Assembly: GCA_963744545.1 (NCBI GenBank) | Contig: CAVUUH010000044.1 | Span: forward strand, 34,140 to 98,139 | DNA from: an uncultured delta proteobacterium | GTDB lineage: Bacteria; Desulfobacterota; Binatia; Binatales; Binataceae | DNA length: 64,000 nucleotides | Reading direction: 5' to 3' | The notes under the pieces: model-generated | Databases searched by the model: none | What the model was told of the DNA's origin: nothing | The model's input: the letters and a program-made list of their open reading frames with translations, nothing else | Part shown: positions 1 to 64,000 of the stretch, one piece after another | Layout: every line of letters begins with the position of its first letter | How positions within the stretch are numbered: position 1 is the stretch's first letter | Translations under genes and position numbers: made by a program

Positions 1-78
1 CGCGCGTTTGCTCGATGGCTAGTTGTTCCGTTGCCGGCAGCGGGCCATACGCTTCACAACCCCGTTGGAAGGTGATCG

Positions 79-1350
79 CTACAAGTCATTATCGGTGTCA
101 TCGAGGGCTGCGAGTGCGGGATCATCTTCCGAGATGACGTCGATTCGGTCCGCCGGCTTGCCGGACATCAGTTCGTCGATGTTCTCGGCTATTCGATCGA
201 CGAATCGTCGTTGTCCCGGCAACTCATCCATCCGATTGTAGAGCACCACGATGCCGCGATCGTGCGCCGGTGAGAATTCCACGTGAGTCGTATACCCAGG
301 CGTGGTGCCGCCGTGCTCGAAGCGGCCCGACTCGACGTGAAACAGCCAGCTGAATGCCACCTCGGTATTAGGTTTCACCACTCCGCGAAGTTGATGGTCC
401 AGCGCGAACGCGGCGGGCAACGTCGCGCCGGGTGAACCGGGAGCAGCGCCGATAGCATAACGATCGGGATGGAGATTGGCGTCGAGCCAGGTGAGCAGGT
501 CGTCCGCCGTCGACTTTGCGCCTATCGCGCCGGCGAAGATTCCACCTTCACGAGATCCCGCGTCGACGGCATCCAGCGTAGCACCGTGGCCCTGTATCAA
601 GCGCTGCTCCTGATTCGGCGAAAGCGCGAACACGGTGTCGTTCATGCGCAATGGTCCCGTGATCTCGGTTCTGATCAGTTCCGGATACGGAACACCGGCG
701 CGCTGTGCGAGAGCGTATCCGAGCAAGCCGATACCCATGCTGCTGTAGAGATACTTCGCGTCGGCGGGTTTCGAGGTGCCGTGCCGCACGAGGAAGTCGT
801 GCAGCGCGACGCGGTCGTAGTCGGAGAATGGGTTGCTGGGATCCTTCGGCACGAGATTGTCGGGAACGCTGGGAAGCCCGGAGCGATGAGTCGCGAGGTC
901 GAGCAGGGTGATTTCTGTTTCATCCGGTCTCGCGGCGATATCGGGGAAAAGGATCGGGCGCAGCGGCTCGTCGAGACTGACTTTTCCCTGCGGGGCGAGC
1001 TGCGCGAGCGCGAGCCCGGTGAAGGTTTTCGTGACCGAGCCAATCTCGAAGATCGAGTCGACGCGCGCAGCGCCGTAGGTGAACACGCGGCGCTCGCCAT
1101 GATCGATTACGCCAATCACCACTCCGCAACCAGTCGATTCCCGCAGCAGGCCGTCCTTCACGACGGGTGCGAATTCGCCGTCGAGAGCCTGCTTAAGATC
1201 AGCGAGCGCGATCGGCGGTCTCGCTGGAAGGTTCGCCGCTCGAGGCGTCGGCGAATCGATGCTCCATAGCCCGAGTCGCAGTCCTGCGGCGGCGAACGCG
1301 CCGAGCACGACCATCCATTTGAGCCACCTGATGTAGCCGCGACGGTTCAT
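79..1350 (-). CDS. serine hydrolase, beta-lactamase (class C / esterase-like) family, N-terminal membrane anchor
   Basis: 423-aa ORF; S-x-x-K motif in 'EIGSVTKTFTG'; hydrophobic N-terminus 'WLKWMVVLGAFAAAGL'. Confidence 0.8.
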   Translation of the reverse strand: MNRRGYIRWLKWMVVLGAFAAAGLRLGLWSIDSPTPRAANLPARPPIALADLKQALDGEFAPVVKDGLLRESTGCGVVIGVIDHGERRVFTYGAARVDSIFEIGSVTKTFTGLALAQLAPQGKVSLDEPLRPILFPDIAARPDETEITLLDLATHRSGLPSVPDNLVPKDPSNPFSDYDRVALHDFLVRHGTSKPADAKYLYSSMGIGLLGYALAQRAGVPYPELIRTEITGPLRMNDTVFALSPNQEQRLIQGHGATLDAVDAGSREGGIFAGAIGAKSTADDLLTWLDANLHPDRYAIGAAPGSPGATLPAAFALDHQLRGVVKPNTEVAFSWLFHVESGRFEHGGTTPGYTTHVEFSPAHDRGIVVLYNRMDELPGQRRFVDRIAENIDELMSGKPADRIDVISEDDPALAALDDTDNDL

Positions 1351-1370
1351 ATGTCATAGTGAGCACGAAC

Positions 1371-1446
1371 GTGGCACAGGCTTCAGCCTGTGATTCTTTC
1401 CTGGATTTCCATGGACCAGAAAATCACAGGCTAAAGCCTGTGCCAC
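1371..1446. repeat. nested inverted repeat: two 18-bp palindromes CACAGGCT-NN-AGCCTGTG (1375-1392, 1425-1442) inside 25-nt arms that are themselves reverse complements (1 mismatch)
   Basis: read directly: gtggcacaggcttcagcctgtgatt ... aatcacaggctaaagcctgtgccac; lies 21-96 nt upstream of the minus-strand serine hydrolase start. Confidence 0.85.
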
Positions 1447-1555
1447 CAAAATCAAGAACCTGATTGCGAAAGGTTGTCCTCAACATTTCGCGATTATCAG
1501 TGGTGCAGAGCCCGTCCTGAGCCAAGCCGAAGGAGGTCACCCCTGCCGAAGGAAG

Positions 1556-1580
1556 TGTGAAACCCACCGCGGGTTTCACA
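1556..1580 (-). terminator. putative hairpin terminator after the L,D-transpeptidase gene
   Basis: 10-bp perfect stem tgtgaaaccc/gggtttcaca with 5-nt loop, 28 nt downstream of the stop at 1608; the T-tract is weak. Confidence 0.4.
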
Positions 1581-1607
1581 TTCAATAAGGTGATTTACCC
1601 TTCCCCG

Positions 1608-2438
1608 TCACGGGTTGATTATCACCAGCGTGCCCTTGGGGAGGAGTCGCGTCAGTTCTTCGATGTCCTCGTCGTCTACTGAGATGCATCCCGTAGTCCA
1701 GTTGATGTCGCCTCGGTTGAGTTCCGGTTCGTCGGTGCCGTGGATTCCGATTTTGCCGCCTACGCCTACCGGGTGGCCATCTTCGTGCGGCACTTCGCCG
1801 TCGTCGCGCATTTGTTCGTAGCGATGGCGGTCGAGGTCGTTTGGGTAGTTCAAGGTGAGGAACCAATCCCAGCGGGCGCTTGGATGCTTATTGATAATCG
1901 CGTAGACGCCCTCGGGTGTGCGCCGGTCGCCTTCCCACAATTTTGTGCCGGGCTCGAAGCTGCGTCCGAACACGGCGTGGTAGCTCTTAAACAGCCGGCT
2001 TTTGTAATAGACGATCAGTTGGTGGCGCTTTTTGAAAATCGTCACTGACCAATTGAGCGGATCGTCGAAAGCGATGGCGCGGGTCTTGTCGAACAGGAAC
2101 TGGCCCGGCGTCGGCACGCGATCGGTCCGCACCCCTTCAATTTTCACTTGCGTGAGCGGTCGCGGGGTGGACGCCGCGGTCGGCGTCGGTGTCGGAGTAG
2201 TTCCCGGACCGGGCGGCTCGGGCGTCGGCATCCCGGGATCTACATACTGGACCTGCTTCGGATTGTAAGGTGGAGGCGGCGGCAGCGTGCCTGCCTTCTC
2301 GGCGTCGCCGGCGGTGATCGGCGCGCTCTGCTGCGCGAGCATCGCGGCAGGACCGGCGAGCACCGGCTCGGCAGCGCACATCAAAACGATAGTCGCGGCA
2401 ATCAATGCGGCCGTGATCGATCCAGCAATCCTGCCCAT
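1608..2438 (-). CDS. L,D-transpeptidase (YkuD/ErfK family) with Pro-rich linker
   Basis: 276-aa ORF; catalytic pattern 'GIHGTDEP...NWTTGCISV'; signal/anchor at the N-terminus. Confidence 0.85.
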   Translation of the reverse strand: MGRIAGSITAALIAATIVLMCAAEPVLAGPAAMLAQQSAPITAGDAEKAGTLPPPPPYNPKQVQYVDPGMPTPEPPGPGTTPTPTPTAASTPRPLTQVKIEGVRTDRVPTPGQFLFDKTRAIAFDDPLNWSVTIFKKRHQLIVYYKSRLFKSYHAVFGRSFEPGTKLWEGDRRTPEGVYAIINKHPSARWDWFLTLNYPNDLDRHRYEQMRDDGEVPHEDGHPVGVGGKIGIHGTDEPELNRGDINWTTGCISVDDEDIEELTRLLPKGTLVIINP

Positions 2439-2564
2439 CAGCTCCAGCCAAGCTCCAGCATCGCGGTCACATTATGCATTTTGTAAACGCTTGGTGCGAA
2501 GGTCAATTGTAACGTAGCGTGAATATTTGATTTATCAGTCAGCCAACCACGGAGCTTTCTTGCA

Positions 2565-3080
2565 ATGGACACCAATCTTGCGCGCGCGATGGCCGGTCTC
2601 ACCACCGGAATATATGTTTTGACCACGCAGGAGAATGGGCGAAGCCACGGGATGTCGTCGTCGTGGGTGGCGCAGGCCTCGGGCGAGCCCGCGATGTTCA
2701 CGGCGGCGGTCGATAACGCGCACTTCAGCAAGGCCGTGATTGCGAGGACTGGCGCCTTCGGCTTGAACGTGGTGGGACGCCGCGGCCGCGCGCTCGAAGA
2801 TTATTTTTATTCGCCGCGCGCGCGGCGCGACAACAATCTCGACACGATCGAGTTCGAACTGTCGCCGACGCTGGCGGTGCCATGGCTGAAACTTGCGATG
2901 ATCGCTCTGGAAGCCCGCGTGATTGATAGCCACGTCGCCGGCGATCACACAATTTTCGTCGCGTCACCGGTGGGAGTCCGTATCAGCGCGAACGATCGTC
3001 CGCTGACGTCGCTCGATCTCGATTACGTTTATCTCGGCGGCAAGAATGTGGTCGCGCGCGATCGCTCGGGATGGGATTAG
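2565..3080 (+). CDS. flavin reductase family protein (FMN-binding split barrel)
   Basis: 171-aa ORF; 'LTTGIYVLTT...HGMSSSWVAQAS' is typical of flavin reductase-like domains. Confidence 0.8.
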   Translation: MDTNLARAMAGLTTGIYVLTTQENGRSHGMSSSWVAQASGEPAMFTAAVDNAHFSKAVIARTGAFGLNVVGRRGRALEDYFYSPRARRDNNLDTIEFELSPTLAVPWLKLAMIALEARVIDSHVAGDHTIFVASPVGVRISANDRPLTSLDLDYVYLGGKNVVARDRSGWD

Positions 3081-3162
3081 GAAGGCGGGCACGGCGGCCC
3101 GCCCCACTTAAACTTTCACGGCATGCCCCTCCTGAGTGGGGCGGGCCGCCGTGCCCGCCTTC
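3081..3162. repeat. perfect 28-bp inverted repeat with 26-nt spacer, candidate bidirectional terminator
   Basis: gaaggcgggcacggcggcccgccccact (3081-3108) is the exact reverse complement of 3135-3162; each arm contains its own 7-bp hairpin ggcgggc/gcccgcc; lies between convergent genes. Confidence 0.85.
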
Positions 3163-3236
3163 GGTACTGGCGTCATTTGAGGGCCGCTGACAAGGAGTGG
3201 CGTCATTTGCCGGGATGAACCGGAACCAATGCGGGA

Positions 3237-3521
3237 TCAAATGGGACGATAGAAAACCCTAGCCGCGAACCACCCTAACGCTGCGTACAAGACAACATTT
3301 GTTCCAAGCGAGATGACCAGCACCAATAATTGAAAGGCGATAGGGCTGCCAGCAGGTCCCGCCACTCCGATTGGTATTAAGAGTACTACGCCCGGCCAAA
3401 ACAGGAGGGACCAAGCCTCTGCCTCCATCATTGACGGGAAAATATACCCGGCCATGTAAATCCCTATCGGTATCAGCAACCCGACAAGCGCTCCCCAAGC
3501 GGCGGCGTGGCGTGGCTTCAT
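3237..3521 (-). CDS. small integral membrane protein (about 3 TM), passenger gene
   Basis: 94-aa hydrophobic ORF; its ATG overlaps the stop of the upstream 257-aa ORF (ATGA at 3518-3521). Confidence 0.55.
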   Translation of the reverse strand: MKPRHAAAWGALVGLLIPIGIYMAGYIFPSMMEAEAWSLLFWPGVVLLIPIGVAGPAGSPIAFQLLVLVISLGTNVVLYAALGWFAARVFYRPI

Positions 3522-4294
3522 TAAAGATTCTGCAAGAAACTGATCAATCGCTTTTTTTGATCGTCGCTCAACGGCACTGGAATCAGCACCTGAGCGAACT
3601 GCGGTGCATCGTTAGTGATCGGGTCTAACGCGACGTTGAACACCTTGGATTTGAGCGTTTTCGCTTGGCCCGTCTGGATTTCCGGCTTTTCTTGGATTTC
3701 TTCTTCAGATTTCAATTGCGCTTCCTCGTCATGAAGTTCCAGCGTTTCCGGTTCTTCTACTGGCGATTCTAGCTGGTCTTCCGTCGATATACCAGCATAT
3801 GCTAACGAGGCGCGAAAATCCTTCAAAAACCCATCCACGGCCTTCGCATTGAAGTGTTTATCAGCAATCAATTCAGATCGGAGTGTTTGATCCGAAGGAA
3901 TTTTCTTTCCCTTGAAACGATTGAAAAGTTCACGATAAGCCTGAGGCAGTAGCACAGCTTCTCGCAGCGCATTCTTTCCTCGATCCTGATCCGGGAAAAG
4001 CAGAATATTCACGGCGCGTTTGGTCACTACGGCGCGCTCTCCGCGCATTTCGATCAACCCAAATTTTTTCAATCCAGCCAAGACAGACAGGGCATCACCA
4101 TGCGCTTTGTTGAATCCCATGTGCGTGGCTGCTGATTCAATCGTTGACCCTGATTCATGGTCCGCGTCATAGAGCTTTTGCGCCCGCCCAACAGCGGCTT
4201 TCAGGCTCTCGGCAGGATAGGCGGGACTCCTAATCCGCTTCTTTTTAGGGGTCTTCGATGTTCCGCTATTCGATGCGTCTTTCTTAGATTCCAT
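3521..4294 (-). CDS. hypothetical protein, basic N-terminus, acidic linker, no family recognised; passenger gene
   Basis: 257-aa ORF; GAGGA Shine-Dalgarno upstream; near-consensus promoter upstream; translationally coupled to the membrane ORF. Confidence 0.65.
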   Translation of the reverse strand: MESKKDASNSGTSKTPKKKRIRSPAYPAESLKAAVGRAQKLYDADHESGSTIESAATHMGFNKAHGDALSVLAGLKKFGLIEMRGERAVVTKRAVNILLFPDQDRGKNALREAVLLPQAYRELFNRFKGKKIPSDQTLRSELIADKHFNAKAVDGFLKDFRASLAYAGISTEDQLESPVEEPETLELHDEEAQLKSEEEIQEKPEIQTGQAKTLKSKVFNVALDPITNDAPQFAQVLIPVPLSDDQKKRLISFLQNL

Positions 4295-4318
4295 TTTCGG
4301 AGTTTCCTCTGGACGAAG

Positions 4319-4348
4319 ATAATAAGCCTACCTGTCGGTGATAGTCAA
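4319..4348 (-). promoter_or_regulatory. putative sigma-70 promoter for the cargo operon (TTGACT-18-TATTAT on the minus strand)
   Basis: plus-strand agtcaa at 4343-4348 and ataata at 4319-4324, 18-nt spacer; about 25 nt upstream of the ATG at 4294. Confidence 0.45.
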
Positions 4349-4385
4349 GCCGTAGCGATTACGTTAAATTTACGGAGCTTACTGC

Positions 4386-4414
4386 TTGACATCAGTAGGG
4401 CATTACCGTAGAAT
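4386..4414 (+). promoter_or_regulatory. putative sigma-70 promoter (TTGACA-17-TAGAAT) reading toward the transposase
   Basis: ttgaca 4386-4391, 17-nt spacer, tagaat 4409-4414; divergent from the cargo promoter. Confidence 0.5.
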
Positions 4415-4686
4415 CCGGCCATGGAGATTTCGATGAGACTTTCAGTAGCCCCTACGTCCACGTTCACCGACGCGGCGGGCAACAACGAAAAGGCGCGCGC
4501 CCTGTCTGCTGGGGAGCAACAGGGACAACGCGCCGTGGTGAACTTTGAATTTAAGCCGACCGGCGTGAGTGGTTGCACACTCGCGCCGGTCACGTCTCCA
4601 ACGCATCCGAGTTACCGGACGGCATCGAAGTTGGCAATTTCTATTGTCGCCCCGTTCACTCGGCAGAGCAATACATGGGGCTGACA

Positions 4687-5853
4687 ATGAACGTTCTTCC
4701 CTTCGAAAAGCAGACTCAGATCATCGCGGCTCTAACTGAGGGCCTGTCCATCCGATCCGTCGCGCGCCTGTGCGATGTTGAGCGCAACACGATTGGCCGT
4801 CTCGCGCTTCGCATCGGAGAAGGCTGCGAGTCTTTGCATGATCGCACCATGCGCAACCTGCAAGTGAATCTCATCGAGCTGGATGAGCAATGGTCGTATG
4901 TCGCGAAAAAGCAGAAACGCGTCCGACAGGACGATCCCGCCGAAATCGGCGATGCGTGGCTTTTCATCGCGATGGCTGCGACTCAAAAAGCTATCATCAG
5001 CTTCTCAGTCGGAAAGCGCACGCAAGAAAACACATACGCGCTCGCGATGGATTTGCGCCATCGGATCATCAATCGCGCACAGATAACCAGCGACGGCTAC
5101 GCACCGTATATCGGTGCGGTCGAAAACGCGTTCGGCATGAACGTGGATTACGCGATGCTCACGAAACAATATGTCGGCGATTCCAATCTGCCGGATGCGG
5201 CGCATCGCTACAGCCCCGGCCACGTCGCGGGCATCGAAAAGACCGTAATAAGAGGACGCCCCGACAAGGATTTGATCAGCACGTCGTATGTCGAGCGTTT
5301 CAATCTGTCGAGCCGAATGCAGATGCGCCGGTTCACTCGATTGACGAACGGATTCTCAAAGAAGCTGGAAAATCACCGCGCGGCAGTGGCGTTGTGGATT
5401 TGTTTCTACAATTTCTGCCGCGTCCATGAAACGCTGCGCACGACGCCAGCGATGGCGCTGGGGGTGACAGATCATATTTGGACGATCAGTGAGCTAATCG
5501 CAGCCGCGCTTGAGCCTGTGGACGTGCCGCCTCTGCCGAAAGAGCCGGAAACCACACTGCGACCGGGAACGCGCCGATTCAGACTGATCGTCGGAAGTGG
5601 CGGGAAGGGAACTGAACAAACCGCGCTAGTGACTTTTAAGAGCATCGAAGGCGGCCTTGATGATTCGATCTGCGCTCAATATCCCAACGCTTCCAAGAAT
5701 CACGACAGCCAATATTTTAGGAGAAGGGTTAGCTGCCAAGAGCGCGGGAACAAGAAAATACAGAAGGCCCGCGACAACAGCAGCCGCGATCGCAAGACGC
5801 ACCGTCTCCTGACGAGCCGGGACTGCATACGTGTTTTTCGATACCTGGACTAA
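4687..5853 (+). CDS. IS1-family (single-ORF type) DDE transposase; 3' end uncertain
   Basis: 'MNVLPFEKQTQIIAALTEGLSIRSVARL...DEQWSYV...ITSDGYAPY...STSYVERFNLSSRMQMRRFTRLTNGFSKK' matches IS1-type transposases; ATG at 4687; homologues usually end near '...FRLIVGSGG' (about 5620), so the open tail to 5853 may be read-through. Confidence 0.8.
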   Translation: MNVLPFEKQTQIIAALTEGLSIRSVARLCDVERNTIGRLALRIGEGCESLHDRTMRNLQVNLIELDEQWSYVAKKQKRVRQDDPAEIGDAWLFIAMAATQKAIISFSVGKRTQENTYALAMDLRHRIINRAQITSDGYAPYIGAVENAFGMNVDYAMLTKQYVGDSNLPDAAHRYSPGHVAGIEKTVIRGRPDKDLISTSYVERFNLSSRMQMRRFTRLTNGFSKKLENHRAAVALWICFYNFCRVHETLRTTPAMALGVTDHIWTISELIAAALEPVDVPPLPKEPETTLRPGTRRFRLIVGSGGKGTEQTALVTFKSIEGGLDDSICAQYPNASKNHDSQYFRRRVSCQERGNKKIQKARDNSSRDRKTHRLLTSRDCIRVFRYLD

Positions 5854-5985
5854 AGCGGCGGCATTCGTTGGTGACATGTCGGCTAAAACCCGCGCATCAA
5901 TTTTGACGTATTGCTCCGAGACACTGTGTTCGAGTAACACGGCGGTTGGAGGATTTGGGGGATTTGGGTTTCCGTTGTCAGGCAT
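5626..5985 (-). CDS. hypothetical protein with C-terminal TM helices (weak call)
   Basis: 119-aa ORF inside the transposon right end; no clear SD; overlaps the open tail of the transposase ORF. Confidence 0.3.
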   Translation of the reverse strand: MPDNGNPNPPNPPTAVLLEHSVSEQYVKIDARVLADMSPTNAAALVQVSKNTYAVPARQETVRLAIAAAVVAGLLYFLVPALLAANPSPKILAVVILGSVGILSADRIIKAAFDALKSH

Positions 5986-6139
5986 CGGATTCGCGAACGG
6001 TAAAAACAGCGTTGAACGGGTGGCGTCATTTCAGCCCCCAGTGGCGTCTTTTGGCCGAATGACGCCAGTACCCCGCCTTCCTAATGCTTTGACCACCGGC
6101 AAAATCGTCTGATAGCATCCGCGCGCGGAGAGATTTCGG

Positions 6140-6619
6140 ATGGCAATCGAAAAGAACGAACTGCGGCGCGTAATGGGGCATTTCGCAACCGGCGTTACCG
6201 TGATCACGTCGCTCCGCACCTCCGGCGAACTGCATGGCCTGACCGCCAACGCGTTCACTTCCGTCTCGCTGATTCCCCCGCTAGCGCTGGTATGCGTCGA
6301 CAAGAAGGCCGAGAGCTATCCGTGTTTCGAGGAGAGCAAGATCTTCACCGTCAACGTATTGGCGTCCGACCAGGAAGCGCTGTCGCGCAAGTTTGCGGTC
6401 AGCGGCGGCAACAAGTTCGAAGGCGTCAGCTACAAGATCGGAGCGAACGGCGCACCGATCCTCGACGGCGCGCTTGCGTATCTGGAATGCAAGGTGACTG
6501 TCGCGATCGACGGCGGCGACCATACGATTTACCTCGGCGAAATCGAGCAGGCCGAGACTCCGCATGAAGGCAAGCCGCTCCTGTTCTTCCGCGGCGGCTA
6601 CCGCGAGCTTGGCGATTAG
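6140..6619 (+). CDS. flavin reductase (HpaC/NADH:FMN oxidoreductase-like)
   Basis: 159-aa ORF; 'LRRVMGHFATGVTVITS...HGLTANAFTSVSLIPPLALVCV'. Confidence 0.85.
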   Translation: MAIEKNELRRVMGHFATGVTVITSLRTSGELHGLTANAFTSVSLIPPLALVCVDKKAESYPCFEESKIFTVNVLASDQEALSRKFAVSGGNKFEGVSYKIGANGAPILDGALAYLECKVTVAIDGGDHTIYLGEIEQAETPHEGKPLLFFRGGYRELGD

Positions 6620-6634
6620 GCCGCAAACGCCAAC

Positions 6635-7360
6635 GTGAGCGCCGTCGCCCGCATCCCAGGCATCAGCGTTTTCCTGCCGTCGCATAACGAGGAAGGCAAC
6701 GTCGAGCGCGTCGTGCGCTCGTGGATCGCCGAATGCCCGCGCGTCGCCGACAACTTCGAAGTGATCGTGGTTGACGACGGCAGTCGCGATCGCACTGGCG
6801 AGATTGCCGAGCGACTCGCCGCCGAGGACTCGCACGTCAAGGTCGTGCGTCATCCGGTGAATCGCGGCTACGGCGGTGCGGTGATTTCCGGAATTCGCGC
6901 CGCCACTCAGCCCTACGTGCTGCTATGCGACGGCGATGGCCAGTTCGATCCCGCGGATCTCGAGAAGCTGACGCCGTTTGTCCCCGAGTACGACGTGGTC
7001 TGCGGACGCCGCGCGCATCGCGCGGACCACCTGATGCGACGCGTCAACGGCAAGGCATGGACGACTCTCGTTCGCGTCCTGCTCGGTATCACGATCACCG
7101 ACATCGATTGCGGATTCAAATTGTTCAAGCGCGAAAAGCTCGATAAAATGGAGTTACGCGCACATGGTGCGATGATCTCGACTGAGCTGATGGCGCGGCT
7201 GGCGGGGCGTCACGCCAAGGTGAAAGAGGTGGATGTGCAGCATCTGCCGCGGCTGACCGGCGAGCAATCGGGCGCCAATCTCAAGGTGGTCGCACGGGCG
7301 TTTAAGGAACTGATAGCGCTATATCGCGAGTTAAGAGACGAACGCCAAGGGCAAGGATAG
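6635..7360 (+). CDS. family 2 glycosyltransferase (polyprenol-phosphate sugar synthase-like)
   Basis: 241-aa ORF; 'VIVVDDGSRDRT', 'NRGYGGAV', 'DGDGQFDP' motifs; GTG start. Confidence 0.85.
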   Translation: MSAVARIPGISVFLPSHNEEGNVERVVRSWIAECPRVADNFEVIVVDDGSRDRTGEIAERLAAEDSHVKVVRHPVNRGYGGAVISGIRAATQPYVLLCDGDGQFDPADLEKLTPFVPEYDVVCGRRAHRADHLMRRVNGKAWTTLVRVLLGITITDIDCGFKLFKREKLDKMELRAHGAMISTELMARLAGRHAKVKEVDVQHLPRLTGEQSGANLKVVARAFKELIALYRELRDERQGQG

Positions 7361-7492
7361 GGGAGTCTCGGCCTCTCCGCGGTGGGAATCGCCCGTACGC
7401 AAAGCGGATAGACGGTAGACCGATTGCGTCACCGCGCGGTTCCCGTAGGATGAAATCAAGGAATTTTGTAGGAAGTTCTTGCCGCGCAGCGA

Positions 7493-7508
7493 TGGCACAG
7501 GTATAGCA
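7493..7508 (+). promoter_or_regulatory. candidate sigma-54 (-24/-12) promoter TGGCAC-N5-TAGCA
   Basis: tggcac 7493-7498 and tagca 7504-7508; GG (7494-95) and GC (7506-07) are separated by exactly 10 nt; 64 nt upstream of the ATG at 7572; rpoN is present in the window. An overlapping TTGCCG-17-TATAGC sigma-70-like reading is also possible. Confidence 0.5.
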
Positions 7509-7571
7509 ATACGCTTAATAGTCACATTGCGTCCCATTAAGGGCCGCCCCAGATCAAGGAGATCCACGAGT

Positions 7572-7844
7572 ATGAAGCGCACCCTATCAATCCTCTCCGC
7601 AGCTTTCTTCGCCACCGCGTTGGCGATGCCGGCATTCGCCCAGGCCCCAGCGGCCGAGCCGAGCATGGCAGCGCCTGCGGCTGAGGGCAGCATGGCGGCA
7701 CCCGAAGGGGAAGCATCGCCGGCCCCCAAGCATCATCACCACCACCTGTTCCATCACAAGAAGAAGGCGGACGCCTCGGCCAGCGATATGGCATCCCCGG
7801 GAGCAGAAGCATCGCCGGCGATGGCTCCCCCGGCCAATCCGTAA
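7572..7844 (+). CDS. small secreted His-rich, Ala/Pro-rich protein
   Basis: 90 aa from the ATG at 7572 (AAGGAGA SD); signal peptide 'MKRTLSILSAAFFATALAMPAFA'; 'KHHHHHLFHHKKK'; terminator follows. Confidence 0.6.
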   Translation: MKRTLSILSAAFFATALAMPAFAQAPAAEPSMAAPAAEGSMAAPEGEASPAPKHHHHHLFHHKKKADASASDMASPGAEASPAMAPPANP

Positions 7845-7863
7845 CAATTTGACGGATAATTCG

Positions 7864-7894
7864 ACAGGGCGACCGCGCACGGCGGCCGCCCTGT
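7864..7894 (+). terminator. putative intrinsic terminator
   Basis: GC-rich stem acagggcg...cgccctgt followed by ttt, 20 nt after the stop at 7844. Confidence 0.5.
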
Positions 7895-8131
7895 TTCGAA
7901 TCGCCTGAAGCCGATCGATCCATTAAGGGTCGGGGGGCAAAGTTGGCTTTGCCTCCGGCGATCGGCTGGTTGCGCGAAGCTGGATTCGTCCGGCTCGCGA
8001 TGACTGGCACGACGCCTTTTTTCGCGCGCAGCGTCGTAAAAACACGCTGCGCGTTTTTTTGCGGGGAAAATTCCTGCTAGCATCTCATTTCTTCCTGCGG
8101 GTATCGTTGGCCGCAGGGAGTTGAGAAGTTC

Positions 8132-8839
8132 TTGAGCTTTCGGCGTTCGATTATTTGCCTGCTTGTACTGATTGCGCTGGTTTTCCAGTCGCCGATCAGC
8201 GCCCGCGCCAGCGCCAAAAGCAGTTCTTCCGACGAGGAGGTTTGCGATCCGCTGGCAGACTATTTCCTGGGCATGGAAGATTACCCGGAAGCCATTCGCC
8301 GTCATCGGGTCGTGATTGAAAACGATCCGGACAACGCACTCGCTCACTATCACCTGGGGTTTGCTTACGGCGTCGTCGGCGAACATCGCCAGGAACTCGC
8401 CGAATATCAAAAGGCGATCGAGCTTGGCCTCGACGATTGGCAATTGTTTTTGAATCTCGGCCTGCTCTATCTCGACTCCGGGCAGACGCGCGACGCCACC
8501 CAGGTGCTGAGACTGGCCGCACTGCTCGGACCGGAGCGGCCCGAGACCCATTTCAACCTCGCGTTGGCTTATGAGCGTCGCGGGGCACTCGCACAAGCAG
8601 AGCAGGAAGCGCTACTGTCGTTGCAAATCGATCCGAGTCAACCGGACGCGCGCAACACGCTCGGCGCAATTTACGCCGAGGAAGGCAATTACGTCAGAGC
8701 AAGCCAGGAATGGAACGAGCTGGTCGGTGAGATTCCCGATTATACCCCGGCGCGGACCAACCTCGCGATTTTGCAACACGTCGAAAGCAGTGGCTCGAAG
8801 CCCACGCCCGAATCAACCGGGTTCATCCGCATTCCCTGA
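8132..8839 (+). CDS. secreted tetratricopeptide-repeat protein
   Basis: 235-aa ORF; signal peptide; repeated 'A..HY.LG.AY...G....A...Y..A' TPR pattern. Confidence 0.75.
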   Translation: MSFRRSIICLLVLIALVFQSPISARASAKSSSSDEEVCDPLADYFLGMEDYPEAIRRHRVVIENDPDNALAHYHLGFAYGVVGEHRQELAEYQKAIELGLDDWQLFLNLGLLYLDSGQTRDATQVLRLAALLGPERPETHFNLALAYERRGALAQAEQEALLSLQIDPSQPDARNTLGAIYAEEGNYVRASQEWNELVGEIPDYTPARTNLAILQHVESSGSKPTPESTGFIRIP

Positions 8840-8877
8840 ACGGGGCAGCTTCGGACTAACGCTGACGACGAAGGCAG

Positions 8878-10170
8878 GTGGTGGATTTGGGGAAGTGGTG
8901 GAATTTGTTCAGTGGGCCTCGGGGGTTCGTTAGTTTGAAATCTACAGGTTGGCTCGGCTCGGCAGTGATGTTGAGCATCGCGGCCGTGTTCGCGGCGTCG
9001 CCCGCGCGCGCTTCTGCTCAATGGCGCCGGGTGCACAAGACAACTCATTCGAAGCATGCGGCTCGCGCTGCCACTTCCGGCGGACCGCTGTACAAGGGCG
9101 CTCTGCTCGAGGATGCCGACAGCGGGCGCGTGCTGATGGCCTACAACGCCGACATGGAGTGGCCGCCGGCCTCGATGGCCAAGATGATGAACCTGCTGGT
9201 CGCGCAGGAGCAGATCAATGCGGGCCGTTTCAGCGGCAATGACCCGGTCAGAATCTCGGAACGCGCCGCGCATACCGGCGGCTCGCGCGTCGGCCTGAAG
9301 GAAGGCGACGTATATCCGCTGCGCGAACTGATGAAAGCGGCGCTGGTCAAATCGGCCAACGACGCCGCAGTCGCAGTCGCGGAAAAGATCGGCGGCTCGG
9401 TCGAGGCGATGGTCCGCATGATGAACGAGCGGGCGCAGCAGCTCGGGATGAACCATACGCTTTATCAGACCGTCGACGGACTCCCGCCGCGCCCGACTCA
9501 CGACGCCGATCGCACAACAGCCTACGACCTCGCAATCGTGGGCCGCGCGATCATTCGCGAGACCAACCTGCTGATGTGGTCGAGCCAGGAGCATATGGAT
9601 TTCGACAATGGCGTCGCCATCCTGAACAACACCAATCATCTGATCGGCCATTTCGAAGGATGCGATGGGCTCAAGACCGGGTTCACCTACCAGGCGGGAT
9701 TCAACGTCACTACCACGGCCAAGCGCGAGAATATGCGGCTGATTGCGGTTATTCTTGGCGCGCCGTCGAATGCGCAGCGTTTTGCGCAGGCGGCAAAACT
9801 GATGGAGTGGGGCTTCGACCAATTCACCGCGGTGTCGTTGCTGAAGTCGGGGCAGCCGATTCCGGTCCAGGTGCAGGTCCATGAGGGACCGCTGATTCAG
9901 CCGGTCGCGGCGCATGAACTCAAACTCGTGGTGCCGAAGGCCGATGCCTCTGCGGTAAAGCTCGTGTACGATGTACCGCCAGCGATCAACGGGCCTGTCA
10001 CGACAGGAGAACCTCTCGGGCGCGTGATCGCTCAGGACGAAGGACAGGCAGCGACGGAAGTGATGGCGATAAGCCCGATCGCGTTCACCGCGCCGCACAC
10101 ATTAGGGGGCGAGGCATACAACGCGTCCGCGCCGCCATCGACGAATAATGCAGGTCAGGAGAACCAATGA
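8878..10170 (+). CDS. dacA: D-alanyl-D-alanine carboxypeptidase (PBP5/6, S11 family); start uncertain
   Basis: S-x-x-K 'SMAKMM', S-x-N 'SANDAA', K-T-G 'LKTGFT'; C-terminal PBP5 domain. Confidence 0.85.
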   Translation: MVDLGKWWNLFSGPRGFVSLKSTGWLGSAVMLSIAAVFAASPARASAQWRRVHKTTHSKHAARAATSGGPLYKGALLEDADSGRVLMAYNADMEWPPASMAKMMNLLVAQEQINAGRFSGNDPVRISERAAHTGGSRVGLKEGDVYPLRELMKAALVKSANDAAVAVAEKIGGSVEAMVRMMNERAQQLGMNHTLYQTVDGLPPRPTHDADRTTAYDLAIVGRAIIRETNLLMWSSQEHMDFDNGVAILNNTNHLIGHFEGCDGLKTGFTYQAGFNVTTTAKRENMRLIAVILGAPSNAQRFAQAAKLMEWGFDQFTAVSLLKSGQPIPVQVQVHEGPLIQPVAAHELKLVVPKADASAVKLVYDVPPAINGPVTTGEPLGRVIAQDEGQAATEVMAISPIAFTAPHTLGGEAYNASAPPSTNNAGQENQ

Positions 10171-10324
10171 AGGTAGCCTCGAAACAACGAAACCGGCGCA
10201 ACCGGAAATTAGCGCGCAAGAAAAAGAGCGATCCGCATCAGGCAAAATCCCGCCTGCGCAAAATGCGCCGTACCAGAATCCGCGGCAAGTAGTCTCGCGC
10301 GCATTACGATTCCTTACTCGCGTA

Positions 10325-12397
10325 CTATTTCTGCGAATTCACGGTAAGCTCCCCGAACTCCTCTGATCCAGAGTCGAGGCGTGAGCCGAGGATGCTTTTC
10401 AGCTCGTCGGAACCGACGGTCTCTTCGCGCAGCAGCGCCTCTGCCAGCCGATCCAATCGCTCTCTCGAGCTGGTAAGGCAGCGGCGGACTCGATCGTGGG
10501 TCTCCTGGAGGATCCGAACGACTTCCTGGTCAATTCGCGCCGCCGTCGCCTCGCTGTAATCGCGTCCCTGCGCAATTTCGTAACCCAGGAAAGGCTGCTG
10601 CTCGTCGGTCTTGAAAGCGACGAGTCCGAGCTTGCTCATTCCCCAGCGAGTCACCATCCGGCGAGCAAGGCGCGTCGCCTCGACCAGGTCATTCTCGGCG
10701 CCCGTCGTCACCTCGCCGAAGACGATTTCCTCTGCGGTGCGCCCGCCCAACATCACGGCCAGCCGCGCCTTTATATAGGACAGGCTGAGATTGTGCCGCT
10801 CTTCTCCCGGAAGCTGCTCGGTCATTCCAAGCGCCTGGCCGTGCGGCACAATCGTCACCTTATGAACTGGATCCGCGGCGGGCGTCATCCACGCAACCAC
10901 TGCATGGCCGCACTCGTGATAGGCGACCACGCGCCGTTCGCCGGGATTTACAAGTTGCTGATGGGCTGCACCCATCCGTATCTTGTCCTCGCTCTCTTCG
11001 AAATCGGCCATGGTAACCGCCGACCGATTGTGTCTCGCCGCGGTAAGCGCGGCCTCATTGCAAAGGTTCGCCAGGTCCGCCCCACTCATACCTATCGTTC
11101 GGCGTGCGAGATTATCCAAATCGACATCGGAGGCGAGCGGCAGCTTGCGCGTATGGATGCGCAGGATGCCTTGGCGTCCTTTTCGATCCGGAAGACCGAC
11201 GACCACCTGGCGATCGAAACGTCCCGGCCGCAGCAATGCCGGATCGAGAACGTCCGGCCGATTGGTCGCCGCAATAGTGATCACCTCGGTGCGCTCGTCA
11301 AAACCGTCGAGTTCGCCCAGTAATTGATTCAGCGTCTGTTCGCGCTCGTCGTTGGTTGCTCCGAGGCCCGCACCCCGTCGCCGCCCGACCGCGTCGAGCT
11401 CGTCAATAAACACTATAGAAGGAGCCGCCTCCTTGGCCTGCCGGAAGAGATCTCGCACGCGGCTCGCTCCCACGCCTACAAACATCTCGATGAACTCCGA
11501 GGCATTGAGGCTGAAAAACGGAACCCCGGCCTCGCCCGCTACCGCACGAGCCATGAGAGTCTTGCCGGTTCCGGGTGGTCCGACCAGCAGCACGCCCTTG
11601 GGTATGCGTGCCCCCAAATCGCGGTATTTCTGGGGATTTCTAAGGAAGTCGACCTCCTCCTGAAGCTCGGACTTGGCTTCGTCCGCCCCCGCGACGTCGT
11701 TGAAGGTGACCTTTGGCTGCTCGCTGCTGTAGCGCTTGGCCCTCATCCGCCCGAATCCGAACATACCCGATTGACTGCGGACGGCCCGGTTGCTCATCCA
11801 CCAGAAGAACCCGAACAGAAGTATCAGCGGTCCCCAGTCAACCAGCATCGCCACGAACCACGGCGTCGAAGACGATGACACATCTACGACGACGTGGTGC
11901 CCAATCAGCAGGGGCATCAATCCAGGGTCGCCGATCGCCGCCGGAAAGGTCGTCGTGAATTCGCGGTACGCTATCGCAGCGGGCGCGGCTGCTTTCGCTG
12001 AAGAAGGAGGTGGCGACGCAGAGGGCGCGGAAGGTTTCGACGACGCCTCGGGAGTCCCACTCGCAGGTGGCCAGACGAGAGGCTTTGCAAAAGTTCCGTC
12101 GATCTGATCGACAGCAATATGGACCCGGGTGACATCGTCTGCGCGTACCTGCGCGACAAAAACGGAATAAGGGATGGAAGCCTTAGGATGAGGCGGTGGC
12201 CACAATCCGGTCAGATACCAGAACATCAGGGCCAGCGAGATCAGCCACCAGAGCAGAGCACCTCGCGGCAGCTGCGGCTGTTTCTCGGGAGTTCTCTTTT
12301 CGGGCAGGGTTTGCTGCTGCGCCATCTTTTTAACGTTAGCAAAGTATCCATCTTGGTGATGGTTCGAACCGCGTAGATCTATGTGGAGCAGGGTCAT
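10325..12397 (-). CDS. ftsH: ATP-dependent zinc metalloprotease FtsH
   Basis: Walker A 'GPPGTGKT', AAA SRH region, 'HECGHAV' zinc site; 690 aa; GAGG SD before the ATG at 12397. Confidence 0.95.
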
Positions 12398-12529
12398 GGC
12401 GCCTCAAACTCGAGGCGCGGCGCAATCTCCAGTTTAGGCCAACGGCCAAGTTTGGATCAAAGTCATCCACGCGAAGGCGGGCGTATGCGGCGATGCTATG
12501 CGCGCATCGCCGCTGTTCAATTTAGCGGC

Positions 12530-13465
12530 TCATTCCGTCGATTGCGCATCTTCTCCGAGCGTGGATTTCTCGTGATGCTCGAAAGGATCGGTGATTCTTT
12601 CCCAGGTTCGATCCCGATCGATGATGGCGTCTTGAATTGCCTTGCGGCGGCGCTGTAGATAGCCGTTTCGCACCGCGGCATATAGGTCGAGCGAAGTATC
12701 CTCGACGTCGTCATAGAGTTTCATGTTGTTAGCGCGCTCGTTGATTCTGCTCGCGGCAGCGCGGCCGAAGTCGGCACCGATCGGCGTGATGAACCACGAA
12801 AGCGGATCCATGAATGAATCAGCGGCGAAGCCGAACGCGTCGCGCACGTCCAGCGGCGGCAACAACGGCAATACCAGGTAAGGCCCCGGCTTCGCGCCGT
12901 AGAGAGCAAAGGTCTCTCCGCTGTCGGCGTCAGTCTTCTCGAGACCCAGGCGCGAGGCAGGGTCGAACAAACCGGCGACTCCGACTGTAGTGTTGATCAC
13001 GAAGCGCGTGAGCTCGATGCCGGCACTGGGCAACCTGCCTTGCAGGACTTTGTTCACGAACCGCTTCGGCATCGCCAGGTTGTAGAATGCGTTAGCCAGA
13101 CTTTGTCGCACCTCGGCAGGAAACGTTTTCGCCCAGACTTTGGCGGCCGGCTTGATCGCGTAATGATCGGCCAGATCGAAGTTGAAGTAGAAGGTCTTGT
13201 CGTTGAACTTCTCCCACGGATCGTAATCCATCTCCTCGCTCGGAGATGGCATATCCGAAGCAAGCGCCTCCCGCTCTTGCTGATCGCGCACCCGCGAAGC
13301 GTCACGTTGCCCGGAACATCCGGCCAAACTGATAACGACGACCGATAGAATCGCGAGTGCAAGCAACAGGACCAGCCGCCCATGTGGAGAAGCCGCGTAG
13401 GTTGCCGATTTTTCCCGCCCCGCAAGGGGTTGGGAAGTGTTATGCAAGGTTTGAAACTCCATCAC
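12530..13465 (-). CDS. mlaA: MlaA/VacJ family outer-membrane lipoprotein
   Basis: lipobox 'LAGC'; 'DPWEKFNDKTFYFNFDLADHYAIKPAAKVW...FYNL..P...VN..LQG' VacJ pattern; 4-nt overlap with the upstream gene. Confidence 0.85.
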   Translation of the reverse strand: MMEFQTLHNTSQPLAGREKSATYAASPHGRLVLLLALAILSVVVISLAGCSGQRDASRVRDQQEREALASDMPSPSEEMDYDPWEKFNDKTFYFNFDLADHYAIKPAAKVWAKTFPAEVRQSLANAFYNLAMPKRFVNKVLQGRLPSAGIELTRFVINTTVGVAGLFDPASRLGLEKTDADSGETFALYGAKPGPYLVLPLLPPLDVRDAFGFAADSFMDPLSWFITPIGADFGRAAASRINERANNMKLYDDVEDTSLDLYAAVRNGYLQRRRKAIQDAIIDRDRTWERITDPFEHHEKSTLGEDAQSTE

Positions 13466-14568
13466 GAATGAGCTTCGCCTCCGTAGCGGAAGAGTCGCAA
13501 CGCGATCAGGAAAGACACCAGGCCGTAAGCAACGAGCACCAGCAGCTCGGTTGAAATTGCGATGAGACTTTTGTCGCGCAGCATCACGTCCTGCAGCGCC
13601 GACATCGACCAGGTGGTGATGAGTGCGTTCGCGACTTGCTGCATCAGTCGCGGCAGGTCATACAAAGGCCAGAACAATCCGCCGAGAGAAGCCAGCACGA
13701 ACGCGACCGCCAGGCCAACCGGAATCGCCTGCTCGCGCGTGCGCACGAATGCGGCGACGACGGCGGCGAAGCAGGTCATCGAGGCGACCACCGCAGTCGC
13801 CACCAGGATCATCGCGACCGGTGAATGGCCCAGCCTGAGCCCATAAACGAAATGTCCGAACACCAGCAGCAGCAGCAATTGCGCGGTGCCTACTACCAGG
13901 CGCGCCAGCAGCTTCCCGCCGAGGAGAGATGCGGGCGGCACCGGCGCGACCGAGAGCCGCGCACTCGTGCCCCACACTTCCTCCTCGCGCAGCGCCAGCG
14001 ACACGCTGAAGATCAAAGTGAGCAGGACGAACATCAGGCTGAAGCCCGGGATATTTTGCTCGAGCGACGAGAACGAAACGTTGTCGCCGGTGATGTTGTG
14101 CTCTTTCACGCTCAGCAGTTCCTGGCTGAACGGATCGCCGAGCGACGCGGTCTCGCGATCGGCCAGCAGCATCACCACTTTGATCGCCTCGAGCTCGCGC
14201 CACTGCGCGGGATCGGTGAGCATCTCCACCGTGGACGGTTTTTGCGCGAGATAACGCTTGCTCAACTCGGGTGGCAGGATGAGCGCGGCGGGTGCGTCGT
14301 TGGCCTCGGCGACCAGATGCCGCGCCGTCGCACGTGACACCTCGCGCACGTCAAGATGCTCGCGAAAGGCGCGGATCAAAGCAGTCGCAACCGGTCCCTG
14401 ATCCTCGTTGACGACGGGAAACAGGATGCTCTTGCTGCCGTCGCCGGATTGCGTGGCCGCTGCGACGACCATTATCACCACGATCGGAACGATCAGCAGC
14501 GCGATCAGGCCGAAACGATCGCGGCAGATGAGCCGGAGGTCCTTCAGCATCATGGCCACAGTCTTCAT
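13462..14568 (-). CDS. ABC-2 type transporter permease with large periplasmic loop
   Basis: real start 'MKTVAMMLKDLRLICRDRFGL' (ATG 14566-14568, ATGA overlap with the upstream stop); N-terminal TM, about 150-aa loop, 5 C-terminal TMs. The ORF-track extension to 14937 is a shadow. Confidence 0.8.
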   Translation of the reverse strand: MKTVAMMLKDLRLICRDRFGLIALLIVPIVVIMVVAAATQSGDGSKSILFPVVNEDQGPVATALIRAFREHLDVREVSRATARHLVAEANDAPAALILPPELSKRYLAQKPSTVEMLTDPAQWRELEAIKVVMLLADRETASLGDPFSQELLSVKEHNITGDNVSFSSLEQNIPGFSLMFVLLTLIFSVSLALREEEVWGTSARLSVAPVPPASLLGGKLLARLVVGTAQLLLLLVFGHFVYGLRLGHSPVAMILVATAVVASMTCFAAVVAAFVRTREQAIPVGLAVAFVLASLGGLFWPLYDLPRLMQQVANALITTWSMSALQDVMLRDKSLIAISTELLVLVAYGLVSFLIALRLFRYGGEAHS

Positions 14569-15155
14569 GACTGGGCCTCGCCGCTGGCGTTGCCGTATTT
14601 CCGCCGCATCAGCGTGAGTACGTCGTCGACGCTCATCCGCGAAAGGAGATCGTTGAGCTGGCTGCCGAGGTTGGCGGTCAGACTGACGTCCTCGACCGTG
14701 ATCGAGGTCGCCATCCAGGTATCGCCCACGGGTTTCAGCCGATAGGTAACGTCGAACTGATCGCGCGGCGTTACGATTTTGGTGTCGACGACTGCGCCCG
14801 CGCCGGTGGACTGCTCGCCCGCATAAACGAAATTTGGATTTTCGAAGAGCAGGAGTTTCTGCACGTAGGTCCGCTGGAGAAGCTCGCGGAACAGACCGAG
14901 GAACTCCTTCTGCTGATCGGGTGTAAAGCTTGACCAATGCGGGCCGAGCGCCTCCCGGCCCATCTCGTCGGTGTCGAGAAATTTGCTGAACAGGGTGGAC
15001 AGCGCAGCCAGCTTTTCGTTGTGAGTCTGACTGCCCGCGACGATCACGCGTGCCTGCTCGAGAGTCGTACGCGTATAATCGAGCGGGCTCGCAGCGCGCG
15101 CCGGAGCGACCAGCAGAAGCACGGCCACCAGCATGATGGTTAAGGTACGCATCAA
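14565..15155 (-). CDS. MlaC/Ttg2D-family periplasmic lipid-binding protein
   Basis: 196 aa with signal peptide; 'FLDTDEMGREALGPHWSSFTPDQQKEFLGLFRELLQRTYVQKL' and the C-terminal 'W...ITVEDVSL..N..SQ' pattern of Tol-tolerance/MlaC proteins. Confidence 0.8.
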   Translation of the reverse strand: MMRTLTIMLVAVLLLVAPARAASPLDYTRTTLEQARVIVAGSQTHNEKLAALSTLFSKFLDTDEMGREALGPHWSSFTPDQQKEFLGLFRELLQRTYVQKLLLFENPNFVYAGEQSTGAGAVVDTKIVTPRDQFDVTYRLKPVGDTWMATSITVEDVSLTANLGSQLNDLLSRMSVDDVLTLMRRKYGNASGEAQS

Positions 15156-16183
15156 TCGCGAAGCTCCATACCGGTCAGATGTAGAAAAAGATTTTCGAGG
15201 CTGAGCGGCGCAATCCTGATTCGCGCATTTTGATCAGCGCGATTGAGAATTTTTTGGAGCGGCCACAGGTAGTCAGTGGCGCGTTTTACGTACAGTCGAA
15301 CGACGCCGTCGCGGCGCTCGATGCGGCTGACTCCGCCCAACGCCTTCATCCCACCGAGATCGATACCAGCCGGCAGTCCCCGCACCTCGATAATTTCTGC
15401 GAATTCGAGGCCGCTCAGCAGTGCGTCGAGAGTGCCCACTGCTACCAGCTTGCCTTCGCTCAGGATTCCGAGGCGGTCGCACAGTCGCTCCGCCTCTTCC
15501 ATGTAGTGCGTGGTGTAGAGGATTGCGTTGCCCTCATCGCGCAGGCCGCCAATGATTTTCAGGATCTGTTCACGCGATTGTGGGTCGACTCCGGCGGTCG
15601 GTTCGTCGAGCAGAATCAATTTCGGCCGATGTACCAGCGAGACCGCGAGATTCAGACGACGCTTCATGCCGCCGGAAAAAATGCCGACCTGAGAGTCGCG
15701 GTGAGCGTCCAATCCGACCAGTGCCAGCAACTCGTCGATACGCTCACGCAGTTCAGCGTGCCTCACTCCATAGATGCGCCCGAAGAACTGCAGGTTCTCT
15801 GCCGCGGTAAGGGCGGGGTATAGCGACACTTCCTGCGGTGCGAGCCCGATCAACTGGCGAACGTGAAATGGATCCTTGCTCGCGCTATGACCGAACAGCG
15901 TCGCATCACCCGATGACGGCAGGTGCTGCGTCGCGAGCATCGCAATCGTGGTGGTCTTGCCTGCGCCGTTGGGGCCCAGCAGGCCGAAAATCTCACCTTC
16001 GCGGATCTCGAAATTCAACGCGTTGACGGCGGTAGTGGTACCGTAACTCTTGGTCAGCCCGACAACGCGCAATGCGACCTTTTTGTCAGCGGGGTCGGGC
16101 CGAAGGAATGCATCAACGCGAGTATCGGGATCTATGCTGCCCAAATTGTTGCGCAATGCGGTGGTGGCTGGGCTGATTCGCAT
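15152..16183 (-). CDS. ABC transporter ATP-binding protein (ABC-2/CcmA-like) with C-terminal extension
   Basis: Walker A 'GPNGAGKTT', signature 'SGGMKRRL', Walker B 'LILLDEPTAGVD'. Confidence 0.9.
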   Translation of the reverse strand: MRISPATTALRNNLGSIDPDTRVDAFLRPDPADKKVALRVVGLTKSYGTTTAVNALNFEIREGEIFGLLGPNGAGKTTTIAMLATQHLPSSGDATLFGHSASKDPFHVRQLIGLAPQEVSLYPALTAAENLQFFGRIYGVRHAELRERIDELLALVGLDAHRDSQVGIFSGGMKRRLNLAVSLVHRPKLILLDEPTAGVDPQSREQILKIIGGLRDEGNAILYTTHYMEEAERLCDRLGILSEGKLVAVGTLDALLSGLEFAEIIEVRGLPAGIDLGGMKALGGVSRIERRDGVVRLYVKRATDYLWPLQKILNRADQNARIRIAPLSLENLFLHLTGMELRD

Positions 16184-16386
16184 TTTAACTGCCTGATTAC
16201 GAAGCTCGCGGGTTGACCGCGCTTATTTGGAGGCGTGAATAGTGGCTGCACAATCTGCGCCACAAAGTGTTCTTGAACGGCGGGCGCGAATGTACCGGCG
16301 TTACTACGGATTTTCTCGGATGGACGAGCGTCTTTTGCGATTTGCTCTTGCTGTTTGCGAGAAATCGCTTCGAACGCTGCCGCCCA

Positions 16387-16812
16387 TCACTTTCTCCGAC
16401 TCGATTGCATTCGGCCGCCAATTTTGACCGCCGAGCGTCGAATCATTCGCGGCTTTTCGCCGGGGCGTTTGTTTTTCTCCCAGGTCAGGATCAAAGTCCT
16501 CAAGCGACGTGGATCGATTCCCAAGGCATCGCAGACGTCCTCGAAAGAGAAAGGTCCGTCTGTCTTGTCATGGAAAATCCAGAACCGAGCTTCCCTGAAT
16601 TCCTGTCGTTTGATTGGATTTTTCGCTTCGAAGTTGCGCTGAAAAGTTCGCACCGCATCAGCCAGGATGCCGCCCATCAGGCGCATTATCGGCTCGACCT
16701 CAGCCGTCCCGCGCCGCGCCGGATAGAATTGCGCGGGCATAACAGCATCAGCCCGGAGTTCGTCGCCTGCCGTATCTGTCGTCGATTCGATTCGCATAAC
16801 TGCATCGTCCAT
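16387..16812 (-). CDS. hypothetical protein
   Basis: 141-aa ORF with GAGG SD; no family recognised. Confidence 0.45.
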   Translation of the reverse strand: MDDAVMRIESTTDTAGDELRADAVMPAQFYPARRGTAEVEPIMRLMGGILADAVRTFQRNFEAKNPIKRQEFREARFWIFHDKTDGPFSFEDVCDALGIDPRRLRTLILTWEKNKRPGEKPRMIRRSAVKIGGRMQSSRRK

Positions 16813-16837
16813 GGCTGAATACCTCGGCGGTTTCGTC

Positions 16838-16930
16838 TTAGAGGATCCATAACGCTGCGGCCGCGCCGGTCAGGACCGAAGCGGCAGACATCAGGACCAC
16901 TGCCATCGTGTACAAAGTTCGATCACTCAT
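16838..16930 (-). CDS. possible 30-aa hydrophobic peptide (MSDRTLYTMAVVLMSAASVLTGAAAALWIL)
   Basis: hand-translated, not in the ORF track; AGGAA SD-like element; ends 26 nt before the 141-aa ORF. Confidence 0.25.
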   Translation of the reverse strand: MSDRTLYTMAVVLMSAASVLTGAAAALWIL

Positions 16931-17230
16931 TTGATTCCTGCCAACGCATGCTTTTGCCAACGAAAAAGCCCACACGGCGTCGCTATTTTCCTGCTCAGGA
17001 GGGACAGAGAGACGGGGCGCCCGACCGTGTGGGCGATTTGTTTTCGACGACTACAGCTCTTCAACCCTCCGGATGAGCAGGCGTGAAAAATGACCGCACA
17101 ACCAACATGCCGCAGGCATTTGTCGCGCAGCAGGCAGAGTCGCGATCACCGAAGTTTAAGGCGTAGCGGTCTAATAGAGACACTTAGATGGCATTAGAGG
17201 GGCGAATACTAACCTGGCGGACACATACAA

Positions 17231-17797
17231 TCAGGGAGCATAGAAATAGTATTCGGCTGTGTAAGGCACTCGTGCTTGCTCCCCTTTGTCCGATGGTGCA
17301 CAGCCGCTCGCGGGAGCCTTACCGCCTTTTGTCTGCAAGCGCTGTATGCTGGAAATGTTCGCCAGCACGCCGTTGCCAGTGTGACCGGTCGCGGTCAACA
17401 GCAGCCACGGAATTGAACCCGGATTAGGAGCAGCACTGGATATCGGTTTCCCGGTTACCTGGCTGCCGTCTAACCATCGCCAGCTTGGTCCGGCGAAATG
17501 AGAGCCTATCTTTCGCCCGGCTTCGTCAAAGAGGTTTGCATCGGGTCCGCTGAGAATCCATTTTGATCCATCGCAAGTGTAAATCTGTTGCCCGGATGCG
17601 TGCGCGTGCGCTCGCAGATGTTCACCGGCGGGCGCCTTGAGAGTCTCCGGCACTGACGGCAGCGTTTGCAGCTGTGCACGATGCGACCTGATTGCAACCG
17701 CTGCGAACACGACGGCGACGAGCACCCGTCGAAGAGCGCGAGAGCTACTTGCGATCTTGCTTGCGACCTGAGTTTCTCTGTCGTCTCCACCATTCAT
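17231..17797 (-). CDS. DUF3455 domain secreted protein
   Basis: 188 aa; 'GQQIYTC....W....P.A.L.D..G..IG.HFAGPSW...DGS.V....' and the C-terminal 'Y.A.Y.FY' pattern typical of DUF3455. Confidence 0.7.
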   Translation of the reverse strand: MNGGDDRETQVASKIASSSRALRRVLVAVVFAAVAIRSHRAQLQTLPSVPETLKAPAGEHLRAHAHASGQQIYTCDGSKWILSGPDANLFDEAGRKIGSHFAGPSWRWLDGSQVTGKPISSAAPNPGSIPWLLLTATGHTGNGVLANISSIQRLQTKGGKAPASGCAPSDKGEQARVPYTAEYYFYAP

Positions 17798-18488
17798 GCA
17801 ACGAATAATCCATCTTCAAACTAATGTGGCAAGGACTGCTTTTCTGCGGATTGTTGGCAATTTTACCGCGCAGCGCGGTCACTGCAACTTTCTCGAGTTT
17901 TGTATTTCCGAGCGAAAGCAGTCGAGTGGTGAGGTCGAACGTGGTGGGCCTGTCGAGTTCGAGCTGTTCGAGCTTCAGGGCAATGACGTCGCTCTCGATT
18001 GGCCCCACCCAGATGGGAAGGATACGTGGTCCAGAGATTTCTTTGAGGAGGATGACTCTCGACGGACCGACTTTGCTGTCCTTAACTGCGGATTGGTATT
18101 TTACTTCGCCACTTTTGGCTGTGCGCGCGACAACGTCATGTACGATTACTTCAATCATGGCTAAACCTCGCTCAATAATCTGTTTCGGCTTCAGCAAAAG
18201 ATCCGACATCAGCGAATCGCGCAGTCGGCCTCGCGCGTGATGAAGCCGTGCTTTCAACGTCCCGATTGGCGAACCCGTAAGTATTGCGATTTCATTCAGC
18301 TTCAATCCCTGAAAGTAGTGCAGCCGTACTGCTTCTCGCTGTTCTTCAGGCAGTGCTTCAATCGCGTGAGAAATGAGGCTATGCAGTTCTCTGCTTTCGA
18401 AAACGCTCTCCGCTGAAGGTTCGACCGCGCGAAATTGACAAAGGTCTCTGCGGTCAGTTACCAATGTATGTGCCCCTTCGATCGACAT
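17745..18488 (-). CDS. sigma-70 region 4 (ECF-type HTH) fused to a BFN (bifunctional nuclease, DUF151) domain; no sigma region 2
   Basis: from the ATG at 18486-18488: 'ALPEEQREAVRLHYFQGLKLNEIAILTGSPIGTLKARLHHARGRL', then 'VILLKEISGPRILPIWVGPIESDVIALKLE...RPTTFDL'. Upstream ORF-track residues are antisense to kdsB. AT-richer than the surroundings. Confidence 0.6.
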   Translation of the reverse strand: MSIEGAHTLVTDRRDLCQFRAVEPSAESVFESRELHSLISHAIEALPEEQREAVRLHYFQGLKLNEIAILTGSPIGTLKARLHHARGRLRDSLMSDLLLKPKQIIERGLAMIEVIVHDVVARTAKSGEVKYQSAVKDSKVGPSRVILLKEISGPRILPIWVGPIESDVIALKLEQLELDRPTTFDLTTRLLSLGNTKLEKVAVTALRGKIANNPQKSSPCHISLKMDYSLHEWWRRQRNSGRKQDRK

Positions 18489-18525
18489 CCTCGTACAGCG
18501 GAGAAAGTTTCTGGCCGATGTTTCG

Positions 18526-21761
<3,236 letters not shown>

Positions 21762-21902
21762 TCTAAACTAAGGCGTGTTGGCACGAAATTAGATTCGCGC
21801 CGGCCAAAGGAATAAATGAGTGCAAGTTCGTGGCGGATCGCAAGTATGGTGCCGAATCGCCTTTAGGTTTACTCTGAAAAAGGCGCTTGTTACCGTGGAC
21901 GA

Positions 21903-22517
21903 TTGGAGAAATTGAACTTGAGTCCGAGGCGAATCGCTAAGTTTCTGGCCGGTTTTGGCGCGATCGCGCTGGTGGTCCTGCTGGTCGCTACCATCTGGAT
22001 CGTGCGGCATCGCTCTGCCACCCAAGTGTTGCAGACTGCGGCCGGGCTGGTGCCTGGAACTCTCCTTCGGGCGCACAATTTCCACTGGACGCAGATGAAG
22101 GCCGGCGAGCGCCAGTGGGTGCTGACCGCGGGCGAGGCCGACTATTCGGCGGACAAGACGATGCTGAAGCTGACCGATGCGGTCGTCACGATGGTCTCGT
22201 CGGACGGCAAGCCTGTCGTCGTCAACTCGCCCCACGCGGATTTGACGATGAACGGAAATCACGTGTCGAAGGCGTATTTGACCGGCGGCACCGTAATCCA
22301 TTTTGGCGACTACGTCCTCAGCACTGATTCCGCGACCTTCATGCCTGATGACGACAAGGTCGAAGCGCCTGGTCTTGTGACTGTTATCGGCGACGGACTC
22401 AAAGTGACAGGAGTGGGACTCAGCGGGCATCCCAAGACGCGAGTCTTCGACCTTCATACGCAGGTTCAGACTGAAGTGATGCCGAAGAAAGATAGTGAAA
22501 AACCCAAGCAAAGTTAG
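21903..22517 (+). CDS. lptC: LPS export system protein LptC
   Basis: 204 aa; N-terminal TM anchor followed by an OstA-like beta-jellyroll pattern; position between kdsA and lptA. Confidence 0.75.
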   Translation: MEKLNLSPRRIAKFLAGFGAIALVVLLVATIWIVRHRSATQVLQTAAGLVPGTLLRAHNFHWTQMKAGERQWVLTAGEADYSADKTMLKLTDAVVTMVSSDGKPVVVNSPHADLTMNGNHVSKAYLTGGTVIHFGDYVLSTDSATFMPDDDKVEAPGLVTVIGDGLKVTGVGLSGHPKTRVFDLHTQVQTEVMPKKDSEKPKQS

Positions 22518-23942
22518 CCGGGTATCGCGGATAGTTGCGACTGCGATAGTCGCAATCGCGCTCGCGTCACCGGCGTGGGCGCAGGATGGCGTCAACACGC
22601 CGATGGGATCGCCAGACGCGTCGGCTGCGGTGCATGGTTCGGGAACCGTCGGCGACTCGATTCGCAACACACCGGCAAGTTCGACGCCGCCAGCGGCGTC
22701 CGCTCCGCAAGCCGCCAACAGCGACGAGTCGAGCGAAGATTCGATCAGCGTGACCGGTGGAGTGCCGGGCGCTCCGCCGTCGGCGCCAGCGTCGGATACG
22801 ACGCAGGCGCAACCTGCCGTCGCGCCTGCGCCGGCCGAAGCGCCGCCCGCGGCGCCTGCGGTCGCAGGCGCGCCCGCTCCGGCGCCTTCGGCGCCGGACG
22901 TGCCGGTGACGGCAGCAGACGTCGCGCCTGCGGCGTCGTCGTCCACGGCAATCGCGCCGATAGAGCCGCTGCTTTCGGCACCGGCTTCCGCCGCGCCCGC
23001 GGTAGCGAGCGCGCCAGCTCCCGCGCCGCCGCCCGCGCCCGCCGTCGCAGTCGCGCCAGCGCCTGCTCCGGCGGCAGCGTCGCTCCAGCTCCGGCGGTAG
23101 CAGCCGCGCCGGCGCCACCGCCTCCGTCGGCGCCGGACGTGCCGGTGACCGCAGCGGACGTCGCGCCCGCCGCGGCTCCTTCAATCGCCACGACCACCAC
23201 GACCGCTCCTGCAGCGGCTGTTCCCGATTCAACGCCGGTGACGACGGCCGCGACCGTTCCGCCAGGTGCGATCGCTCTGCCGATGGTGATGGCGCCGGTA
23301 CCGGCTGACAGTGCCAATCCCGAACCTCCTTCTGCTCCCGCGGCGGCGACCTCTCCTGCAGTTGCGAGCGCTCCGAGCGAGGCTGCTGCTGCGCCGCACA
23401 AGGCGCATAAGGGGGCGTCCGGCACGGCGGGCGGCGGAGACAATACTACTGTCGCATCGAATCCCCCTGCACAGCAGGGCGGTGCCTTTGGCGGCATGCA
23501 ATTCGGGAACAGCAAGGCGCCGATTTACATAAAGTCCAAATCGATGTCGCTCGACTACCAGAATCATTCCGTGCTGTGGGTCGGAGATGTGCACGCTACC
23601 CAGGCGGACTCGCAACTCACGAGCGATCAGCTGCGGGTTAATTATTTCGACAAAGACTTCAAACAGATGAAGGACATGGTTGCGGACGGAAACGTTCGTC
23701 TCAGCCAGGGCACTCGATGGGCAACAGGCCAGCACGGCGTGATGGACCAGACCAAGCGTACCGTGATCTTAACCGGCAGCCCCGTCGCGCATGACGGCAA
23801 CGATCAGATCACCGGCTGCAAGATCACGGTATTTTTGAATACCAGCCAGAGCGTCGTCGATTGCGCTCATGCCGTGCTGTTCCCTCATTCGGACGCCTCG
23901 CCCGGTGCCACCCAGGAACCTGGGGCGACGGCGGTACAATAG
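22495..23942 (+). CDS. lptA: LptA (OstA-like) with signal peptide and about 300-aa Ala/Pro-rich extension; frame change near 23070-23090
   Basis: signal peptide 'IVAIALASPAWAQD' in frame of 22495; OstA domain 'PIYIKSKSMSLDYQNHSVLWVGDVHATQADSQLTSDQLRVNY...GNVRLSQG...ILTGSP' in frame of 22575; the two frames join inside the AP-rich tract. Confidence 0.7.
22888..23167 (+). repeat. 41-bp direct repeat (39/41 identical), 239 bp apart, inside the lptA AP-rich tract
   Basis: tcggcgccggacgtgccggtgacggcagcagacgtcgcgcc at 22888-22928 vs 23127-23167; both encode 'SAPDVPVTAADVAP'. Confidence 0.8.
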
Positions 23943-23953
23943 GCAATTCTGCG

Positions 23954-25519
23954 ATGGCGCTGGAAGTAAAACTCGGACAGGATTTGCGGCTTCGCCAGCA
24001 ACTGGTGATGACGCCGCAGTTGCAGCAGGCGATCAAGATTCTGCAGCTTTCGCTCCCTGAACTGGAAGCGATCGTGCAGTCGGAACTCGAGCAGAATCCG
24101 ATGCTCGAGCCGCTCGATCAGAGTCCCGCCGAAGCCGCTTCCGAATCCGAAGCGTCAGATCCCGAAGCCGCCGCACAGGCCGACGGTGAGCCGCTGCCGC
24201 CCGAGAGCGACGGCCTTAACGGCAACAATTCCGACGACGACTGGGAAACCGGCTCGCGCGAGGAAAAACCCGCGTCCACGATCGAGGTCGAAGCGCGCGA
24301 CGCCGCGCTCGAGATCAAAGAGCTCAACAATCTCGAAAAGCTCGACTGGCGCGAGTATCTCGAGACCTACTCGAACAACTGGCAGGAAAGCGCGCCGGCC
24401 GACAACGACGACGACCATCGCAGCGCGCTCGAAAACACGCCGCTGCGCCGCAGCTCGCTCGAAGACCACATGATGTGGCAGCTCCGGATGTCGAACATGG
24501 CCGAATCCGACCAGCCGATCGGCGCGACCATCATCTACAATCTCAACGAGGACGGATATCTCGAAACTCCGGTCGAGGAATTGGCGGCGCAGCTCGAAAT
24601 TGCGCCGGCTGAAGTCGAGCGCGTGCTCGCGCGCGTGCAACGTTTCGATCCGCCCGGCGTCGCGGCACGCGATCTTCGCGAATGCCTGCTCGCGCAACTG
24701 CAGAACCTCGGGATGGAAGAATCGCTGGCGGCGCGAATAATCCGCGATCATCTGGACCTGCTCGAGAAGCATCGCTACGCGGAAATCGCCAAGGTTCTGA
24801 GCGTGCCGGTCGAGACTGTCGGGCAGGCGGCCAAGGTAATCTCGCTGCTCGAGCCCAAGCCGGGGCGCGACTACGGCGGCGACGAGCCGACTTACGTGGT
24901 GCCCGACGTTTATATCCACAAGGTCGGCGAGGATTACGTCGTCACGCTAAATCGCGACGCAGTGCCGCGGCTGCGCCTGGCGGGCTACTATCAGCGCGTG
25001 CTCAACGACGTCGACGTCGCGCCGGAGACGCGCGAGTATCTGCAGGAGCGGCTGCGCTCGGCGCGATGGCTGGTGAAATCGATTTACCAGCGCCAGCAAA
25101 CGATCTTCAAAGTCGCAACCTCGATCGTGAAATTCCAGCGCGCTTTCTTCGATCACGGAATCAGCCTGCTGAAACCGCTGGTGCTCAAGGATGTCGCCGA
25201 AGATATCGGGATGCACGAATCGACTATCAGCCGCGCGACCGCCAACAAGTACGCGCATACGCCGCAGGGAATTTTCGAGCTCAAGTTTTTCTTCACTTCG
25301 GGGGTCAAGGGCGCCGGCGGCGAAGACGTTAGCGCCGAGACGGTGAAGGAACAGATCCGCGGGATGGTGACGTCGGAGACGCCGCAAAGCCCGCTCTCGG
25401 ATCAGGCGATCGCGGAGATGCTGCGCGCCAAGCAGATCAATATCGCTCGCCGCACGGTCGCGAAGTATCGGCAGGCGATGGGAATACCGCCGTCGGCAAA
25501 TCGCAAGCAGATCGGATGA
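23954..25519 (+). CDS. rpoN: RNA polymerase sigma-54 factor
   Basis: 'MALEVKLGQDLRLRQQLVMTPQLQQAIKILQLS', acidic region II, RpoN box 'ARRTVAKYR'; ATG at 23954. Confidence 0.95.
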   Translation: MALEVKLGQDLRLRQQLVMTPQLQQAIKILQLSLPELEAIVQSELEQNPMLEPLDQSPAEAASESEASDPEAAAQADGEPLPPESDGLNGNNSDDDWETGSREEKPASTIEVEARDAALEIKELNNLEKLDWREYLETYSNNWQESAPADNDDDHRSALENTPLRRSSLEDHMMWQLRMSNMAESDQPIGATIIYNLNEDGYLETPVEELAAQLEIAPAEVERVLARVQRFDPPGVAARDLRECLLAQLQNLGMEESLAARIIRDHLDLLEKHRYAEIAKVLSVPVETVGQAAKVISLLEPKPGRDYGGDEPTYVVPDVYIHKVGEDYVVTLNRDAVPRLRLAGYYQRVLNDVDVAPETREYLQERLRSARWLVKSIYQRQQTIFKVATSIVKFQRAFFDHGISLLKPLVLKDVAEDIGMHESTISRATANKYAHTPQGIFELKFFFTSGVKGAGGEDVSAETVKEQIRGMVTSETPQSPLSDQAIAEMLRAKQINIARRTVAKYRQAMGIPPSANRKQIG

Positions 25520-25549
25520 GACTCCTGGCGTAGGCGGCGGATGAGGTAA

Positions 25550-25975
25550 ATGAATAAAAATCACGGGAAGGGCAAGCGCGGCCGAGCATCAATCCGAAAA
25601 GTGCGTCGCGCGGAGCGGATCGCGAACGCACCGATAACTGAAGTCACGGTGACGTTTCGGCACGTCGAGCCAACCGATGCGATCAAGGATTATGCGGAAA
25701 AAAAATTCGCGCACTTTGGCAGGTCGATCAAGCGAGCCTGCGTGGCTCACCTGATTCTCACGGTTGACAAATATCGGCAGCACGGCGAAGTTACAGTCAA
25801 ATCGGGGCGCTTGTCGGTGGTCGCGCAGGAAGAAACCAAGGATCTTTACTCGGTGATCGATCTGCTGACCGACAATGTCGGACGGCAACTGAAGAAGCAT
25901 CTGGAAAAATTCAAGGCGAAGAAGGTCAGGTCGCTCTCGACCGGCGAGGTCTTGAGCTCGAGCGAGGAAACTTGA
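25550..25975 (+). CDS. hpf: ribosome hibernation promoting factor / sigma-54 modulation protein; N-terminus possibly over-extended
   Basis: 'VTVTFRHVEPTDAIKDYAEKKF...' HPF/RaiA pattern; canonical position after rpoN. Confidence 0.85.
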   Translation: MNKNHGKGKRGRASIRKVRRAERIANAPITEVTVTFRHVEPTDAIKDYAEKKFAHFGRSIKRACVAHLILTVDKYRQHGEVTVKSGRLSVVAQEETKDLYSVIDLLTDNVGRQLKKHLEKFKAKKVRSLSTGEVLSSSEET

Positions 25976-26036
25976 TTCGCGGGGGTTCGCAGTTTGCGCT
26001 CGCCATTTCGATTACGATTTTAATCTGGACGTATAG

Positions 26037-26498
26037 ATGAAAATTACCGATATCCTCAGCTCCGACATGGTGATCGCCGACTTGAAGGGCACCACCAAGC
26101 CCGACGTTCTGAATGAACTCGCAAAGGCGCTGGCCGCCAAGTACGCGGAGATCAAGCTCGGGGATTTGAACGCGGTGCTGGCGGAGCGCGAGCGGCTGGG
26201 CTCGACCGCGATCGGCGACGGAATCGCGATACCGCATGGCAAGCTGCGCGGAGTGACGAAAATAATCGGAGCGTTCGGCCGTCATGCGCAAGGAGTCGAT
26301 TTCGATTCGCTCGACGGCGGTCCCTCGCAACTATTCTTCGTGCTGGTTGCGCCGGAGGATTCCGCCAGCCTGCATCTCAAAGCCCTCGCGCGCGTCTCGC
26401 GTTTGCTCAAAGAGAGTTCTTTTCGAAGCCGCCTGCTGGCCGCGAAGGACAGCGACGAGCTGTACACTCTGATTAAGGAAGAAGACAACAAGTATTGA
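26037..26498 (+). CDS. ptsN: PTS IIA-like nitrogen regulatory protein
   Basis: 'ERERLGSTAIGDGIAIPHGK' EIIA-Ntr active-site His region. Confidence 0.9.
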   Translation: MKITDILSSDMVIADLKGTTKPDVLNELAKALAAKYAEIKLGDLNAVLAERERLGSTAIGDGIAIPHGKLRGVTKIIGAFGRHAQGVDFDSLDGGPSQLFFVLVAPEDSASLHLKALARVSRLLKESSFRSRLLAAKDSDELYTLIKEEDNKY

Positions 26499-26540
26499 GG
26501 TGACGAACTCGCGCCGCCTCTCGCCGCGGCACCCATCCTG

Positions 26541-27416
26541 ATGAGCGCGCCTCAGCCACCTCGCCTGATAATAGTCACCGGTGTCTCAGGTTCAGGACGC
26601 GCCTCCGCGATGCGGGTGCTCGAGGACCTGGGCTTCTACTGCGTCGATAATCTGCCCGTAGCGCTGGCGCCCAATGTCGCGAGGCTCGCCGCCGGACGCG
26701 ATCCCGCGCTGAAGGGCGTCGCACTCGGCGTCGACTCGCGCGAGCGGCTGTTCTTCCCGCAATGGCCGCGAGTATTCGCGGAACTCGACGCCGACGGAAT
26801 TCATCCAGAAGTAATTTTTCTCGACGCGTCCGACGACGTGCTCGCGCGCCGCTACTCTGAGAGCCGCCGGCCGCATCCGATGGCCGCGAGCGGAGCGACT
26901 GTCGCCGAGAGCATTCGGATGGAACGGCTCGCTCTTGCCGAGATGCGCGAGCGCGCCAATCGCGTGATCGACACGACCACGCTCACCGTCCACGAACTGC
27001 GCGAAGTGGTCACCGCAGCCGTGCTGGGCGCGAACGCGGGATCGCGGATGTCGGTCTCGATCGTCTCTTTCGGCTATAAGTACGGCCTGCCGGTCGGGAT
27101 GGACCTCGTGCTCGACGTGCGGTTCATTCCGAATCCGTTTTTTATTCCCGAGTTGCGCCCGCTCACCGGCACCGACCCGCGCGTCCACGAGTACGTGATG
27201 GCGCAGCCAGAGTCACAGCGCTTTATCGACGAGGTCGGGCGCCTGCTCGATTTTCTGATTCCGCTCTATCAGCGCGAGGGAAAGAGCTACCTCACCGTAG
27301 GCCTCGGATGCACCGGCGGACGCCATCGCTCGCCCGTCCTCGCGCGTGAGCTAATGAAGCGCCTCGACAGCGCCGGCTTCGCCAGCACCGTCCGCGACAA
27401 CGACATCGCCCGCTAA
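26541..27416 (+). CDS. rapZ: RNase adapter protein RapZ
   Basis: 'LIIVTGVSGSGRASAMRVLEDLGFYCVDNLP' and 'GCTGGRHRS' motifs. Confidence 0.9.
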   Translation: MSAPQPPRLIIVTGVSGSGRASAMRVLEDLGFYCVDNLPVALAPNVARLAAGRDPALKGVALGVDSRERLFFPQWPRVFAELDADGIHPEVIFLDASDDVLARRYSESRRPHPMAASGATVAESIRMERLALAEMRERANRVIDTTTLTVHELREVVTAAVLGANAGSRMSVSIVSFGYKYGLPVGMDLVLDVRFIPNPFFIPELRPLTGTDPRVHEYVMAQPESQRFIDEVGRLLDFLIPLYQREGKSYLTVGLGCTGGRHRSPVLARELMKRLDSAGFASTVRDNDIAR

Positions 27417-28196
27417 TTCATGATGCTGCCGCAGTCGACGTTCAGCGTCTGACCCGTCATCCCCGCCGATGTGTCGAGCGCGAGGAACATCGCGACGCGC
27501 GCGACTTCTTCCTCCGTCGCCATTCGAGCCAAGGCCGCCTGCGACAGAAAACCGGCTTTGATTTGCTCGTACGGCTGCTTGAGCGCTTCGGCCCGCGCGC
27601 GCATCACGCGTTCGATCCGTTCGCCCTCGATCGCGCCGGGACAAATGCAATTGCATCGGATGCCGCGCTGACCCCATTCACCGGCTACAGTTTGCGTGAG
27701 CCCAATCATCGCCCACTTCGCCGCCGCGTACGGCGAGCGCATCGGATAGCCGCGCCGGCCCGCGCCCGGACGAAATGTTGATGACGTTGCCGGCGCGCTG
27801 CTTGTCCATCGTCGGCAGCACGGCGCGAGTCGCGAGCCATGTGCCGGTGAGGTCAATGTCGATCGTCTCCTGCCATTCGGCGAGCGACATGTCGGTGATT
27901 CGCTTGGTCGGTCCCGAGATGCCGGCGTTGTTGACGAGAATGTCGATGCGCCCGAACGCTTTCATCGTCTCAGCCGCCATCTTGGCGCAGTCGGCTTCCT
28001 TGGAGACGTCGGTGCTCACTTGAATCGCGCGCGCGCCGAGGCGCTCGAGCTCGGCGCAAGTCTGCTTCATCGGTTCGACTGAACGCGCCGCGATTACAAT
28101 TTTTGCGCCGGCTGCGCCGTACTTCAGCGCGATCTGTTTGCCGATTCCGTAGCCGCCGCCGGTGATGATCGCAACTTTATCCGCGAGTTCGTTCAT
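27413..28196 (-). CDS. SDR family oxidoreductase, frame change near 27765-27780
   Basis: 'VAIITGGGYGIG', 'NNAG', then in the other frame 'SPYAAAKWAMIGLT...PG' (YxxxK). Confidence 0.75.
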
Positions 28197-28323
28197 GGCG
28201 ATATCTTCCTTTGCGATTTTGTGCGTGGATCATTGCGCCGACTTTAATAGCATCGCGATTCAGCCACAACGCGCGCGCAAAGCCTTGTCTCGCTGCACTG
28301 CCGCCCAATATCATTGAAGGATC

Positions 28324-29028
28324 GTGGCCGCGATCAATCCCATCAGCACTGAATCTAACCAGCCGAACGCCAACGGCTCGTGGCTGATGAACGCCCTCAA
28401 GCTCGCGATAATCGCGATCATCGTCGGCGGTTCAGTCTGGCTTCTCATCGAGCACTGGAATTGGTTCAGCGATCCCTCGACGGTCAAGGCCGAAGTGATC
28501 AAGTGGGGCGCGTGGGGCCCTGTCGTCTACATGCTGCTGTACGCGGTGGGACCGTCGTTCCTGGTGCCCGGCGCGGTGATGACGATCGCGGGCGGACTTG
28601 CGTTCGGCACCAAGTGGGGATCGGTGTATTCGCTCATCGGCGGCGACGTCGGCGCGGTGGTGGCGTTCGCGGCGGGAAGATTTCTCGGCAAGTCGTTCGT
28701 CGAGCGAATCGTCGGTGAGCGATTCCACGCGATGCTGCAGAGAATCGCGAAGCACGGTTTCCAGATAATCCTCTACCTGCGATTTGTCCCGGTGATTCCC
28801 TACAACGCACTGAATCTCCTGGCGGGCGCGTCTCCGATCACGTTCTACGATTACTTCTGGGCGACGATGATCGGCATGATCCCGGGAACGATCCTGTACG
28901 CCTTCCTGGGCGACGCCCTGTGGCATCCGCTGTCGCCGAAGTTCTTCCTGGCGCTGTTGCTGATAGGCGCGTCGATCGGATGTGGCGAGATCTACCGCCG
29001 CTGGACCAAAGTAAAAATCGACGACTAG
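28324..29028 (+). CDS. TVP38/TMEM64 (DedA-related) family membrane protein
   Basis: 'FLVPGAVMTIAGGLAFG...GAVVAFAAGRFLG...RFVPVIPYNALNLLAG'. Confidence 0.8.
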   Translation: MAAINPISTESNQPNANGSWLMNALKLAIIAIIVGGSVWLLIEHWNWFSDPSTVKAEVIKWGAWGPVVYMLLYAVGPSFLVPGAVMTIAGGLAFGTKWGSVYSLIGGDVGAVVAFAAGRFLGKSFVERIVGERFHAMLQRIAKHGFQIILYLRFVPVIPYNALNLLAGASPITFYDYFWATMIGMIPGTILYAFLGDALWHPLSPKFFLALLLIGASIGCGEIYRRWTKVKIDD

Positions 29029-29031
29029 CGA

Positions 29032-29319
29032 TCACGCGGCTTTCAGCCTTTTAACACGACGAAGAGCCGGGTTCTTTCGCGCGCGGTAAAGGTCGTACTG
29101 CTGTTGCAGGTTGAGCCAACTCTCCGGCGACGTGTCGAACGCAATTGCGAGCCGCATCGCCATCGAAGGGCTGACTCCCGACTTGCCGTTCAGCAGTTCC
29201 GATAACGCTTTGCGTGTCACGCCGAGACCCTTGGCTGCGACGGTAACCGAAATGCCAAGCGGCTGGAGGCACAGTTCGCGGATCACTTCGCCGGGATGCG
29301 GCGGATTGTGCATAGCCAT
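29032..29319 (-). CDS. higA: HigA-family antitoxin (XRE HTH)
   Basis: '[58 protein letters not shown]'; AGGAG SD; ATG at 29317-29319. Confidence 0.85.
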
Positions 29320-29338
29320 TGAAGGACTCCTCTCTCTT

Positions 29339-29627
29339 CTAATGATAGTCGACGTAGTCCACGTCGAGAGCTTCGCCGTCCTCGAATCGAAAAATGACTC
29401 GCCAATTTCCGCTAGCCGACACGGACCAGAATCCCGAAAGCCTGCCGGCCAGCCGATGAAGACCAAGACCCGGCAGCGCGACATCCTGAATTCCTACTGC
29501 GGCGTTCAGGACGCCCAAAATCAGGCGGAGTCTCTTTTGGTGCTCCGGCTTGATGCCGGCGCTACTTCCGGTTTCGTAGAATTTCCGCAGGCCCTTATGG
29601 GCGAAGCTGCGAATCACTGGGTTAGTG
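29339..29627 (-). CDS. higB: HigB-type toxin (plasmid maintenance system killer, RelE/ParE fold)
   Basis: GTG start gives '[18 protein letters not shown]...[27 protein letters not shown]...VDYVDYH'. Confidence 0.85.
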
Positions 29628-29792
29628 TACCCAATAACGTAATAGGTTACAATCGGAAACTCGGGGCCTGCGAGATCTGCCATCCAAGTCGCGGTTCAGG
29701 ATCGATAAATGGTGCGACCGAATGTCTTCGATGCTTTCAAGGCTCTCATCAGCTGTCTAAACTATAACGAGACCCGATTCGGCGCTCCACCA

Positions 29793-31566
29793 ATGGAATC
29801 CAAGCATCACCGTGATCAACTGCCGGTAACGCTCGACAATGCGAGCGTGGCGGAAATGTCGACCGTCGAGCGGCTCAAGCATGCGAGCGAAGGGCTCTTC
29901 TACGTCCACTCGACGCACGAGAGCCGGCATACGATGCGCTCGGAAATCGACGCGCTAAGCGCGCGCCAGGCCGAGACGATCAGCGAGCACGCGAAGGAAA
30001 TCTCCAAGCATTTCGGAATCTACAAACAGCGCGAGCGCAACGAGAGCGGCAAGAAGGACGGCGATTTCATTTTCATGGTGCGGGTCAAGATTCCCGCGCG
30101 GCGAGCTCACGCCCGCGCAGTGGCTCGCGCTCGACGCGGCCGCCGATCGTTATGCCGACGGCAGTATCCGGCTTACGGCGCGCCAGGGCGTCCAGTTCCA
30201 TTACGTGCGCGGGCACAATCTGAGTCCGCTGATTCGCCATATCAACACGCAGCCAGAGCGATAACGGCTACCAGCTCACGACACTCGGCGCGTGCGGCGA
30301 CGTGAATCGCAATACGGTCGCAAGCCCGATCGACGATCTCGACGCCGAGCTGCCGCTCGATTCGCACGAACTGGCGCATGCGGTGGCGCGCGAGATGGCG
30401 CCGCGGAGTTCGGCCTACTACCAGGTGTTCCTTGCCGACCAGAACGGACAACAGGTCGCGCCGCTGAATTCGGAAGAGCCGATCTACGGCGCGCAATACC
30501 TGCCGCGCAAGTTCAAAGTCGGCTTTGCGCATCCGCACGACAACAGCGTCGATCTGCTGACGCAGGACGTCGGCTTCCTCCCGCGCGTCAGCGGTCGCGA
30601 GGTCACCGGCTACGACCTGTACAGCGGCGGCGGGATGGGCGTGACGCACAACCAGCCCGCGACGATGCCGTTGCTCGCGCTTTACCTGGGCGTGGTGCAA
30701 CGCGAGCAGGTGGTGGATGCCGTGCGCGCGATCGCGACGATTCAGCGCGAGCATGGCGAACGCCGGAATCGGCGCGCGGCGCGATGGAAATACACGATTC
30801 GCCGCATCGGCGTCGACGCGGTCAAAGCAGACGCTGCGCGAACGCTTCGGAATCGCGCTCGCCGACGCGGAACCGGTTCCGCTGCCGCCGGTGCGCGATC
30901 ATTTGGGATGGCATCGGCAAGCGGGCGGCGGCGAATTTCTCTTACGCGGGAATCATGATTCCCAACGGACGAGTCCGCGACACCGCGACGAGTCGAAATA
31001 TCGGAGCGCAATTCGGCGCATCGTCACGGAGGTCGAGGGAATCGGCGTGCGCGTCACGCCCAATCAGCATCTGATTCTGGCGCACGTTCCAGCCGCGCGT
31101 CGCGAATGGATCGAGCGGACGCTCGCGGATCATGGCGTCGCCTTTCGATGGCGAGGTGCCACCGATCCGGCGGCTCGCGATGGCGTGTCCGGCCAAGCCG
31201 ACCTGCGGCCTTGCGATGACGCATGCGGAGCGCGTGCTGCCGCGCTATCTCGCGGAACTGGAGCGCGAGGGACTCGGAGACGTTGACGTGATAATCCGGA
31301 TGGCCGGATGCCCGAACAGCTGCTCGCGTCCGCCGACGGCCGAGATCGGGATAATCGGCTATGGCAAGAACGATTACGTGTTGATGGTGGGCGGCGCCCG
31401 CGACGGCAGCCGTCTCGCGAGGGTGCTGTACCCGCGGCTCAGCGAGCGCGAATTGATCGAAGCGTTGAAGCATCTGGTGCGAGCTATCCGCGATCGCAAT
31501 CCGCATCGCTTGTCCGCGGGCGACTATCTCGATCAGACGCCTGACGCCGAACTCAAGGCGCCTTGA
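29793..31566 (+). pseudogene. sulfite/nitrite reductase hemoprotein (CysI-like), at least 6 frame changes
   Basis: homologous segments alternate between frames: 'FMVRVKIP', 'GGELTPAQWLALD..IRLTARQGVQFH', 'TTLGACGDVNRN...YLPRKFKVGF', 'IPNGRVRDT', 'VRVTPNQHLILAHV', 'ACPAKPTCGLA...GCPNSCSRP'. Confidence 0.8.
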
Positions 31567-31617
31567 GACTGCGGCTACGCCGCCGCGCTCGCATTCTCGA
31601 GCGTGGCACTTCTGCAT

Positions 31618-31749
31618 TTATTGGGTCTTAAGGCGCAACTCCGATTGTTGAGTCGGCGTGCGCTTCATCTCGCGCTCCGCCGCTCTCCAAAAACCAATCG
31701 CTAGTACGAGAAAGGTACCGACCAGCAGCAAGATTCCTTCGTAAACCAT
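31618..31749 (-). CDS. possible 43-aa single-TM peptide (MVYEGILLLVGTFLVLAIGFWRAAEREMKRTPTQQSELRLKTQ)
   Basis: hand-translated; GGAGG SD 7 nt upstream of the ATG; not in the ORF track (<60 aa). Confidence 0.3.
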   Translation of the reverse strand: MVYEGILLLVGTFLVLAIGFWRAAEREMKRTPTQQSELRLKTQ

Positions 31750-31902
31750 CGTTGGAACCTCCGTGTCGAGATAATAATTTCCATATCGCGGGACAATCCG
31801 TGCTGCAACACCCGCGAGAGCGAGTTGAGGGAGCCACCAAAAGAAATGCCGATATCGAAGTTAGTTTGACAAAGAACGACCGGTCGTGCTTTTCTGGTTC
31901 GC

Positions 31903-32568
31903 ATGTCGAATCCATCGACCTCGACGCGCGAACGGATACTCCATCAGGGGCTGGCCCTGATGAGCCAATCGGGACTGATCGGCGTCACCCTTGGGGTTCT
32001 GGCCGACCAGGTTGGAATGTCGAAGAGCGGGCTCTTCGCCCATTTCCGATCGAAGGAAGACGTACAGATCGAACTGCTGTCGCATATGGCGGAATTCGCG
32101 ATGGCGCATGTCGTCGAGCCGTCGATGAAGGCCGACGAAGGTCTTCCACGCTTGCGGGCTCTGGTTCGCAATTGGTTCGGATGGGCGCAGCGCGCGGGGC
32201 TGCCGGGAGGCTGTCCGGTGGCGGCAGGATTGTTCGAGTTCGACGACGTCGAGGGCCGCGTCCGGAACAAGATTCTCGAGATGGAAGGTCAATGGCGCCT
32301 CACGCTGACCGAACTCGTTCAGCGCGCCGTCGAGCTGGGACATCTTCGGCGAGACCTCGATGTGGACCAGTTCGTGTGGGAACTTTGCGGCATCTACCTG
32401 GGTCATCATGCCGCCCATCGATTCCTCCGATCCGCCGACGCTGACAGACGAGCGGAGACTGCCTTCGAGGCTCTTGTTGATCGCGCGGTGCCACCGCGCA
32501 GCAGGCGCAGGTTCATCACTAAAAACGTGGGAAACAAAAGGCGTTCAGCGAGGAAACGAAAATCATGA
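31903..32568 (+). CDS. TetR/AcrR family transcriptional regulator
   Basis: 'RERILHQGLALMSQSGLIGVTLGVLADQVGMSKSGLFAHFRSKE'. Confidence 0.9.
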   Translation: MSNPSTSTRERILHQGLALMSQSGLIGVTLGVLADQVGMSKSGLFAHFRSKEDVQIELLSHMAEFAMAHVVEPSMKADEGLPRLRALVRNWFGWAQRAGLPGGCPVAAGLFEFDDVEGRVRNKILEMEGQWRLTLTELVQRAVELGHLRRDLDVDQFVWELCGIYLGHHAAHRFLRSADADRRAETAFEALVDRAVPPRSRRRFITKNVGNKRRSARKRKS

Positions 32569-33227
32569 AACAGACTCAACTACCGCTCGAGATTGGCATG
32601 CTGCTTTACCCGGGACTGACGCTGCTGGATCTGTTCGGTCCACAGACGGTCTTTTCGTGGTTCGCCAATACTCATCTCGTGTGGAAGACAAATGATCCGA
32701 TCGTCTCTGACACCGGGATCTCGGTTCATCCCACAGCCACGTTCGAAACGTGCCCGCGTGAACTCGACATCCTGTTCGTACCCGGCGGATTCGGCCAGCA
32801 GAAGATCATGAACGATAGCGAGGTGCTTGGGTTCCTCGCCGATCGGGCATCGCGATCCAGATACGTAACATCCGTATGCAGTGGATCGTTGCTGCTCGGA
32901 GCGGCGGGTCTGCTCAAAGGATACAAAGCCACCTCTCATTGGTCGGCCCGTGAAGGGCTACGAATGTACGGAGCGGAGCCGGTTGAGGCGCGAGTAGTCG
33001 TAGATCGAAACCGCGTGACGGGAGGCGGCGTCACCGCCGGAATCGATTTTGGGCTCGTGGTCCTCGCGAAGCTGCGCGGAGACGACGCCGCCAAGTTGAC
33101 GCAACTCGCGATGGAGTATGATCCTGAACCTCCGTTCAACGCGGGCAGCCCCGCGGCCGCCGGTCCTGAAATCGTCGAGCAAGCCATGAGCTTCATGGCC
33201 GCGGAGATGGAGAAACACACGGGTTAG
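32565..33227 (+). CDS. DJ-1/PfpI family protein
   Basis: 'LLYPGLTLLDLFGP', 'FVPGG', nucleophile elbow 'SVCSGSLLLG'; 4-nt overlap with the tetR gene. Confidence 0.85.
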   Translation: MKQTQLPLEIGMLLYPGLTLLDLFGPQTVFSWFANTHLVWKTNDPIVSDTGISVHPTATFETCPRELDILFVPGGFGQQKIMNDSEVLGFLADRASRSRYVTSVCSGSLLLGAAGLLKGYKATSHWSAREGLRMYGAEPVEARVVVDRNRVTGGGVTAGIDFGLVVLAKLRGDDAAKLTQLAMEYDPEPPFNAGSPAAAGPEIVEQAMSFMAAEMEKHTG

Positions 33228-33240
33228 CTGCGCTATCGCG

Positions 33241-34020
33241 CTACGAGAGATCGATGGGCAGCTCGAGATAGCTCTTAAAGATGAAATCGCGATGCTCGAT
33301 CAGTATCGGCTTGAGTGCGGCTACGACTGTCGGATCTGTTGTCGTGAACATCGTGCGCATCCGTTCGTGCATTGGCATCAACTCGGGCGGAAGCGGCTTC
33401 AACATGTTAGAGAACGCTGCCCAATAGATATCCATCGCCGACAGCGAATCGCCGATGAAGAATCGGCTACCGCGTCCCTCTTGCTGCTCGAGCCGCGCTG
33501 CAAGCGCGGTCAGGCCAGCCGCGACGCGCTCGGCGGCGCGTGCGCCGATCTCAGCCGAGTAGCGGTATTTCTTTCCGAGGTACGCGGAAACACCCCTGGG
33601 ATCGCCGCCGGGCTTCGTGATTTGCTCGTGTACGCCGCGCAGCCGCTCGATCCATCCGATGCCATTCTCGCCGCATAGTTCGTTGCAGTAGCCGAACATC
33701 AGGACGCGATCCTCGAAGCGTTCCGGGATGAGTCGCGGCGTCGGCGCCAGCCGCTCGGCCAGATTGAGCTGATCGATCCACGTCGAGAGCGGACGTTCGT
33801 CGTTCCACGCCAAAACGGGAAAGCTGTCCTGCCCGCTCCATTCCTGAAACATCGTGGTTGGCGAGCCGAAGACGTGGCTGACTCGGGCGTGCGGCAACTG
33901 CTTGATGTGGAGGATGCCTTTGAGCGCCTCGCCCCACGGACTGGGAATGTTCGCGAGCGTGACGATGCGGAGTCCGGAGGCGCGTCGCGCCTGCTCGATG
34001 TCGATTCTTTCTGGTTTCAT
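33241..34020 (-). CDS. glutathione S-transferase-like protein (tentative)
   Basis: 259 aa from the ATG at 34018-34020 ('MKPERIDIEQ...'); thioredoxin-like N-terminus plus helical C-terminus pattern. The ORF-track extension to 34356 is antisense to higB. Confidence 0.55.
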   Translation of the reverse strand: MKPERIDIEQARRASGLRIVTLANIPSPWGEALKGILHIKQLPHARVSHVFGSPTTMFQEWSGQDSFPVLAWNDERPLSTWIDQLNLAERLAPTPRLIPERFEDRVLMFGYCNELCGENGIGWIERLRGVHEQITKPGGDPRGVSAYLGKKYRYSAEIGARAAERVAAGLTALAARLEQQEGRGSRFFIGDSLSAMDIYWAAFSNMLKPLPPELMPMHERMRTMFTTTDPTVVAALKPILIEHRDFIFKSYLELPIDLS

Positions 34021-34089
34021 TTCGGTGGGACCCCCGAATGTCCGTTGTTCCCATTTTGGGAACCGTGCTACTATTTCAAAGTGCGAGTG

Positions 34090-34404
34090 ATGGCACGACG
34101 AACCCTTCGACAGTTTGCAGAATCGCTTAAGGGGCAGCAAGGTGAAAAGGCAGTGAAGGCGGCGCTTGATGCGTGGTTTCGCGAAGTTCACCTTGCCGAG
34201 TGGCGGAGCCCAGCAGACGTGAAGCGAGACATTGGCGCCGCTAGCATCGTCGGCAGAAATCGTGTGGTTTTCAACATCAAGGGGAACGATTACAGACTCG
34301 TTACAGCGATCAACTATCGTCGTCAGATCGTCTTCATCAAATGGATTGGGACGCACCGCGACTACGATAAAATCGACGTAAGGACCGTAAACTATGGAGA
34401 TTAA
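34090..34404 (+). CDS. HigB-family mRNA interferase toxin (PF09907-like)
   Basis: 'WFREVHLAEWRSPADVKRDIGAASIVGRNRVVFNIKGNDYRLVTAINYRRQIVFIKWIGTHRDYDKI'. Confidence 0.8.
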   Translation: MARRTLRQFAESLKGQQGEKAVKAALDAWFREVHLAEWRSPADVKRDIGAASIVGRNRVVFNIKGNDYRLVTAINYRRQIVFIKWIGTHRDYDKIDVRTVNYGD

Positions 34405-34777
34405 ACCGATACGTACCGAACGTGACTACGAGCGGGCTCTGCGGGAGGTCGAGCGTCTTATGGATGCCAAGCCGGGAACTGCAGAAGAAGACCGGCTGGA
34501 TGTGCTCGCGACGCTGGTCGATGCTTACGAGAGCGAGCACTTCCCGATCGATCCGCCTGATCCAATTGAAGCGATTCGGTTTCGGCTTGAGCAACAAGGA
34601 CTCGACACGAGCGCGCTAGTCGGTGTGATCGGAGGACGCAGCCGAGTGTACGAGGTAATGCAAGGCAAGCGCGCGCTTTCGCTGGAAATGATCCGGCGAT
34701 TGAACGAACGCTTCGGTATCCCCGCCGAAGTGTTGATTCGTCCGGTCCGCGCTCGACGTCGCCGGCGCGCGGCGTAA
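34394..34777 (+). CDS. HigA-family antitoxin, HTH (XRE) domain
   Basis: 'IRTERDYERALREVERLM...LATLVDAYE' plus 'GGRSRVYEVMQGKRALSLEMIRRLNERFGIPAEVL'; 11-nt overlap with the toxin gene. Confidence 0.8.
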   Translation: MEIKPIRTERDYERALREVERLMDAKPGTAEEDRLDVLATLVDAYESEHFPIDPPDPIEAIRFRLEQQGLDTSALVGVIGGRSRVYEVMQGKRALSLEMIRRLNERFGIPAEVLIRPVRARRRRRAA

Positions 34778-34781
34778 CCGT

Positions 34782-36099
34782 CTAGGTGCCGGATTCCCAG
34801 CTGGCGAGGTATTTGCGCTGTTCGGCGGTGAGCGTGTCGATCTTGATGCTCATCGCGGCTAGTTTGACGCCCGCGATTTCCTGTTCGATCTCTATCGGCA
34901 CTTCGTGAACCTTGACGGTCATCTGAGGGCTTTTTGCTGCCCACTCTGAGGCCATCGCTTGCGTGGCGAAGCTCATGTCCATCACTTGTGCGGGATGGCC
35001 TTCGGCGCACGCGAGGTTTACCAGGCGGCCTTCGCCCAAGAGATACACGATTCGGCCGTTGGACAGGTGGTAGGCGTCGATGTTGCGGGTTACGTCGCGA
35101 TCGACTTTTTTCGCAGCGTCGTTCAGGTAGGCAACGTCAATCTCGATATCGAAATGGCCCGAGTTGCTCAGGAACGCGCCGTCCTTCATCTGGGTGAAAT
35201 GCGCGGAGGTGAGAACGTGCTTGTCGCCGGTCGCGGTGATGAAGATATCGCCGACTTTCGCCGCGTCGATCATTTTCATCACGCGGAACCCGTCCATCGC
35301 AGCTTCCAGCGCGCGAATCGGATCGACTTCCGTGACTACCACGTCGGCGCCTAGGCCGCGCGCGCGTGAGGCGATGCCGCGGCCGCAATAGCCGTAGCCT
35401 GCGACGACCACGACCGAGCCTGCGATGAGAACTCCGGTCGCGCGAATGATGCCGTCGAGGGTGGATTGTCCGGTGCCGTAACGATTATCGAACAGATGCT
35501 TGGTTTGCGCGTCGTTGACGGCGACGACCGGAATCTTGAGCGCGCCATCTTTCGCCATCGCGCGCAGCCGGATCACGCCAGTGGTGGTTTCCTCCATGCT
35601 CGCTTTCACGTCGTCGGCCTGGTTGGCGAACTCGGTGTGCAGCAGGCTGACGAGGTCGGCGCCGTCGTCCATCGTGATCGTCGGACGGCGTTCGAGCACG
35701 GCGCGCAGATGGGCGTAGTAGGTATCGCGATCTTCGCCGTGGATGGCGAAGGTGGGGATGCCGTATTGATCGACGAGCGCGGCCGCGACGTCGTCCTGAG
35801 TCGAAAGCGGATTCGACGCGCATGCGATCACTTCGGCGCCGCCCGCCTTCAGGGTGCGGAGCAGGTTGGCGGTCTCGCAGGTGATATGCAGGCACGCGCC
35901 CATCCGCTGGCCCTTGAGCGGCATGTTCCTTGGCGAATCGCTCGCGCAAGCGGCGCAGCACGGGCATCTGCTTGTCGGCCCATTCGATTCGCTTGCGGCC
36001 GGCCTCGGCGAGTCCCAGGTCGTGAACGTCGAAGTCGCGGCCGTTGCCGTTGGTGCGGGATTTAGAAACTGCTTTGAGCTTTCTTGCGGACGTGGCCAT
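34782..36099 (-). CDS. ahcY: adenosylhomocysteinase, frame change near 35925
   Basis: N-terminus '[32 protein letters not shown]' in one frame, '[20 protein letters not shown]...GYGYCGRG...' in the next; a single extra nucleotide explains it. Confidence 0.9.
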
Positions 36100-36165
36100 C
36101 TAATTCAAAACTCCTGTTTCAGGAAAGTTACTATCTAGCTTGGTGAAGACGGCTTGCAGTTGCGA

Positions 36166-37353
36166 TCAGCTGCGGCCGTTGAGGCCGAACGCATTGCGCA
36201 GAGTCTCGGCCATGTCGGTCCGCTCCCACGGGAACAGTCCGTCGTGGGGGTTACGGCCGAAATGCCCGTAGGCGGCAGTCGGCTGATAGATCGGGCGCTT
36301 CAGATTGAGCGTCTTGATGATTCCAGCGGGCCGGAAGTCGAACAGCTCGCGCAGAGTTGCGGAGAGTTTGTTCTCGGGCACGATGCCGGTGTCGAAGGTA
36401 TCGACCAGCAGCGAGACCGGCTCGGCGACGCCGATCGCATACGCGACCTGGATTTCGCATTTGGTCGCGAGTCCGGCCGCGACGACATTTTTCGCGACGT
36501 GACGCGCCATGTAGCAGGCCGAGCGATCGACCTTGCTCGGATCCTTGCCCGAGAACGCGCCGCCGCCATGACGGCCGTAGCCGCCGTAGGTATCGACGAT
36601 TATTTTGCGGCCGGTGAGTCCGCAATCGCCATGCGGTCCGCCGATGATGAAGCTGCCGGTCGGGTTGACGTGATAGACGGTCGAGCGGGTCAGGTACTGC
36701 GCGGGGATGGTCTGCTTGATCAACTGCTCGATGACCGACTCGCGGATGGTTTCGTATTTGACGTCGGGTGAATGCTGGGTTGAGACGACGACCGCGGTTA
36801 CTTCGACCGGGCGGTTATCGACGTAGCGCACCGTGACCTGGCTCTTGGCGTCGGGGCGCAGAAAATCGAGCTGCTTGCTTTTGCGGAGCTTGGTGAGATT
36901 TTCCATCAGCCGATGCGCCATCGCGATCGGCAGCGGCATGATCTCCGGCGTTTCGTCGCACGCGAAACCGAACATCAGGCCCTGATCGCCGGCGCCCTGT
37001 TCCTTATGGAGGCCTTCGCCCTCGGTGACGCCCTGCGAGATGTCGGCGGACTGCGGCTCGATCGCGGTGAGAACGGCGCACATGTTGCCGTCGAAGCCGA
37101 CCTCGGAGCTGTTGTAGCCGATGTCGAGGGCGGTCTGTCGCGCGATTTTCACATAGTCCGGTTTCGCGCGGCTGGTAATCTCGCCGGCGAGGACGATGAG
37201 CCCGGTCTTGGCGAGCGTCTCGAGCGCGACGCGTGAGTTGGGGTCTTCTTTAAGGAGGGCGTCGAGGACGGCGTCCGAAATCTGATCGCACATCTTGTCC
37301 GGATGGCCTTCGGAGACCGACTCTGACGTGAACAGGAAATCCTTAAGCGGCAT
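36166..37353 (-). CDS. metK: S-adenosylmethionine synthetase
   Basis: '[25 protein letters not shown]', '[16 protein letters not shown]'. Confidence 0.95.
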
Positions 37354-37601
37354 TATTCGCGATAGCTCCTTGGAGCGCCTTTTCGGGCAAGATTTGAATT
37401 CAACTGATGCAGCCGGCGCGTGCGACTGAGGCGGTCAAATGTGTTCAGTTCCAGAGGGTTGAGTATAGCGCTTGCGCAAGAGTGAAACGCGAAAAATAGG
37501 CAGCGCTCCTCAAGATTTTCGGTAGTGAAGGTATAACTGACCAATCGGACAGAATCAAGGTAGCGACCGGGAAGAGGTTTCGGTCGCGGGGCCACCTCGG
37601 C

Positions 37602-39230
37602 TCAGTCCCAATTTTTTAAACTCGGCCAAATCTGCGCCAACGTGCGCCCTCCTCTAGGTTGTGTGCACAAATATATCGTGAAGTGCTCATTTGCCATCGC
37701 GTACTGATTGCCCACCTCGGCCTTCGGTTCGACCTTCGCGTAGCCTTGCTCCAATCGCTCGCGCGACGCGCCGAGCACGATCACACTTTCGCCGCTGTAG
37801 TCTCTCGGGCCCCAATACCAGTAATTGGCGTGGCCGCTGATTGCCTTGGGGAGGCCGATCGCAGGCCCGTAGAAATCTATCGCCCCCGCTTCTCCATAGT
37901 TGCTCCCGATTATCGCCGTTCGTGCCCTCTGGTCGGGCGGCAAATCGTTGTAGACCTCTGCGGTGGCCGCGACCATCTCGGGCCATCCGAACCTATCTGC
38001 GAGGAACTGGGGCAGGTCACTCGACTTGCGATTCTCGAACTTTGGTTCCGAGAACCCTATGAATCGCGTGTACTCGATATACTCGCGAGGAGGCAGCAAC
38101 GGCAGGGTGTTGAGCGCCATCAATGCGCCGGTCACCGCGACCAGACCGACGTACGCTGGCCTCAGCCATCCGCGTCCCGGTCGCCCAGTCCACTTTTCGA
38201 TAACAATGGCTCCTGCGGCCAGCAACATCGGATACGCGGGCGCCAGATAATAAAATCTTCCCGCCGGTGATCAGCAGTAGGAGCAGCGACACCAGGTACG
38301 CATAGCCGAGCGCGCGATACGGCCTGACGCGTCGCTGAACAGAAACGCATACAAGCCGCACAGCCAGATCGGAGCCGCCAGAGGTTGCATGCCCAGCAGT
38401 TGCCACCCGATGAACCCGATCGGACCGATCGCGACGTTGCGCCCGCTACGTCTGATATTCGCAAGCATCTCGAGATGAGGAAAATGATGCTGGATTTGCC
38501 AGATGAGATTCGGCAGGAAGATCGCGAACGCCACCAGCCCGCCCAGGATGAACCATCGGCTCGACATCAAGCGCCGCTGCGCCGTCAGCATCAGGCCGGC
38601 CACCAGCGAGAAGCCGAACACGAGCATCGTGTCCTTGTTCTCGAGCCCGATTCCGGCGAGCACGCCGAACCATACCCACAGCCTGACGTCGCCGGTCTGG
38701 ATCATCCGGATTACGATCATCGCGCATCCCATCCACAGCAGTGGCTCGATCGAATTCATCGACAGATAGCTGCCAAAGCTGAGATAGAACGGAGCAAACA
38801 GCACGGCGAGCGCGGCGAGAGTCTGGGCGAATCGTCCGCCGCCGAGTTGTCGCACGATCGCGCCTGTGATGATGACCAGTCCGGCCGCGGCGATGGCCGG
38901 AAAAATCCGAATCGCGAGAAGCGAATCGCCAAACAGCGCTCTTGCCGCCCATGCCTGCACCGCCGTGAGCGGAGGCATATCGACGTAGCCCCAGCTCAGA
39001 TGCTGCCCGCAGGCCATGAAATAAAGCTCGTCGATAAAAAATCCGTATCCGCCCGGGTTCGGCAGATGAATCGGGAATTCAAGGCAGGCGATATAAGCAA
39101 CGATCGCCGGCCCCGAGACGAACCACTTCGCGCGCGCGTCCGCGCCGCTCCTGACCTGCTCGGCTATTGCAGTTGCCACAGCACTCCCTGCTAACGCGCC
39201 GCCGCGAACGTGGCAACGCCATAACTTCAC
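37602..39230 (-). CDS. family 39 glycosyltransferase (PMT_2/ArnT-like), about 70 nt out of frame between two compensating indels (about 38320 and about 38254)
   Basis: 'FIDELYFMACGQHLSWGYVDMPPL' and multiple TMs (frame of 39230); 'RPYRALGYAYLVSLLLLLITGGK' in the second frame; 'YYLAPAYPMLLAAG...' back in the first frame. Confidence 0.75.
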
Positions 39231-39374
39231 TGCACGCAGGACGTATCAATTGGATTGAGGGCTTTCTCAGTTACCTCGCCCGTTGAGTTAGGCAATTATC
39301 CGGCACCAGACTATCAAGTCGGATTCGTTTATCTTTCTGATCTGACAGGCCGGTGTTCGTCGGGTTACGTTACA

Positions 39375-39536
39375 TTAGCTCTGCTGTTGGGTTTGCTCTG
39401 TCTGAGCGGTCTCTTTTGCCTTGCGGCGACGGTACGACCGCTGCTTCTGCGCCCTGTAGTGGGGATGCGTTTTTTCGTGGTAGTCCCCGCACTTGCGACA
39501 GAAGAAGAACAGAATCTTTTGAGCGTATCGAGTCAT
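39375..39536 (-). CDS. 53-aa basic protein with CxxC...HxxxH zinc-finger-like motif
   Basis: 'MTRYAQKILFFFCRKCGDYHEKTHPHYRAQKQRSYRRRKAK...'; GAGGA SD 8 nt upstream of the ATG at 39534-39536. Confidence 0.4.
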   Translation of the reverse strand: MTRYAQKILFFFCRKCGDYHEKTHPHYRAQKQRSYRRRKAKETAQTEQTQQQS

Positions 39537-39547
39537 GAGTATTTTCC

Positions 39548-39961
39548 TCAGTGTGGTGTGATCAGACACGGACGCGGAATAGTAAGTAGTCCCTCAGGCG
39601 ATTCATGTCGCGAACGCATGAGGGCGCGCATTTGTTCCATTTCTTCGATGCCTCCCATGCGGCTTGGCATGGCTTCAAACAGACTTGCGTCAACCAGTAG
39701 CGAATGTCTACCGACCAGAATGACAACTCCTTTGGGTCCGAACGGTCCGCAACTCGGAGTACCCAACACGTTTGCCGCGACATTATTCATCGGATCGATG
39801 AGAAAGGCCTGTAATTTCCCCGTCACGGCGTCTTTACCGTTCGGGCAATCGGTGCAGAATATGGTCACCCCAGAGACGATGCAGTTGGGCGTAACACCGC
39901 CAATGTCGCGCGGTCCGATTGCGATCCGCACATTTCTACAGAGCATGGCCTTAAGGGCCAT
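39548..39961 (-). CDS. hypothetical protein (about 137 aa), no family recognised
   Basis: minus-strand ORF co-oriented with its neighbours; competing plus-strand ORF 39255..40040 makes the call uncertain. Confidence 0.35.
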   Translation of the reverse strand: MALKAMLCRNVRIAIGPRDIGGVTPNCIVSGVTIFCTDCPNGKDAVTGKLQAFLIDPMNNVAANVLGTPSCGPFGPKGVVILVGRHSLLVDASLFEAMPSRMGGIEEMEQMRALMRSRHESPEGLLTIPRPCLITPH

Positions 39962-39995
39962 CTCCAATTCGCAGGCTAGTTCGTTTGCTTCCGAA

Positions 39996-40277
39996 TCATT
40001 GCCTGTAGTTTCGATGGTAATTGGTCGATTCTGTATCTAAGTACGAAATTATCCTCGAAATATGCCGGTCCCCGTATACGTTGGCTGCTTCCATGAAAGC
40101 TTCTGTTCGGGCCATTTCTTTTTCGACCATTGCCTCATCAATTGTTTCTAGATGTTCAGAAAGTGCGAATTCCATGATCGTGAAGAATTGTTCGCCAATA
40201 ACTCCGATGATGGCCAAGGTCAGAAACAGTTTGCGGTACTTTTTCCATTTATCAGATTTGCCGAACTCTTCTGCCAT
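39996..40277 (-). CDS. hypothetical single-TM protein (93 aa)
   Basis: 'MAEEFGKSDKWKKYRKLFLTLAIIGVIGEQFF...' followed by a helical acidic segment; weak SD. Confidence 0.4.
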   Translation of the reverse strand: MAEEFGKSDKWKKYRKLFLTLAIIGVIGEQFFTIMEFALSEHLETIDEAMVEKEMARTEAFMEAANVYGDRHISRIISYLDTESTNYHRNYRQ

Positions 40278-40342
40278 CCATCCAAAAAAGAAACAACGAA
40301 CCAAACACCAACGTACAAATAACCGACACATTCGAGGCAACA

Positions 40343-40489
40343 ATGGTCGCGGACCTGGATAGTGACAGCAGCGTTCCCATCGATCCCTACGCCTTCGTGC
40401 TCGTTGCGTTCCTAGCCTTGCAAGTGTTGGTGGTCGGGATGGTATTGATTTGGCGCATTTGGAAACGTGATGACCACAATTCCAACTGA
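40343..40489 (+). CDS. possible 48-aa TM peptide (MVADLDSDSSVPIDPYAFVLVAFLALQVLVVGMVLIWRIWKRDDHNSN)
   Basis: hand-translated; GAGG 5 nt before the ATG; divergent from the 93-aa ORF and convergent with the transposase. Confidence 0.2.
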   Translation: MVADLDSDSSVPIDPYAFVLVAFLALQVLVVGMVLIWRIWKRDDHNSN

Positions 40490-40544
40490 ATCGGCTCGCT
40501 GGCGACGTTCTCAGATAGCTGAGACATTCGCCAGTGTTCGTGTC

Positions 40545-41468
40545 TCAGCACCCTCCTATCGCTTTGCCGAATATGTCGGCTTCCTTCCGATTGTTGAATC
40601 GGAATTGAAACTCCGCGAGATACAGCGGCAGATACTTAGCGCTGACATGATGGTACGTACCGATGACCCCGCGCTTGAGCAGCGACCAGAACGATTCCAT
40701 CGTGTTCGTATGGACGATGCCGCGCACGTACTCGCCTTGCGCATGGCCGACAGTCTGATGCGGCAGTCCTTGCCAGCGATCAAGATACTGGTAACCGGAA
40801 TGCTCATCCGTTGCGATCAGCGAGACTTTCTCTTTGTCTACCACTTCATGGACGAAACGATGCATCGTCGGCATATCCGCGCGCTCGATCATCTTGCAGA
40901 CAACGTTGCCTTTGCGGCTGATCGCGCCGATCACTGGAATTTTACCGCCGGTTCCTCGAATGTGTTTTTTCTTGCTGGCGTGTCTGTTCTTATCGAGTCC
41001 GCCCATGTAGGTCTCATCGACTTCGACGATACCCATGAGCTTGCGAAAGTCGGGGTCTTTCATTCCGGCGCGAAGTCTCATGCACATATACCACGCGGTC
41101 TGATACGAGCCGGTTCCGAGCATCCGATGAATTTGAAGTGCGCTGATCCCCTTCTTCGATGTGACCATGAGATGCAGAACCTTGAACCACATAATCAGCG
41201 GCTTCTTAGATTCCTCGAAGATCGTTCCAGTCGTAAGCGCGAACCGATAGGGCGAGCGCGGCTTAGGTCCGCACTTCATGCACTGCCAACGGATAGGGCG
41301 CGTTTTGCTTTCGTATATGTGCTCGTTTTTGCATCGCGGGCAGCGGACGCCAGCGGGCCAGCGGCGCGACAACAGATAATCGCGGCAGGCTTCCTCATTT
41401 GGAAACATCCGATCAAAATCGCTGATCGTCATCTGCCGAACGAATCGGGGTTCTGTCTCGTTGCTCAT
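40545..41468 (-). CDS. IS1595-family transposase
   Basis: N-terminal zinc ribbon 'CPRCKNEH...WQCMKC', 'VEVDETYMGG', 'IATDEHSGY', 'HTNTMESFWSLLKRG..G.YHHVS.KYL..Y..EF.FR.N'; ATG at 41466-41468 (the ORF-track TTG start at 41504 lies within the terminal repeat). Confidence 0.85.
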   Translation of the reverse strand: MSNETEPRFVRQMTISDFDRMFPNEEACRDYLLSRRWPAGVRCPRCKNEHIYESKTRPIRWQCMKCGPKPRSPYRFALTTGTIFEESKKPLIMWFKVLHLMVTSKKGISALQIHRMLGTGSYQTAWYMCMRLRAGMKDPDFRKLMGIVEVDETYMGGLDKNRHASKKKHIRGTGGKIPVIGAISRKGNVVCKMIERADMPTMHRFVHEVVDKEKVSLIATDEHSGYQYLDRWQGLPHQTVGHAQGEYVRGIVHTNTMESFWSLLKRGVIGTYHHVSAKYLPLYLAEFQFRFNNRKEADIFGKAIGGC

Positions 41469-41539
41469 GTTCGATACATTAGCAGCGGACACGTTGTTAG
41501 TCAAGAGCCGGATAATCGCCTTGAGTTAGGGGAGAGGAG

Positions 41540-41812
41540 CTATTCCTCGCCGAAGCGGTCGTCGAAGAGGGTTTGCACTGCTTTCAGGGCTTCGCGGGCG
41601 TCGGTGCCTTCGCATCGGAGCTTTAGCTTCGAGCCTTGGGCGGCGCCGAGCATCATCAGGTTGGTCATGCTCTTGGCGTTGACGAGATCCTCGCCAGTGC
41701 CAATCAAAATCTTCGAAGCGAATTTCGCCGCCGTCTGCGCGAGCGCGGATGCGGCCCGGAGATGAAGTCCGAGCCGGTTCTTAACCTCCACAATCGCCTC
41801 CGCCACGTTCAC
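41540..41812 (-). CDS. ptsH: HPr-family phosphocarrier protein
   Basis: 90 aa; 'VKNRLGLHLRAASALAQTA' with the active-site His. Confidence 0.9.
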   Translation of the reverse strand: MNVAEAIVEVKNRLGLHLRAASALAQTAAKFASKILIGTGEDLVNAKSMTNLMMLGAAQGSKLKLRCEGTDAREALKAVQTLFDDRFGEE

Positions 41813-41861
41813 GAGGACTACGATAAAGGTATCGGCGTCGTCGGTAAACGACTGCGTGCGA

Positions 41862-43317
41862 TCAATCGGCTTCGGTGACGGTCTGCGGGGTGCGCGAAAG
41901 TTCGACGCCGCGTTGGCGGCCGCTCACTTCGTCGCCGGCGTGATATTCAAGCGGCAGGAAAAAGAGCGACGACAGCAGCGCGAGAAGTCCCATCACCAGA
42001 AAGGCCGGGGTGAAATCGTGCGTCGACAGTTGAGTCGAGCCGCTCGCACGCAGGCTCATGTGCAAGAGCATCGCGCCGAGCGCGACGCCCAGGCTCAGGA
42101 ACAGTTGCTGCGCCATGCTCGCCAGAGTGCTGGCGTTGCTCATCAATCTGTCCTGCACGTCGGCGTAGGCCAGGGTTCCGAGCGCGGTGAATTGCAACGA
42201 GCGGAAGAATCCGCCCGACAGGAGCGCCGCCACGATGAGGAAATGAGGCGTCGTTGGACGGAACAGCGCGTAGCTCATCATGATGAAGGAGCTGATTACG
42301 CCGTTGGAGATCAGCACCGTGCGGAATCCGAGGCGGCGAATGATCGGGGTCGCGGTCGCCTTCATGAACAAGGCGCCGGCGGCGCTGGTGAAGGTCAGCA
42401 TCCCGGAAGCGAACGGAGAGAGGCCGAAAACGACTTGCAGCAGCATCGCCAGTAGAAACGGCAGCGCGCCGATGCCCATCCGAAAAAGTCCGCCGCCGAG
42501 AGTTGCCACCAAAAAGGTCGGGACTTTAAGCAGGCTGAGATCGATGATGGGATATTCGATGCGCTTGGCGTGAAGGATGTACAGCGCCATGCAGACGCCG
42601 CCCGTGGCCATCACGCACATGATGATGCTGGCGGGGATCACGCCGCGGCCGATCGACTCGAAGCCGGAGACCAGGCCTGCGAGCCCGAGTCCCGTGAGCA
42701 GGAATCCGCGGAAGTCGAGCGGGAAGGTGACATCCTCGCGGATGTTGGGGATGTACCAGGTGACCAGCATGAAACCGAGCGCGCCGATCGGGACGTTGAT
42801 GAAAAAAATCCACCGCCACGAATAATACGTCACGATGAAGCCGCCGACCGGCGGCCCGACCACCGGACCCAGCACGGCGGGCACGGTCAGGTAAGACATC
42901 GCGGTGACCAGCTCGGACTTCGCGATGGTCTTCAGCACGATCAGGCGGCCGACCGGGACCATCATGGCGCCGCCGAAGCCTTGCAAAATTCGCGAGGCGA
43001 CCAGCTCCGGCAGCGAATTCGAGAAGTCCGCAGAACACCGAGCCAGTCGTGAAGATCAGGATCGCGGTGCGAAAGACCGTACGCGCGCCGAATCGATCCG
43101 CCATCCATCCGCTGATCGGAATGAAGACGGCGAGGCTCAGCAGGTAGGAAGTGATCGCGAGGTTGAGCTTGATCGGATCCTCGCCGAGCGACTTGGCCAT
43201 CGCGGGCAGCGCGGTCGAAATGACCGTCGCGTCGAGCATCTCCATGAACAGCGCGCAGCCGACGATCATCGGCGCCAGGAATTCGAGCGCGGAAATTCTG
43301 GATGCTGTCGGACTCAT
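41862..43317 (-). CDS. MFS transporter (DHA2/EmrB-like, 14 TM), frame change near 43020-43026
   Basis: 'MLDATVISTALPAM...SGWMADRFGART' N-terminus in one frame, 'LQGFGGAMMVPVGRL...WRWIFFINVPIG' onward in the next. Confidence 0.8.
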
Positions 43318-43404
43318 CGAAGCAGATTACGCATGGACGGCAACCACGATATGGAAATCGGCAAAACCGGTAAACGCCCGGCTATACGCGGCGTGCAAAG
43401 AGAG

Positions 43405-44454
43405 TCAGTTGCCATTGCGGGCGGGCGCGGTACGAGCGGCGGCAGCCTGGGCCTTCTGGGCCTTGATGACAGTGGTGAACAACTCGCGCAGGCGCGGTTC
43501 GATTAGCGAGTCGCGGGTGGTACCCTCGCGCCGCCGCCATGCTCGGAGCGGGATGACAGCCTTGGCCATGTTGCGATGCCCGCCGGCGCTGCCGATGTCA
43601 CCGAACAGAGTCTTCACCGCCTCGCCGGCATTTTCGCCGCTCATGCCGTGGTTGCGAACGCTAATCACGAGCTGGTTGCCGAGCTTGCCCGCGACCGCGA
43701 CCCACGCGACACCTTCGAACTGAAGGCAGAAGTCCGCCATCTGTACGATCAGATCGTCGCGCTCGACGGTTCCGAGATTGAGCACGACCAGCTGATCCTT
43801 GACCACCATCCGGCTCATCGCACGCGCCAGGATTTGCGCGAAGCTGAGCGGCAGCTCGGGACGATCCATCTGGCGGAGCAAGCTGTAGTTGGCGAGCGGG
43901 GTGAGATGAGTGAAAGCCTGCAGGTCGACGTCGGTCACGCGGCGCGACAGTGCGAGCGTGTCGCTGCGGATTCCGTAAATCAGCGCAGTCGCGAGGCGCT
44001 CGCTGATTTTCTCTTCAGCCGTGACCAGGTACTCGGTCATGATGGTCGCGGTCGCGCCGTATTTCACCCGCACATCCTCGAACGGCGCGGAGCCACCGGG
44101 ATAGCCGGGATGATGATCGATCGCGATATCGGCGCGCGGGATTTTTTCGCCGAAGAAAGGCGGCTGCACATCGACCATCGCAATCTTGTCGAACTCGCGG
44201 AGGTCTTCGGTGGTGGCCGGCTGGATTTCGATTTCCAGCAGATGCACCATCGTGAGGTTTTCCGGACGCGTCACGGGCTTGAACGCGAGCAACGGCGTGG
44301 TCTGCTTGTTGCGCCCGAGCAGAGTGCGCAGTGCTATCCCGCTCGCCATCGCGTCGGGGTCGGGATCGTCCTGCAGCACAATGCCCACGCGATCGCCGTC
44401 GGAGACCATCGCGCGCAATTCCTTGATTTTCTGTTTGGTGAGAGCTTGATCCAT
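43405..44454 (-). CDS. DHH-family phosphoesterase (NrnA-like)
   Basis: 'DPDPDAMAS', 'AIDHHPG', DHHA1-type C-terminus 'GGHRNMAKA'. Confidence 0.85.
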   Translation of the reverse strand: MDQALTKQKIKELRAMVSDGDRVGIVLQDDPDPDAMASGIALRTLLGRNKQTTPLLAFKPVTRPENLTMVHLLEIEIQPATTEDLREFDKIAMVDVQPPFFGEKIPRADIAIDHHPGYPGGSAPFEDVRVKYGATATIMTEYLVTAEEKISERLATALIYGIRSDTLALSRRVTDVDLQAFTHLTPLANYSLLRQMDRPELPLSFAQILARAMSRMVVKDQLVVLNLGTVERDDLIVQMADFCLQFEGVAWVAVAGKLGNQLVISVRNHGMSGENAGEAVKTLFGDIGSAGGHRNMAKAVIPLRAWRRREGTTRDSLIEPRLRELFTTVIKAQKAQAAAARTAPARNGN

Positions 44455-44682
44455 AGAAGTGAGAGAATCCCGTGTCGCGTGGAGCGACTACAGGTAATTC
44501 AAATCTTAATCGCAGATCGTTCGGGTGCGGTCGTGCCGGGCGCCGATGTCCAGAATAACGGGACGTGCGGTCCGAAAATGCGTGTGGCGATGCCGAGCGT
44601 GACGAACGGTTATGGAAATCATCGGTGGTCGGGAAATACCACAGCGCAAAGAGTTGAAGCAATGATAGTATAAACGGCGCGT

Positions 44683-44934
44683 ATGGACTCCACTGGCTCA
44701 CATTCTAGCAAATTTCATTGCGTGATATGCCGCCGCGAATTCATCGAGTGGTTGCTGCGGATTTCGGTCGAAGATACCGCGGGCTTCCGGCAGCAGGCCT
44801 TTATCTGCGGTAATTGCGCGGTTAAACTTCGGCTCGCGTCGGAAAAAAATCGCGACTTGCAGATCGATCCGTGGATTCACGAGGCGGTCGCGAGCGTGTT
44901 GCGCGGCAAGAATCCCGACAAGCCGGAAAAATAA
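44683..44934 (+). CDS. small CxxC...CxxC zinc-ribbon protein, hypothetical
   Basis: 83 aa; 'HCVICRREF...FICGNCAVKL'; ends 17 nt before the lysK ATG. Confidence 0.45.
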   Translation: MDSTGSHSSKFHCVICRREFIEWLLRISVEDTAGFRQQAFICGNCAVKLRLASEKNRDLQIDPWIHEAVASVLRGKNPDKPEK

Positions 44935-44951
44935 GGACGAGACTTAAGTCG

Positions 44952-46576
44952 ATGGCGGGCGTATCGAGATCCGATTCGCAGGGCGGCAACGTTGCCGGCG
45001 CGGAACTATGGCCGCGTGAAGAAGCTCGACGGCTCCAGGAGCGCGTCGCAGCCTACGAGCCGCAACGTGCGGTAATTTTCGAGAGTGGCTTCGGACCTTC
45101 GGGACTGCCGCATCTAGGGACGATGGCAGAGATTCTTCGCCCATCGTTCGTGCGCAAAGCATTTCATCTGATCGAGCCGTCACGGCCGTCGCGGCTGATT
45201 GTTTTCATCGACGATCTCGACGGATTGCGCAAGGTGCCGGAGAACGTGCCGAATCGTGAGGACGTCGAGAAGTATCTCGGCGTCCCGGTGTCGAAGATTC
45301 CCGATCCGTTCGGATGCTGCGGCAGCTTTGCCGATCACATGATCGCGCAGCTCGGCGGATTTTTGGCGCCGGTCGAAGTCGAGTACGAACTGATCCGATC
45401 GGCCGAGATGTATTCGTCGGGGCGCTTCGACGAAGGTCTCAAGCTGATTCTCGAAAAGCATGCGGAGATCATCGCGATCATCGCGCCGACGCTGCGCGAG
45501 GAGAATCGCGCGGGATGGTCGCCGTTCATGCCGATTTGTCCGAAGTGCGGGCAAGTCGTCGAGCGAGCGGTGACGGCATATCACCCTGAGCGCGCGGCGA
45601 TCGAGTTCACATGCGAAAAGAGCGCGGGCGGCACCTCGGGATGCGGCTTCAGTGGCGAGCAGTCGGTGCTCGGCGGGATGGCGAAGGTGCAATGGAAGGT
45701 CGATTGGGCGCTGCGATGGTACGTGCTCAAGGTCGATTACGAGCTGTACGGTAAGGACCTTACCGATTCGGCGCGGCTCGGCGGCCAGATTCTTCGCGTG
45801 ATGGGCGGGAAGCAGCCGCTTGGATTTCCGTTCGAGATGCTGCTCGACGAGCAGGGTCACAAGATTTCGAAGTCGGTGGGCCGCGGCGTGTCGGTCGAGC
45901 AGTGGACGCGTTATGCGCCGATCGAAGTGCTGAAAATGTTCCTGCTGCTCAATCCGCGGCGCGCGCGCAAATTGTTTCTCGAGGCGATTCCGCAGTACGT
46001 CGACGAATATCTCGACGCGCTGCGCGCCTATGCGGCGGCGTCGGAGGAGCAGCGTCGCGAATCGGTGATGGAATTCGTGATTCAGAGCACGACGCCGACG
46101 CGGTTCAACTCGGCGCTAAGCTTCGGATTGATGATGAACGCCGTCGCTGCGCTGGGCAGCTCGGATCGCGATTTCATCTGGAAATATCTCGTCCGCTACG
46201 ACTGCCTCGATCGCCGGCGATCCCGAAACCGAGAAGATGGGCCGGGCGCTGATGGAATGCGCGCTCAACTTCTATCGCGACTTCATCGAGCCGACGAAAA
46301 AGATCTACACGCCGGCTTCGGATGCGGAACGCGCGCAGCTGAAAACTCTTGCGGACTATCTGCGAGAAAATCAGGATGCGAGCGCCGAGGAGATCGAGAA
46401 GAAGATTTACGATCTCGGGCGCGAGAATTACGACAAGCCCGGCAAGATTTTTCCGCTGCTATATCGATCGATTCTCGGGACAGGAGCGCGGCCCTCGCCT
46501 GGGCGCGTTCATCCGGCTTGCCACGCCAGCCCGCGTCGTGGAACTGCTCGACGACACGATCGCACGATCAGCCTAG
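44952..46576 (+). CDS. lysK: class I lysine--tRNA ligase, two frame changes (about 46203 and about 46480)
   Basis: 'GFGPSGLPHLGTMAEILR' (HIGH-type), 'HKISKSVG' (KMSKS-type). The C-terminus continues in other frames ('ASIAGDPETEKMGRALMECALNFYRDFI', 'ERGPRLGAFIRLATPARVVELL'). Confidence 0.85.
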
Positions 46577-47721
46577 ACGAATTCGGCGAAGACTGAGTCG
46601 GCCATTTCGAGGCCGCGGTCGGTCAGCTTGATTCGGCCGCGGTCGAGCGTCAGCAATCCGTCGTTGAACAAGGGCGTGGCGATGCTGCCGAAGATGCATT
46701 CGAAGTTGCGGCCGAAGCGATCGTGGAAATCGGACAGCGCGAAACCCTCGCGCAGGCGGAGATTCAGGAACACGAATTCACTTTGCGCGTTGGCCTGGTC
46801 GATCGTTTCGGCGCCGGCCTCCGCGTTCGCGCGCTCTTCGATCGCTGAGATGTAGCGCGCAGGGAGCTTTTCATTCCACCATCGCCGGCCGCCGCGACCG
46901 TCGCCCGCATAGCTGTGAGCGCCCGCGCCGATTCCGAGGTACGTCTGCCCGCGCCAGTACGTGAGATTGTGGCGCGCCTCGTGGCCGGGTGGCGCGTAGT
47001 TCGAAATTTCGTACATCGCGTAGCCGCGCCGCGGAATTTCCTCGCGCACCGTTTGATACATCGCGGCCTGATCGTCGGTCGCGAGCTGCTTGATTCGTCC
47101 GCGCTTCAAGTCGGTGAAAAATGCGGTGCCTTCTTCGAACGTCAGGTTGTATGCCGAGATGTGATCCGGTTCGAGCGCGGCGACCGATTCGATGTCGAAG
47201 AGGACATCGGCAACAGTCTGTCCCGGAACTGCGAAAATCAAATCGAGATTGAGACGGTCGAAGCCGGCGCGATGCGCCATCTTTGCAGCGGCGCGGGTCT
47301 CGTCTGCGCTATGGATGCGGCCGAGAAACTTGAGCGTCGCGGCGTTGAACGACTGCGCGCCGAAGCTGATTCGATTCACGCCCGCCGCGCGCATCCCGGC
47401 GAGTTTCGCGAGGTCCACCGTGCCGGGATTTGCTTCCAGGGTTATCTCCGCGTCGTCCTCGATTCCGCAAACGCGATTGGCGGCGTCGATAATCTCGCCG
47501 ATGGATTTGGGATCGAACAGTGACGGCGTACCGCCTCCAAAGAAAATCGTTCTGATGCGCTCGCCTGAATACGGCGGCGTGTTGGCCCTGTATTCAAGCT
47601 CGGAAATCAGCGCGCGCGTGTATTGCGCCTCCGGCCACGACGCGGCTGCGTGCGAATTGAAGTCGCAGTACGGGCACTTCGATTGGCACCATGGAATATG
47701 GACGTAAAGTGAAAAGCTCAC
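46573..47721 (-). CDS. hemW: radical SAM heme chaperone HemW (HemN-like)
   Basis: 'LYVHIPWCQSKCPYCDFNS' CxxxCxxC; 'FFGGGTPS'. Confidence 0.9.
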   Translation of the reverse strand: MSFSLYVHIPWCQSKCPYCDFNSHAAASWPEAQYTRALISELEYRANTPPYSGERIRTIFFGGGTPSLFDPKSIGEIIDAANRVCGIEDDAEITLEANPGTVDLAKLAGMRAAGVNRISFGAQSFNAATLKFLGRIHSADETRAAAKMAHRAGFDRLNLDLIFAVPGQTVADVLFDIESVAALEPDHISAYNLTFEEGTAFFTDLKRGRIKQLATDDQAAMYQTVREEIPRRGYAMYEISNYAPPGHEARHNLTYWRGQTYLGIGAGAHSYAGDGRGGRRWWNEKLPARYISAIEERANAEAGAETIDQANAQSEFVFLNLRLREGFALSDFHDRFGRNFECIFGSIATPLFNDGLLTLDRGRIKLTDRGLEMADSVFAEFV

Positions 47722-47800
47722 GCGTCGATTGTAGCGCGCCTTCGACGCCCGCTACTACGCGCTTGAAGCGGTCGGTATACTTCCTCCGTCAGAGGTAGAT

Positions 47801-49471
47801 TTGTCCGAAGTCGCACCAAAACAGGAACGTGACGAAGCTGGCGTCAAGCCGCGTCCCGGACTCGCGCGCGCGAGCGGATCAGGTGCGAACGCGGCCGGCA
47901 CGATCGCTGCGGGCGTATTGCTCAGCCGGATTGCCGGTCTTGTCCGCGACAGCATCTTCGCACATTACCTCGGCGACTCGGCCACCGCAGACGCATTCAA
48001 GGCCGGCTTTCGCATCCCGAATATTCTGCAGAACCTCTTTGGCGAAGGCGTGCTCTCCGCGTCGTTCATCCCGGTTTACGGGAAATTGCTGGGCGAGGGC
48101 GACGACGAGACCGCCGACATGCTCGCATGGGGCGTCGGCGCAATCATGACGGTTGGCGTGACCGTGCTCGTCGCGATCGGCGTATTGGTGACGCCGTATC
48201 TTATCGACGTGATCGCGCCCGGCTTCGAAGGCGACAAGCGCGACTTGACGATTCAGATTGTGCGCATCCTGTTTCCCGGCGCGGGATTGCTGGTGATGTC
48301 GGCGTGGTTCCTCGGCGTGCTCAACAGCCATCACAAATTTTTCGTCTCGTACACGGCGCCGGTGGCGTGGAACGTCGCGATGATCGCGGCACTGCTCTAC
48401 TACGGCCCACGCCGATCGCAGGACGGGCTCGCGATCGCGATCTCGTGGGGATCCGTCGTCGGATCCGCATTGCAAATCGCGGTGCAAGTCCCGCAAACGC
48501 TGGCGCTGCTCAGAAAGCATCGCATCGATTTCGCGCGCGTCGCCGCGCCATTGCGCGCCGTTTTTCACAACCTGACGCCAGTGGTGATCAGCCGCGGTGT
48601 GATCAATCTCACCACTTACGTGGACAACGTGTTGGCGAGCCTGCTACCGACCGGCGCCGTCGCCGCGCTCAACTACGGCCAGTTGCTGTACATGGTGCCA
48701 ATCAGTCTGTTCGGTTATTCGGTAGCCGCGTCCGAACTGCCCGCGATGTCGCGCGCGGCCGGTGCGATGCCCGAACAGATGAGCGCGATCCTGCGCACGC
48801 GACTCAACCGCGGACTCCGTCAAATCGCATTCATGGTGGTGCCGTCGTCGGCAGCGTTCCTGATCCTCGGCGACGTGATCGTCGCGATGATTTATCAATC
48901 CGGTGCGTTTACGCGCGCCGACGCCGTTTACGTGTGGGCGGTGCTCGCGGGGTCTGGAATCGGACTGCTGGCCGCGACGATGGGCCGGCTCTACAACTCC
49001 GCGTTCTACGCGCTGTTCGACACGCGCACTCCGCTGCGATTCGCGATTATCCGCGTCGTGCTAACCGTGATTTCCGGCTATCTGTGCGCGATTCCACTTC
49101 CGCACATGCTCGGAATCGCGCAGAAGTGGGGCGTCGCTGGGCTGACGGTCTCGGCCGGCGTGTCAGGATGGGTCGAATTCGTGCTGCTGCGATGGGCACT
49201 GAACAAGCGCATCGGATGGACCGGACTCGAGCGTTCGTTCCTCGCGAAGTTGTGGGCGCTGGCTCTGGGAGCCGCTGCGGTCGGCTTCTTCATGAAGCTT
49301 CACATGGCGGGATACGGGCCGCGCATCCAGGGATTGGTAATCCTGTCGACCTACGGCGGACTTTATTTTTTCGGCGCCTGGATGCTTGCGTTGCCGGAAC
49401 TGAAGCAATTCACCGATCAGATCACGCGCCGTTTTTCTCCGCGCGCGCCTTCGAACCCATCCGATCGATAG
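47801..49471 (+). CDS. murJ: lipid II flippase MurJ
   Basis: 'LSRIAGLVRDSIFAHYLGDSATADAFKAGFRIPNILQNLFGEGVLSASFIPVY'; 14-TM profile. Confidence 0.9.
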   Translation: MSEVAPKQERDEAGVKPRPGLARASGSGANAAGTIAAGVLLSRIAGLVRDSIFAHYLGDSATADAFKAGFRIPNILQNLFGEGVLSASFIPVYGKLLGEGDDETADMLAWGVGAIMTVGVTVLVAIGVLVTPYLIDVIAPGFEGDKRDLTIQIVRILFPGAGLLVMSAWFLGVLNSHHKFFVSYTAPVAWNVAMIAALLYYGPRRSQDGLAIAISWGSVVGSALQIAVQVPQTLALLRKHRIDFARVAAPLRAVFHNLTPVVISRGVINLTTYVDNVLASLLPTGAVAALNYGQLLYMVPISLFGYSVAASELPAMSRAAGAMPEQMSAILRTRLNRGLRQIAFMVVPSSAAFLILGDVIVAMIYQSGAFTRADAVYVWAVLAGSGIGLLAATMGRLYNSAFYALFDTRTPLRFAIIRVVLTVISGYLCAIPLPHMLGIAQKWGVAGLTVSAGVSGWVEFVLLRWALNKRIGWTGLERSFLAKLWALALGAAAVGFFMKLHMAGYGPRIQGLVILSTYGGLYFFGAWMLALPELKQFTDQITRRFSPRAPSNPSDR

Positions 49472-50964
49472 TCGAGCTGGTCGAGCGTCCGCCCAGCATC
49501 GGCGCCAGCGCCACTCGACCTCCGCGCGACTCGACGAACGCCTGACCGTCAACCTGCTTGCCGCGCCAATCCTCGCCCTTGATCAGAACGTCGGGTTTCA
49601 CCGCGCGAATAATTTTCTCGGCGTTGGTTTCTTCGAAGACCACCACGTAGTCGACCGCTTCCAGCGCGGCGAGGATTCTCGCGCGCTCGCCAGCGGGATA
49701 GACCGGGCGCCCGTCGCCCTTCAGATGCCGCACGCTGCGATCGCTGTTGAGTCCGACCACCAGCACGTCGGCTTGCGCGCGCGCAAACGCGAGACTCTGG
49801 ACGTGCCCGGCGTGCAGCAGATCGAAGCATCCGTTGGTGAATGCGATCCGCCGGCCGGCGCGACGCTCGCGCTCGAGCGCAGTCTTGAGTTCGTCCGCCG
49901 AATGAATTTTGCGCTCGTAGCTTTCGTGCGCGGGACTCAACGCTCTCGCGAGATCCTCGCGCGTGATCACTTCAGTGCCGATGCGGGTCACTTCGATACT
50001 CGCGGCAAGGTTTGCGATCGTCGCCGCCGACGAGAAACCGAGTCCCGGCGATCGAGAACATCCCGAACACGCTCAGCACCACGTCGCCCGCGCCCGTCAC
50101 GTCGTAAACTTCGCGCGGCACCGTCGAGACGTAAGTGTCTTTGCCGCCGCGCTCCGCGAGATACATCCCGTCGCGATCGAGCGTTATCAGGCAGGCGTCC
50201 AGGCCGAGTTTGCGCACGAGAGTCTCGGCCGCCTTGCGCCACGCGCCGCGGTCGGTGAGGCGCATCCCGGTCGCGACTTCGGTTTCGTGACGATTGGGTG
50301 TGAGCGCGGTGGCGCCGCGATAAATCGAAAAGTCTTCCGTCCGGCGCGGATCGACAATCACCGGGATGCCGCGCGCGCGGCCGCCGTCGATCAGCGCGCG
50401 GAGCACGTCGGGAGTCAGAATTCCCTTGTCGATATCTGAAATCAGCACGCCGTCGCAGTTGCGAAGTTCCGACTTGAGGCGCGCGATCAGCTCGCGCTCG
50501 CGCGGCGGCTTGAGCGGACGCGGATCTTCCTCGTCGACGCGCAACAGTTGCTGGGTCGCGCGATGGGCCGCCTGCACACTGCCGAGCATCCGATCTTTGA
50601 CGATAGTGGGGCGGTCAGGATCGATCAGAATCGAGCGAGTATCGATTCCGAGATCGGCGAAAATTTCGCGCAGCAGGCTGCCGTTGCGATCCGAGCCGAC
50701 CACGCTGAGCGCGCTGACGTCCGCGCCGAGCGCGCGCAGATTCGCCATCACGAAACCCGCGTTGCCCGGCTTCTCCTCGCGCCGCTGCACGCGAAGAATC
50801 GGGATCGGCGCCTCGGGCGAAATTCGCGAGACGTCGCCCCAGATGTAGCGATCGAGGATTACCTCGCCCGCGACCAGCACGCGCAACGGTTTCAGCGCCG
50901 GCAGACCATTTTGATGGCGCGCGGGTTCAGGATGAGCGTCAGAAGAGGTTTTGCGTCGAGCCAT
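49422..50964 (-). CDS. hldE: bifunctional heptose 7-phosphate kinase / heptose 1-phosphate adenylyltransferase, frame change at the ccc run 50044-50046
   Basis: kinase 'DVTGAGDVV' in the frame of 50964; after removing one g the sequence reads 'IAGLGFSSAATIANLAASIEVTRIGTEV...', joining the cytidylyltransferase domain 'TNGCFDLLHAGHV'. Confidence 0.85.
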
Positions 50965-50997
50965 GATGCGGCATCTTACGCCGCCGCGCGCCTGGCG

Positions 50998-51373
50998 TTA
51001 AACCGCGCGCGCGAGTCGATCGTTGAGTTCATCGCGGCTCGCGAGGAACCACACATCTTTGCCGCGGTTGGCCTCGCTCACGAAGGCGCGCAGAGCGGAA
51101 CTTTCAGCGAGGTGGCGGGAGATGTCGCCGACGATCGCGAGGCGCCGCTGGTATTGCACGAATTTCTGGATCAGCTCGCCGGCGATGCGGCGTTTTCAAC
51201 TGGAAGAATTCGTCGTCGAGGCATTCGACCGGAATCACGATCAGCGTGGCGTGATTCTCAAACGTCTTGCCGATGAGCTCGACGGCGTCATTGTAGGTTT
51301 GCAGCTTCGATCCGTCCGGCACGCATTCGAGGACGCGCACGCCGTGAAGTTCGTAGAATTTCGTCGACAGCAT
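50998..51373 (-). CDS. DUF4180 domain protein, frame change near 51190
   Basis: 'VLECVPDGSKLQTYNDAVELIG...IPVECLDDEFFQLKT' then in the other frame 'RIAGELIQKFVQYQRRLAIVGDISRHLAESSALRAFVSEANRG'. Confidence 0.7.
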
Positions 51374-51379
51374 TGTTCA

Positions 51380-52144
51380 TCACCTGATCGCGTAGCCGCC
51401 GTCGACGTACACGATCGATCCAGTCACGAAGTCCGACGCGTGCGAGGCGAGAAATATCGCCGCGCCCGCCATCTCTTCGGGCTTGCCGAAACGGCCGGCC
51501 GGCGTGCGCATGATTATTTCATCGAACATCCGCCCGCTCTGCGCGCCGACCGTCATGTCGGTCTCGATCCATCCCGGCACGATCGCGTTGACCTGGACGT
51601 TGTGCGGCGCGAGCTCGATCGCCATCGTCTTGGTCGTCTGCACCAGCGCGCCTTTCGACGCCGCGTACGGGATTCCAGCCTGCGCACCGAACGACGAGTA
51701 CTCACTCGCGATATTGATTATCTTGCCGTGCTTGCGCGCGACCATCGAGCGCGCCGCGATCTGCGAAAGAAAAAAACATGAGTTCAGGTTGGTTTCGATC
51801 ACGCGGTCCCAGTCCTCGGCCCTGAACTTCAACGCGCTGCGCATGATCGCGATGCCCGCGTTGTTGACGAGAATCGAGATCGGTCCGAGCTTGCGCTCGA
51901 CTTCCTCCATCGCAGGAGCAAGTTGATCGCGCCGCGTCACGTCCAGCGGTACGGCTATCGCCGGCACGCCTGCTTTCGTTAGCTCGTCGACTACGGCGCG
52001 ATTCTTCTCTTCGTTGCGCGCGAGGATCGCGACCGCCGCGCCGGCCTCGGCAAGTCCGAGCGCGATTCCGCGCCCGATTCCGCCATTGCCGCCGGTCACG
52101 ACGGCGACCTCGCCGCTCAAATCAAACATTTTCGGCGCAGCCAT
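51380..52144 (-). CDS. SDR family oxidoreductase
   Basis: 'VAVVTGGNGGIGRGIA', 'NNAG', 'YAASKGAL'. Confidence 0.85.
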   Translation of the reverse strand: MAAPKMFDLSGEVAVVTGGNGGIGRGIALGLAEAGAAVAILARNEEKNRAVVDELTKAGVPAIAVPLDVTRRDQLAPAMEEVERKLGPISILVNNAGIAIMRSALKFRAEDWDRVIETNLNSCFFLSQIAARSMVARKHGKIINIASEYSSFGAQAGIPYAASKGALVQTTKTMAIELAPHNVQVNAIVPGWIETDMTVGAQSGRMFDEIIMRTPAGRFGKPEEMAGAAIFLASHASDFVTGSIVYVDGGYAIR

Positions 52145-52167
52145 TTTTCAACCCACCTCGTCCTTAT

Positions 52168-52948
52168 TCAGCGGATGAAGAAACCGCCGTCCACAATAAT
52201 ATCCGCGCCGGTGACGAAATCCGACGCGTGCGACGCCAGGAATACCGCCGCACCCGCCATCTCGGACGGCTCGGCGAAGCGGCCTGCGGGAGTCCGCGTG
52301 ATCATCTCATCTTTCACCGCCGCGTACTTCGGATCATTGCGAATCCAGTCGGTCATGTCGGTCGTGGTCCAGCCGGGTGCGAGCGAATTGACCTGGATAT
52401 TGTGCGGCGCCAATTCGATCGCGAGGCATCGCGTGAGCTGCAGCAGGCCGCCCTTGCTGACGCCGTATGAAGGATAAATCGGAGTGCCTTTGTAACCGCC
52501 GACGCTCGCGACGTTGATAATTTTGCCGCCCGCTTTGCGCGGGATCATCGACTCGACCGCATACTTCGACAGCAGAAAGCATGAGGTGAGATTCGTTTCG
52601 ATGACTGAATCCCAGTCATCCTCGGAATGATCGAGCACGCCTTTCAGGATCGCGAAGCCCGCGTTATTCACCAGGATGTCGATCGGTCCGAGCTTGCGCT
52701 CGACCGCTTCCAGAGCTGGTTTCAGCGCCTTGCGCTGCGAGACGTCAAGCTTGAGGGCCATCGCGGGAACGCCGATTTTCTCGAGCTCTTTGACCGTGTC
52801 GCGATTGCGATCCTCGTTGCGCGCGAGAATCGCGACCGACGCTCCCGCTTCCGCAAGAGCCGAGCGCAATTCCGCGCCCGATGCCTCCGTTGCCGCCGGT
52901 GACGACCGCGACCTTGCCGCTCAAATCGAAAGTCTTTGGACTTGCCAT
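52168..52948 (-). CDS. SDR family oxidoreductase (tandem paralogue), frame change near 52856-52860
   Basis: 'VAVVTGGNGGIGRGIALG' in one frame, 'LAEAGASVAILARNED...NNAG...YGVSKGGL' in the next. Confidence 0.8.
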
Positions 52949-53079
52949 TGCGCTTCTCCTACGCGGGCAGATGGACAGCGAATGCTCACCGCTTCTATAT
53001 TGGCGTTTCGCACGAGTCGCAACCGGTCGCCTGCGTGCGTGCGAATTCGCGCAATCAGCGACGAGGAAAAATCACGACG

Positions 53080-54510
53080 ATGGGACTACGGACGGCTGAA
53101 CAATATAAAAGCTCGCTGCGCGATGGGCGCGCGGTATTTTTCCGGGGCGAAAAAGTCGCGGACGTCACGACGCATCCGGTGATCGGAATCGCGGTCGAAC
53201 ACGCGGCGCTCGACTACCGGATGGCGCACGATCCCAAGTATCGCGAGCTCGCGGTCGTGAAAGAGGGCGCCGACGAATACAGCCGCTACTACCATATTCC
53301 GCAAAATGGCGACGACCTGCTGAAGCGCAGCGCGCTGATCGCGGCTTCGACGCGCGAAGGTGCGACGCTGGTCGTGCTGATCAAGGAAATCGGCACCGAC
53401 GCGTTGCTCGCGCTGCACATCATCGGTGAGCGGCTCGCAGCTGCCGGCAAGCCCGAGTATCGCGAGCGCATCCACAAGTATTACCGCGAATGCCGCGACA
53501 ACGATCTCGCTGTCGCCGTTGCGCAGACCGACGTGAAGGGCGATCGCGCGCTCGGGCCAACGCAGCAGGACCATCCGGATTACTATGTGCGAATCGTCGA
53601 GGAGCGTCCCGACGGAATCGTCGTTCGCGGTGCGAAAGTCCACACCAGCGTCTCGACCAATACCAATGAGGTGATCGTGCTGCCGACGCGCGCGATGCGC
53701 GCCGAGGACAAGGCTTACGCGGTCGCGTTCGCGATTCCGGTAAACACGCCGGGGCTGAAGCTGCTCGCGTCGCCGCATGGAAGCTCGCACAAAAATGATT
53801 TCGAGCATCCGATCAGCGCGCGCCACAAGATGATGGAGACGCTGACGGTCTTCGACGACGTGTTCGTGCCCAAGGAGCGCGTGTTCCTGCAAGGCGAGAT
53901 CGATTTCGCGGGATTGCTCGCGCTGACCTTCGTAAGGTTCCATCGCTTCACCGCGGTGTCGTACAAATTGCCGCTGCTCGAGCTGATGGCGGGCGCGGGC
54001 CATGCGATTGCGGAGGCTAACGGCATCTCGCGCGCGGGACACGTTCGCGACAAGCTGACGCATCTCGCGGCTTATCACACGACGGTGCGCGGACTGATCG
54101 AGCATGCCGCGCGCACCTGCACTTACGAGGACGGCGTCGCGGTGCCGAACACGCTGCTCACCAACGTCGCGAAGTATCACTTCGCGCACAATTACCATCA
54201 GGCGGTGCAAATCGTGCAGGATCTCGCGGGCGGTCTGCTGGTGACCGGGCCGGCCGCTGAAGATCTCACGAGCGAGGCGACCCGCGCTTACGTGCTCAAG
54301 TACATGGGCGGCGCGAAAGGCTTCGACTCCGAGAAGCGGCTGCGGCTGCTGAACCTGATCAGCGATCTGACGTCGTCGGATTTCGGCGGCTACCAGGAAG
54401 TGCTCGCAGTGCACGCCGAAGGCGGCTTCGAAGCCGAGAAGCTGCAGGCCTACCGCGAGTACGACTTCAAGACGGTCGCCGCCTACGCGCGCAAGCTCGC
54501 AGGAATCTAA
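53080..54510 (+). CDS. HpaB / 4-hydroxybutyryl-CoA dehydratase (AbfD) superfamily protein
   Basis: '[33 protein letters not shown]', '[40 protein letters not shown]'; ATG at 53080 after an AGGAAAAA SD. Confidence 0.8.
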   Translation: [476 protein letters not shown]

Positions 54511-55472
54511 GCAAGCTTGGCCGCGAACTCGATGACTAGATCGGCGAACTGCTTGGGCGCTTCGCCATGCATCGAGTGCGGCATTTGCGGGAACGAACGG
54601 TAGTCGATCGTCTGGCCCGCGAGTTTGACCAGTTCGCATACGCGCTTTGCCTGCACGTCCGAGGCTGCGCCCATCAGGTGACCGTCATTGTCATCGACGC
54701 GGCGGAAATGGTGCGTGTACAGCACCGGGCATTTTACGCTGGCGAGCATCCGCGCATGGTCGCAACTCGCGAACACCGTGCCCTCCCAGAATGCGCGCGC
54801 CCACTCAGGATCGTATTCCTTCATCCGCTGCGGGATTTGGCCGTCTGCACTGAACATCATCGGCACGATTGCATTCGCCAACCAGCTCGGAAGTTCTGTC
54901 TTCGCAGCTTCGAGCATCCCCGCCCAATTGCCGACGCTCCACTGATCGCCAAGATACTTGCTCATCAACTTAAAGACCGGCCCGATCGTTTGAGGCATAC
55001 CCTGGCCGCACGAGGTGTTGACCTCCGAGCTGAACAGCGGCGGATCTTCGTAGACCGCGCCGCGAATCGTGCCGGGCATCGCGAATGCGGAGAGCCACGC
55101 GGCAATCACCCCGCCTGACGAGAGCCCGCTCACAATCACCGGTCGCTTGATTGCCAGCGCGATGAACCGCACCATGTCGTTGCCGAAGTTGTCGAGGGTG
55201 TAGCGGCCCGGAGTCCTGCTCGATTTTCCTTGCCCGCGAAGATCGACCGCGAACGCTTGAAAGTGGTCCTGCAGCAGGCCCATCGCCTGCTCGTAGCCCC
55301 ACCACGATTCCGTTTGTCCCGGGATCAGCAACAACGCGGGCTTGTCGGTCGCACCTGCGACTGCGTAGTTGATGACGGCCTCTCCAGTGTCAATCGTTTT
55401 TTCGGCGAAGGCGTGGCTGACATAGGTTGCCGCCGGGTTTTCGGGGCCGAAAAGAAGTTGCGGCTGGGTCAT
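54507..55472 (-). CDS. alpha/beta hydrolase
   Basis: 'LLLIPGQTESWW', 'DLRGQGKS', nucleophile elbow 'GLSSGG'. Confidence 0.85.
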   Translation of the reverse strand: MTQPQLLFGPENPAATYVSHAFAEKTIDTGEAVINYAVAGATDKPALLLIPGQTESWWGYEQAMGLLQDHFQAFAVDLRGQGKSSRTPGRYTLDNFGNDMVRFIALAIKRPVIVSGLSSGGVIAAWLSAFAMPGTIRGAVYEDPPLFSSEVNTSCGQGMPQTIGPVFKLMSKYLGDQWSVGNWAGMLEAAKTELPSWLANAIVPMMFSADGQIPQRMKEYDPEWARAFWEGTVFASCDHARMLASVKCPVLYTHHFRRVDDNDGHLMGAASDVQAKRVCELVKLAGQTIDYRSFPQMPHSMHGEAPKQFADLVIEFAAKLA

Positions 55473-56635
55473 AGGACCATCTCCTGCTTGGTCGCGCCGA
55501 GGATCATCCCGCCGACCGCTTTGGCTAATGGATCAGGCACGAGGTAAGCGTGCGCGAGCGCGGCTTGCATATCCTGAAAACGGCGCTGCAGCGGATGGTC
55601 GAGAAAGATCGCGCGCCCGCTCGCCGCGCGAAACAGATCGGTAACCGCCTGTCCAATCAGATCGCATCCGCGATTCATGTTCCAGCGCATTTGCGCGCGC
55701 TGTTGCATCGATACCGCCTCGTGAGCTTCGGCCATTTGCCGCAACTCGATCGCATCGGCGCGCACGCGGCTGACAGTGGCGTCGAGGTACCAGAGAGCTT
55801 CGGCGAGACGATTCTGAATCAGTGAATCGTCGGCAGCGCGTCCGCCTGAATTGAGTTTGCGGTCGCGCGTCCCACCTATCCACGCATCGACAAATCCTCG
55901 AGCGGAGCCGAGCGCCGATGCGGCAATCGCCATGTTGAACACCACTGACCACGGCAATCGGAACAGCGGACCTTTATTCAGATCCTGACCGGGCAGAGAA
56001 GCATTCATCGCGTAGTCGAGATGAGACTGCGTTCGATATTCGGGAACGAATGTTTCTTCGACAATGATGTCCTTGCTGCCGGTGCCCCTGAGGCCGGCGA
56101 CGTGCCAGTTGTCTTCGATTCGGTATTGATCGCGCATAAGCAGGAACGAGCGAAAATCGCGAACCTGGTTTCCTGCGATCTCGCGCGTGCCAGAGATGGC
56201 GCCAAGCATCACGCCGCGACAATGGTCGCAACCGGTCGAGAACGACCACCGTCCCGAAAGTTTGTAGCCGCCAGCAACTTTTTCGGCTTTGCCGGTAGGA
56301 TTGTACGACGACGAGTGCATGGTCGCGGGATCGTCGCGCCACATCTCCTGCTGCGCTTTTTCGGTGAACAGACCGAGTTGCCACGGATGGACTCCGATAA
56401 CGCCCGCAACCCAGCCGGCCGACGGCGACGCACGGGAGATCTCGATCGTCGCGTCGACGAATTCGACCAGGGAAACCTCGCCGCCGCCGAATCGCGCCGG
56501 TTGCAGCGATCGCAGGAAACCGCCGTCCAGCAGTAGCTTCCAGGTGGAATCGCTCAAGCGCCGCAGCTCATCATCTTCGGCTGCGTTGGCAGCAAGCATC
56601 GGCGCAATCCGCTTCGCCTCTTCAACCAGGCTCAT
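55469..56635 (-). CDS. acyl-CoA dehydrogenase-fold protein, likely flavin-dependent monooxygenase oxygenase component (HsaA/DszC-like)
   Basis: 'RRLSDSTWKLLLDGGFLRSLQPARFGGGEVSLVEFVDATIEISRASPSAGWV' is typical of type-2 ACAD-fold monooxygenases. Confidence 0.75.
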   Translation of the reverse strand: MSLVEEAKRIAPMLAANAAEDDELRRLSDSTWKLLLDGGFLRSLQPARFGGGEVSLVEFVDATIEISRASPSAGWVAGVIGVHPWQLGLFTEKAQQEMWRDDPATMHSSSYNPTGKAEKVAGGYKLSGRWSFSTGCDHCRGVMLGAISGTREIAGNQVRDFRSFLLMRDQYRIEDNWHVAGLRGTGSKDIIVEETFVPEYRTQSHLDYAMNASLPGQDLNKGPLFRLPWSVVFNMAIAASALGSARGFVDAWIGGTRDRKLNSGGRAADDSLIQNRLAEALWYLDATVSRVRADAIELRQMAEAHEAVSMQQRAQMRWNMNRGCDLIGQAVTDLFRAASGRAIFLDHPLQRRFQDMQAALAHAYLVPDPLAKAVGGMILGATKQEMVL

Positions 56636-56650
56636 CGGAATATGTCGAGG

Positions 56651-57013
56651 CTACTTTTCCGTGCGCAGCTCGACGGTGTTGCCGTCGGGATCGAGGATCC
56701 ATAGTTGACGGCCCGCACCCATGTTCGGACCTTCGAGAAACTCGATCCCCATTTCCTTGAGCGAGCGCTTGGTCTCGTCGAAGTCTTCGACGTCGAATGC
56801 CACGTGAGCGCCGAGCGGGTCGGGCTTCTGGCCGCGGTTCTCGCTCGAGATGATATGCAGCGCGTTGTTGCCGATTCCGTACCACGCACCGCCGAAGCCG
56901 AAGTTCGGACGCGGGATGCGCTTCAGCCCGACCACATTTTCATAAAAGGCAGTCGCCTTCTCGACATCGCTGACGCGAAACGCCGCATGATTGAACGCCT
57001 TCAACTTGATCAT
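56651..57013 (-). CDS. VOC (glyoxalase/dioxygenase) family protein
   Basis: 120 aa from the ATG at 57011-57013: 'FNHAAFRVSDVEKATAFYENVVGL...HVAFDVEDFD...LDPDGNTVEL'. Confidence 0.8.
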   Translation of the reverse strand: MIKLKAFNHAAFRVSDVEKATAFYENVVGLKRIPRPNFGFGGAWYGIGNNALHIISSENRGQKPDPLGAHVAFDVEDFDETKRSLKEMGIEFLEGPNMGAGRQLWILDPDGNTVELRTEK

Positions 57014-57039
57014 CTGAATTCTCCCTGCCGTGAACTTTT

Positions 57040-57855
57040 CTAATGCACTTCGCCGCCGCCTGCGACGTTGATCGTCTCGCCGGTGATGTTTTCCGCGCGG
57101 CACAAATAGATCACCGCCTCGCCGATATCGGCAGGGGTCTGCTCGCGCTTCAAGTAGGTGTTGCGCGCAATATATTCGTCGAATGCGGCTTCGCGATTCA
57201 CCCCGTACTGAGCGCCGATGAGTGGATCGAGCACGTCGGTCCACATCGCGGTGCGCAGAAACCCGGGGCATACCGCGTTGACGCGAATGTTCAACGGACC
57301 CAGCTCTTCCGCGAGGGCTTGCGTAAAGCCGACCACTGCGAACTTGCTCGCGCAATATGCCGACGCGCCGCCGTGCCCGGTTTTTCCCGCGACCGACGCG
57401 ATATTCACGATCGCGCCCTCGCGATTCTTCGCCATGTGCGGGATACATGCTTTCGCGCAGAGGAACGGCCCCTTCGCATTCACCGCCATCACGCGGTCCC
57501 ACGCTTCTTCGGCAAAATCGCTCACCGGTCCGACCGCGATGATGCCCGCGTTATTCACGAGGATGTCGATCGCGCCGAGTTTCGCGACCACCTCCGACGC
57601 CATCCACTCGAGGTCCGCGAATCGAGTCACGTCGGCGAGGATCGGGATCGCTTTCACGCCGAGCTTCTTGGCCTCGTCGACCGTGCGATTGAGATCGGCC
57701 TGCGCGCCGAGATTGTAGGTGAGCGCGCGGTCCGCAGGATTGCCGAGATCGACCAGCGCGACGTTCGCTCCCGCCGCCGCCAGCTTCATCGCGATTCCGC
57801 GTCCGATTCCCCGCGCCGCGCCTGTGACGATTGCGTTCTTGCCCTTCAGTTCCAT
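57040..57855 (-). CDS. SDR family oxidoreductase
   Basis: 'AIVTGAARGIGRGIA', 'NNAG', 'YCASKFAV'. Confidence 0.9.
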   Translation of the reverse strand: MELKGKNAIVTGAARGIGRGIAMKLAAAGANVALVDLGNPADRALTYNLGAQADLNRTVDEAKKLGVKAIPILADVTRFADLEWMASEVVAKLGAIDILVNNAGIIAVGPVSDFAEEAWDRVMAVNAKGPFLCAKACIPHMAKNREGAIVNIASVAGKTGHGGASAYCASKFAVVGFTQALAEELGPLNIRVNAVCPGFLRTAMWTDVLDPLIGAQYGVNREAAFDEYIARNTYLKREQTPADIGEAVIYLCRAENITGETINVAGGGEVH

Positions 57856-57924
57856 CGATTCTCTGTAGCACGACCAGCGGCGGCGGCGGTAAGCGTCTAC
57901 TCGCTCGCCAGAGCCGCATCTCGC

Positions 57925-58632
57925 TTACGCTTCTGGCTTGGCAACGAGGCTCCAGTCGCTGGCGTACTGAATGAGTCCCAACTTGCGTGCGACGGCCAGC
58001 GACGCCGTGTTGCTCCAATAAGTGCTGTACAGAGGGATTCGTCCAGACGTGCGGATTGCGCAAGCCCACGCCGCCGTCACGCGGGCGGCAAGTCCGCGTC
58101 CGCGAAAAGCGGCGGCAGTTTCGAGACCTGCTTCGACCGCAGGCGCTGAATTCCTTGTCGCGCAAAAGCAAACGCTGACAGGGTAGCCGCCGTCCATGAC
58201 CGCTACGATCGGCGAACACCACGAAATTTCCTCGGCGATCCAACCTCGAAAGTGGCGCTCAAGCAGATCCAGCCTGTCGATAAGCGTGATATCGGTCGGC
58301 TGTAGAATTTCGTCTGGAAATCTGAACGCCGGACCTGACACAATCCGACCGCCTACAAGCGACAGGTATTTGTCCGCATGTAGTGGCGGAGCCTGAAAAT
58401 CTCTGAGCGGCGACTCGTCGCCGGCCAGCCGATCGAGTTCATCGGCAATCTCTCCAGCTATGTCGCTTCGCACACCCCAAGCAACATTTGATTTGCCACG
58501 GATGAGCACAAAGTCAGGCGCCGGACGGGCGTTCGGTTCAGTAGTCACAGTGATCCGGCCGTGCGACTCCTGCAGCCCTTGTGCGAGGGGTCGCTGAAGG
58601 AAGAGGGTTCTCAGCTGGAGATCGGGAGTCAC
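57925..58632 (-). CDS. GNAT family N-acetyltransferase (C-terminal domain)
   Basis: 'VEAGLETAAAFRGRGLAARVTAAWACAI...NTASLAVARKLGL'. Confidence 0.65.
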   Translation of the reverse strand: MTPDLQLRTLFLQRPLAQGLQESHGRITVTTEPNARPAPDFVLIRGKSNVAWGVRSDIAGEIADELDRLAGDESPLRDFQAPPLHADKYLSLVGGRIVSGPAFRFPDEILQPTDITLIDRLDLLERHFRGWIAEEISWCSPIVAVMDGGYPVSVCFCATRNSAPAVEAGLETAAAFRGRGLAARVTAAWACAIRTSGRIPLYSTYWSNTASLAVARKLGLIQYASDWSLVAKPEA

Positions 58633-58678
58633 CTCCTCACGCTACAGGAGTTTCGGCACGACGTCTGGCGGCGACGAG

Positions 58679-59848
58679 TTACTCGAAGGCGTTCTCGCCG
58701 GTGATGTCGCGGCCGAGGATCAGCGTATGTACGTCGAAGGTTCCTTCGTAGGTGTTCACTGTCTCCAGGTTCAGCATGTGACGAATCACCGGGTACTCGT
58801 TCACGATTCCGTTGGCGCCCAGCATGTCGCGAGCGTCGCGCGCGATTTTCAGCGCCTCGTTGACGTTGTTTCGCTTGGCGAACGACACGTGCTCGGGGCG
58901 CATCTTGCCCGCGTCCTTCAGATGCGCGAGGCGCAGGCAAACCATCTGAGCTTTGGTGATCTCGGTGAGCATCTTCACCAGCTTTGCCTGTACCAACTGA
59001 TAGCCGGCGAGCGGACGCGAAAATTGCTTGCGCGATTTCGTGTAGTCGAGCGCGCAATGGAAACACGACCGCGCCGCGCCGATCGCGCCCCACGCGATTC
59101 CATAGCGTGCCTGCGTCAGGCATCCGAGCGGACCCTTGAGCCCGCGCGCTTTCTCGAGGTGGGCGGTCTTCGGAATTCGCACGTCTTCTAAAATGAGTTC
59201 CGACGTGATCGACGCGCGCATCGAGAATTTTCCATGGATGTCGCGGGTCGAGAATCCCGGCGTCCCTTTTTCGACCAGGAACCCGGTTATGCCCTCTTCG
59301 ACCTTCGCCCAGACGATTGCGACGTCGGCGATTGAACCGTTAGTGATCCATCGCTTGGTTCCGTTGAGAATCCAGCCGTCGCCGTCGCGCCGTGCCCGCG
59401 TTTCCATCCCGCCCGGGTCCGAGCCGTGATCCGGCTCGGTCAGCCCGAAGCATCCGATCAATTTTCCCTTCGCCATTTCCGGCAAGTAGCGTTGCTTCTG
59501 TTCCTCGCTTCCGTTTGCATAAATCGCGTACATCGAAAGCGCACTTTGTACCGACGCAAAGGACCGAAGGCCCGAGTCTCCCGCCTCGAGCTCCTGCATA
59601 ATCAGACCATAGGCTACGTTGTTCATACCCGCGCATCCGTAACCCTTCAAATTAGCTCCGAACATCCCTAGCTCGGCCATTTGCGGTACGAGATGCATTG
59701 GGAAGGTTTCACTCGCGAAATTGCTCTCGATTAGCGGCAGAATCTCGCGATCGACGAAGCGCTTGGCGGTATCGCGCGCCATCCGTTCTTCGTCGGTCAG
59801 CAGGTCGTCGAGGTGAAAAAAATCGAGGTCTCTTAGTAAATCCGACAT
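58679..59848 (-). CDS. gcdH: glutaryl-CoA dehydrogenase
   Basis: 'GCFGLTEPDHGSDPGGMETRARRDGDGWILNGTKRWITNG' and the overall GCDH pattern. Confidence 0.9.
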   Translation of the reverse strand: MSDLLRDLDFFHLDDLLTDEERMARDTAKRFVDREILPLIESNFASETFPMHLVPQMAELGMFGANLKGYGCAGMNNVAYGLIMQELEAGDSGLRSFASVQSALSMYAIYANGSEEQKQRYLPEMAKGKLIGCFGLTEPDHGSDPGGMETRARRDGDGWILNGTKRWITNGSIADVAIVWAKVEEGITGFLVEKGTPGFSTRDIHGKFSMRASITSELILEDVRIPKTAHLEKARGLKGPLGCLTQARYGIAWGAIGAARSCFHCALDYTKSRKQFSRPLAGYQLVQAKLVKMLTEITKAQMVCLRLAHLKDAGKMRPEHVSFAKRNNVNEALKIARDARDMLGANGIVNEYPVIRHMLNLETVNTYEGTFDVHTLILGRDITGENAFE

Positions 59849-60086
59849 GTTGCGCTCCGTGCGATTTTTGAAGGGTGTTTTAATCCGAATTCAAGGGCAA
59901 TGATCGCCAAAATACCGTCCGTACAGACTGTTCTTTGGATGACTGGAATCATCGCCTCGGTATTGCCCGCTCTTGACCGGCTCGCGTCCATTCCGCAGGC
60001 TGGTAAGGAACGAAAAATTGCCTTATCACGGCTACTAGTTGCCTCTGATTTAGGTATCACGTAGGCTTATACATCGACTCAAAAGT

Positions 60087-61082
60087 ATGCATATCGAAAC
60101 GCTAAAGGTCTTCTGCGACATAATCGAGAGTGGAAGCTTTTCTTATGCCGCTTCGCAAAACTTCGTTACTCAATCGGCGGTCAGCCAGCAGGTCCGCAGC
60201 CTGGAAGAAAAGTACGACTGCCGATTGATAGAACGCGGACGAGCCGGAGTCAAACCGACGCCGGCCGGCCAGATTCTCTACACCGCCAGCAAGGAAATCG
60301 TGCGCCGCTTCCTCGAACTCGAGAATCGGCTGCGCGAGATCGGCTCGGTGGTCGCGGGATCGATTCGGGTAGGCACCGTTTACAGCGTCGGCTTGCACGA
60401 GTTGCCGCCCTATCTGACCGAATTTCTCCGCAATTTTCCAGCCGTCAACGTGCATCTCGAGTATCTACGCTCGAACAAGATTTACGAAGACCTCATCGAG
60501 GGCAAAGTCGATCTCGGCGTCGTTGCGTATCCAGCCAAGCGGAGCCAGGTCGTATCGGTGCCGTTTCGGCATGACGAACTTGTGCTCGCGGTGCCACCCG
60601 ACAATCCGCTCGCGAAGCATTCGAAGGTGAATGTCGGACAGTTGGTGGGTCAGAAGTTCGTCGGCTACGAACGCGACATCCCGACTCGCAAGGCTTCCGA
60701 TCGAATCCTGCGCGAGCACGGCGTCAAGCCGACTTACGTGCTCGAATTCGACAACATCGAGACCATCAAGCGCGCGGTCGAGATTGGTCTCGGATGCGCG
60801 ATCGTGCCGCGGATGACGGTCGAGAACGAGGTCCTGCGCGGCACTCTGCGGATGCTCGAGTTTCAGGAAGGCACGTTTCTCCGCCCGCTCGCGATCATCT
60901 ACAAGCGCGGCCGCGAGCTGTCGCCGGCGGTGCGCAAATTTATCGAGGTGCTGACCACCAGCAATATCGTCCCCCGCGCCCGTGGCGACAAGACGGTAGA
61001 CAAGCCCGAGCGGCCCGCGCGAGGGGAGCGCGCTGAACGCAACAGCGACTCGAATAACGAGAAGGCCGAGAAGACGGCATAG
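60087..61082 (+). CDS. LysR family transcriptional regulator (divergent from gcdH)
   Basis: 'LKVFCDIIESGSFSYAASQNFVTQSAVSQQVRSLEEKY'. Confidence 0.9.
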   Translation: MHIETLKVFCDIIESGSFSYAASQNFVTQSAVSQQVRSLEEKYDCRLIERGRAGVKPTPAGQILYTASKEIVRRFLELENRLREIGSVVAGSIRVGTVYSVGLHELPPYLTEFLRNFPAVNVHLEYLRSNKIYEDLIEGKVDLGVVAYPAKRSQVVSVPFRHDELVLAVPPDNPLAKHSKVNVGQLVGQKFVGYERDIPTRKASDRILREHGVKPTYVLEFDNIETIKRAVEIGLGCAIVPRMTVENEVLRGTLRMLEFQEGTFLRPLAIIYKRGRELSPAVRKFIEVLTTSNIVPRARGDKTVDKPERPARGERAERNSDSNNEKAEKTA

Positions 61083-61155
61083 GCGCGCTCGATAACGATT
61101 CAGGACAATAAGCGGCCGGGTCATCGCGACTCGGCCGTTTTTATTTTCGGCATAT

Positions 61156-62340
61156 GTGCTAGAGAAAAACGCGATGTCCCCGGAAGCGAAGATCCTGCTC
61201 GGTGCCGTCCGCGATCTCGCGCCGTCGATCAGTGCGCGCAGCGCGGAGATCGATACGGCCCGGCGGCTGCCTCTCGATTTGCTCGCACAACTCACCGACG
61301 CGGGATGCTTCCGTATGTTCGTGCCGAAGAGTCACGGCGGCCTCGACATAGACGTGCCTGCCAGCATGGAAATCATCGAGACGCTTGCGTGCGCCGATGG
61401 TTCCACCGGATGGGTCGTGATGATCGGATCCGAGACGCCGATGTTCCTGGCGCTCCTCTCCCGCAAGCACTTCGACAGCATCTACACCAACGGCCCTGAC
61501 GTGATAATCGCGGGCGGGTTCGCACCTCGCGGGCAGGCTAAATTGGTTGACGGCAACTATCGCGTCAGCGGGCGATGGGGTTTCGCCAGCGGATGCCAGC
61601 ATAGCCAGTGGCTGTTCGGCAATTGCATCGTGACGGAAAACGGCACTCCTCGTGCCGGCGTGATTCCGGGCACGGCGGAAGCGCGCGCGATGATGTTCGC
61701 GCCGTCGAAGGCGCAAATCCTCGACACCTGGTCGGTGAACGGACTGCGCGGAACCGGCAGTCACGATATCGCGGTCGAAAATCTTACGGTACCTGCGGAC
61801 GACAGCTTCGATATTTTTTTCGGACGCCCGTGCGTCGAGACGCCGTCGATGGCGGAGCCGCTGCTCTATGCCGCCTTGCATATCGGGGCGGTCGCGATTG
61901 GGATTGCGCAGCGCGCGATCACCGAGATCGTCGCACTCGGCAGCACCAACAAGCGCCGCCTCTACGCGAGCGCGTCGCTCGCCGAGAGTCCGCTCTTTCA
62001 ATATCGAGTGGGACACGCGGACACGAGTCTGCGCGCCGCCCGCAACCTCGTGCGCAGCCAGGCCGATGCCGTATGGAATTCGGCAGTGGCGGGGAATCCG
62101 GTTTCAATCGACGGACGCGCGCCGGTGATGGCCGCAATCACGTGGGCGGTCCAAACCTGCGCCGCCGTCGTCGATACGTGTTACAAAGCGGGCGGCGGCA
62201 CCTCGCCGTACGACGGCTCCTCGCTTCAGCGATGCATGCGCGACATTCAGACGCTGACGCAACACGCCGCCGTCGCAGAGTCATGGATGACAACAGCCGG
62301 CGCAACAATCCTGGGCCGCCCAACCGGCTTCTCGGTTTAG
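61156..62340 (+). CDS. acyl-CoA dehydrogenase-fold protein (second HsaA-like putative monooxygenase); start may be the ATG at 61174
   Basis: 'ARRLPLDLLAQLTDAGCFRMFVPKSHGGLDIDVPASMEIIETLACADGSTGWV'. Confidence 0.8.
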   Translation: MLEKNAMSPEAKILLGAVRDLAPSISARSAEIDTARRLPLDLLAQLTDAGCFRMFVPKSHGGLDIDVPASMEIIETLACADGSTGWVVMIGSETPMFLALLSRKHFDSIYTNGPDVIIAGGFAPRGQAKLVDGNYRVSGRWGFASGCQHSQWLFGNCIVTENGTPRAGVIPGTAEARAMMFAPSKAQILDTWSVNGLRGTGSHDIAVENLTVPADDSFDIFFGRPCVETPSMAEPLLYAALHIGAVAIGIAQRAITEIVALGSTNKRRLYASASLAESPLFQYRVGHADTSLRAARNLVRSQADAVWNSAVAGNPVSIDGRAPVMAAITWAVQTCAAVVDTCYKAGGGTSPYDGSSLQRCMRDIQTLTQHAAVAESWMTTAGATILGRPTGFSV

Positions 62341-62353
62341 AGAAAGTCTGATT

Positions 62354-62506
62354 CCCTCCTCCTACGTGGGAGGAGGGTTAGGGTGGAGGACATTTGCGCC
62401 GCGCGATTGTCTGTTGCGCCGCATGCTGCGGGACGGAATTCGGAATCAAGGTCCTCCACCCGACGCCCGCGGACGAGCGTCGGCCTCCCCCCACTGTGGG
62501 GGAGGC
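62354..62506. terminator. cluster of three polypurine/polypyrimidine inverted repeats between convergent genes
   Basis: ccctcctcc/ggaggaggg (62354-62377, 6-nt loop); gggtggagga/tcctccaccc (62381-62390 and 62452-62461); gcctcccccc.../tgggggaggc (62483-62506, one bulged c). Confidence 0.5.
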
Positions 62507-62513
62507 GAGGATT

Positions 62514-63932
62514 TCACATCGGCGGCTTCTGATACCCGCCCAGCGCGGTTTCCGCCGCCTTCGCGACTGCGAGCACGGTCTCCTCGCCGAATGCGCGCCC
62601 GTTTATCTGGAGCCCGATCGGCAACCCCTCGCGATCTTTCCCGCACGGCACGACCACGCCGGGCAGTCCTGCGCAGTTGCCCCACGCCACGGGCCATCCA
62701 GCGAAAAAGTGCGGGTATTTCTTGCCGTCGATTTCGACCTCGGTCGCGCCATGCTTGAACGCAGTGACGCAGAAGGTCGGGCCGAGAATGATCGGATAGC
62801 GTTCCATGAACTCCGCCATCTGTACGCGCCACGCGTCACGTTCCATCGCGATCTTAAAAAACTCGGCCGCCGACTTTTTCTCGCCCGCAACCATGAGATT
62901 TCGCAGCCGATCGCGCGAAAGCTTGAGGGCCTCGCCCAGCGCTTCCATCACCAGTTGATTTCCGTCCGCGCCCGAGTACGCGAACCACAGGCGCTCGCCT
63001 TCATCGACGGGCGGCTTCACCGCTTCAACCACGATTCCCATCTTCTGCAGCTCGCGTCCCGCGCGCTCGATCGCGGCGCGCGTATCGGATGTCACGGGAA
63101 CGTTGCACGCGTCGGTAAAGATCGCGCATCGAACTTTTTTCAGATCGATCGTTTCAGGATGAGCTTCGGGCGTTGGTACAGTGTACGGCGAACTCGGATG
63201 CGGTCCCTTCACGACGTTGTAAGCGAGCGTGAGATCGTCGACAAAGCGCGCCATCGGGCCGATCGTCGCCATGTGCGCGATCGGCGGCGGCGCGGCGATG
63301 CTGGGCGCCATATGCCCGCTGCCGGGAATCGTTCCCCAGGTCGGCTTGAGGCCGACGATACCGCAGAAATGGGACGGCACGCGGATCGATCCGCGATAGT
63401 CGGAACCCATGCCCAGCGGCGACATCCCGACTGCGAGCGCCGCGGCCTCGCCGCCGCTCGATCCGCCGGGTACGCGCTCATGATTCCACGGATTGTTGGT
63501 CTGGCCGAAGACCGGATTATCGCAGTCGTAGTCCATCGTCATTTCGGGCGTGTTGGTTTTCCCGATGACGATCGCGCCCGCGGCGCGCAGCCGCGCAACG
63601 GTCGGCGCATCCTGCTTGGCCACGTGATGCTCGAAATGTTTCATGCCCCAGGTCGAGCGCACGCCCTCGGTGATTATCGAATCCTTAATCGTGATCGGCA
63701 GCCCTTCGAGCGGGCGAACCTCGCCTTTGCCGGACAGACGCTGGTCGGATTCCTCAGCCTCGCGCGCCGCGCGATCTTCGACGAGGGTGACGACCGCATT
63801 GAGGCCATGATTGACCGACTCGATCCGCTCGATAAAAGCGTCGACCATTTCGACCGAAGAAACGTCGCGCGCCCGCAGCATCGCAGCCAGTTTGTGCGCA
63901 GGAGCAAAAAACAGATCGTCAGAAAATGCCAT
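62514..63932 (-). CDS. amidase (amidase-signature family)
   Basis: 'VPGGSSGGEAAALAVGMSPLGMGSDYRGSIRVPSHFCGIVGLKPT'. Confidence 0.9.
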   Translation of the reverse strand: MAFSDDLFFAPAHKLAAMLRARDVSSVEMVDAFIERIESVNHGLNAVVTLVEDRAAREAEESDQRLSGKGEVRPLEGLPITIKDSIITEGVRSTWGMKHFEHHVAKQDAPTVARLRAAGAIVIGKTNTPEMTMDYDCDNPVFGQTNNPWNHERVPGGSSGGEAAALAVGMSPLGMGSDYRGSIRVPSHFCGIVGLKPTWGTIPGSGHMAPSIAAPPPIAHMATIGPMARFVDDLTLAYNVVKGPHPSSPYTVPTPEAHPETIDLKKVRCAIFTDACNVPVTSDTRAAIERAGRELQKMGIVVEAVKPPVDEGERLWFAYSGADGNQLVMEALGEALKLSRDRLRNLMVAGEKKSAAEFFKIAMERDAWRVQMAEFMERYPIILGPTFCVTAFKHGATEVEIDGKKYPHFFAGWPVAWGNCAGLPGVVVPCGKDREGLPIGLQINGRAFGEETVLAVAKAAETALGGYQKPPM

Positions 63933-64000
63933 GAAAAACCACCTCGCGTGATTCAGGAAATAGCATCGCGCCAGAAGTATTGCACGCCCGCAGACAATGC

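Follow-up and report, generated by a model that had tools for sequence, protein, structure and literature searches.

Ends, leader and cargo of an IS1-family transposon inserted between two flavin-reductase genes

In an uncultured bacterium of the Binataceae, two neighboring flavin-reductase genes are separated by an interval that contains a transposase gene and several other reading frames. Does this interval move as a unit? To which family does it belong, and do its other genes take part in transposition or simply travel along? Positions 3163-6072 of the window (the whole stretch of DNA analysed, 64,000 nucleotides) are very probably a 2,910-bp transporter IS of the IS1 family, recently inserted and carrying passenger genes. 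The kind of element is already known; its ends and its transposase leader are unusually built.

Boundaries, empty site and host hairpin

The element lies between perfect terminal inverted repeats (TIRs) and a target-site duplication (TSD), in a hairpin of the host locus:

3076-3162 plus 6081-6085 (CTAAT), no strand: host hairpin, the insertion target; 33-bp perfect stem, 26-nt loop
3155-3162, no strand: left TSD copy, CCGCCTTC; present once in the empty site of locus L005
3163-3177, plus strand: left TIR, GGTACTGGCGTCATT; includes terminal site 1, TGGCGTCAT, at 3168, and has the GGTnnTG start of E. coli IS1
3197-3209, plus strand: left subterminal repeat, GTGGCGTCATTTG; direct orientation relative to the terminal site, an arrangement found family-wide
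6020-6053, plus strand: subterminal repeats of the right end, GTGGCGTCATTTC (6020-6032) and GTGGCGTCTTTTG (6041-6053); both inverted with respect to the terminal site there
6058-6072, minus strand: right TIR, AATGACGCCAGTACC; pairs with the left TIR
6073-6080, no strand: right TSD copy, CCGCCTTC; present once in the empty site of L005

The original prediction was of a complete IS1-family transposon with cargo, spanning 3155-6080 with its duplications, and the ends, the empty site and transposase homology all bear it out. Both 15-bp TIRs are exact reverse complements, and the 8-bp TSD abuts each of them. The 15-mer GGTACTGGCGTCATT occurs only once per strand across the 64-kb window. By our own arithmetic, the roughly 6e8 position pairs within 10 kb would yield about 1e-5 pairs with 23 matching bases; chance does not explain the combined TIR and TSD match. 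The boundary had also been read as a possible 9-mer. That string, CCCGCCTTC, does match on both sides, but the extra base is coincidental, because the element ends in C; and since a C precedes the left duplication in only 14 of 46 relatives (see below), the TSD is 8 bp, not 9. Two further expectations held: both termini begin GGTACTG, and the interior is AT-richer than its surroundings (GC 53.7% inside, against 60.2% for the window and 60-61% in the flanks).

The empty site predicted from these boundaries exists. Locus L005, from a related strain, carries the junction as gtgcccgccttcTtaatgcttt, with one SNP; it is window 1-3162 fused to 6072-6178, with a 9-nt overlap and one copy of the 8-mer. 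The entire 2,910 bp, missing from this site, is therefore mobile as a single unit, and its insertion is polymorphic. A filled copy at the same site (L004/L087) is 99.9% identical, with its transposase intact at 313 aa. The assembly that holds L005 also holds a locus, L003, that starts within the element and continues into the right flank. Filled and empty alleles together with perfect TIRs and TSD indicate recent movement: the insertion is recent in this lineage, and a related strain keeps the empty site. No second copy of the element lies within the 64-kb window.

The host locus is a pair of flavin-reductase genes, as predicted: both flanking genes match Pfam Flavin_Reduct (E = 3e-26 and 1e-45), and the element separates them. 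The insertion had been placed at the foot of a 28-bp hairpin. Instead, the hairpin is 33 bp long and the site falls within its 3' arm; the hairpin starts within the stop codon of the upstream gene. Uninterrupted, the arms ATTAGGAAGGCGGG...CCCGCCTTCCTAAT pair over 33 bp, with a computed fold of -89.5 kcal/mol; insertion leaves 28 bp of stem at the left and moves CTAAT to 6081-6085. An Rfam scan of 2900-6400 gave sub-threshold matches only (host hairpin; snoRNA model).

The host locus seems almost unaffected by the insertion; 28 bp of the upstream hairpin stem remain, and the downstream gene keeps its promoter-like site (6089-6118) intact. The family shows no preference for structured targets: reconstructed empty sites average -30.3 kcal/mol, against -34.5 kcal/mol for flanking controls. 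Because they are not stabler than the controls, the hairpin target here is incidental.

Transposase and ends

The transposase gene is the following:

4687-5853, plus strand: IS1-family DDE transposase; proper end TAG at 5627-5629 (313 aa), with the ORF continuing to 5853 (388 aa)

Its product has an N-terminal HTH followed by the catalytic motifs DEQW, SDGY and VERFN. The protein lacks a zinc finger (no CxxC pair), and the element contains neither an insA/insB' pair nor a programmed frameshift site.

Relatives were collected without bias, by looking for 8-bp direct repeats combined with inverted repeats, which identified 46 independent elements of 2.2-7.5 kb. Their ends are GGTRCTGK... (GGTRCTG or GGCACTG), and their TSDs are 8 bp. 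Among the relatives of the transposase, all have a single ORF of about 313 aa and terminate near GGKGTNKPR; the sources name them 'IS1 family transposase'. Locus L001 has the same ends as the window element and the TSD GCGCGGAG. The expectation that other copies of the transposase would have the same kind of ends, with an 8-bp TSD, is thus upheld by L001 and the 46 elements alike. Transposase homologues of the clade number in the thousands, mainly from Binatia and soil Alphaproteobacteria. A metagenome scan for the left-end pattern yielded one more such end, L097; the 11.6 kb of contig available there contained no recognisable transposase.

In the window copy, a +1 frameshift (an additional G at 5614), four codons before the proper stop, swaps NKPR-stop for 79 read-through residues, whose coding sequence overlaps the 119-aa ORF described below. 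Provided that the frameshift is genuine, the copy could be impaired or could rely on transposase supplied in trans. It might even be a dead relic, its transposase inactivated and autonomous movement lost, given that a GGKGTNKPR-like end is common to all relatives. This is possible but doubtful. Only the last four residues are altered, and these vary among relatives; the HTH and DDE domain are unaffected; and the near-identical L004/L087 copy, at the same site, lacks the frameshift. Moreover, the window leader has a second 1-nt insertion (4636), so both could be assembly errors.

Considered then as a recently inserted transporter IS, the element has ends whose design is shared by its relatives. 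Throughout the family the ends are asymmetric and multi-site. Additional copies of the site occur at the left end in direct orientation in 35 of the 46 elements and inverted in 5; at the right end they are inverted in 35 and direct in 5. An interior control segment contained site copies in only 2 of 46. The repeat motif tracks the transposase subgroup and not the presence of the 257-aa gene considered below.

By analogy with IS1, the transposase would bind the repeated 9-mer sites at both ends, cut at the GG termini, and join these termini to the target, itself cut with an 8-bp stagger; repair of the joined DNA would then generate the 8-bp duplication. Conservation across relatives suggests that the two ends are functionally different, the left with direct and the right with inverted site copies.

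Passenger genes and leader

The remainder of the element contains three ORFs on the minus strand and, upstream of the transposase gene, a promoter-like region and leader:

3237-3521, minus strand: 94-aa ORF; three predicted hydrophobic segments; its start and the stop of the 257-aa gene overlap in TAATG
3521-4294, minus strand: 257-aa passenger gene of an uncharacterised family; N-terminal domain winged-helix-like
4319-4414, no strand: divergent pair of promoter-like sites; minus strand, TTGACT-18-TATTAT (4348-4319); plus strand, TTGACA-17-TAGAAT (4386-4414); consensus matches only
4433-4686, plus strand: conserved structured 5' leader of the transposase; 8 helices, of which helix 8 (4642-4654 with 4676-4689) takes in the start codon, the ATG at 4687
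5626-5985, minus strand: 119-aa passenger ORF; two predicted hydrophobic segments; convergent with the transposase, the two stops sharing CTAG

The element does carry cargo: additional genes lie inside the mobile unit and are absent from the empty site. The individual non-transposase ORFs fared unequally. The 257-aa and 119-aa ORFs have homologues and stand; the 94-aa ORF is unsupported except by its overlap with the 257-aa gene's stop codon, and an 87-aa ORF that precedes the transposase gene is better read as a structured RNA leader. None of the four could be assigned to a family with Pfam, NCBIfam, PHROGs or PADLOC. (A PADLOC match of PDC-M34A to the 257-aa family was weak, with E = 0.004 and 3 of 26 members, and is not trusted.)

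For the 119-aa ORF only two homologues were found (50-55% identity), in the same arrangement: one by a transposase 3' end, the other by an element end. The 94-aa ORF has no homologue in 80 related loci, and its exact sequence is absent from the protein collection; its status as a gene is uncertain. The 94-aa and 119-aa products are probably membrane proteins.

The 257-aa protein has 44 homologues, all unnamed, and 6,917 clusters in an exhaustive search. Its AlphaFold2 model (pLDDT 73) gave weak Foldseek matches (E >= 7e-3) confined to winged-helix domains, with nothing at E <= 0.001 in PDB and BFVD; a profile search of PDB sequences gave nothing below E = 0.05. The protein probably binds DNA. 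Passenger content differs among relatives: the 257-aa gene is present in 20 of the 46 elements, at the same position and on the same strand, with a gap to the transposase of 260-510 bp, and the other 26 have unrelated genes in its place. The replacement genes of close relatives, about 360 aa, were considered as distant homologues and rejected (hhalign probability 0.1).

Could the 257-aa protein be an accessory factor or regulator of transposition, rather than a passenger? It might, for example, bind the subterminal repeats or the divergent promoter. In those 20 elements its gene lies just upstream of the transposase gene, in divergent orientation; in the window, back-to-back promoter-like sites lie between the two; and the N-terminal domain is winged-helix-like. 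However, the 26 elements that do without the gene share the same end architecture; the repeat motif, as noted, follows the transposase subgroup; homologues also occur away from any IS, with no IS1-like transposase nearby; and the fold matches are weak. We judge a role in transposition unlikely, and favor the reading in which the 257-aa, 94-aa and 119-aa ORFs would be carried along as passengers.

The leader is about 250 nt long and retains 71-82% nucleotide identity even where transposase protein identity is only 61%. It covaries: 97% of cells are paired, and 11 pairs have changed on both sides. None of 500 shuffles reached the observed pairing score, and the single-sequence fold has z = -4.0. 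The Rfam scan of 2900-6400 gave no match for the leader. Its conservation suggests that this structured RNA would repress translation of the transposase, the last helix pairing with the start codon.

Alternatively, 4433-4684 could encode a small protein, much as InsA lies upstream of InsB in IS1. An ORF from an invariant ATGAGA (4433) is open throughout the leader in 11 of 11 relatives, its first 25 or so residues are alike among them, and in the window it ends 2 nt upstream of the transposase ATG. Nevertheless, the frame is shifted between relatives by internal indels; variable sites show no third-position enrichment (13, 8 and 9 by phase); there is no Pfam or NCBIfam match, and no cysteine pairs like those of the InsA zinc finger; and the 313-aa protein already contains an HTH. 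Base-pair covariation favors RNA structure. A coding function is very unlikely, and regulatory RNA is the preferred interpretation.

Family, known relatives and significance

IS1 of Escherichia coli is the archetype of the IS1 family, with a TSD of 8-9 bp. The reference copy was that of NZ_AP018803.1 (locus L096). Like IS1, the window element has a DDE transposase in which an HTH is followed by DEQW, DG and ERxN motifs; GGTnnTG termini (GGTGATG/GGTAATG in IS1, GGTACTG here); and a short TSD, here 8 bp. The two also differ. IS1 is 768 bp long and has no cargo, whereas the window element is 2,910 bp; IS1 uses insA/insB' with a -1 frameshift (annotated 'programmed frameshift'), whereas the window element has one 313-aa ORF, without the InsA zinc finger. 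The window transposase also has about 45 additional residues between the second D and the E and is longer by about 70 aa at its C terminus; and the element has asymmetric multi-site ends and a structured leader.

Homology supports the predicted IS1-type transposase. The Pfam model DDE_Tnp_IS1 reaches 40 bits, above its cut-off of 24.1, in a match that spans only half of the model. E. coli InsAB' is matched by BLASTP (E = 5e-8) and by hhalign (probability 97%, 218 columns), with D, D and E aligned. The NCBIfam IS1 model, NF033558, at 66.2 bits, is below its cut-off of 100 but is nonetheless the best-scoring transposase model. The GGnnnTG termini of the IS1 family are present at both ends, and its 8-9 bp duplication is 8 bp here and in the 46 relatives. 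The hallmarks of the classical IS1 group (the insA/insB' -1 frameshift and the InsA zinc finger) are absent; among the subgroups of the family, the layout fits only those with a single ORF.

IS1595 elements reportedly have 8-bp duplications and include subgroups with passenger genes. Both features are present here, and the NCBIfam IS1595 model, NF033547, gives a weak match (29.3 bits, E = 7e-7). Assignment to IS1595 instead of IS1 is still highly improbable: the match is far from the cut-off of 75 bits and lower than that of the IS1 model (29 vs 66 bits); Pfam DDE_Tnp_IS1 passes its own cut-off; aligned directly, E. coli IS1 gives a significant match that takes in all three catalytic motifs; and element and IS1 have GGTnnTG termini in common. 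A composite transposon was rejected: the element has a single transposase gene, and neither it nor the window contains another IS copy.

Within the IS1 family, the element resembles a transporter IS (tIS): one transposase and non-transposition genes lie within one TIR pair and one TSD and move together, and passenger content varies between relatives. The defining property of a tIS, passengers inside the TIRs and mobile with the transposase, was found here, and the relatives likewise have one TIR pair plus TSD. Elements of this kind have been described in several families, IS1595 among them, and in the ISMhu11 subgroup of IS1. Neither the recurrent 257-aa family nor the leader is known to us from any described tIS. 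More broadly, passenger-carrying members occur in a number of IS families (PMC7986276).

Cultured Alphaproteobacteria also contain relatives: Acidiphilium multivorum (plasmid NZ_CP041717.1), Hoeflea, Mesorhizobium loti, and Methylocapsa polymorpha. These transposases share 44-47% protein identity with that of the window; PGAP labels three of the four 'IS1 family transposase', and the Methylocapsa copy a helix-turn-helix domain-containing protein. The Acidiphilium element is 2,634 bp long, with ends GGTAGTGTCTCAGTTT and the 8-bp TSD AAGCCGAG. In contrast to the window element, the alphaproteobacterial copies lack the 257-aa gene family and the Binataceae-type leader, and have a distinct repeat motif.

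Tentatively, the clade might be an undescribed IS1 subgroup, with a single-ORF transposase that lacks the zinc finger; functionally distinct three-site ends; in the Binataceae branch, a new cis-regulatory RNA leader that occludes the start codon; and, frequently, an uncharacterised winged-helix protein family.

The element is a clean, fully bounded example of a passenger-carrying member of the IS1 family, and its insertion in this uncultured lineage is a presence/absence polymorphism. Its exact boundaries can now guide annotation of related 'IS1 family transposase' genes, which number in the thousands and whose ends were undefined. Moreover, the multiple, asymmetrically arranged end sites and the covarying leader provide testable hypotheses on the control of transposition in this branch, and the cultured relative on the Acidiphilium multivorum plasmid offers a route to testing them.

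Insertion site and its empty allele

The 2,910-bp feature at 3163-6072 is an IS1-family element with passenger genes, a kind already known. Its landmarks are:

3155-3162 and 6073-6080: 8-mer CCGCCTTC, on both sides of the element
3163-3177: left terminal inverted repeat, GGTACTGGCGTCATT
6058-6072: right terminal inverted repeat, its reverse complement
4433-4686: leader upstream of the transposase start codon
from 4687, plus strand: transposase gene
minus strand: 257-aa gene, 94-aa ORF, and 119-aa ORF

The 15-bp terminal repeats of the original prediction are exact, and each occurs once in the 64-kb window; the inverted-repeat match ends at 15/16 bases. The predicted 8-bp duplication is present at both borders (chance expectation for such paired repeats, by our own arithmetic, about 1e-5). 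The interior is AT-richer, as claimed (GC 53.7% versus 60.2% for the window), and the genes on either side, noted as flavin reductases, both match Pfam Flavin_Reduct.

The predicted empty site exists. Searching for exact matches to the upstream flavin reductase retrieved locus L005 (assembly GCA_049800595.1), where sequence 99.4% identical to window 1-3162 is joined directly to 6072-6178, without the element. The 8-mer is present once and the junction reads gtgcccgccttcTtaatgcttt; this lone copy represents the site before insertion rather than a scar left by excision. The same assembly contributes L003, which begins at 5926 inside the element and spans the right junction at 99.9% identity. Because one assembly holds both alleles, the insertion is polymorphic among closely related strains. 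The filled site also occurs, at 99.9% identity, in L004 (GCA_049280435.1) and L087 (Logan assembly of SRR28012342), which probably derive from the same data. Contigs L004 and L087 both start at 3470 and L003 at 5926, all inside the element; such fixed short-read contig breaks would fit the presence, in those samples, of repeats or strain variants that share the element's outer parts.

Insertion had been placed at the foot of a 28-bp hairpin. The hairpin is real; its size and the insertion point required revision. Because ATTAG (3076-3080) pairs with the complementary CTAAT (6081-6085; inverted-repeat pairs I1 and I7), the target without the element forms a perfect hairpin: a 33-bp stem and a 26-nt loop (-89.5 kcal/mol), beginning in the upstream gene's stop codon. 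The element lies within the 3' arm, 8 bp of which are duplicated. (A second long intergenic hairpin, at 1371-1446 between a beta-lactamase-like gene and a YkuD-domain gene, has 25-bp arms, 96% complementary, and likewise a 26-nt loop. Long intergenic hairpins may be a recurring class in the host genome.)

Related elements and their ends

The family was surveyed by scanning one genome per species, giving 80 loci. These were screened, with no motif assumed, for pairs of identical 8-mers in direct orientation that closely bracket an inverted repeat. This identified 46 independent elements (2.2-7.5 kb), all with termini GGTRCTGK or GGCACTGT and with varied 8-mers. Other transposase copies thus have matching ends, as in L001, a 3,173-bp element with a 93% identical transposase, the window's ends, and the duplication GCGCGGAG. 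The proposed alternative of a 9-bp duplication fails: C directly precedes the left 8-mer in just 14 of the 46, which sets the duplication at 8 bp.

The repeat arrangement within the ends is also shared. In the window, the left end holds two direct copies of the 9-mer following GGTAC, at 3168 and 3198; the right end has the terminal 9-mer and, at 6042 and 6021, a further two in inverted orientation. Across the family, left ends have extra direct copies in 35/46 elements (near +26 and +48) and inverted ones in 5/46; right ends have inverted copies in 35/46 (near +13 and +35) and direct ones in 5/46; an interior control segment gives 2/46. The motif changes from subgroup to subgroup while the layout is constant, which points to putative protein-binding sites co-evolving with the transposase.

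Near-identical duplications ending TGATC (GTTTGATC twice, GATCAAAT, CTTCGATC, and AATTGATC) occur in alphaproteobacterial loci L063, L065, L066 (one MAG, CAWDSJ01), L071, and L085, and another set of relatives has CCCCTT-like 8-mers in common. In some subgroups, insertion may favour particular targets or occur in repeated sequence. At 2567-2613, locus L097 (Ga0074044_10002120) shows the same TGGCGTCAT sites in a left end, with no recognisable transposase within 11.6 kb of contig; decay of the element, or far longer cargo, may explain this.

A cultured case is the 2,634-bp element of an Acidiphilium multivorum plasmid (duplication AAGCCGAG). In the cultured relatives L088 (Acidiphilium multivorum plasmid NZ_CP041717.1, 4883-5721) and L089 (Methylocapsa plasmid, 455-1633), a RES/Xre toxin-antitoxin pair stands immediately beyond the element's right end, and the Methylocapsa plasmid has a Shedu nuclease gene nearby. 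These elements occupy accessory or defence-rich plasmid regions.

Transposase and passenger genes

The transposase has thousands of homologues of about 313 aa, many from Candidatus Binataceae, whose source annotations read IS1 family transposase. Its predicted IS1 type is borne out by Pfam DDE_Tnp_IS1 (40 bits, above the 24.1 cut-off); NCBIfam IS1 is the top transposase model at 66 bits, under its 100-bit cut-off, and NCBIfam IS1595 scores 29 bits. Against E. coli InsAB', reconstructed from an annotated IS1, BLASTP gives E = 5e-8 across the HTH and DEQW motif, and profile alignment gives 97% probability over 218 columns, aligning (element/E. coli) DEQW/DEQW, SDGY/TDGW, and VERFN/IERHN. Unlike E. 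coli IS1, the element lacks the zinc finger and the insA/insB' frameshift, and its transposase is enlarged by a roughly 45-aa insertion and by extension at the C terminus.

The window's copy of this ORF extends to 388 aa, since a G inserted at 5614 throws the last four codons before the stop out of frame; L004, like all relatives, ends GKGTNKPR-stop. Subject to this frameshift and to the corrected duplication length and hairpin position, the original interpretation is supported. Compared with the near-identical copy in L004 and L087, the window carries two single-base insertions, this G and an A at 4636, which falls in a leader linker; these may reflect genuine mutation or faulty assembly. The intact transposase reading and the convergent 119-aa ORF end together at a CTAG palindrome (5626-5629), in which TAG is the stop on each strand.

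Of the three passenger ORFs, two have homologues. The 257-aa gene has them in 20/46 elements, position and strand alike, and unrelated genes take its place in others; its unnamed family (6,917 clusters) also occurs away from any IS1-like gene. The N-terminus of its AlphaFold2 model (pLDDT 73) folds as a helix-helix-helix-strand-strand unit; the model's structural matches are confined to winged-helix domains and are uniformly weak. The 119-aa ORF has two homologues among 5.8 billion proteins, one adjoining a transposase 3' end and the other an element end, arranged as in the window. A homologue search for the 94-aa ORF found none. Both small ORFs contain hydrophobic segments. In the left part of the closest Binataceae relatives (L007, L009, L010, L011, L021, and L057), a protein of about 360 aa replaces the 257-aa gene; its IALIDEVTGY motif is, we presume, reminiscent of P63C-domain phage proteins.

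A predicted structured leader upstream of the transposase

The leader (4433-4686) retains 71-82% nucleotide identity among relatives, including L019, whose transposase is just 61% identical in protein. RNAalifold predicts eight helices, with 97% of cells paired (slid controls, 32-43%) and 11 pairs changed on both sides; 0/500 shuffles reach the observed score. Folded alone, the window leader has z = -4.0. Predicted helix 8 (4642-4654 with 4676-4689) covers the ATG at 4687, and a promoter-like site (11/12 matches) ends at 4414. A search of Rfam with the leader gave no match. An 87-aa ORF across the leader is open in all relatives; its frame is not kept among them, and the variation lacks codon periodicity. 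With small residual doubt, the region is read as RNA rather than as an 87-aa protein. Both this leader and the end architecture may be new at the subgroup level.

Follow-up and report, generated by a model that had tools for sequence, protein, structure and literature searches.

The segment at 39291-41520 of the 64-kb window, by which we mean the whole 64,000-nucleotide stretch of DNA that was analysed, is very probably a complete transporter insertion sequence (tIS) of the IS1595 family that has inserted in the loop of a hairpin and contains a slot for passenger genes (Table 1). A tIS is defined as an IS-like element, with one transposase, inverted repeats (IRs) and a target-site duplication, that also carries passenger genes unneeded for transposition. 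Inside the IRs of the present element, 1,254 bp of DNA lie outside the transposase gene and include a gene for a 276-aa protein, so that the element is a further, cargo-carrying member of this known kind. It has one transposase gene and one IR pair, and no second IS copy was found within or beside it. This is not the arrangement of a composite transposon, in which two IS flank the cargo.

Table 1. Features of the element and its insertion site (positions in the window).
Feature	Positions	Strand	Length	Sequence	Remarks
IS1595-family element	39291-41520		2,230 bp		very probably complete; one copy in genome
Target hairpin, left arm	39274-39282			CCTCGCCCG	REP-like; pairs with 41529-41537 when the element is removed
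Target hairpin, right arm	41529-41537			GGGGAGAGG	2 nt separate it from the ptsH stop codon (41540-41542)
Left target-site duplication	39283-39290		8 bp	TTGAGTTA	loop of the target hairpin; identical in L013
Right target-site duplication	41521-41528		8 bp	TTGAGTTA	
IRL	39291-39311	+		ggcaattatccggcaccagac	distal to the transposase gene; similarity runs on to 39318
IRR	41500-41520	-		ggcgattatccggctcttgac (reverse complement)	adjoins the transposase gene; overlaps first codons of longest transposase ORF
Cys/His basic protein gene	39375-39536	-	53 aa	MTRYAQKILFFFCRKCGDYHEKTHPHYRAQKQR	motif followed by basic tail
Passenger gene	39548-40380	-	276 aa		two-TM helical hairpin, coiled coil, small alpha/beta C-terminal domain
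Candidate single-TM peptide gene	40343-40489	+	48 aa		divergent from passenger gene, overlaps its 5' end
Conserved RNA structure	40499-40549	-			at the transposase stop codon
IS1595-family transposase gene	40545-41504	-	319 aa (longest ORF)		from TTG 41504

A preliminary description of this DNA had proposed 21-bp imperfect terminal IRs that match at 17 of 21 positions, an 8-mer directly abutting both ends, and a location between a glycosyltransferase start and the ptsH stop, all of which was borne out. Read from the sequence, IRL and IRR differ at the other four of their 21 positions, and a repeat search placed this pair first, as the longest inverted repeat of the region (28 nt, 82%). The element termini are GGCAATTAT and GGCGATTAT, each directly abutted by a perfect copy of TTGAGTTA; short terminal IRs with an 8-bp duplication are what is expected of the IS1595 family. 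On either side lie the start of a PMT_2 glycosyltransferase gene (39230) and the stop of ptsH (41540). When the window was scanned for perfect 8-bp direct repeats abutting inverted repeats that match at 17 or more of 21 positions, at a spacing of 0.7-5 kb, this was the sole pair found, and none occurred in 40 Markov shuffles. Absence of these features from independent assemblies had been named as grounds for doubt, but the element also occupies this site in one such assembly, L013 (ENA ERZ25039553, contig_5288), where its ends and duplication are identical.

The proposed assignment to the IS1595 family is supported by the encoded transposase, whose ORF takes up 960 of the 2,230 bp, close to the 0.95 kb of 2.23 kb given beforehand. 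Translation likely starts at ATG 41468, giving 307 aa. The protein matched Pfam DDE_Tnp_IS1595 (PF12762, E-value of 3.7 × 10−37) over the whole model (1-153 of 153), Zn_ribbon_IS1595 (PF12760, 7.6 × 10−13) in an N-terminal zinc ribbon, and NCBIfam transpos_IS1595 (NF033547, 9.8 × 10−61) with a score of 205 bits (cut-off 75). In a comparison with 19 relatives, the zinc-ribbon residues C55/C58/C75/C78 and residues D163, D233, E270, K277, R278, E298 and R302 were all present. Among the relatives, D163, D233 and R278 are conserved in 19/19, K277 in 18/19, E270 in 16/19 and the zinc-ribbon cysteines C55, C58 and C75 in 18-19/19, and E298 and R302 are conserved as well. The DDE domain, the zinc ribbon and the D-D-E triad with K seven residues on, which mark the family, are therefore all found here. 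Relative to L013, the transposase shows zero substitutions. Because its identity to named IS1595-family transposases in a plasmid collection does not exceed 41% (about 35% for ISCsp2 and ISPepr2), we consider the element a new IS. Its ends (GGCnATTAT...) and its D-D-E, K(+7), E-R(+4) signature would be in keeping with the ISNwi1 subgroup, which in the ISfinder table is defined by ends ggnnatTAT and the motif DDEK plus E-R(+4).

To see whether the ends hold beyond this copy, we turned to its relatives. Further copies in the genome, suggested in the preliminary description as a check, amount to none of the exact element, which is single-copy in this 76%-complete, 4.7-Mb genome, and to one paralogue with the same kind of ends. 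Twenty-one relatives in other genomes and metagenomes, and this paralogue too, have IRs of the GG(C/G)(G/A)A(T/G)TAT type, and 20 of the 8-bp duplications are perfect, with two more matching at 7/8 positions. The IRL end common to the relatives reads GG(C/G)(G/A)ATTATCCGG....AGACTATCA and the IRR end GG(C/G)GATTATCCGG.TCTTGACTAACA. Unrelated ends on other copies of the transposase would have spoken against a transposon; the ends are shared, and the interpretation passed this check. The relatives are 1.7-2.7 kb long, which leaves about 0.7-1.7 kb in each of them besides the transposase gene.

Alignment of these elements separates a conserved backbone from a variable slot. The backbone consists of IRR with the transposase gene, an RNA helix at the transposase stop codon and, in this subclade, the 53-aa gene beside IRL. 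Between the helix and the 53-aa gene the content differs from element to element, and the boundaries between backbone and slot are sharp (element positions ~1043 and ~1992). L048 is a mosaic, in which the 3' end of the transposase gene is 98.7% identical and the passenger N-terminus is replaced. The order of transposase, two-TM protein and small gene recurs in L043-45, L047 and L048. Ten passengers of related elements matched no Pfam family except for a Laminin_G_3 domain in L027.

The DNA outside the transposase gene differs in content from how it first appeared. Its extent of 1.25 kb was correctly described; the "several small ORFs", on the other hand, are mainly fragments of the one 276-aa gene. 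This gene is intact in L013 (5899-6729), whereas here it is split into three ORFs (40252-40380, 39996-40343 and 39548-39967) by two 1-base insertions, of an A at 40284 and of a T at 40029. Because the gene is intact in the sister assembly and neighbouring genes show many similar indels, the two frameshifts are most likely assembly errors. For annotation, the case is instructive in that the apparent small ORFs of this element are mainly a single gene, most likely broken by assembly indels. The cargo comprises the 276-aa membrane-protein gene, the 53-aa gene and possibly a 48-aa antisense peptide. It had also been called very AT-rich, which was not confirmed: at 50.2% GC, falling to 42% at 40000-40300, it is only moderately AT-shifted relative to the flanks (60-62%), and the transposase gene (54%) and the whole element (51.8%) are likewise below the flanks.

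The N-terminal module of the 276-aa protein is common to about 45 cluster representatives, and its C-terminus is variable. Searches of the non-transposase genes with Pfam, NCBIfam and PADLOC returned nothing meaningful. An AF2 model of the protein had a useless pLDDT of 38 from the single sequence and 67 with a seven-sequence alignment, and Foldseek comparison of the latter model with the PDB gave no match below E = 0.4. Since the content of the slot varies among elements that share the backbone, the 276-aa gene is probably a true passenger without a role in transposition. The 48-aa ORF recurs at 39-68% identity in other elements that have the same N-terminal passenger module, and its differences by codon position (0.44/0.29/0.65; 35 codons, four sequences) hint that it may possibly be a real gene for a TM peptide. 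Promoter and terminator scans found no more than expected by chance.

A GAGGA ribosome-binding site precedes the 53-aa gene by 8 nt, and the gene is present in at least 13 elements. In tblastn searches of related loci it was the last gene before the IR wherever ends were mapped. Differences among 13 elements are distributed over the codon positions as 0.21/0.21/0.46, a pattern that, judged from these sequences, indicates purifying selection. Of 26 genomes of the genus, 11 have one to five copies. Its product matched no Pfam or NCBIfam family; with the balance about even, it could bind nucleic acids and serve the element as an accessory or regulatory factor. Within the clade the gene is nonessential for transposition, because relatives that do not have it (L018, L020, L021, L027 and C24 of the same genome) retain intact ends and duplications.

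At the other side of the slot, the RNA helix covers the end of the transposase gene. Positions 40541-40549 pair with 40518-40526, and the TGA stop (40545-40547) lies in the 5' arm. This helix is 97.9% paired across elements, with four pairs changed on both sides in addition to G-U pairs, and none of 500 shuffles equalled it. Among elements that share about 70-76% nucleotide identity in the transposase gene, the RNA segment reaches 80-98%. Pairing between the invariant CUGGCG (40529-40534) and CGCCAG (40499-40504) could produce an H-type pseudoknot or an alternative hairpin; the sequence of this possible second helix is invariant and so uninformative about covariation. We considered whether the transposase might be extended through the helix by frameshifting or readthrough, and rejected this because the downstream frames are not conserved past the structured segment. 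Rfam contained no family matching the element or three copies of the target hairpin.

The insertion site is itself structured. The target hairpin is CCTCTCCCG-N8-CGGGCGAGG, generalised as CCTC(T/G)CCCG-N8-CGGG(C/A)GAGG, and the 8-bp duplication is exactly its loop. Eight of the 20 mapped insertions, namely the present one and seven other independent related insertions, are in the loop of this motif, of which the genome has 20 uninterrupted copies. The remaining mapped insertions lie in other short palindromes or in none. Across sites, a mean of 3.65 of six flanking positions pair, compared with 2.20 ± 0.27 after re-pairing of flanks between sites. As other insertions lie elsewhere, insertion in hairpin loops is, on these mapped sites, a preference rather than a strict specificity. 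None of the papers searched links IS1595 to hairpin targets.

Several observations bear on the age of the insertion. Between 39173 and 41704 there are no substitutions relative to L013, compared with 56 in about 10.2 kb of flanks (0.5%); the probability of this is about 5 × 10−6 at the average rate and about 6 × 10−3 at the local left-flank rate. Given the perfect duplication, the absence of substitutions relative to the sister assembly and a GC content 8-10 points below that of the host, the insertion looks recent. An empty site in relatives, which the preliminary description had suggested looking for, was not found: the joined flanks (cgcccgTTGAGTTAggggagagg) had no counterpart in 40 relatives, and the metagenome contigs scanned contained no exact match to the empty site or to an IRL 30-mer. 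Other species of the genus have no such hairpin after ptsH, and ptsH and the PMT_2 gene are at different loci there, which explains why they have no empty site. With one copy and no empty site or second location found, we can only infer the mobility of the present copy.

These last results leave some room for a genuine IS1595-family insertion that is now an immobile relic disrupting the ptsH terminator region, with diverged IRs or a defective transposase. The single copy, the 4/21 IR mismatches and the missing empty site would all be consistent with this, and truncated relics of related elements do occur in the genome (C29:43498-43605 and C26:68081-68156). We nevertheless consider it unlikely, as the transposase ORF is full-length with all conserved catalytic and zinc-ribbon residues, the duplication is perfect, and there are zero substitutions relative to the sister assembly where flanks differ by 0.5%. 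Moreover, relatives with perfect duplications have imperfect IRs too, which show the same mismatch pattern between the two ends.

Far less probable is that two mobile units have fused, a transposase-less cassette at 39291-40003 (713 bp) and a one-ended IS to its right. The idea derives from an inverted, 16/21 match to IRL at 39983-40003 (minus strand, GGCAATGATTCGGAAGCAAAC), a level of similarity reached by only about 15 sequences in the 4.7-Mb genome. This stretch is inside the continuous 276-aa coding sequence, however, where it encodes ...GNDSEAN... within a D-x-E-A motif conserved in the family, and because it lies in conserved coding sequence we rejected it as a real end. No duplication flanks it, and the homology of relatives is unbroken there, with boundaries elsewhere. 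As for a chance similarity of the IRs and the 8-bp repeat around a domesticated or stray transposase gene, nothing but the imperfection of the IRs speaks for it, and it is refuted by the count of zero in 40 shuffled windows and by the same termini and 8-bp duplications in about 20 independent elements. A complete tIS, probably of recent insertion, is the reading we retain.

By analogy with the family, the zinc-ribbon/DDE transposase would bind both 21-28-bp IRs, the target would be cut with an 8-bp stagger and joined to the element ends, and gap repair would then produce the TTGAGTTA duplication. To our knowledge, transposition in the IS1595 family has hardly been studied, and we know of no description in this family of a distal 53-aa gene, a covarying stop-codon helix or insertion in the loop of a repeated hairpin. 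Transporter IS with passenger genes reportedly occur in its ISNwi1 subgroup. The present element appears to resemble these in its single zinc-ribbon/DDE transposase, GGnnATTAT IRs, 8-bp duplication, inner passengers, size of about 2 kb and D-D-E-K plus E-R(+4) motif, and differs in its host, which to judge from the relatives is a Binataceae-like soil MAG lineage. The window also contains an IS1-family element (3155-6080), likewise small, that carries cargo and is flanked by an 8-bp duplication. A protein search with the IS1595 transposase did not detect the transposase of that element, which is unrelated, and the flanks there are not CCTCTCCCG-N8-CGGGCGAGG.

Insertion at palindromes has precedents in other families. 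IS that target repeated extragenic palindromes (REPs) include IS1397 and ISKpn1 (IS3), IS621, ISPa11 and ISPpu9/10 (IS110), ISRm22 (IS4) and others; the five families listed were IS3, IS110, IS4, IS256 and IS5, and IS1595 was not among them (Tobes & Pareja 2006, PMC1525189). As in those cases, many independent copies are found at the equivalent position of a repeated palindrome. Classical REPs are far more numerous than the present motif, of which a genome has only about 20 intact copies, and only eight of 20 mapped insertions are in the exact motif.

A bolder reading, which we regard as doubtful, is that the clade acts as a carrier that targets hairpin loops and has a defined slot for cassettes, where membrane-anchored proteins from many unrelated families would be exchanged by recombination between the RNA pseudoknot or switch and the gene for a 53-aa basic protein that would bind zinc. 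The RNA might then couple passenger expression to transposase translation or insulate it from it, and the 53-aa protein might be an accessory factor, for example in recognition of the ends or of the palindromic target. If true, soil bacteria would have an organised system, hitherto undescribed, for delivering genes of envelope proteins.

In its host, the element stands between ptsH and the glycosyltransferase gene downstream of it. Transporter IS blur the line between insertion sequence and transposon, and few have been dissected. The roughly 20 relatives together show a sharply bounded, exchangeable slot for extra DNA, and conservation of the small gene and the stop-codon RNA helix exceeds that of the transposase gene. 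Should bench work bear out this and the preference for hairpin loops, the latter would add a target-selection rule to this family, and the small gene and the helix would be possible regulatory parts.

The preliminary description proposed a cargo-carrying IS1595-family transposon with terminal repeats matching at 17/21 positions and an abutting 8-mer, and both the observation and its interpretation hold. The two terminal inverted repeats, IRL (distal to the transposase gene) and IRR (beside it), form the longest inverted repeat of the region in a repeat search (28 nt, 82%), and ttgagtta adjoins the element at both ends when read in 39283-41528. We scanned the whole window for perfect 8-bp direct repeats that adjoin inverted repeats matching at 17/21 positions or more and spaced 0.7-5 kb apart; this pair was the only one returned, and 40 Markov shuffles returned none. 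The same element, with the same ends and duplication at the same site, is present in an independent sister assembly (ENA ERZ25039553 contig_5288, hereafter L013). The minus-strand ORF at 40545..41504 matched the full Pfam model DDE_Tnp_IS1595 (3.7e-37), Pfam Zn_ribbon_IS1595 (7.6e-13) and NCBIfam transpos_IS1595 (1e-60). Aligned with 18 relatives, the transposase has the zinc-ribbon cysteines, D163, D233, E270, K277/R278 and E298/R302, all of them conserved.

Features of the element and its surroundings, with example repeat copies elsewhere in the same genome
Feature	Position	Strand	Remarks
IRL	39291-39311	+	ggcaattatccggcaccagac, read from sequence
IRR	41500-41520	minus	reverse complement ggcgattatccggctcttgac; 17/21 match to IRL
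Small gene, 53 aa	39536->39375	minus	GAGGA ribosome-binding site upstream; YAQKILFFFCRKCGDYHEKTHPHYRAQKQR + basic tail
Possible antisense TM peptide, 48 aa	40343..40489	+	conserved in each occurrence of this N-terminal passenger module
1-base indels relative to L013	34030, 35925, 36146, 38263, 38328, 43027, 46204		window positions
REP-like repeat copies, examples	C37:70638, C15:23544, C43:74664, C22:42703/43301		contigs of the window's own genome

The element-free site, CCTCGCCCG-TTGAGTTA-GGGGAGAGG, is a hairpin: the duplicated sequence makes up its 8-nt loop, and 2 nt separate its end from the ptsH stop codon. The target motif, CCTC(T/G)CCCG-N8-CGGG(C/A)GAGG, is split in the window between 39274-39282 and 41529-41537. 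It recurs at related loci L018, L020, L021, L022, L036 and L016 (as a variant) and at a paralogue on contig C24 of the same genome, and each time the duplication is the loop. Across 20 sites, the flanks pair at a mean of 3.65 of 6 positions, compared with 2.20 +/- 0.27 when flanks were re-paired among these sites. The window's genome holds 20 uninterrupted copies of the motif, mostly outside long ORFs. These belong to a REP-like repeat, usually with GGCCGCGATGCGGCCGGCCT followed by CCTCTCCCG-TAAAGTAA-CGGGCGAGG-TAA, whose stem retains a conserved internal T-C mismatch and which had no match in Rfam. REP-targeting has been documented in the IS3, IS110, IS4, IS256 and IS5 families (PMC1525189); IS1595, the family of the element in this hairpin loop, is absent from that list.

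Between the window and L013 there are no substitutions across 39173-41704, as opposed to 56 in approximately 10.2 kb of flanks. Given the mean rate, the probability of this is ~5e-6; given the sparser rate of the left flank, it is ~6e-3. Taken together with the low GC content of the element (51.8%, versus 60% for the window), this points to a recent arrival. Because targeting is loop-specific, homologous recombination among strains and repeated insertion into this loop are both possible routes of its spread. No empty site and no further copy of the element turned up in scans of metagenomes. In none of the other species of the genus searched (G001-G024) are ptsH and the PMT_2 glycosyltransferase gene neighbours; in G007, for example, their positions are 1.75 Mb and 2.67 Mb. 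Therefore, these species offer no empty site, and the element sits at a species-specific, hairpin-marked synteny junction.

A scan of species-representative genomes identified 29 related loci, mostly in Binataceae or 'delta proteobacterium' soil MAGs, with some in Alphaproteobacteria. The other transposase copies do not have unrelated ends: homologous inverted repeats delimit 21 elements of 1.7-2.7 kb, with perfect 8-bp duplications in 20 and two more at 7/8. No bare IS of ~1.1 kb was found among the delimited elements. The C24 paralogue (L064, C24:253651-255712) is a second complete element of 2,062 bp with perfect 21-bp inverted repeats GGGGATTATGTTGGGCTTGAC and duplication TTCAGTTA. Its transposase shows 64% identity, its passenger is a different one, a 286-aa signal-peptide/TM protein, and the small gene is absent. 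DNA comparison revealed a backbone of two blocks, positions 1-1043 of the element with IRR, the transposase gene and a structured segment, and positions 1992-2145 with the small gene; a variable slot separates them. In L048, where the 3' end of the transposase gene is 98.7% identical, the first half of the passenger gene is replaced, a mosaic that indicates recombination inside the slot. Nearly all passengers of related elements are membrane-anchored proteins that belong to no Pfam family, with a Laminin_G_3 domain in one; they occur on either strand. Metagenome contigs L043-45, L047 and L048 repeat the order transposase gene, two-TM protein, small gene. Directly upstream of the L019 element, a remnant of another element in opposite orientation (L019:2857-3768) contains a two-TM module, a homologue of the 48-aa peptide and a small-gene fragment, which suggests clustered or nested insertions.

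The several small ORFs of the preliminary description are present in the window but resolve into fewer genes when aligned to L013. ORF 39548..39967 has a single close database relative, a 242-aa protein that spans two window ORFs unbroken. Two inserted bases, a T at 40029 and an A at 40284, are all that sets the window's element apart from that of L013, and L013 encodes one 276-aa ORF (L013:5899-6729) beginning MGTLLSLSRSAT. Seven more 1-base indels across 12.7 kb break the PMT_2 gene (525-542 aa in L013 versus 319 + 208 aa in the window), an MFS transporter gene and others, of which PMT_2 and MFS are intact in L013. Such a pattern fits systematic assembly errors of the homopolymer or indel type. 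Given the intact L013 ORF and these similar nearby indels, the two passenger-gene frameshifts are most likely assembly errors. The 276-aa protein is predicted to form a helical hairpin of two N-terminal TM helices, a coiled-coil stalk and a small alpha/beta domain (AF2 on a 7-sequence alignment, pLDDT 67). It matched no Pfam family, and its model no fold in the PDB. An exhaustive HMMER search found 46 related cluster representatives, most of which have only the N-terminal two-TM module in common (45-62% identity) and differ in their C-termini. Conversely, P0002 shares the C-terminal domain (73%) and has a different N-terminus. The family is modular.

Related loci also contain the small gene, and wherever their ends could be mapped, no other gene lies between it and the transposase-distal inverted repeat. 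Its third codon positions are 2.2x more variable than the first and second, which shows that purifying selection maintains it as a real gene. Its distribution is patchy: among 26 genomes of the genus, 11 have it, with 1-5 copies each. The only invariant residues of its product are the C-x2-C and a single His, so that zinc binding by it is a guess. The substitution pattern of the 48-aa peptide is coding-like, in four sequences only.

A stretch of approximately 90 nt that spans the transposase stop codon shows 80-98% identity between elements, compared with ~70-76% at the DNA level for their transposase genes. In alignment A1 (16 sequences), the stop-codon region (40541-40549) forms a 9-bp helix with downstream positions 40518-40526. 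Of its cells, 97.9% are paired, four pairs are changed on both sides, and 0/500 shuffles matched this pairing. Its several G-U pairs point to a helix in transposase sense-strand RNA. An invariant CUGGCG in the loop may pair with a downstream CGCCAG, likewise invariant, as an H-type pseudoknot or alternative hairpin. The segment matched no Rfam family. We infer that the helix may govern how translation terminates, how stable the transcript is or how the passenger is expressed. Solo copies of the last ~40 nt of the transposase gene with the helix segment (C29:43498-43605 and C26:68081-68156, 86-87% identical) are probably scars of truncated related elements.

In a plasmid collection, the nearest named transposases, labelled 'IS1595 family', are at most 41% identical (ISCsp2 and ISPepr2 ~35%), so the element is a new IS of this family. 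Its GGCnATTAT ends and D-D-E-K plus E-R(+4) pattern fit the ISNwi1 subgroup of ISfinder, of which it is a candidate member; some members of that subgroup carry passenger genes. The element, presumably mobile, is a new representative of a known kind, the transporter IS (tIS) of the IS1595 family. Its hairpin-loop target, its conserved 53-aa gene and the helix at the stop codon add worthwhile detail but do not make a new category.
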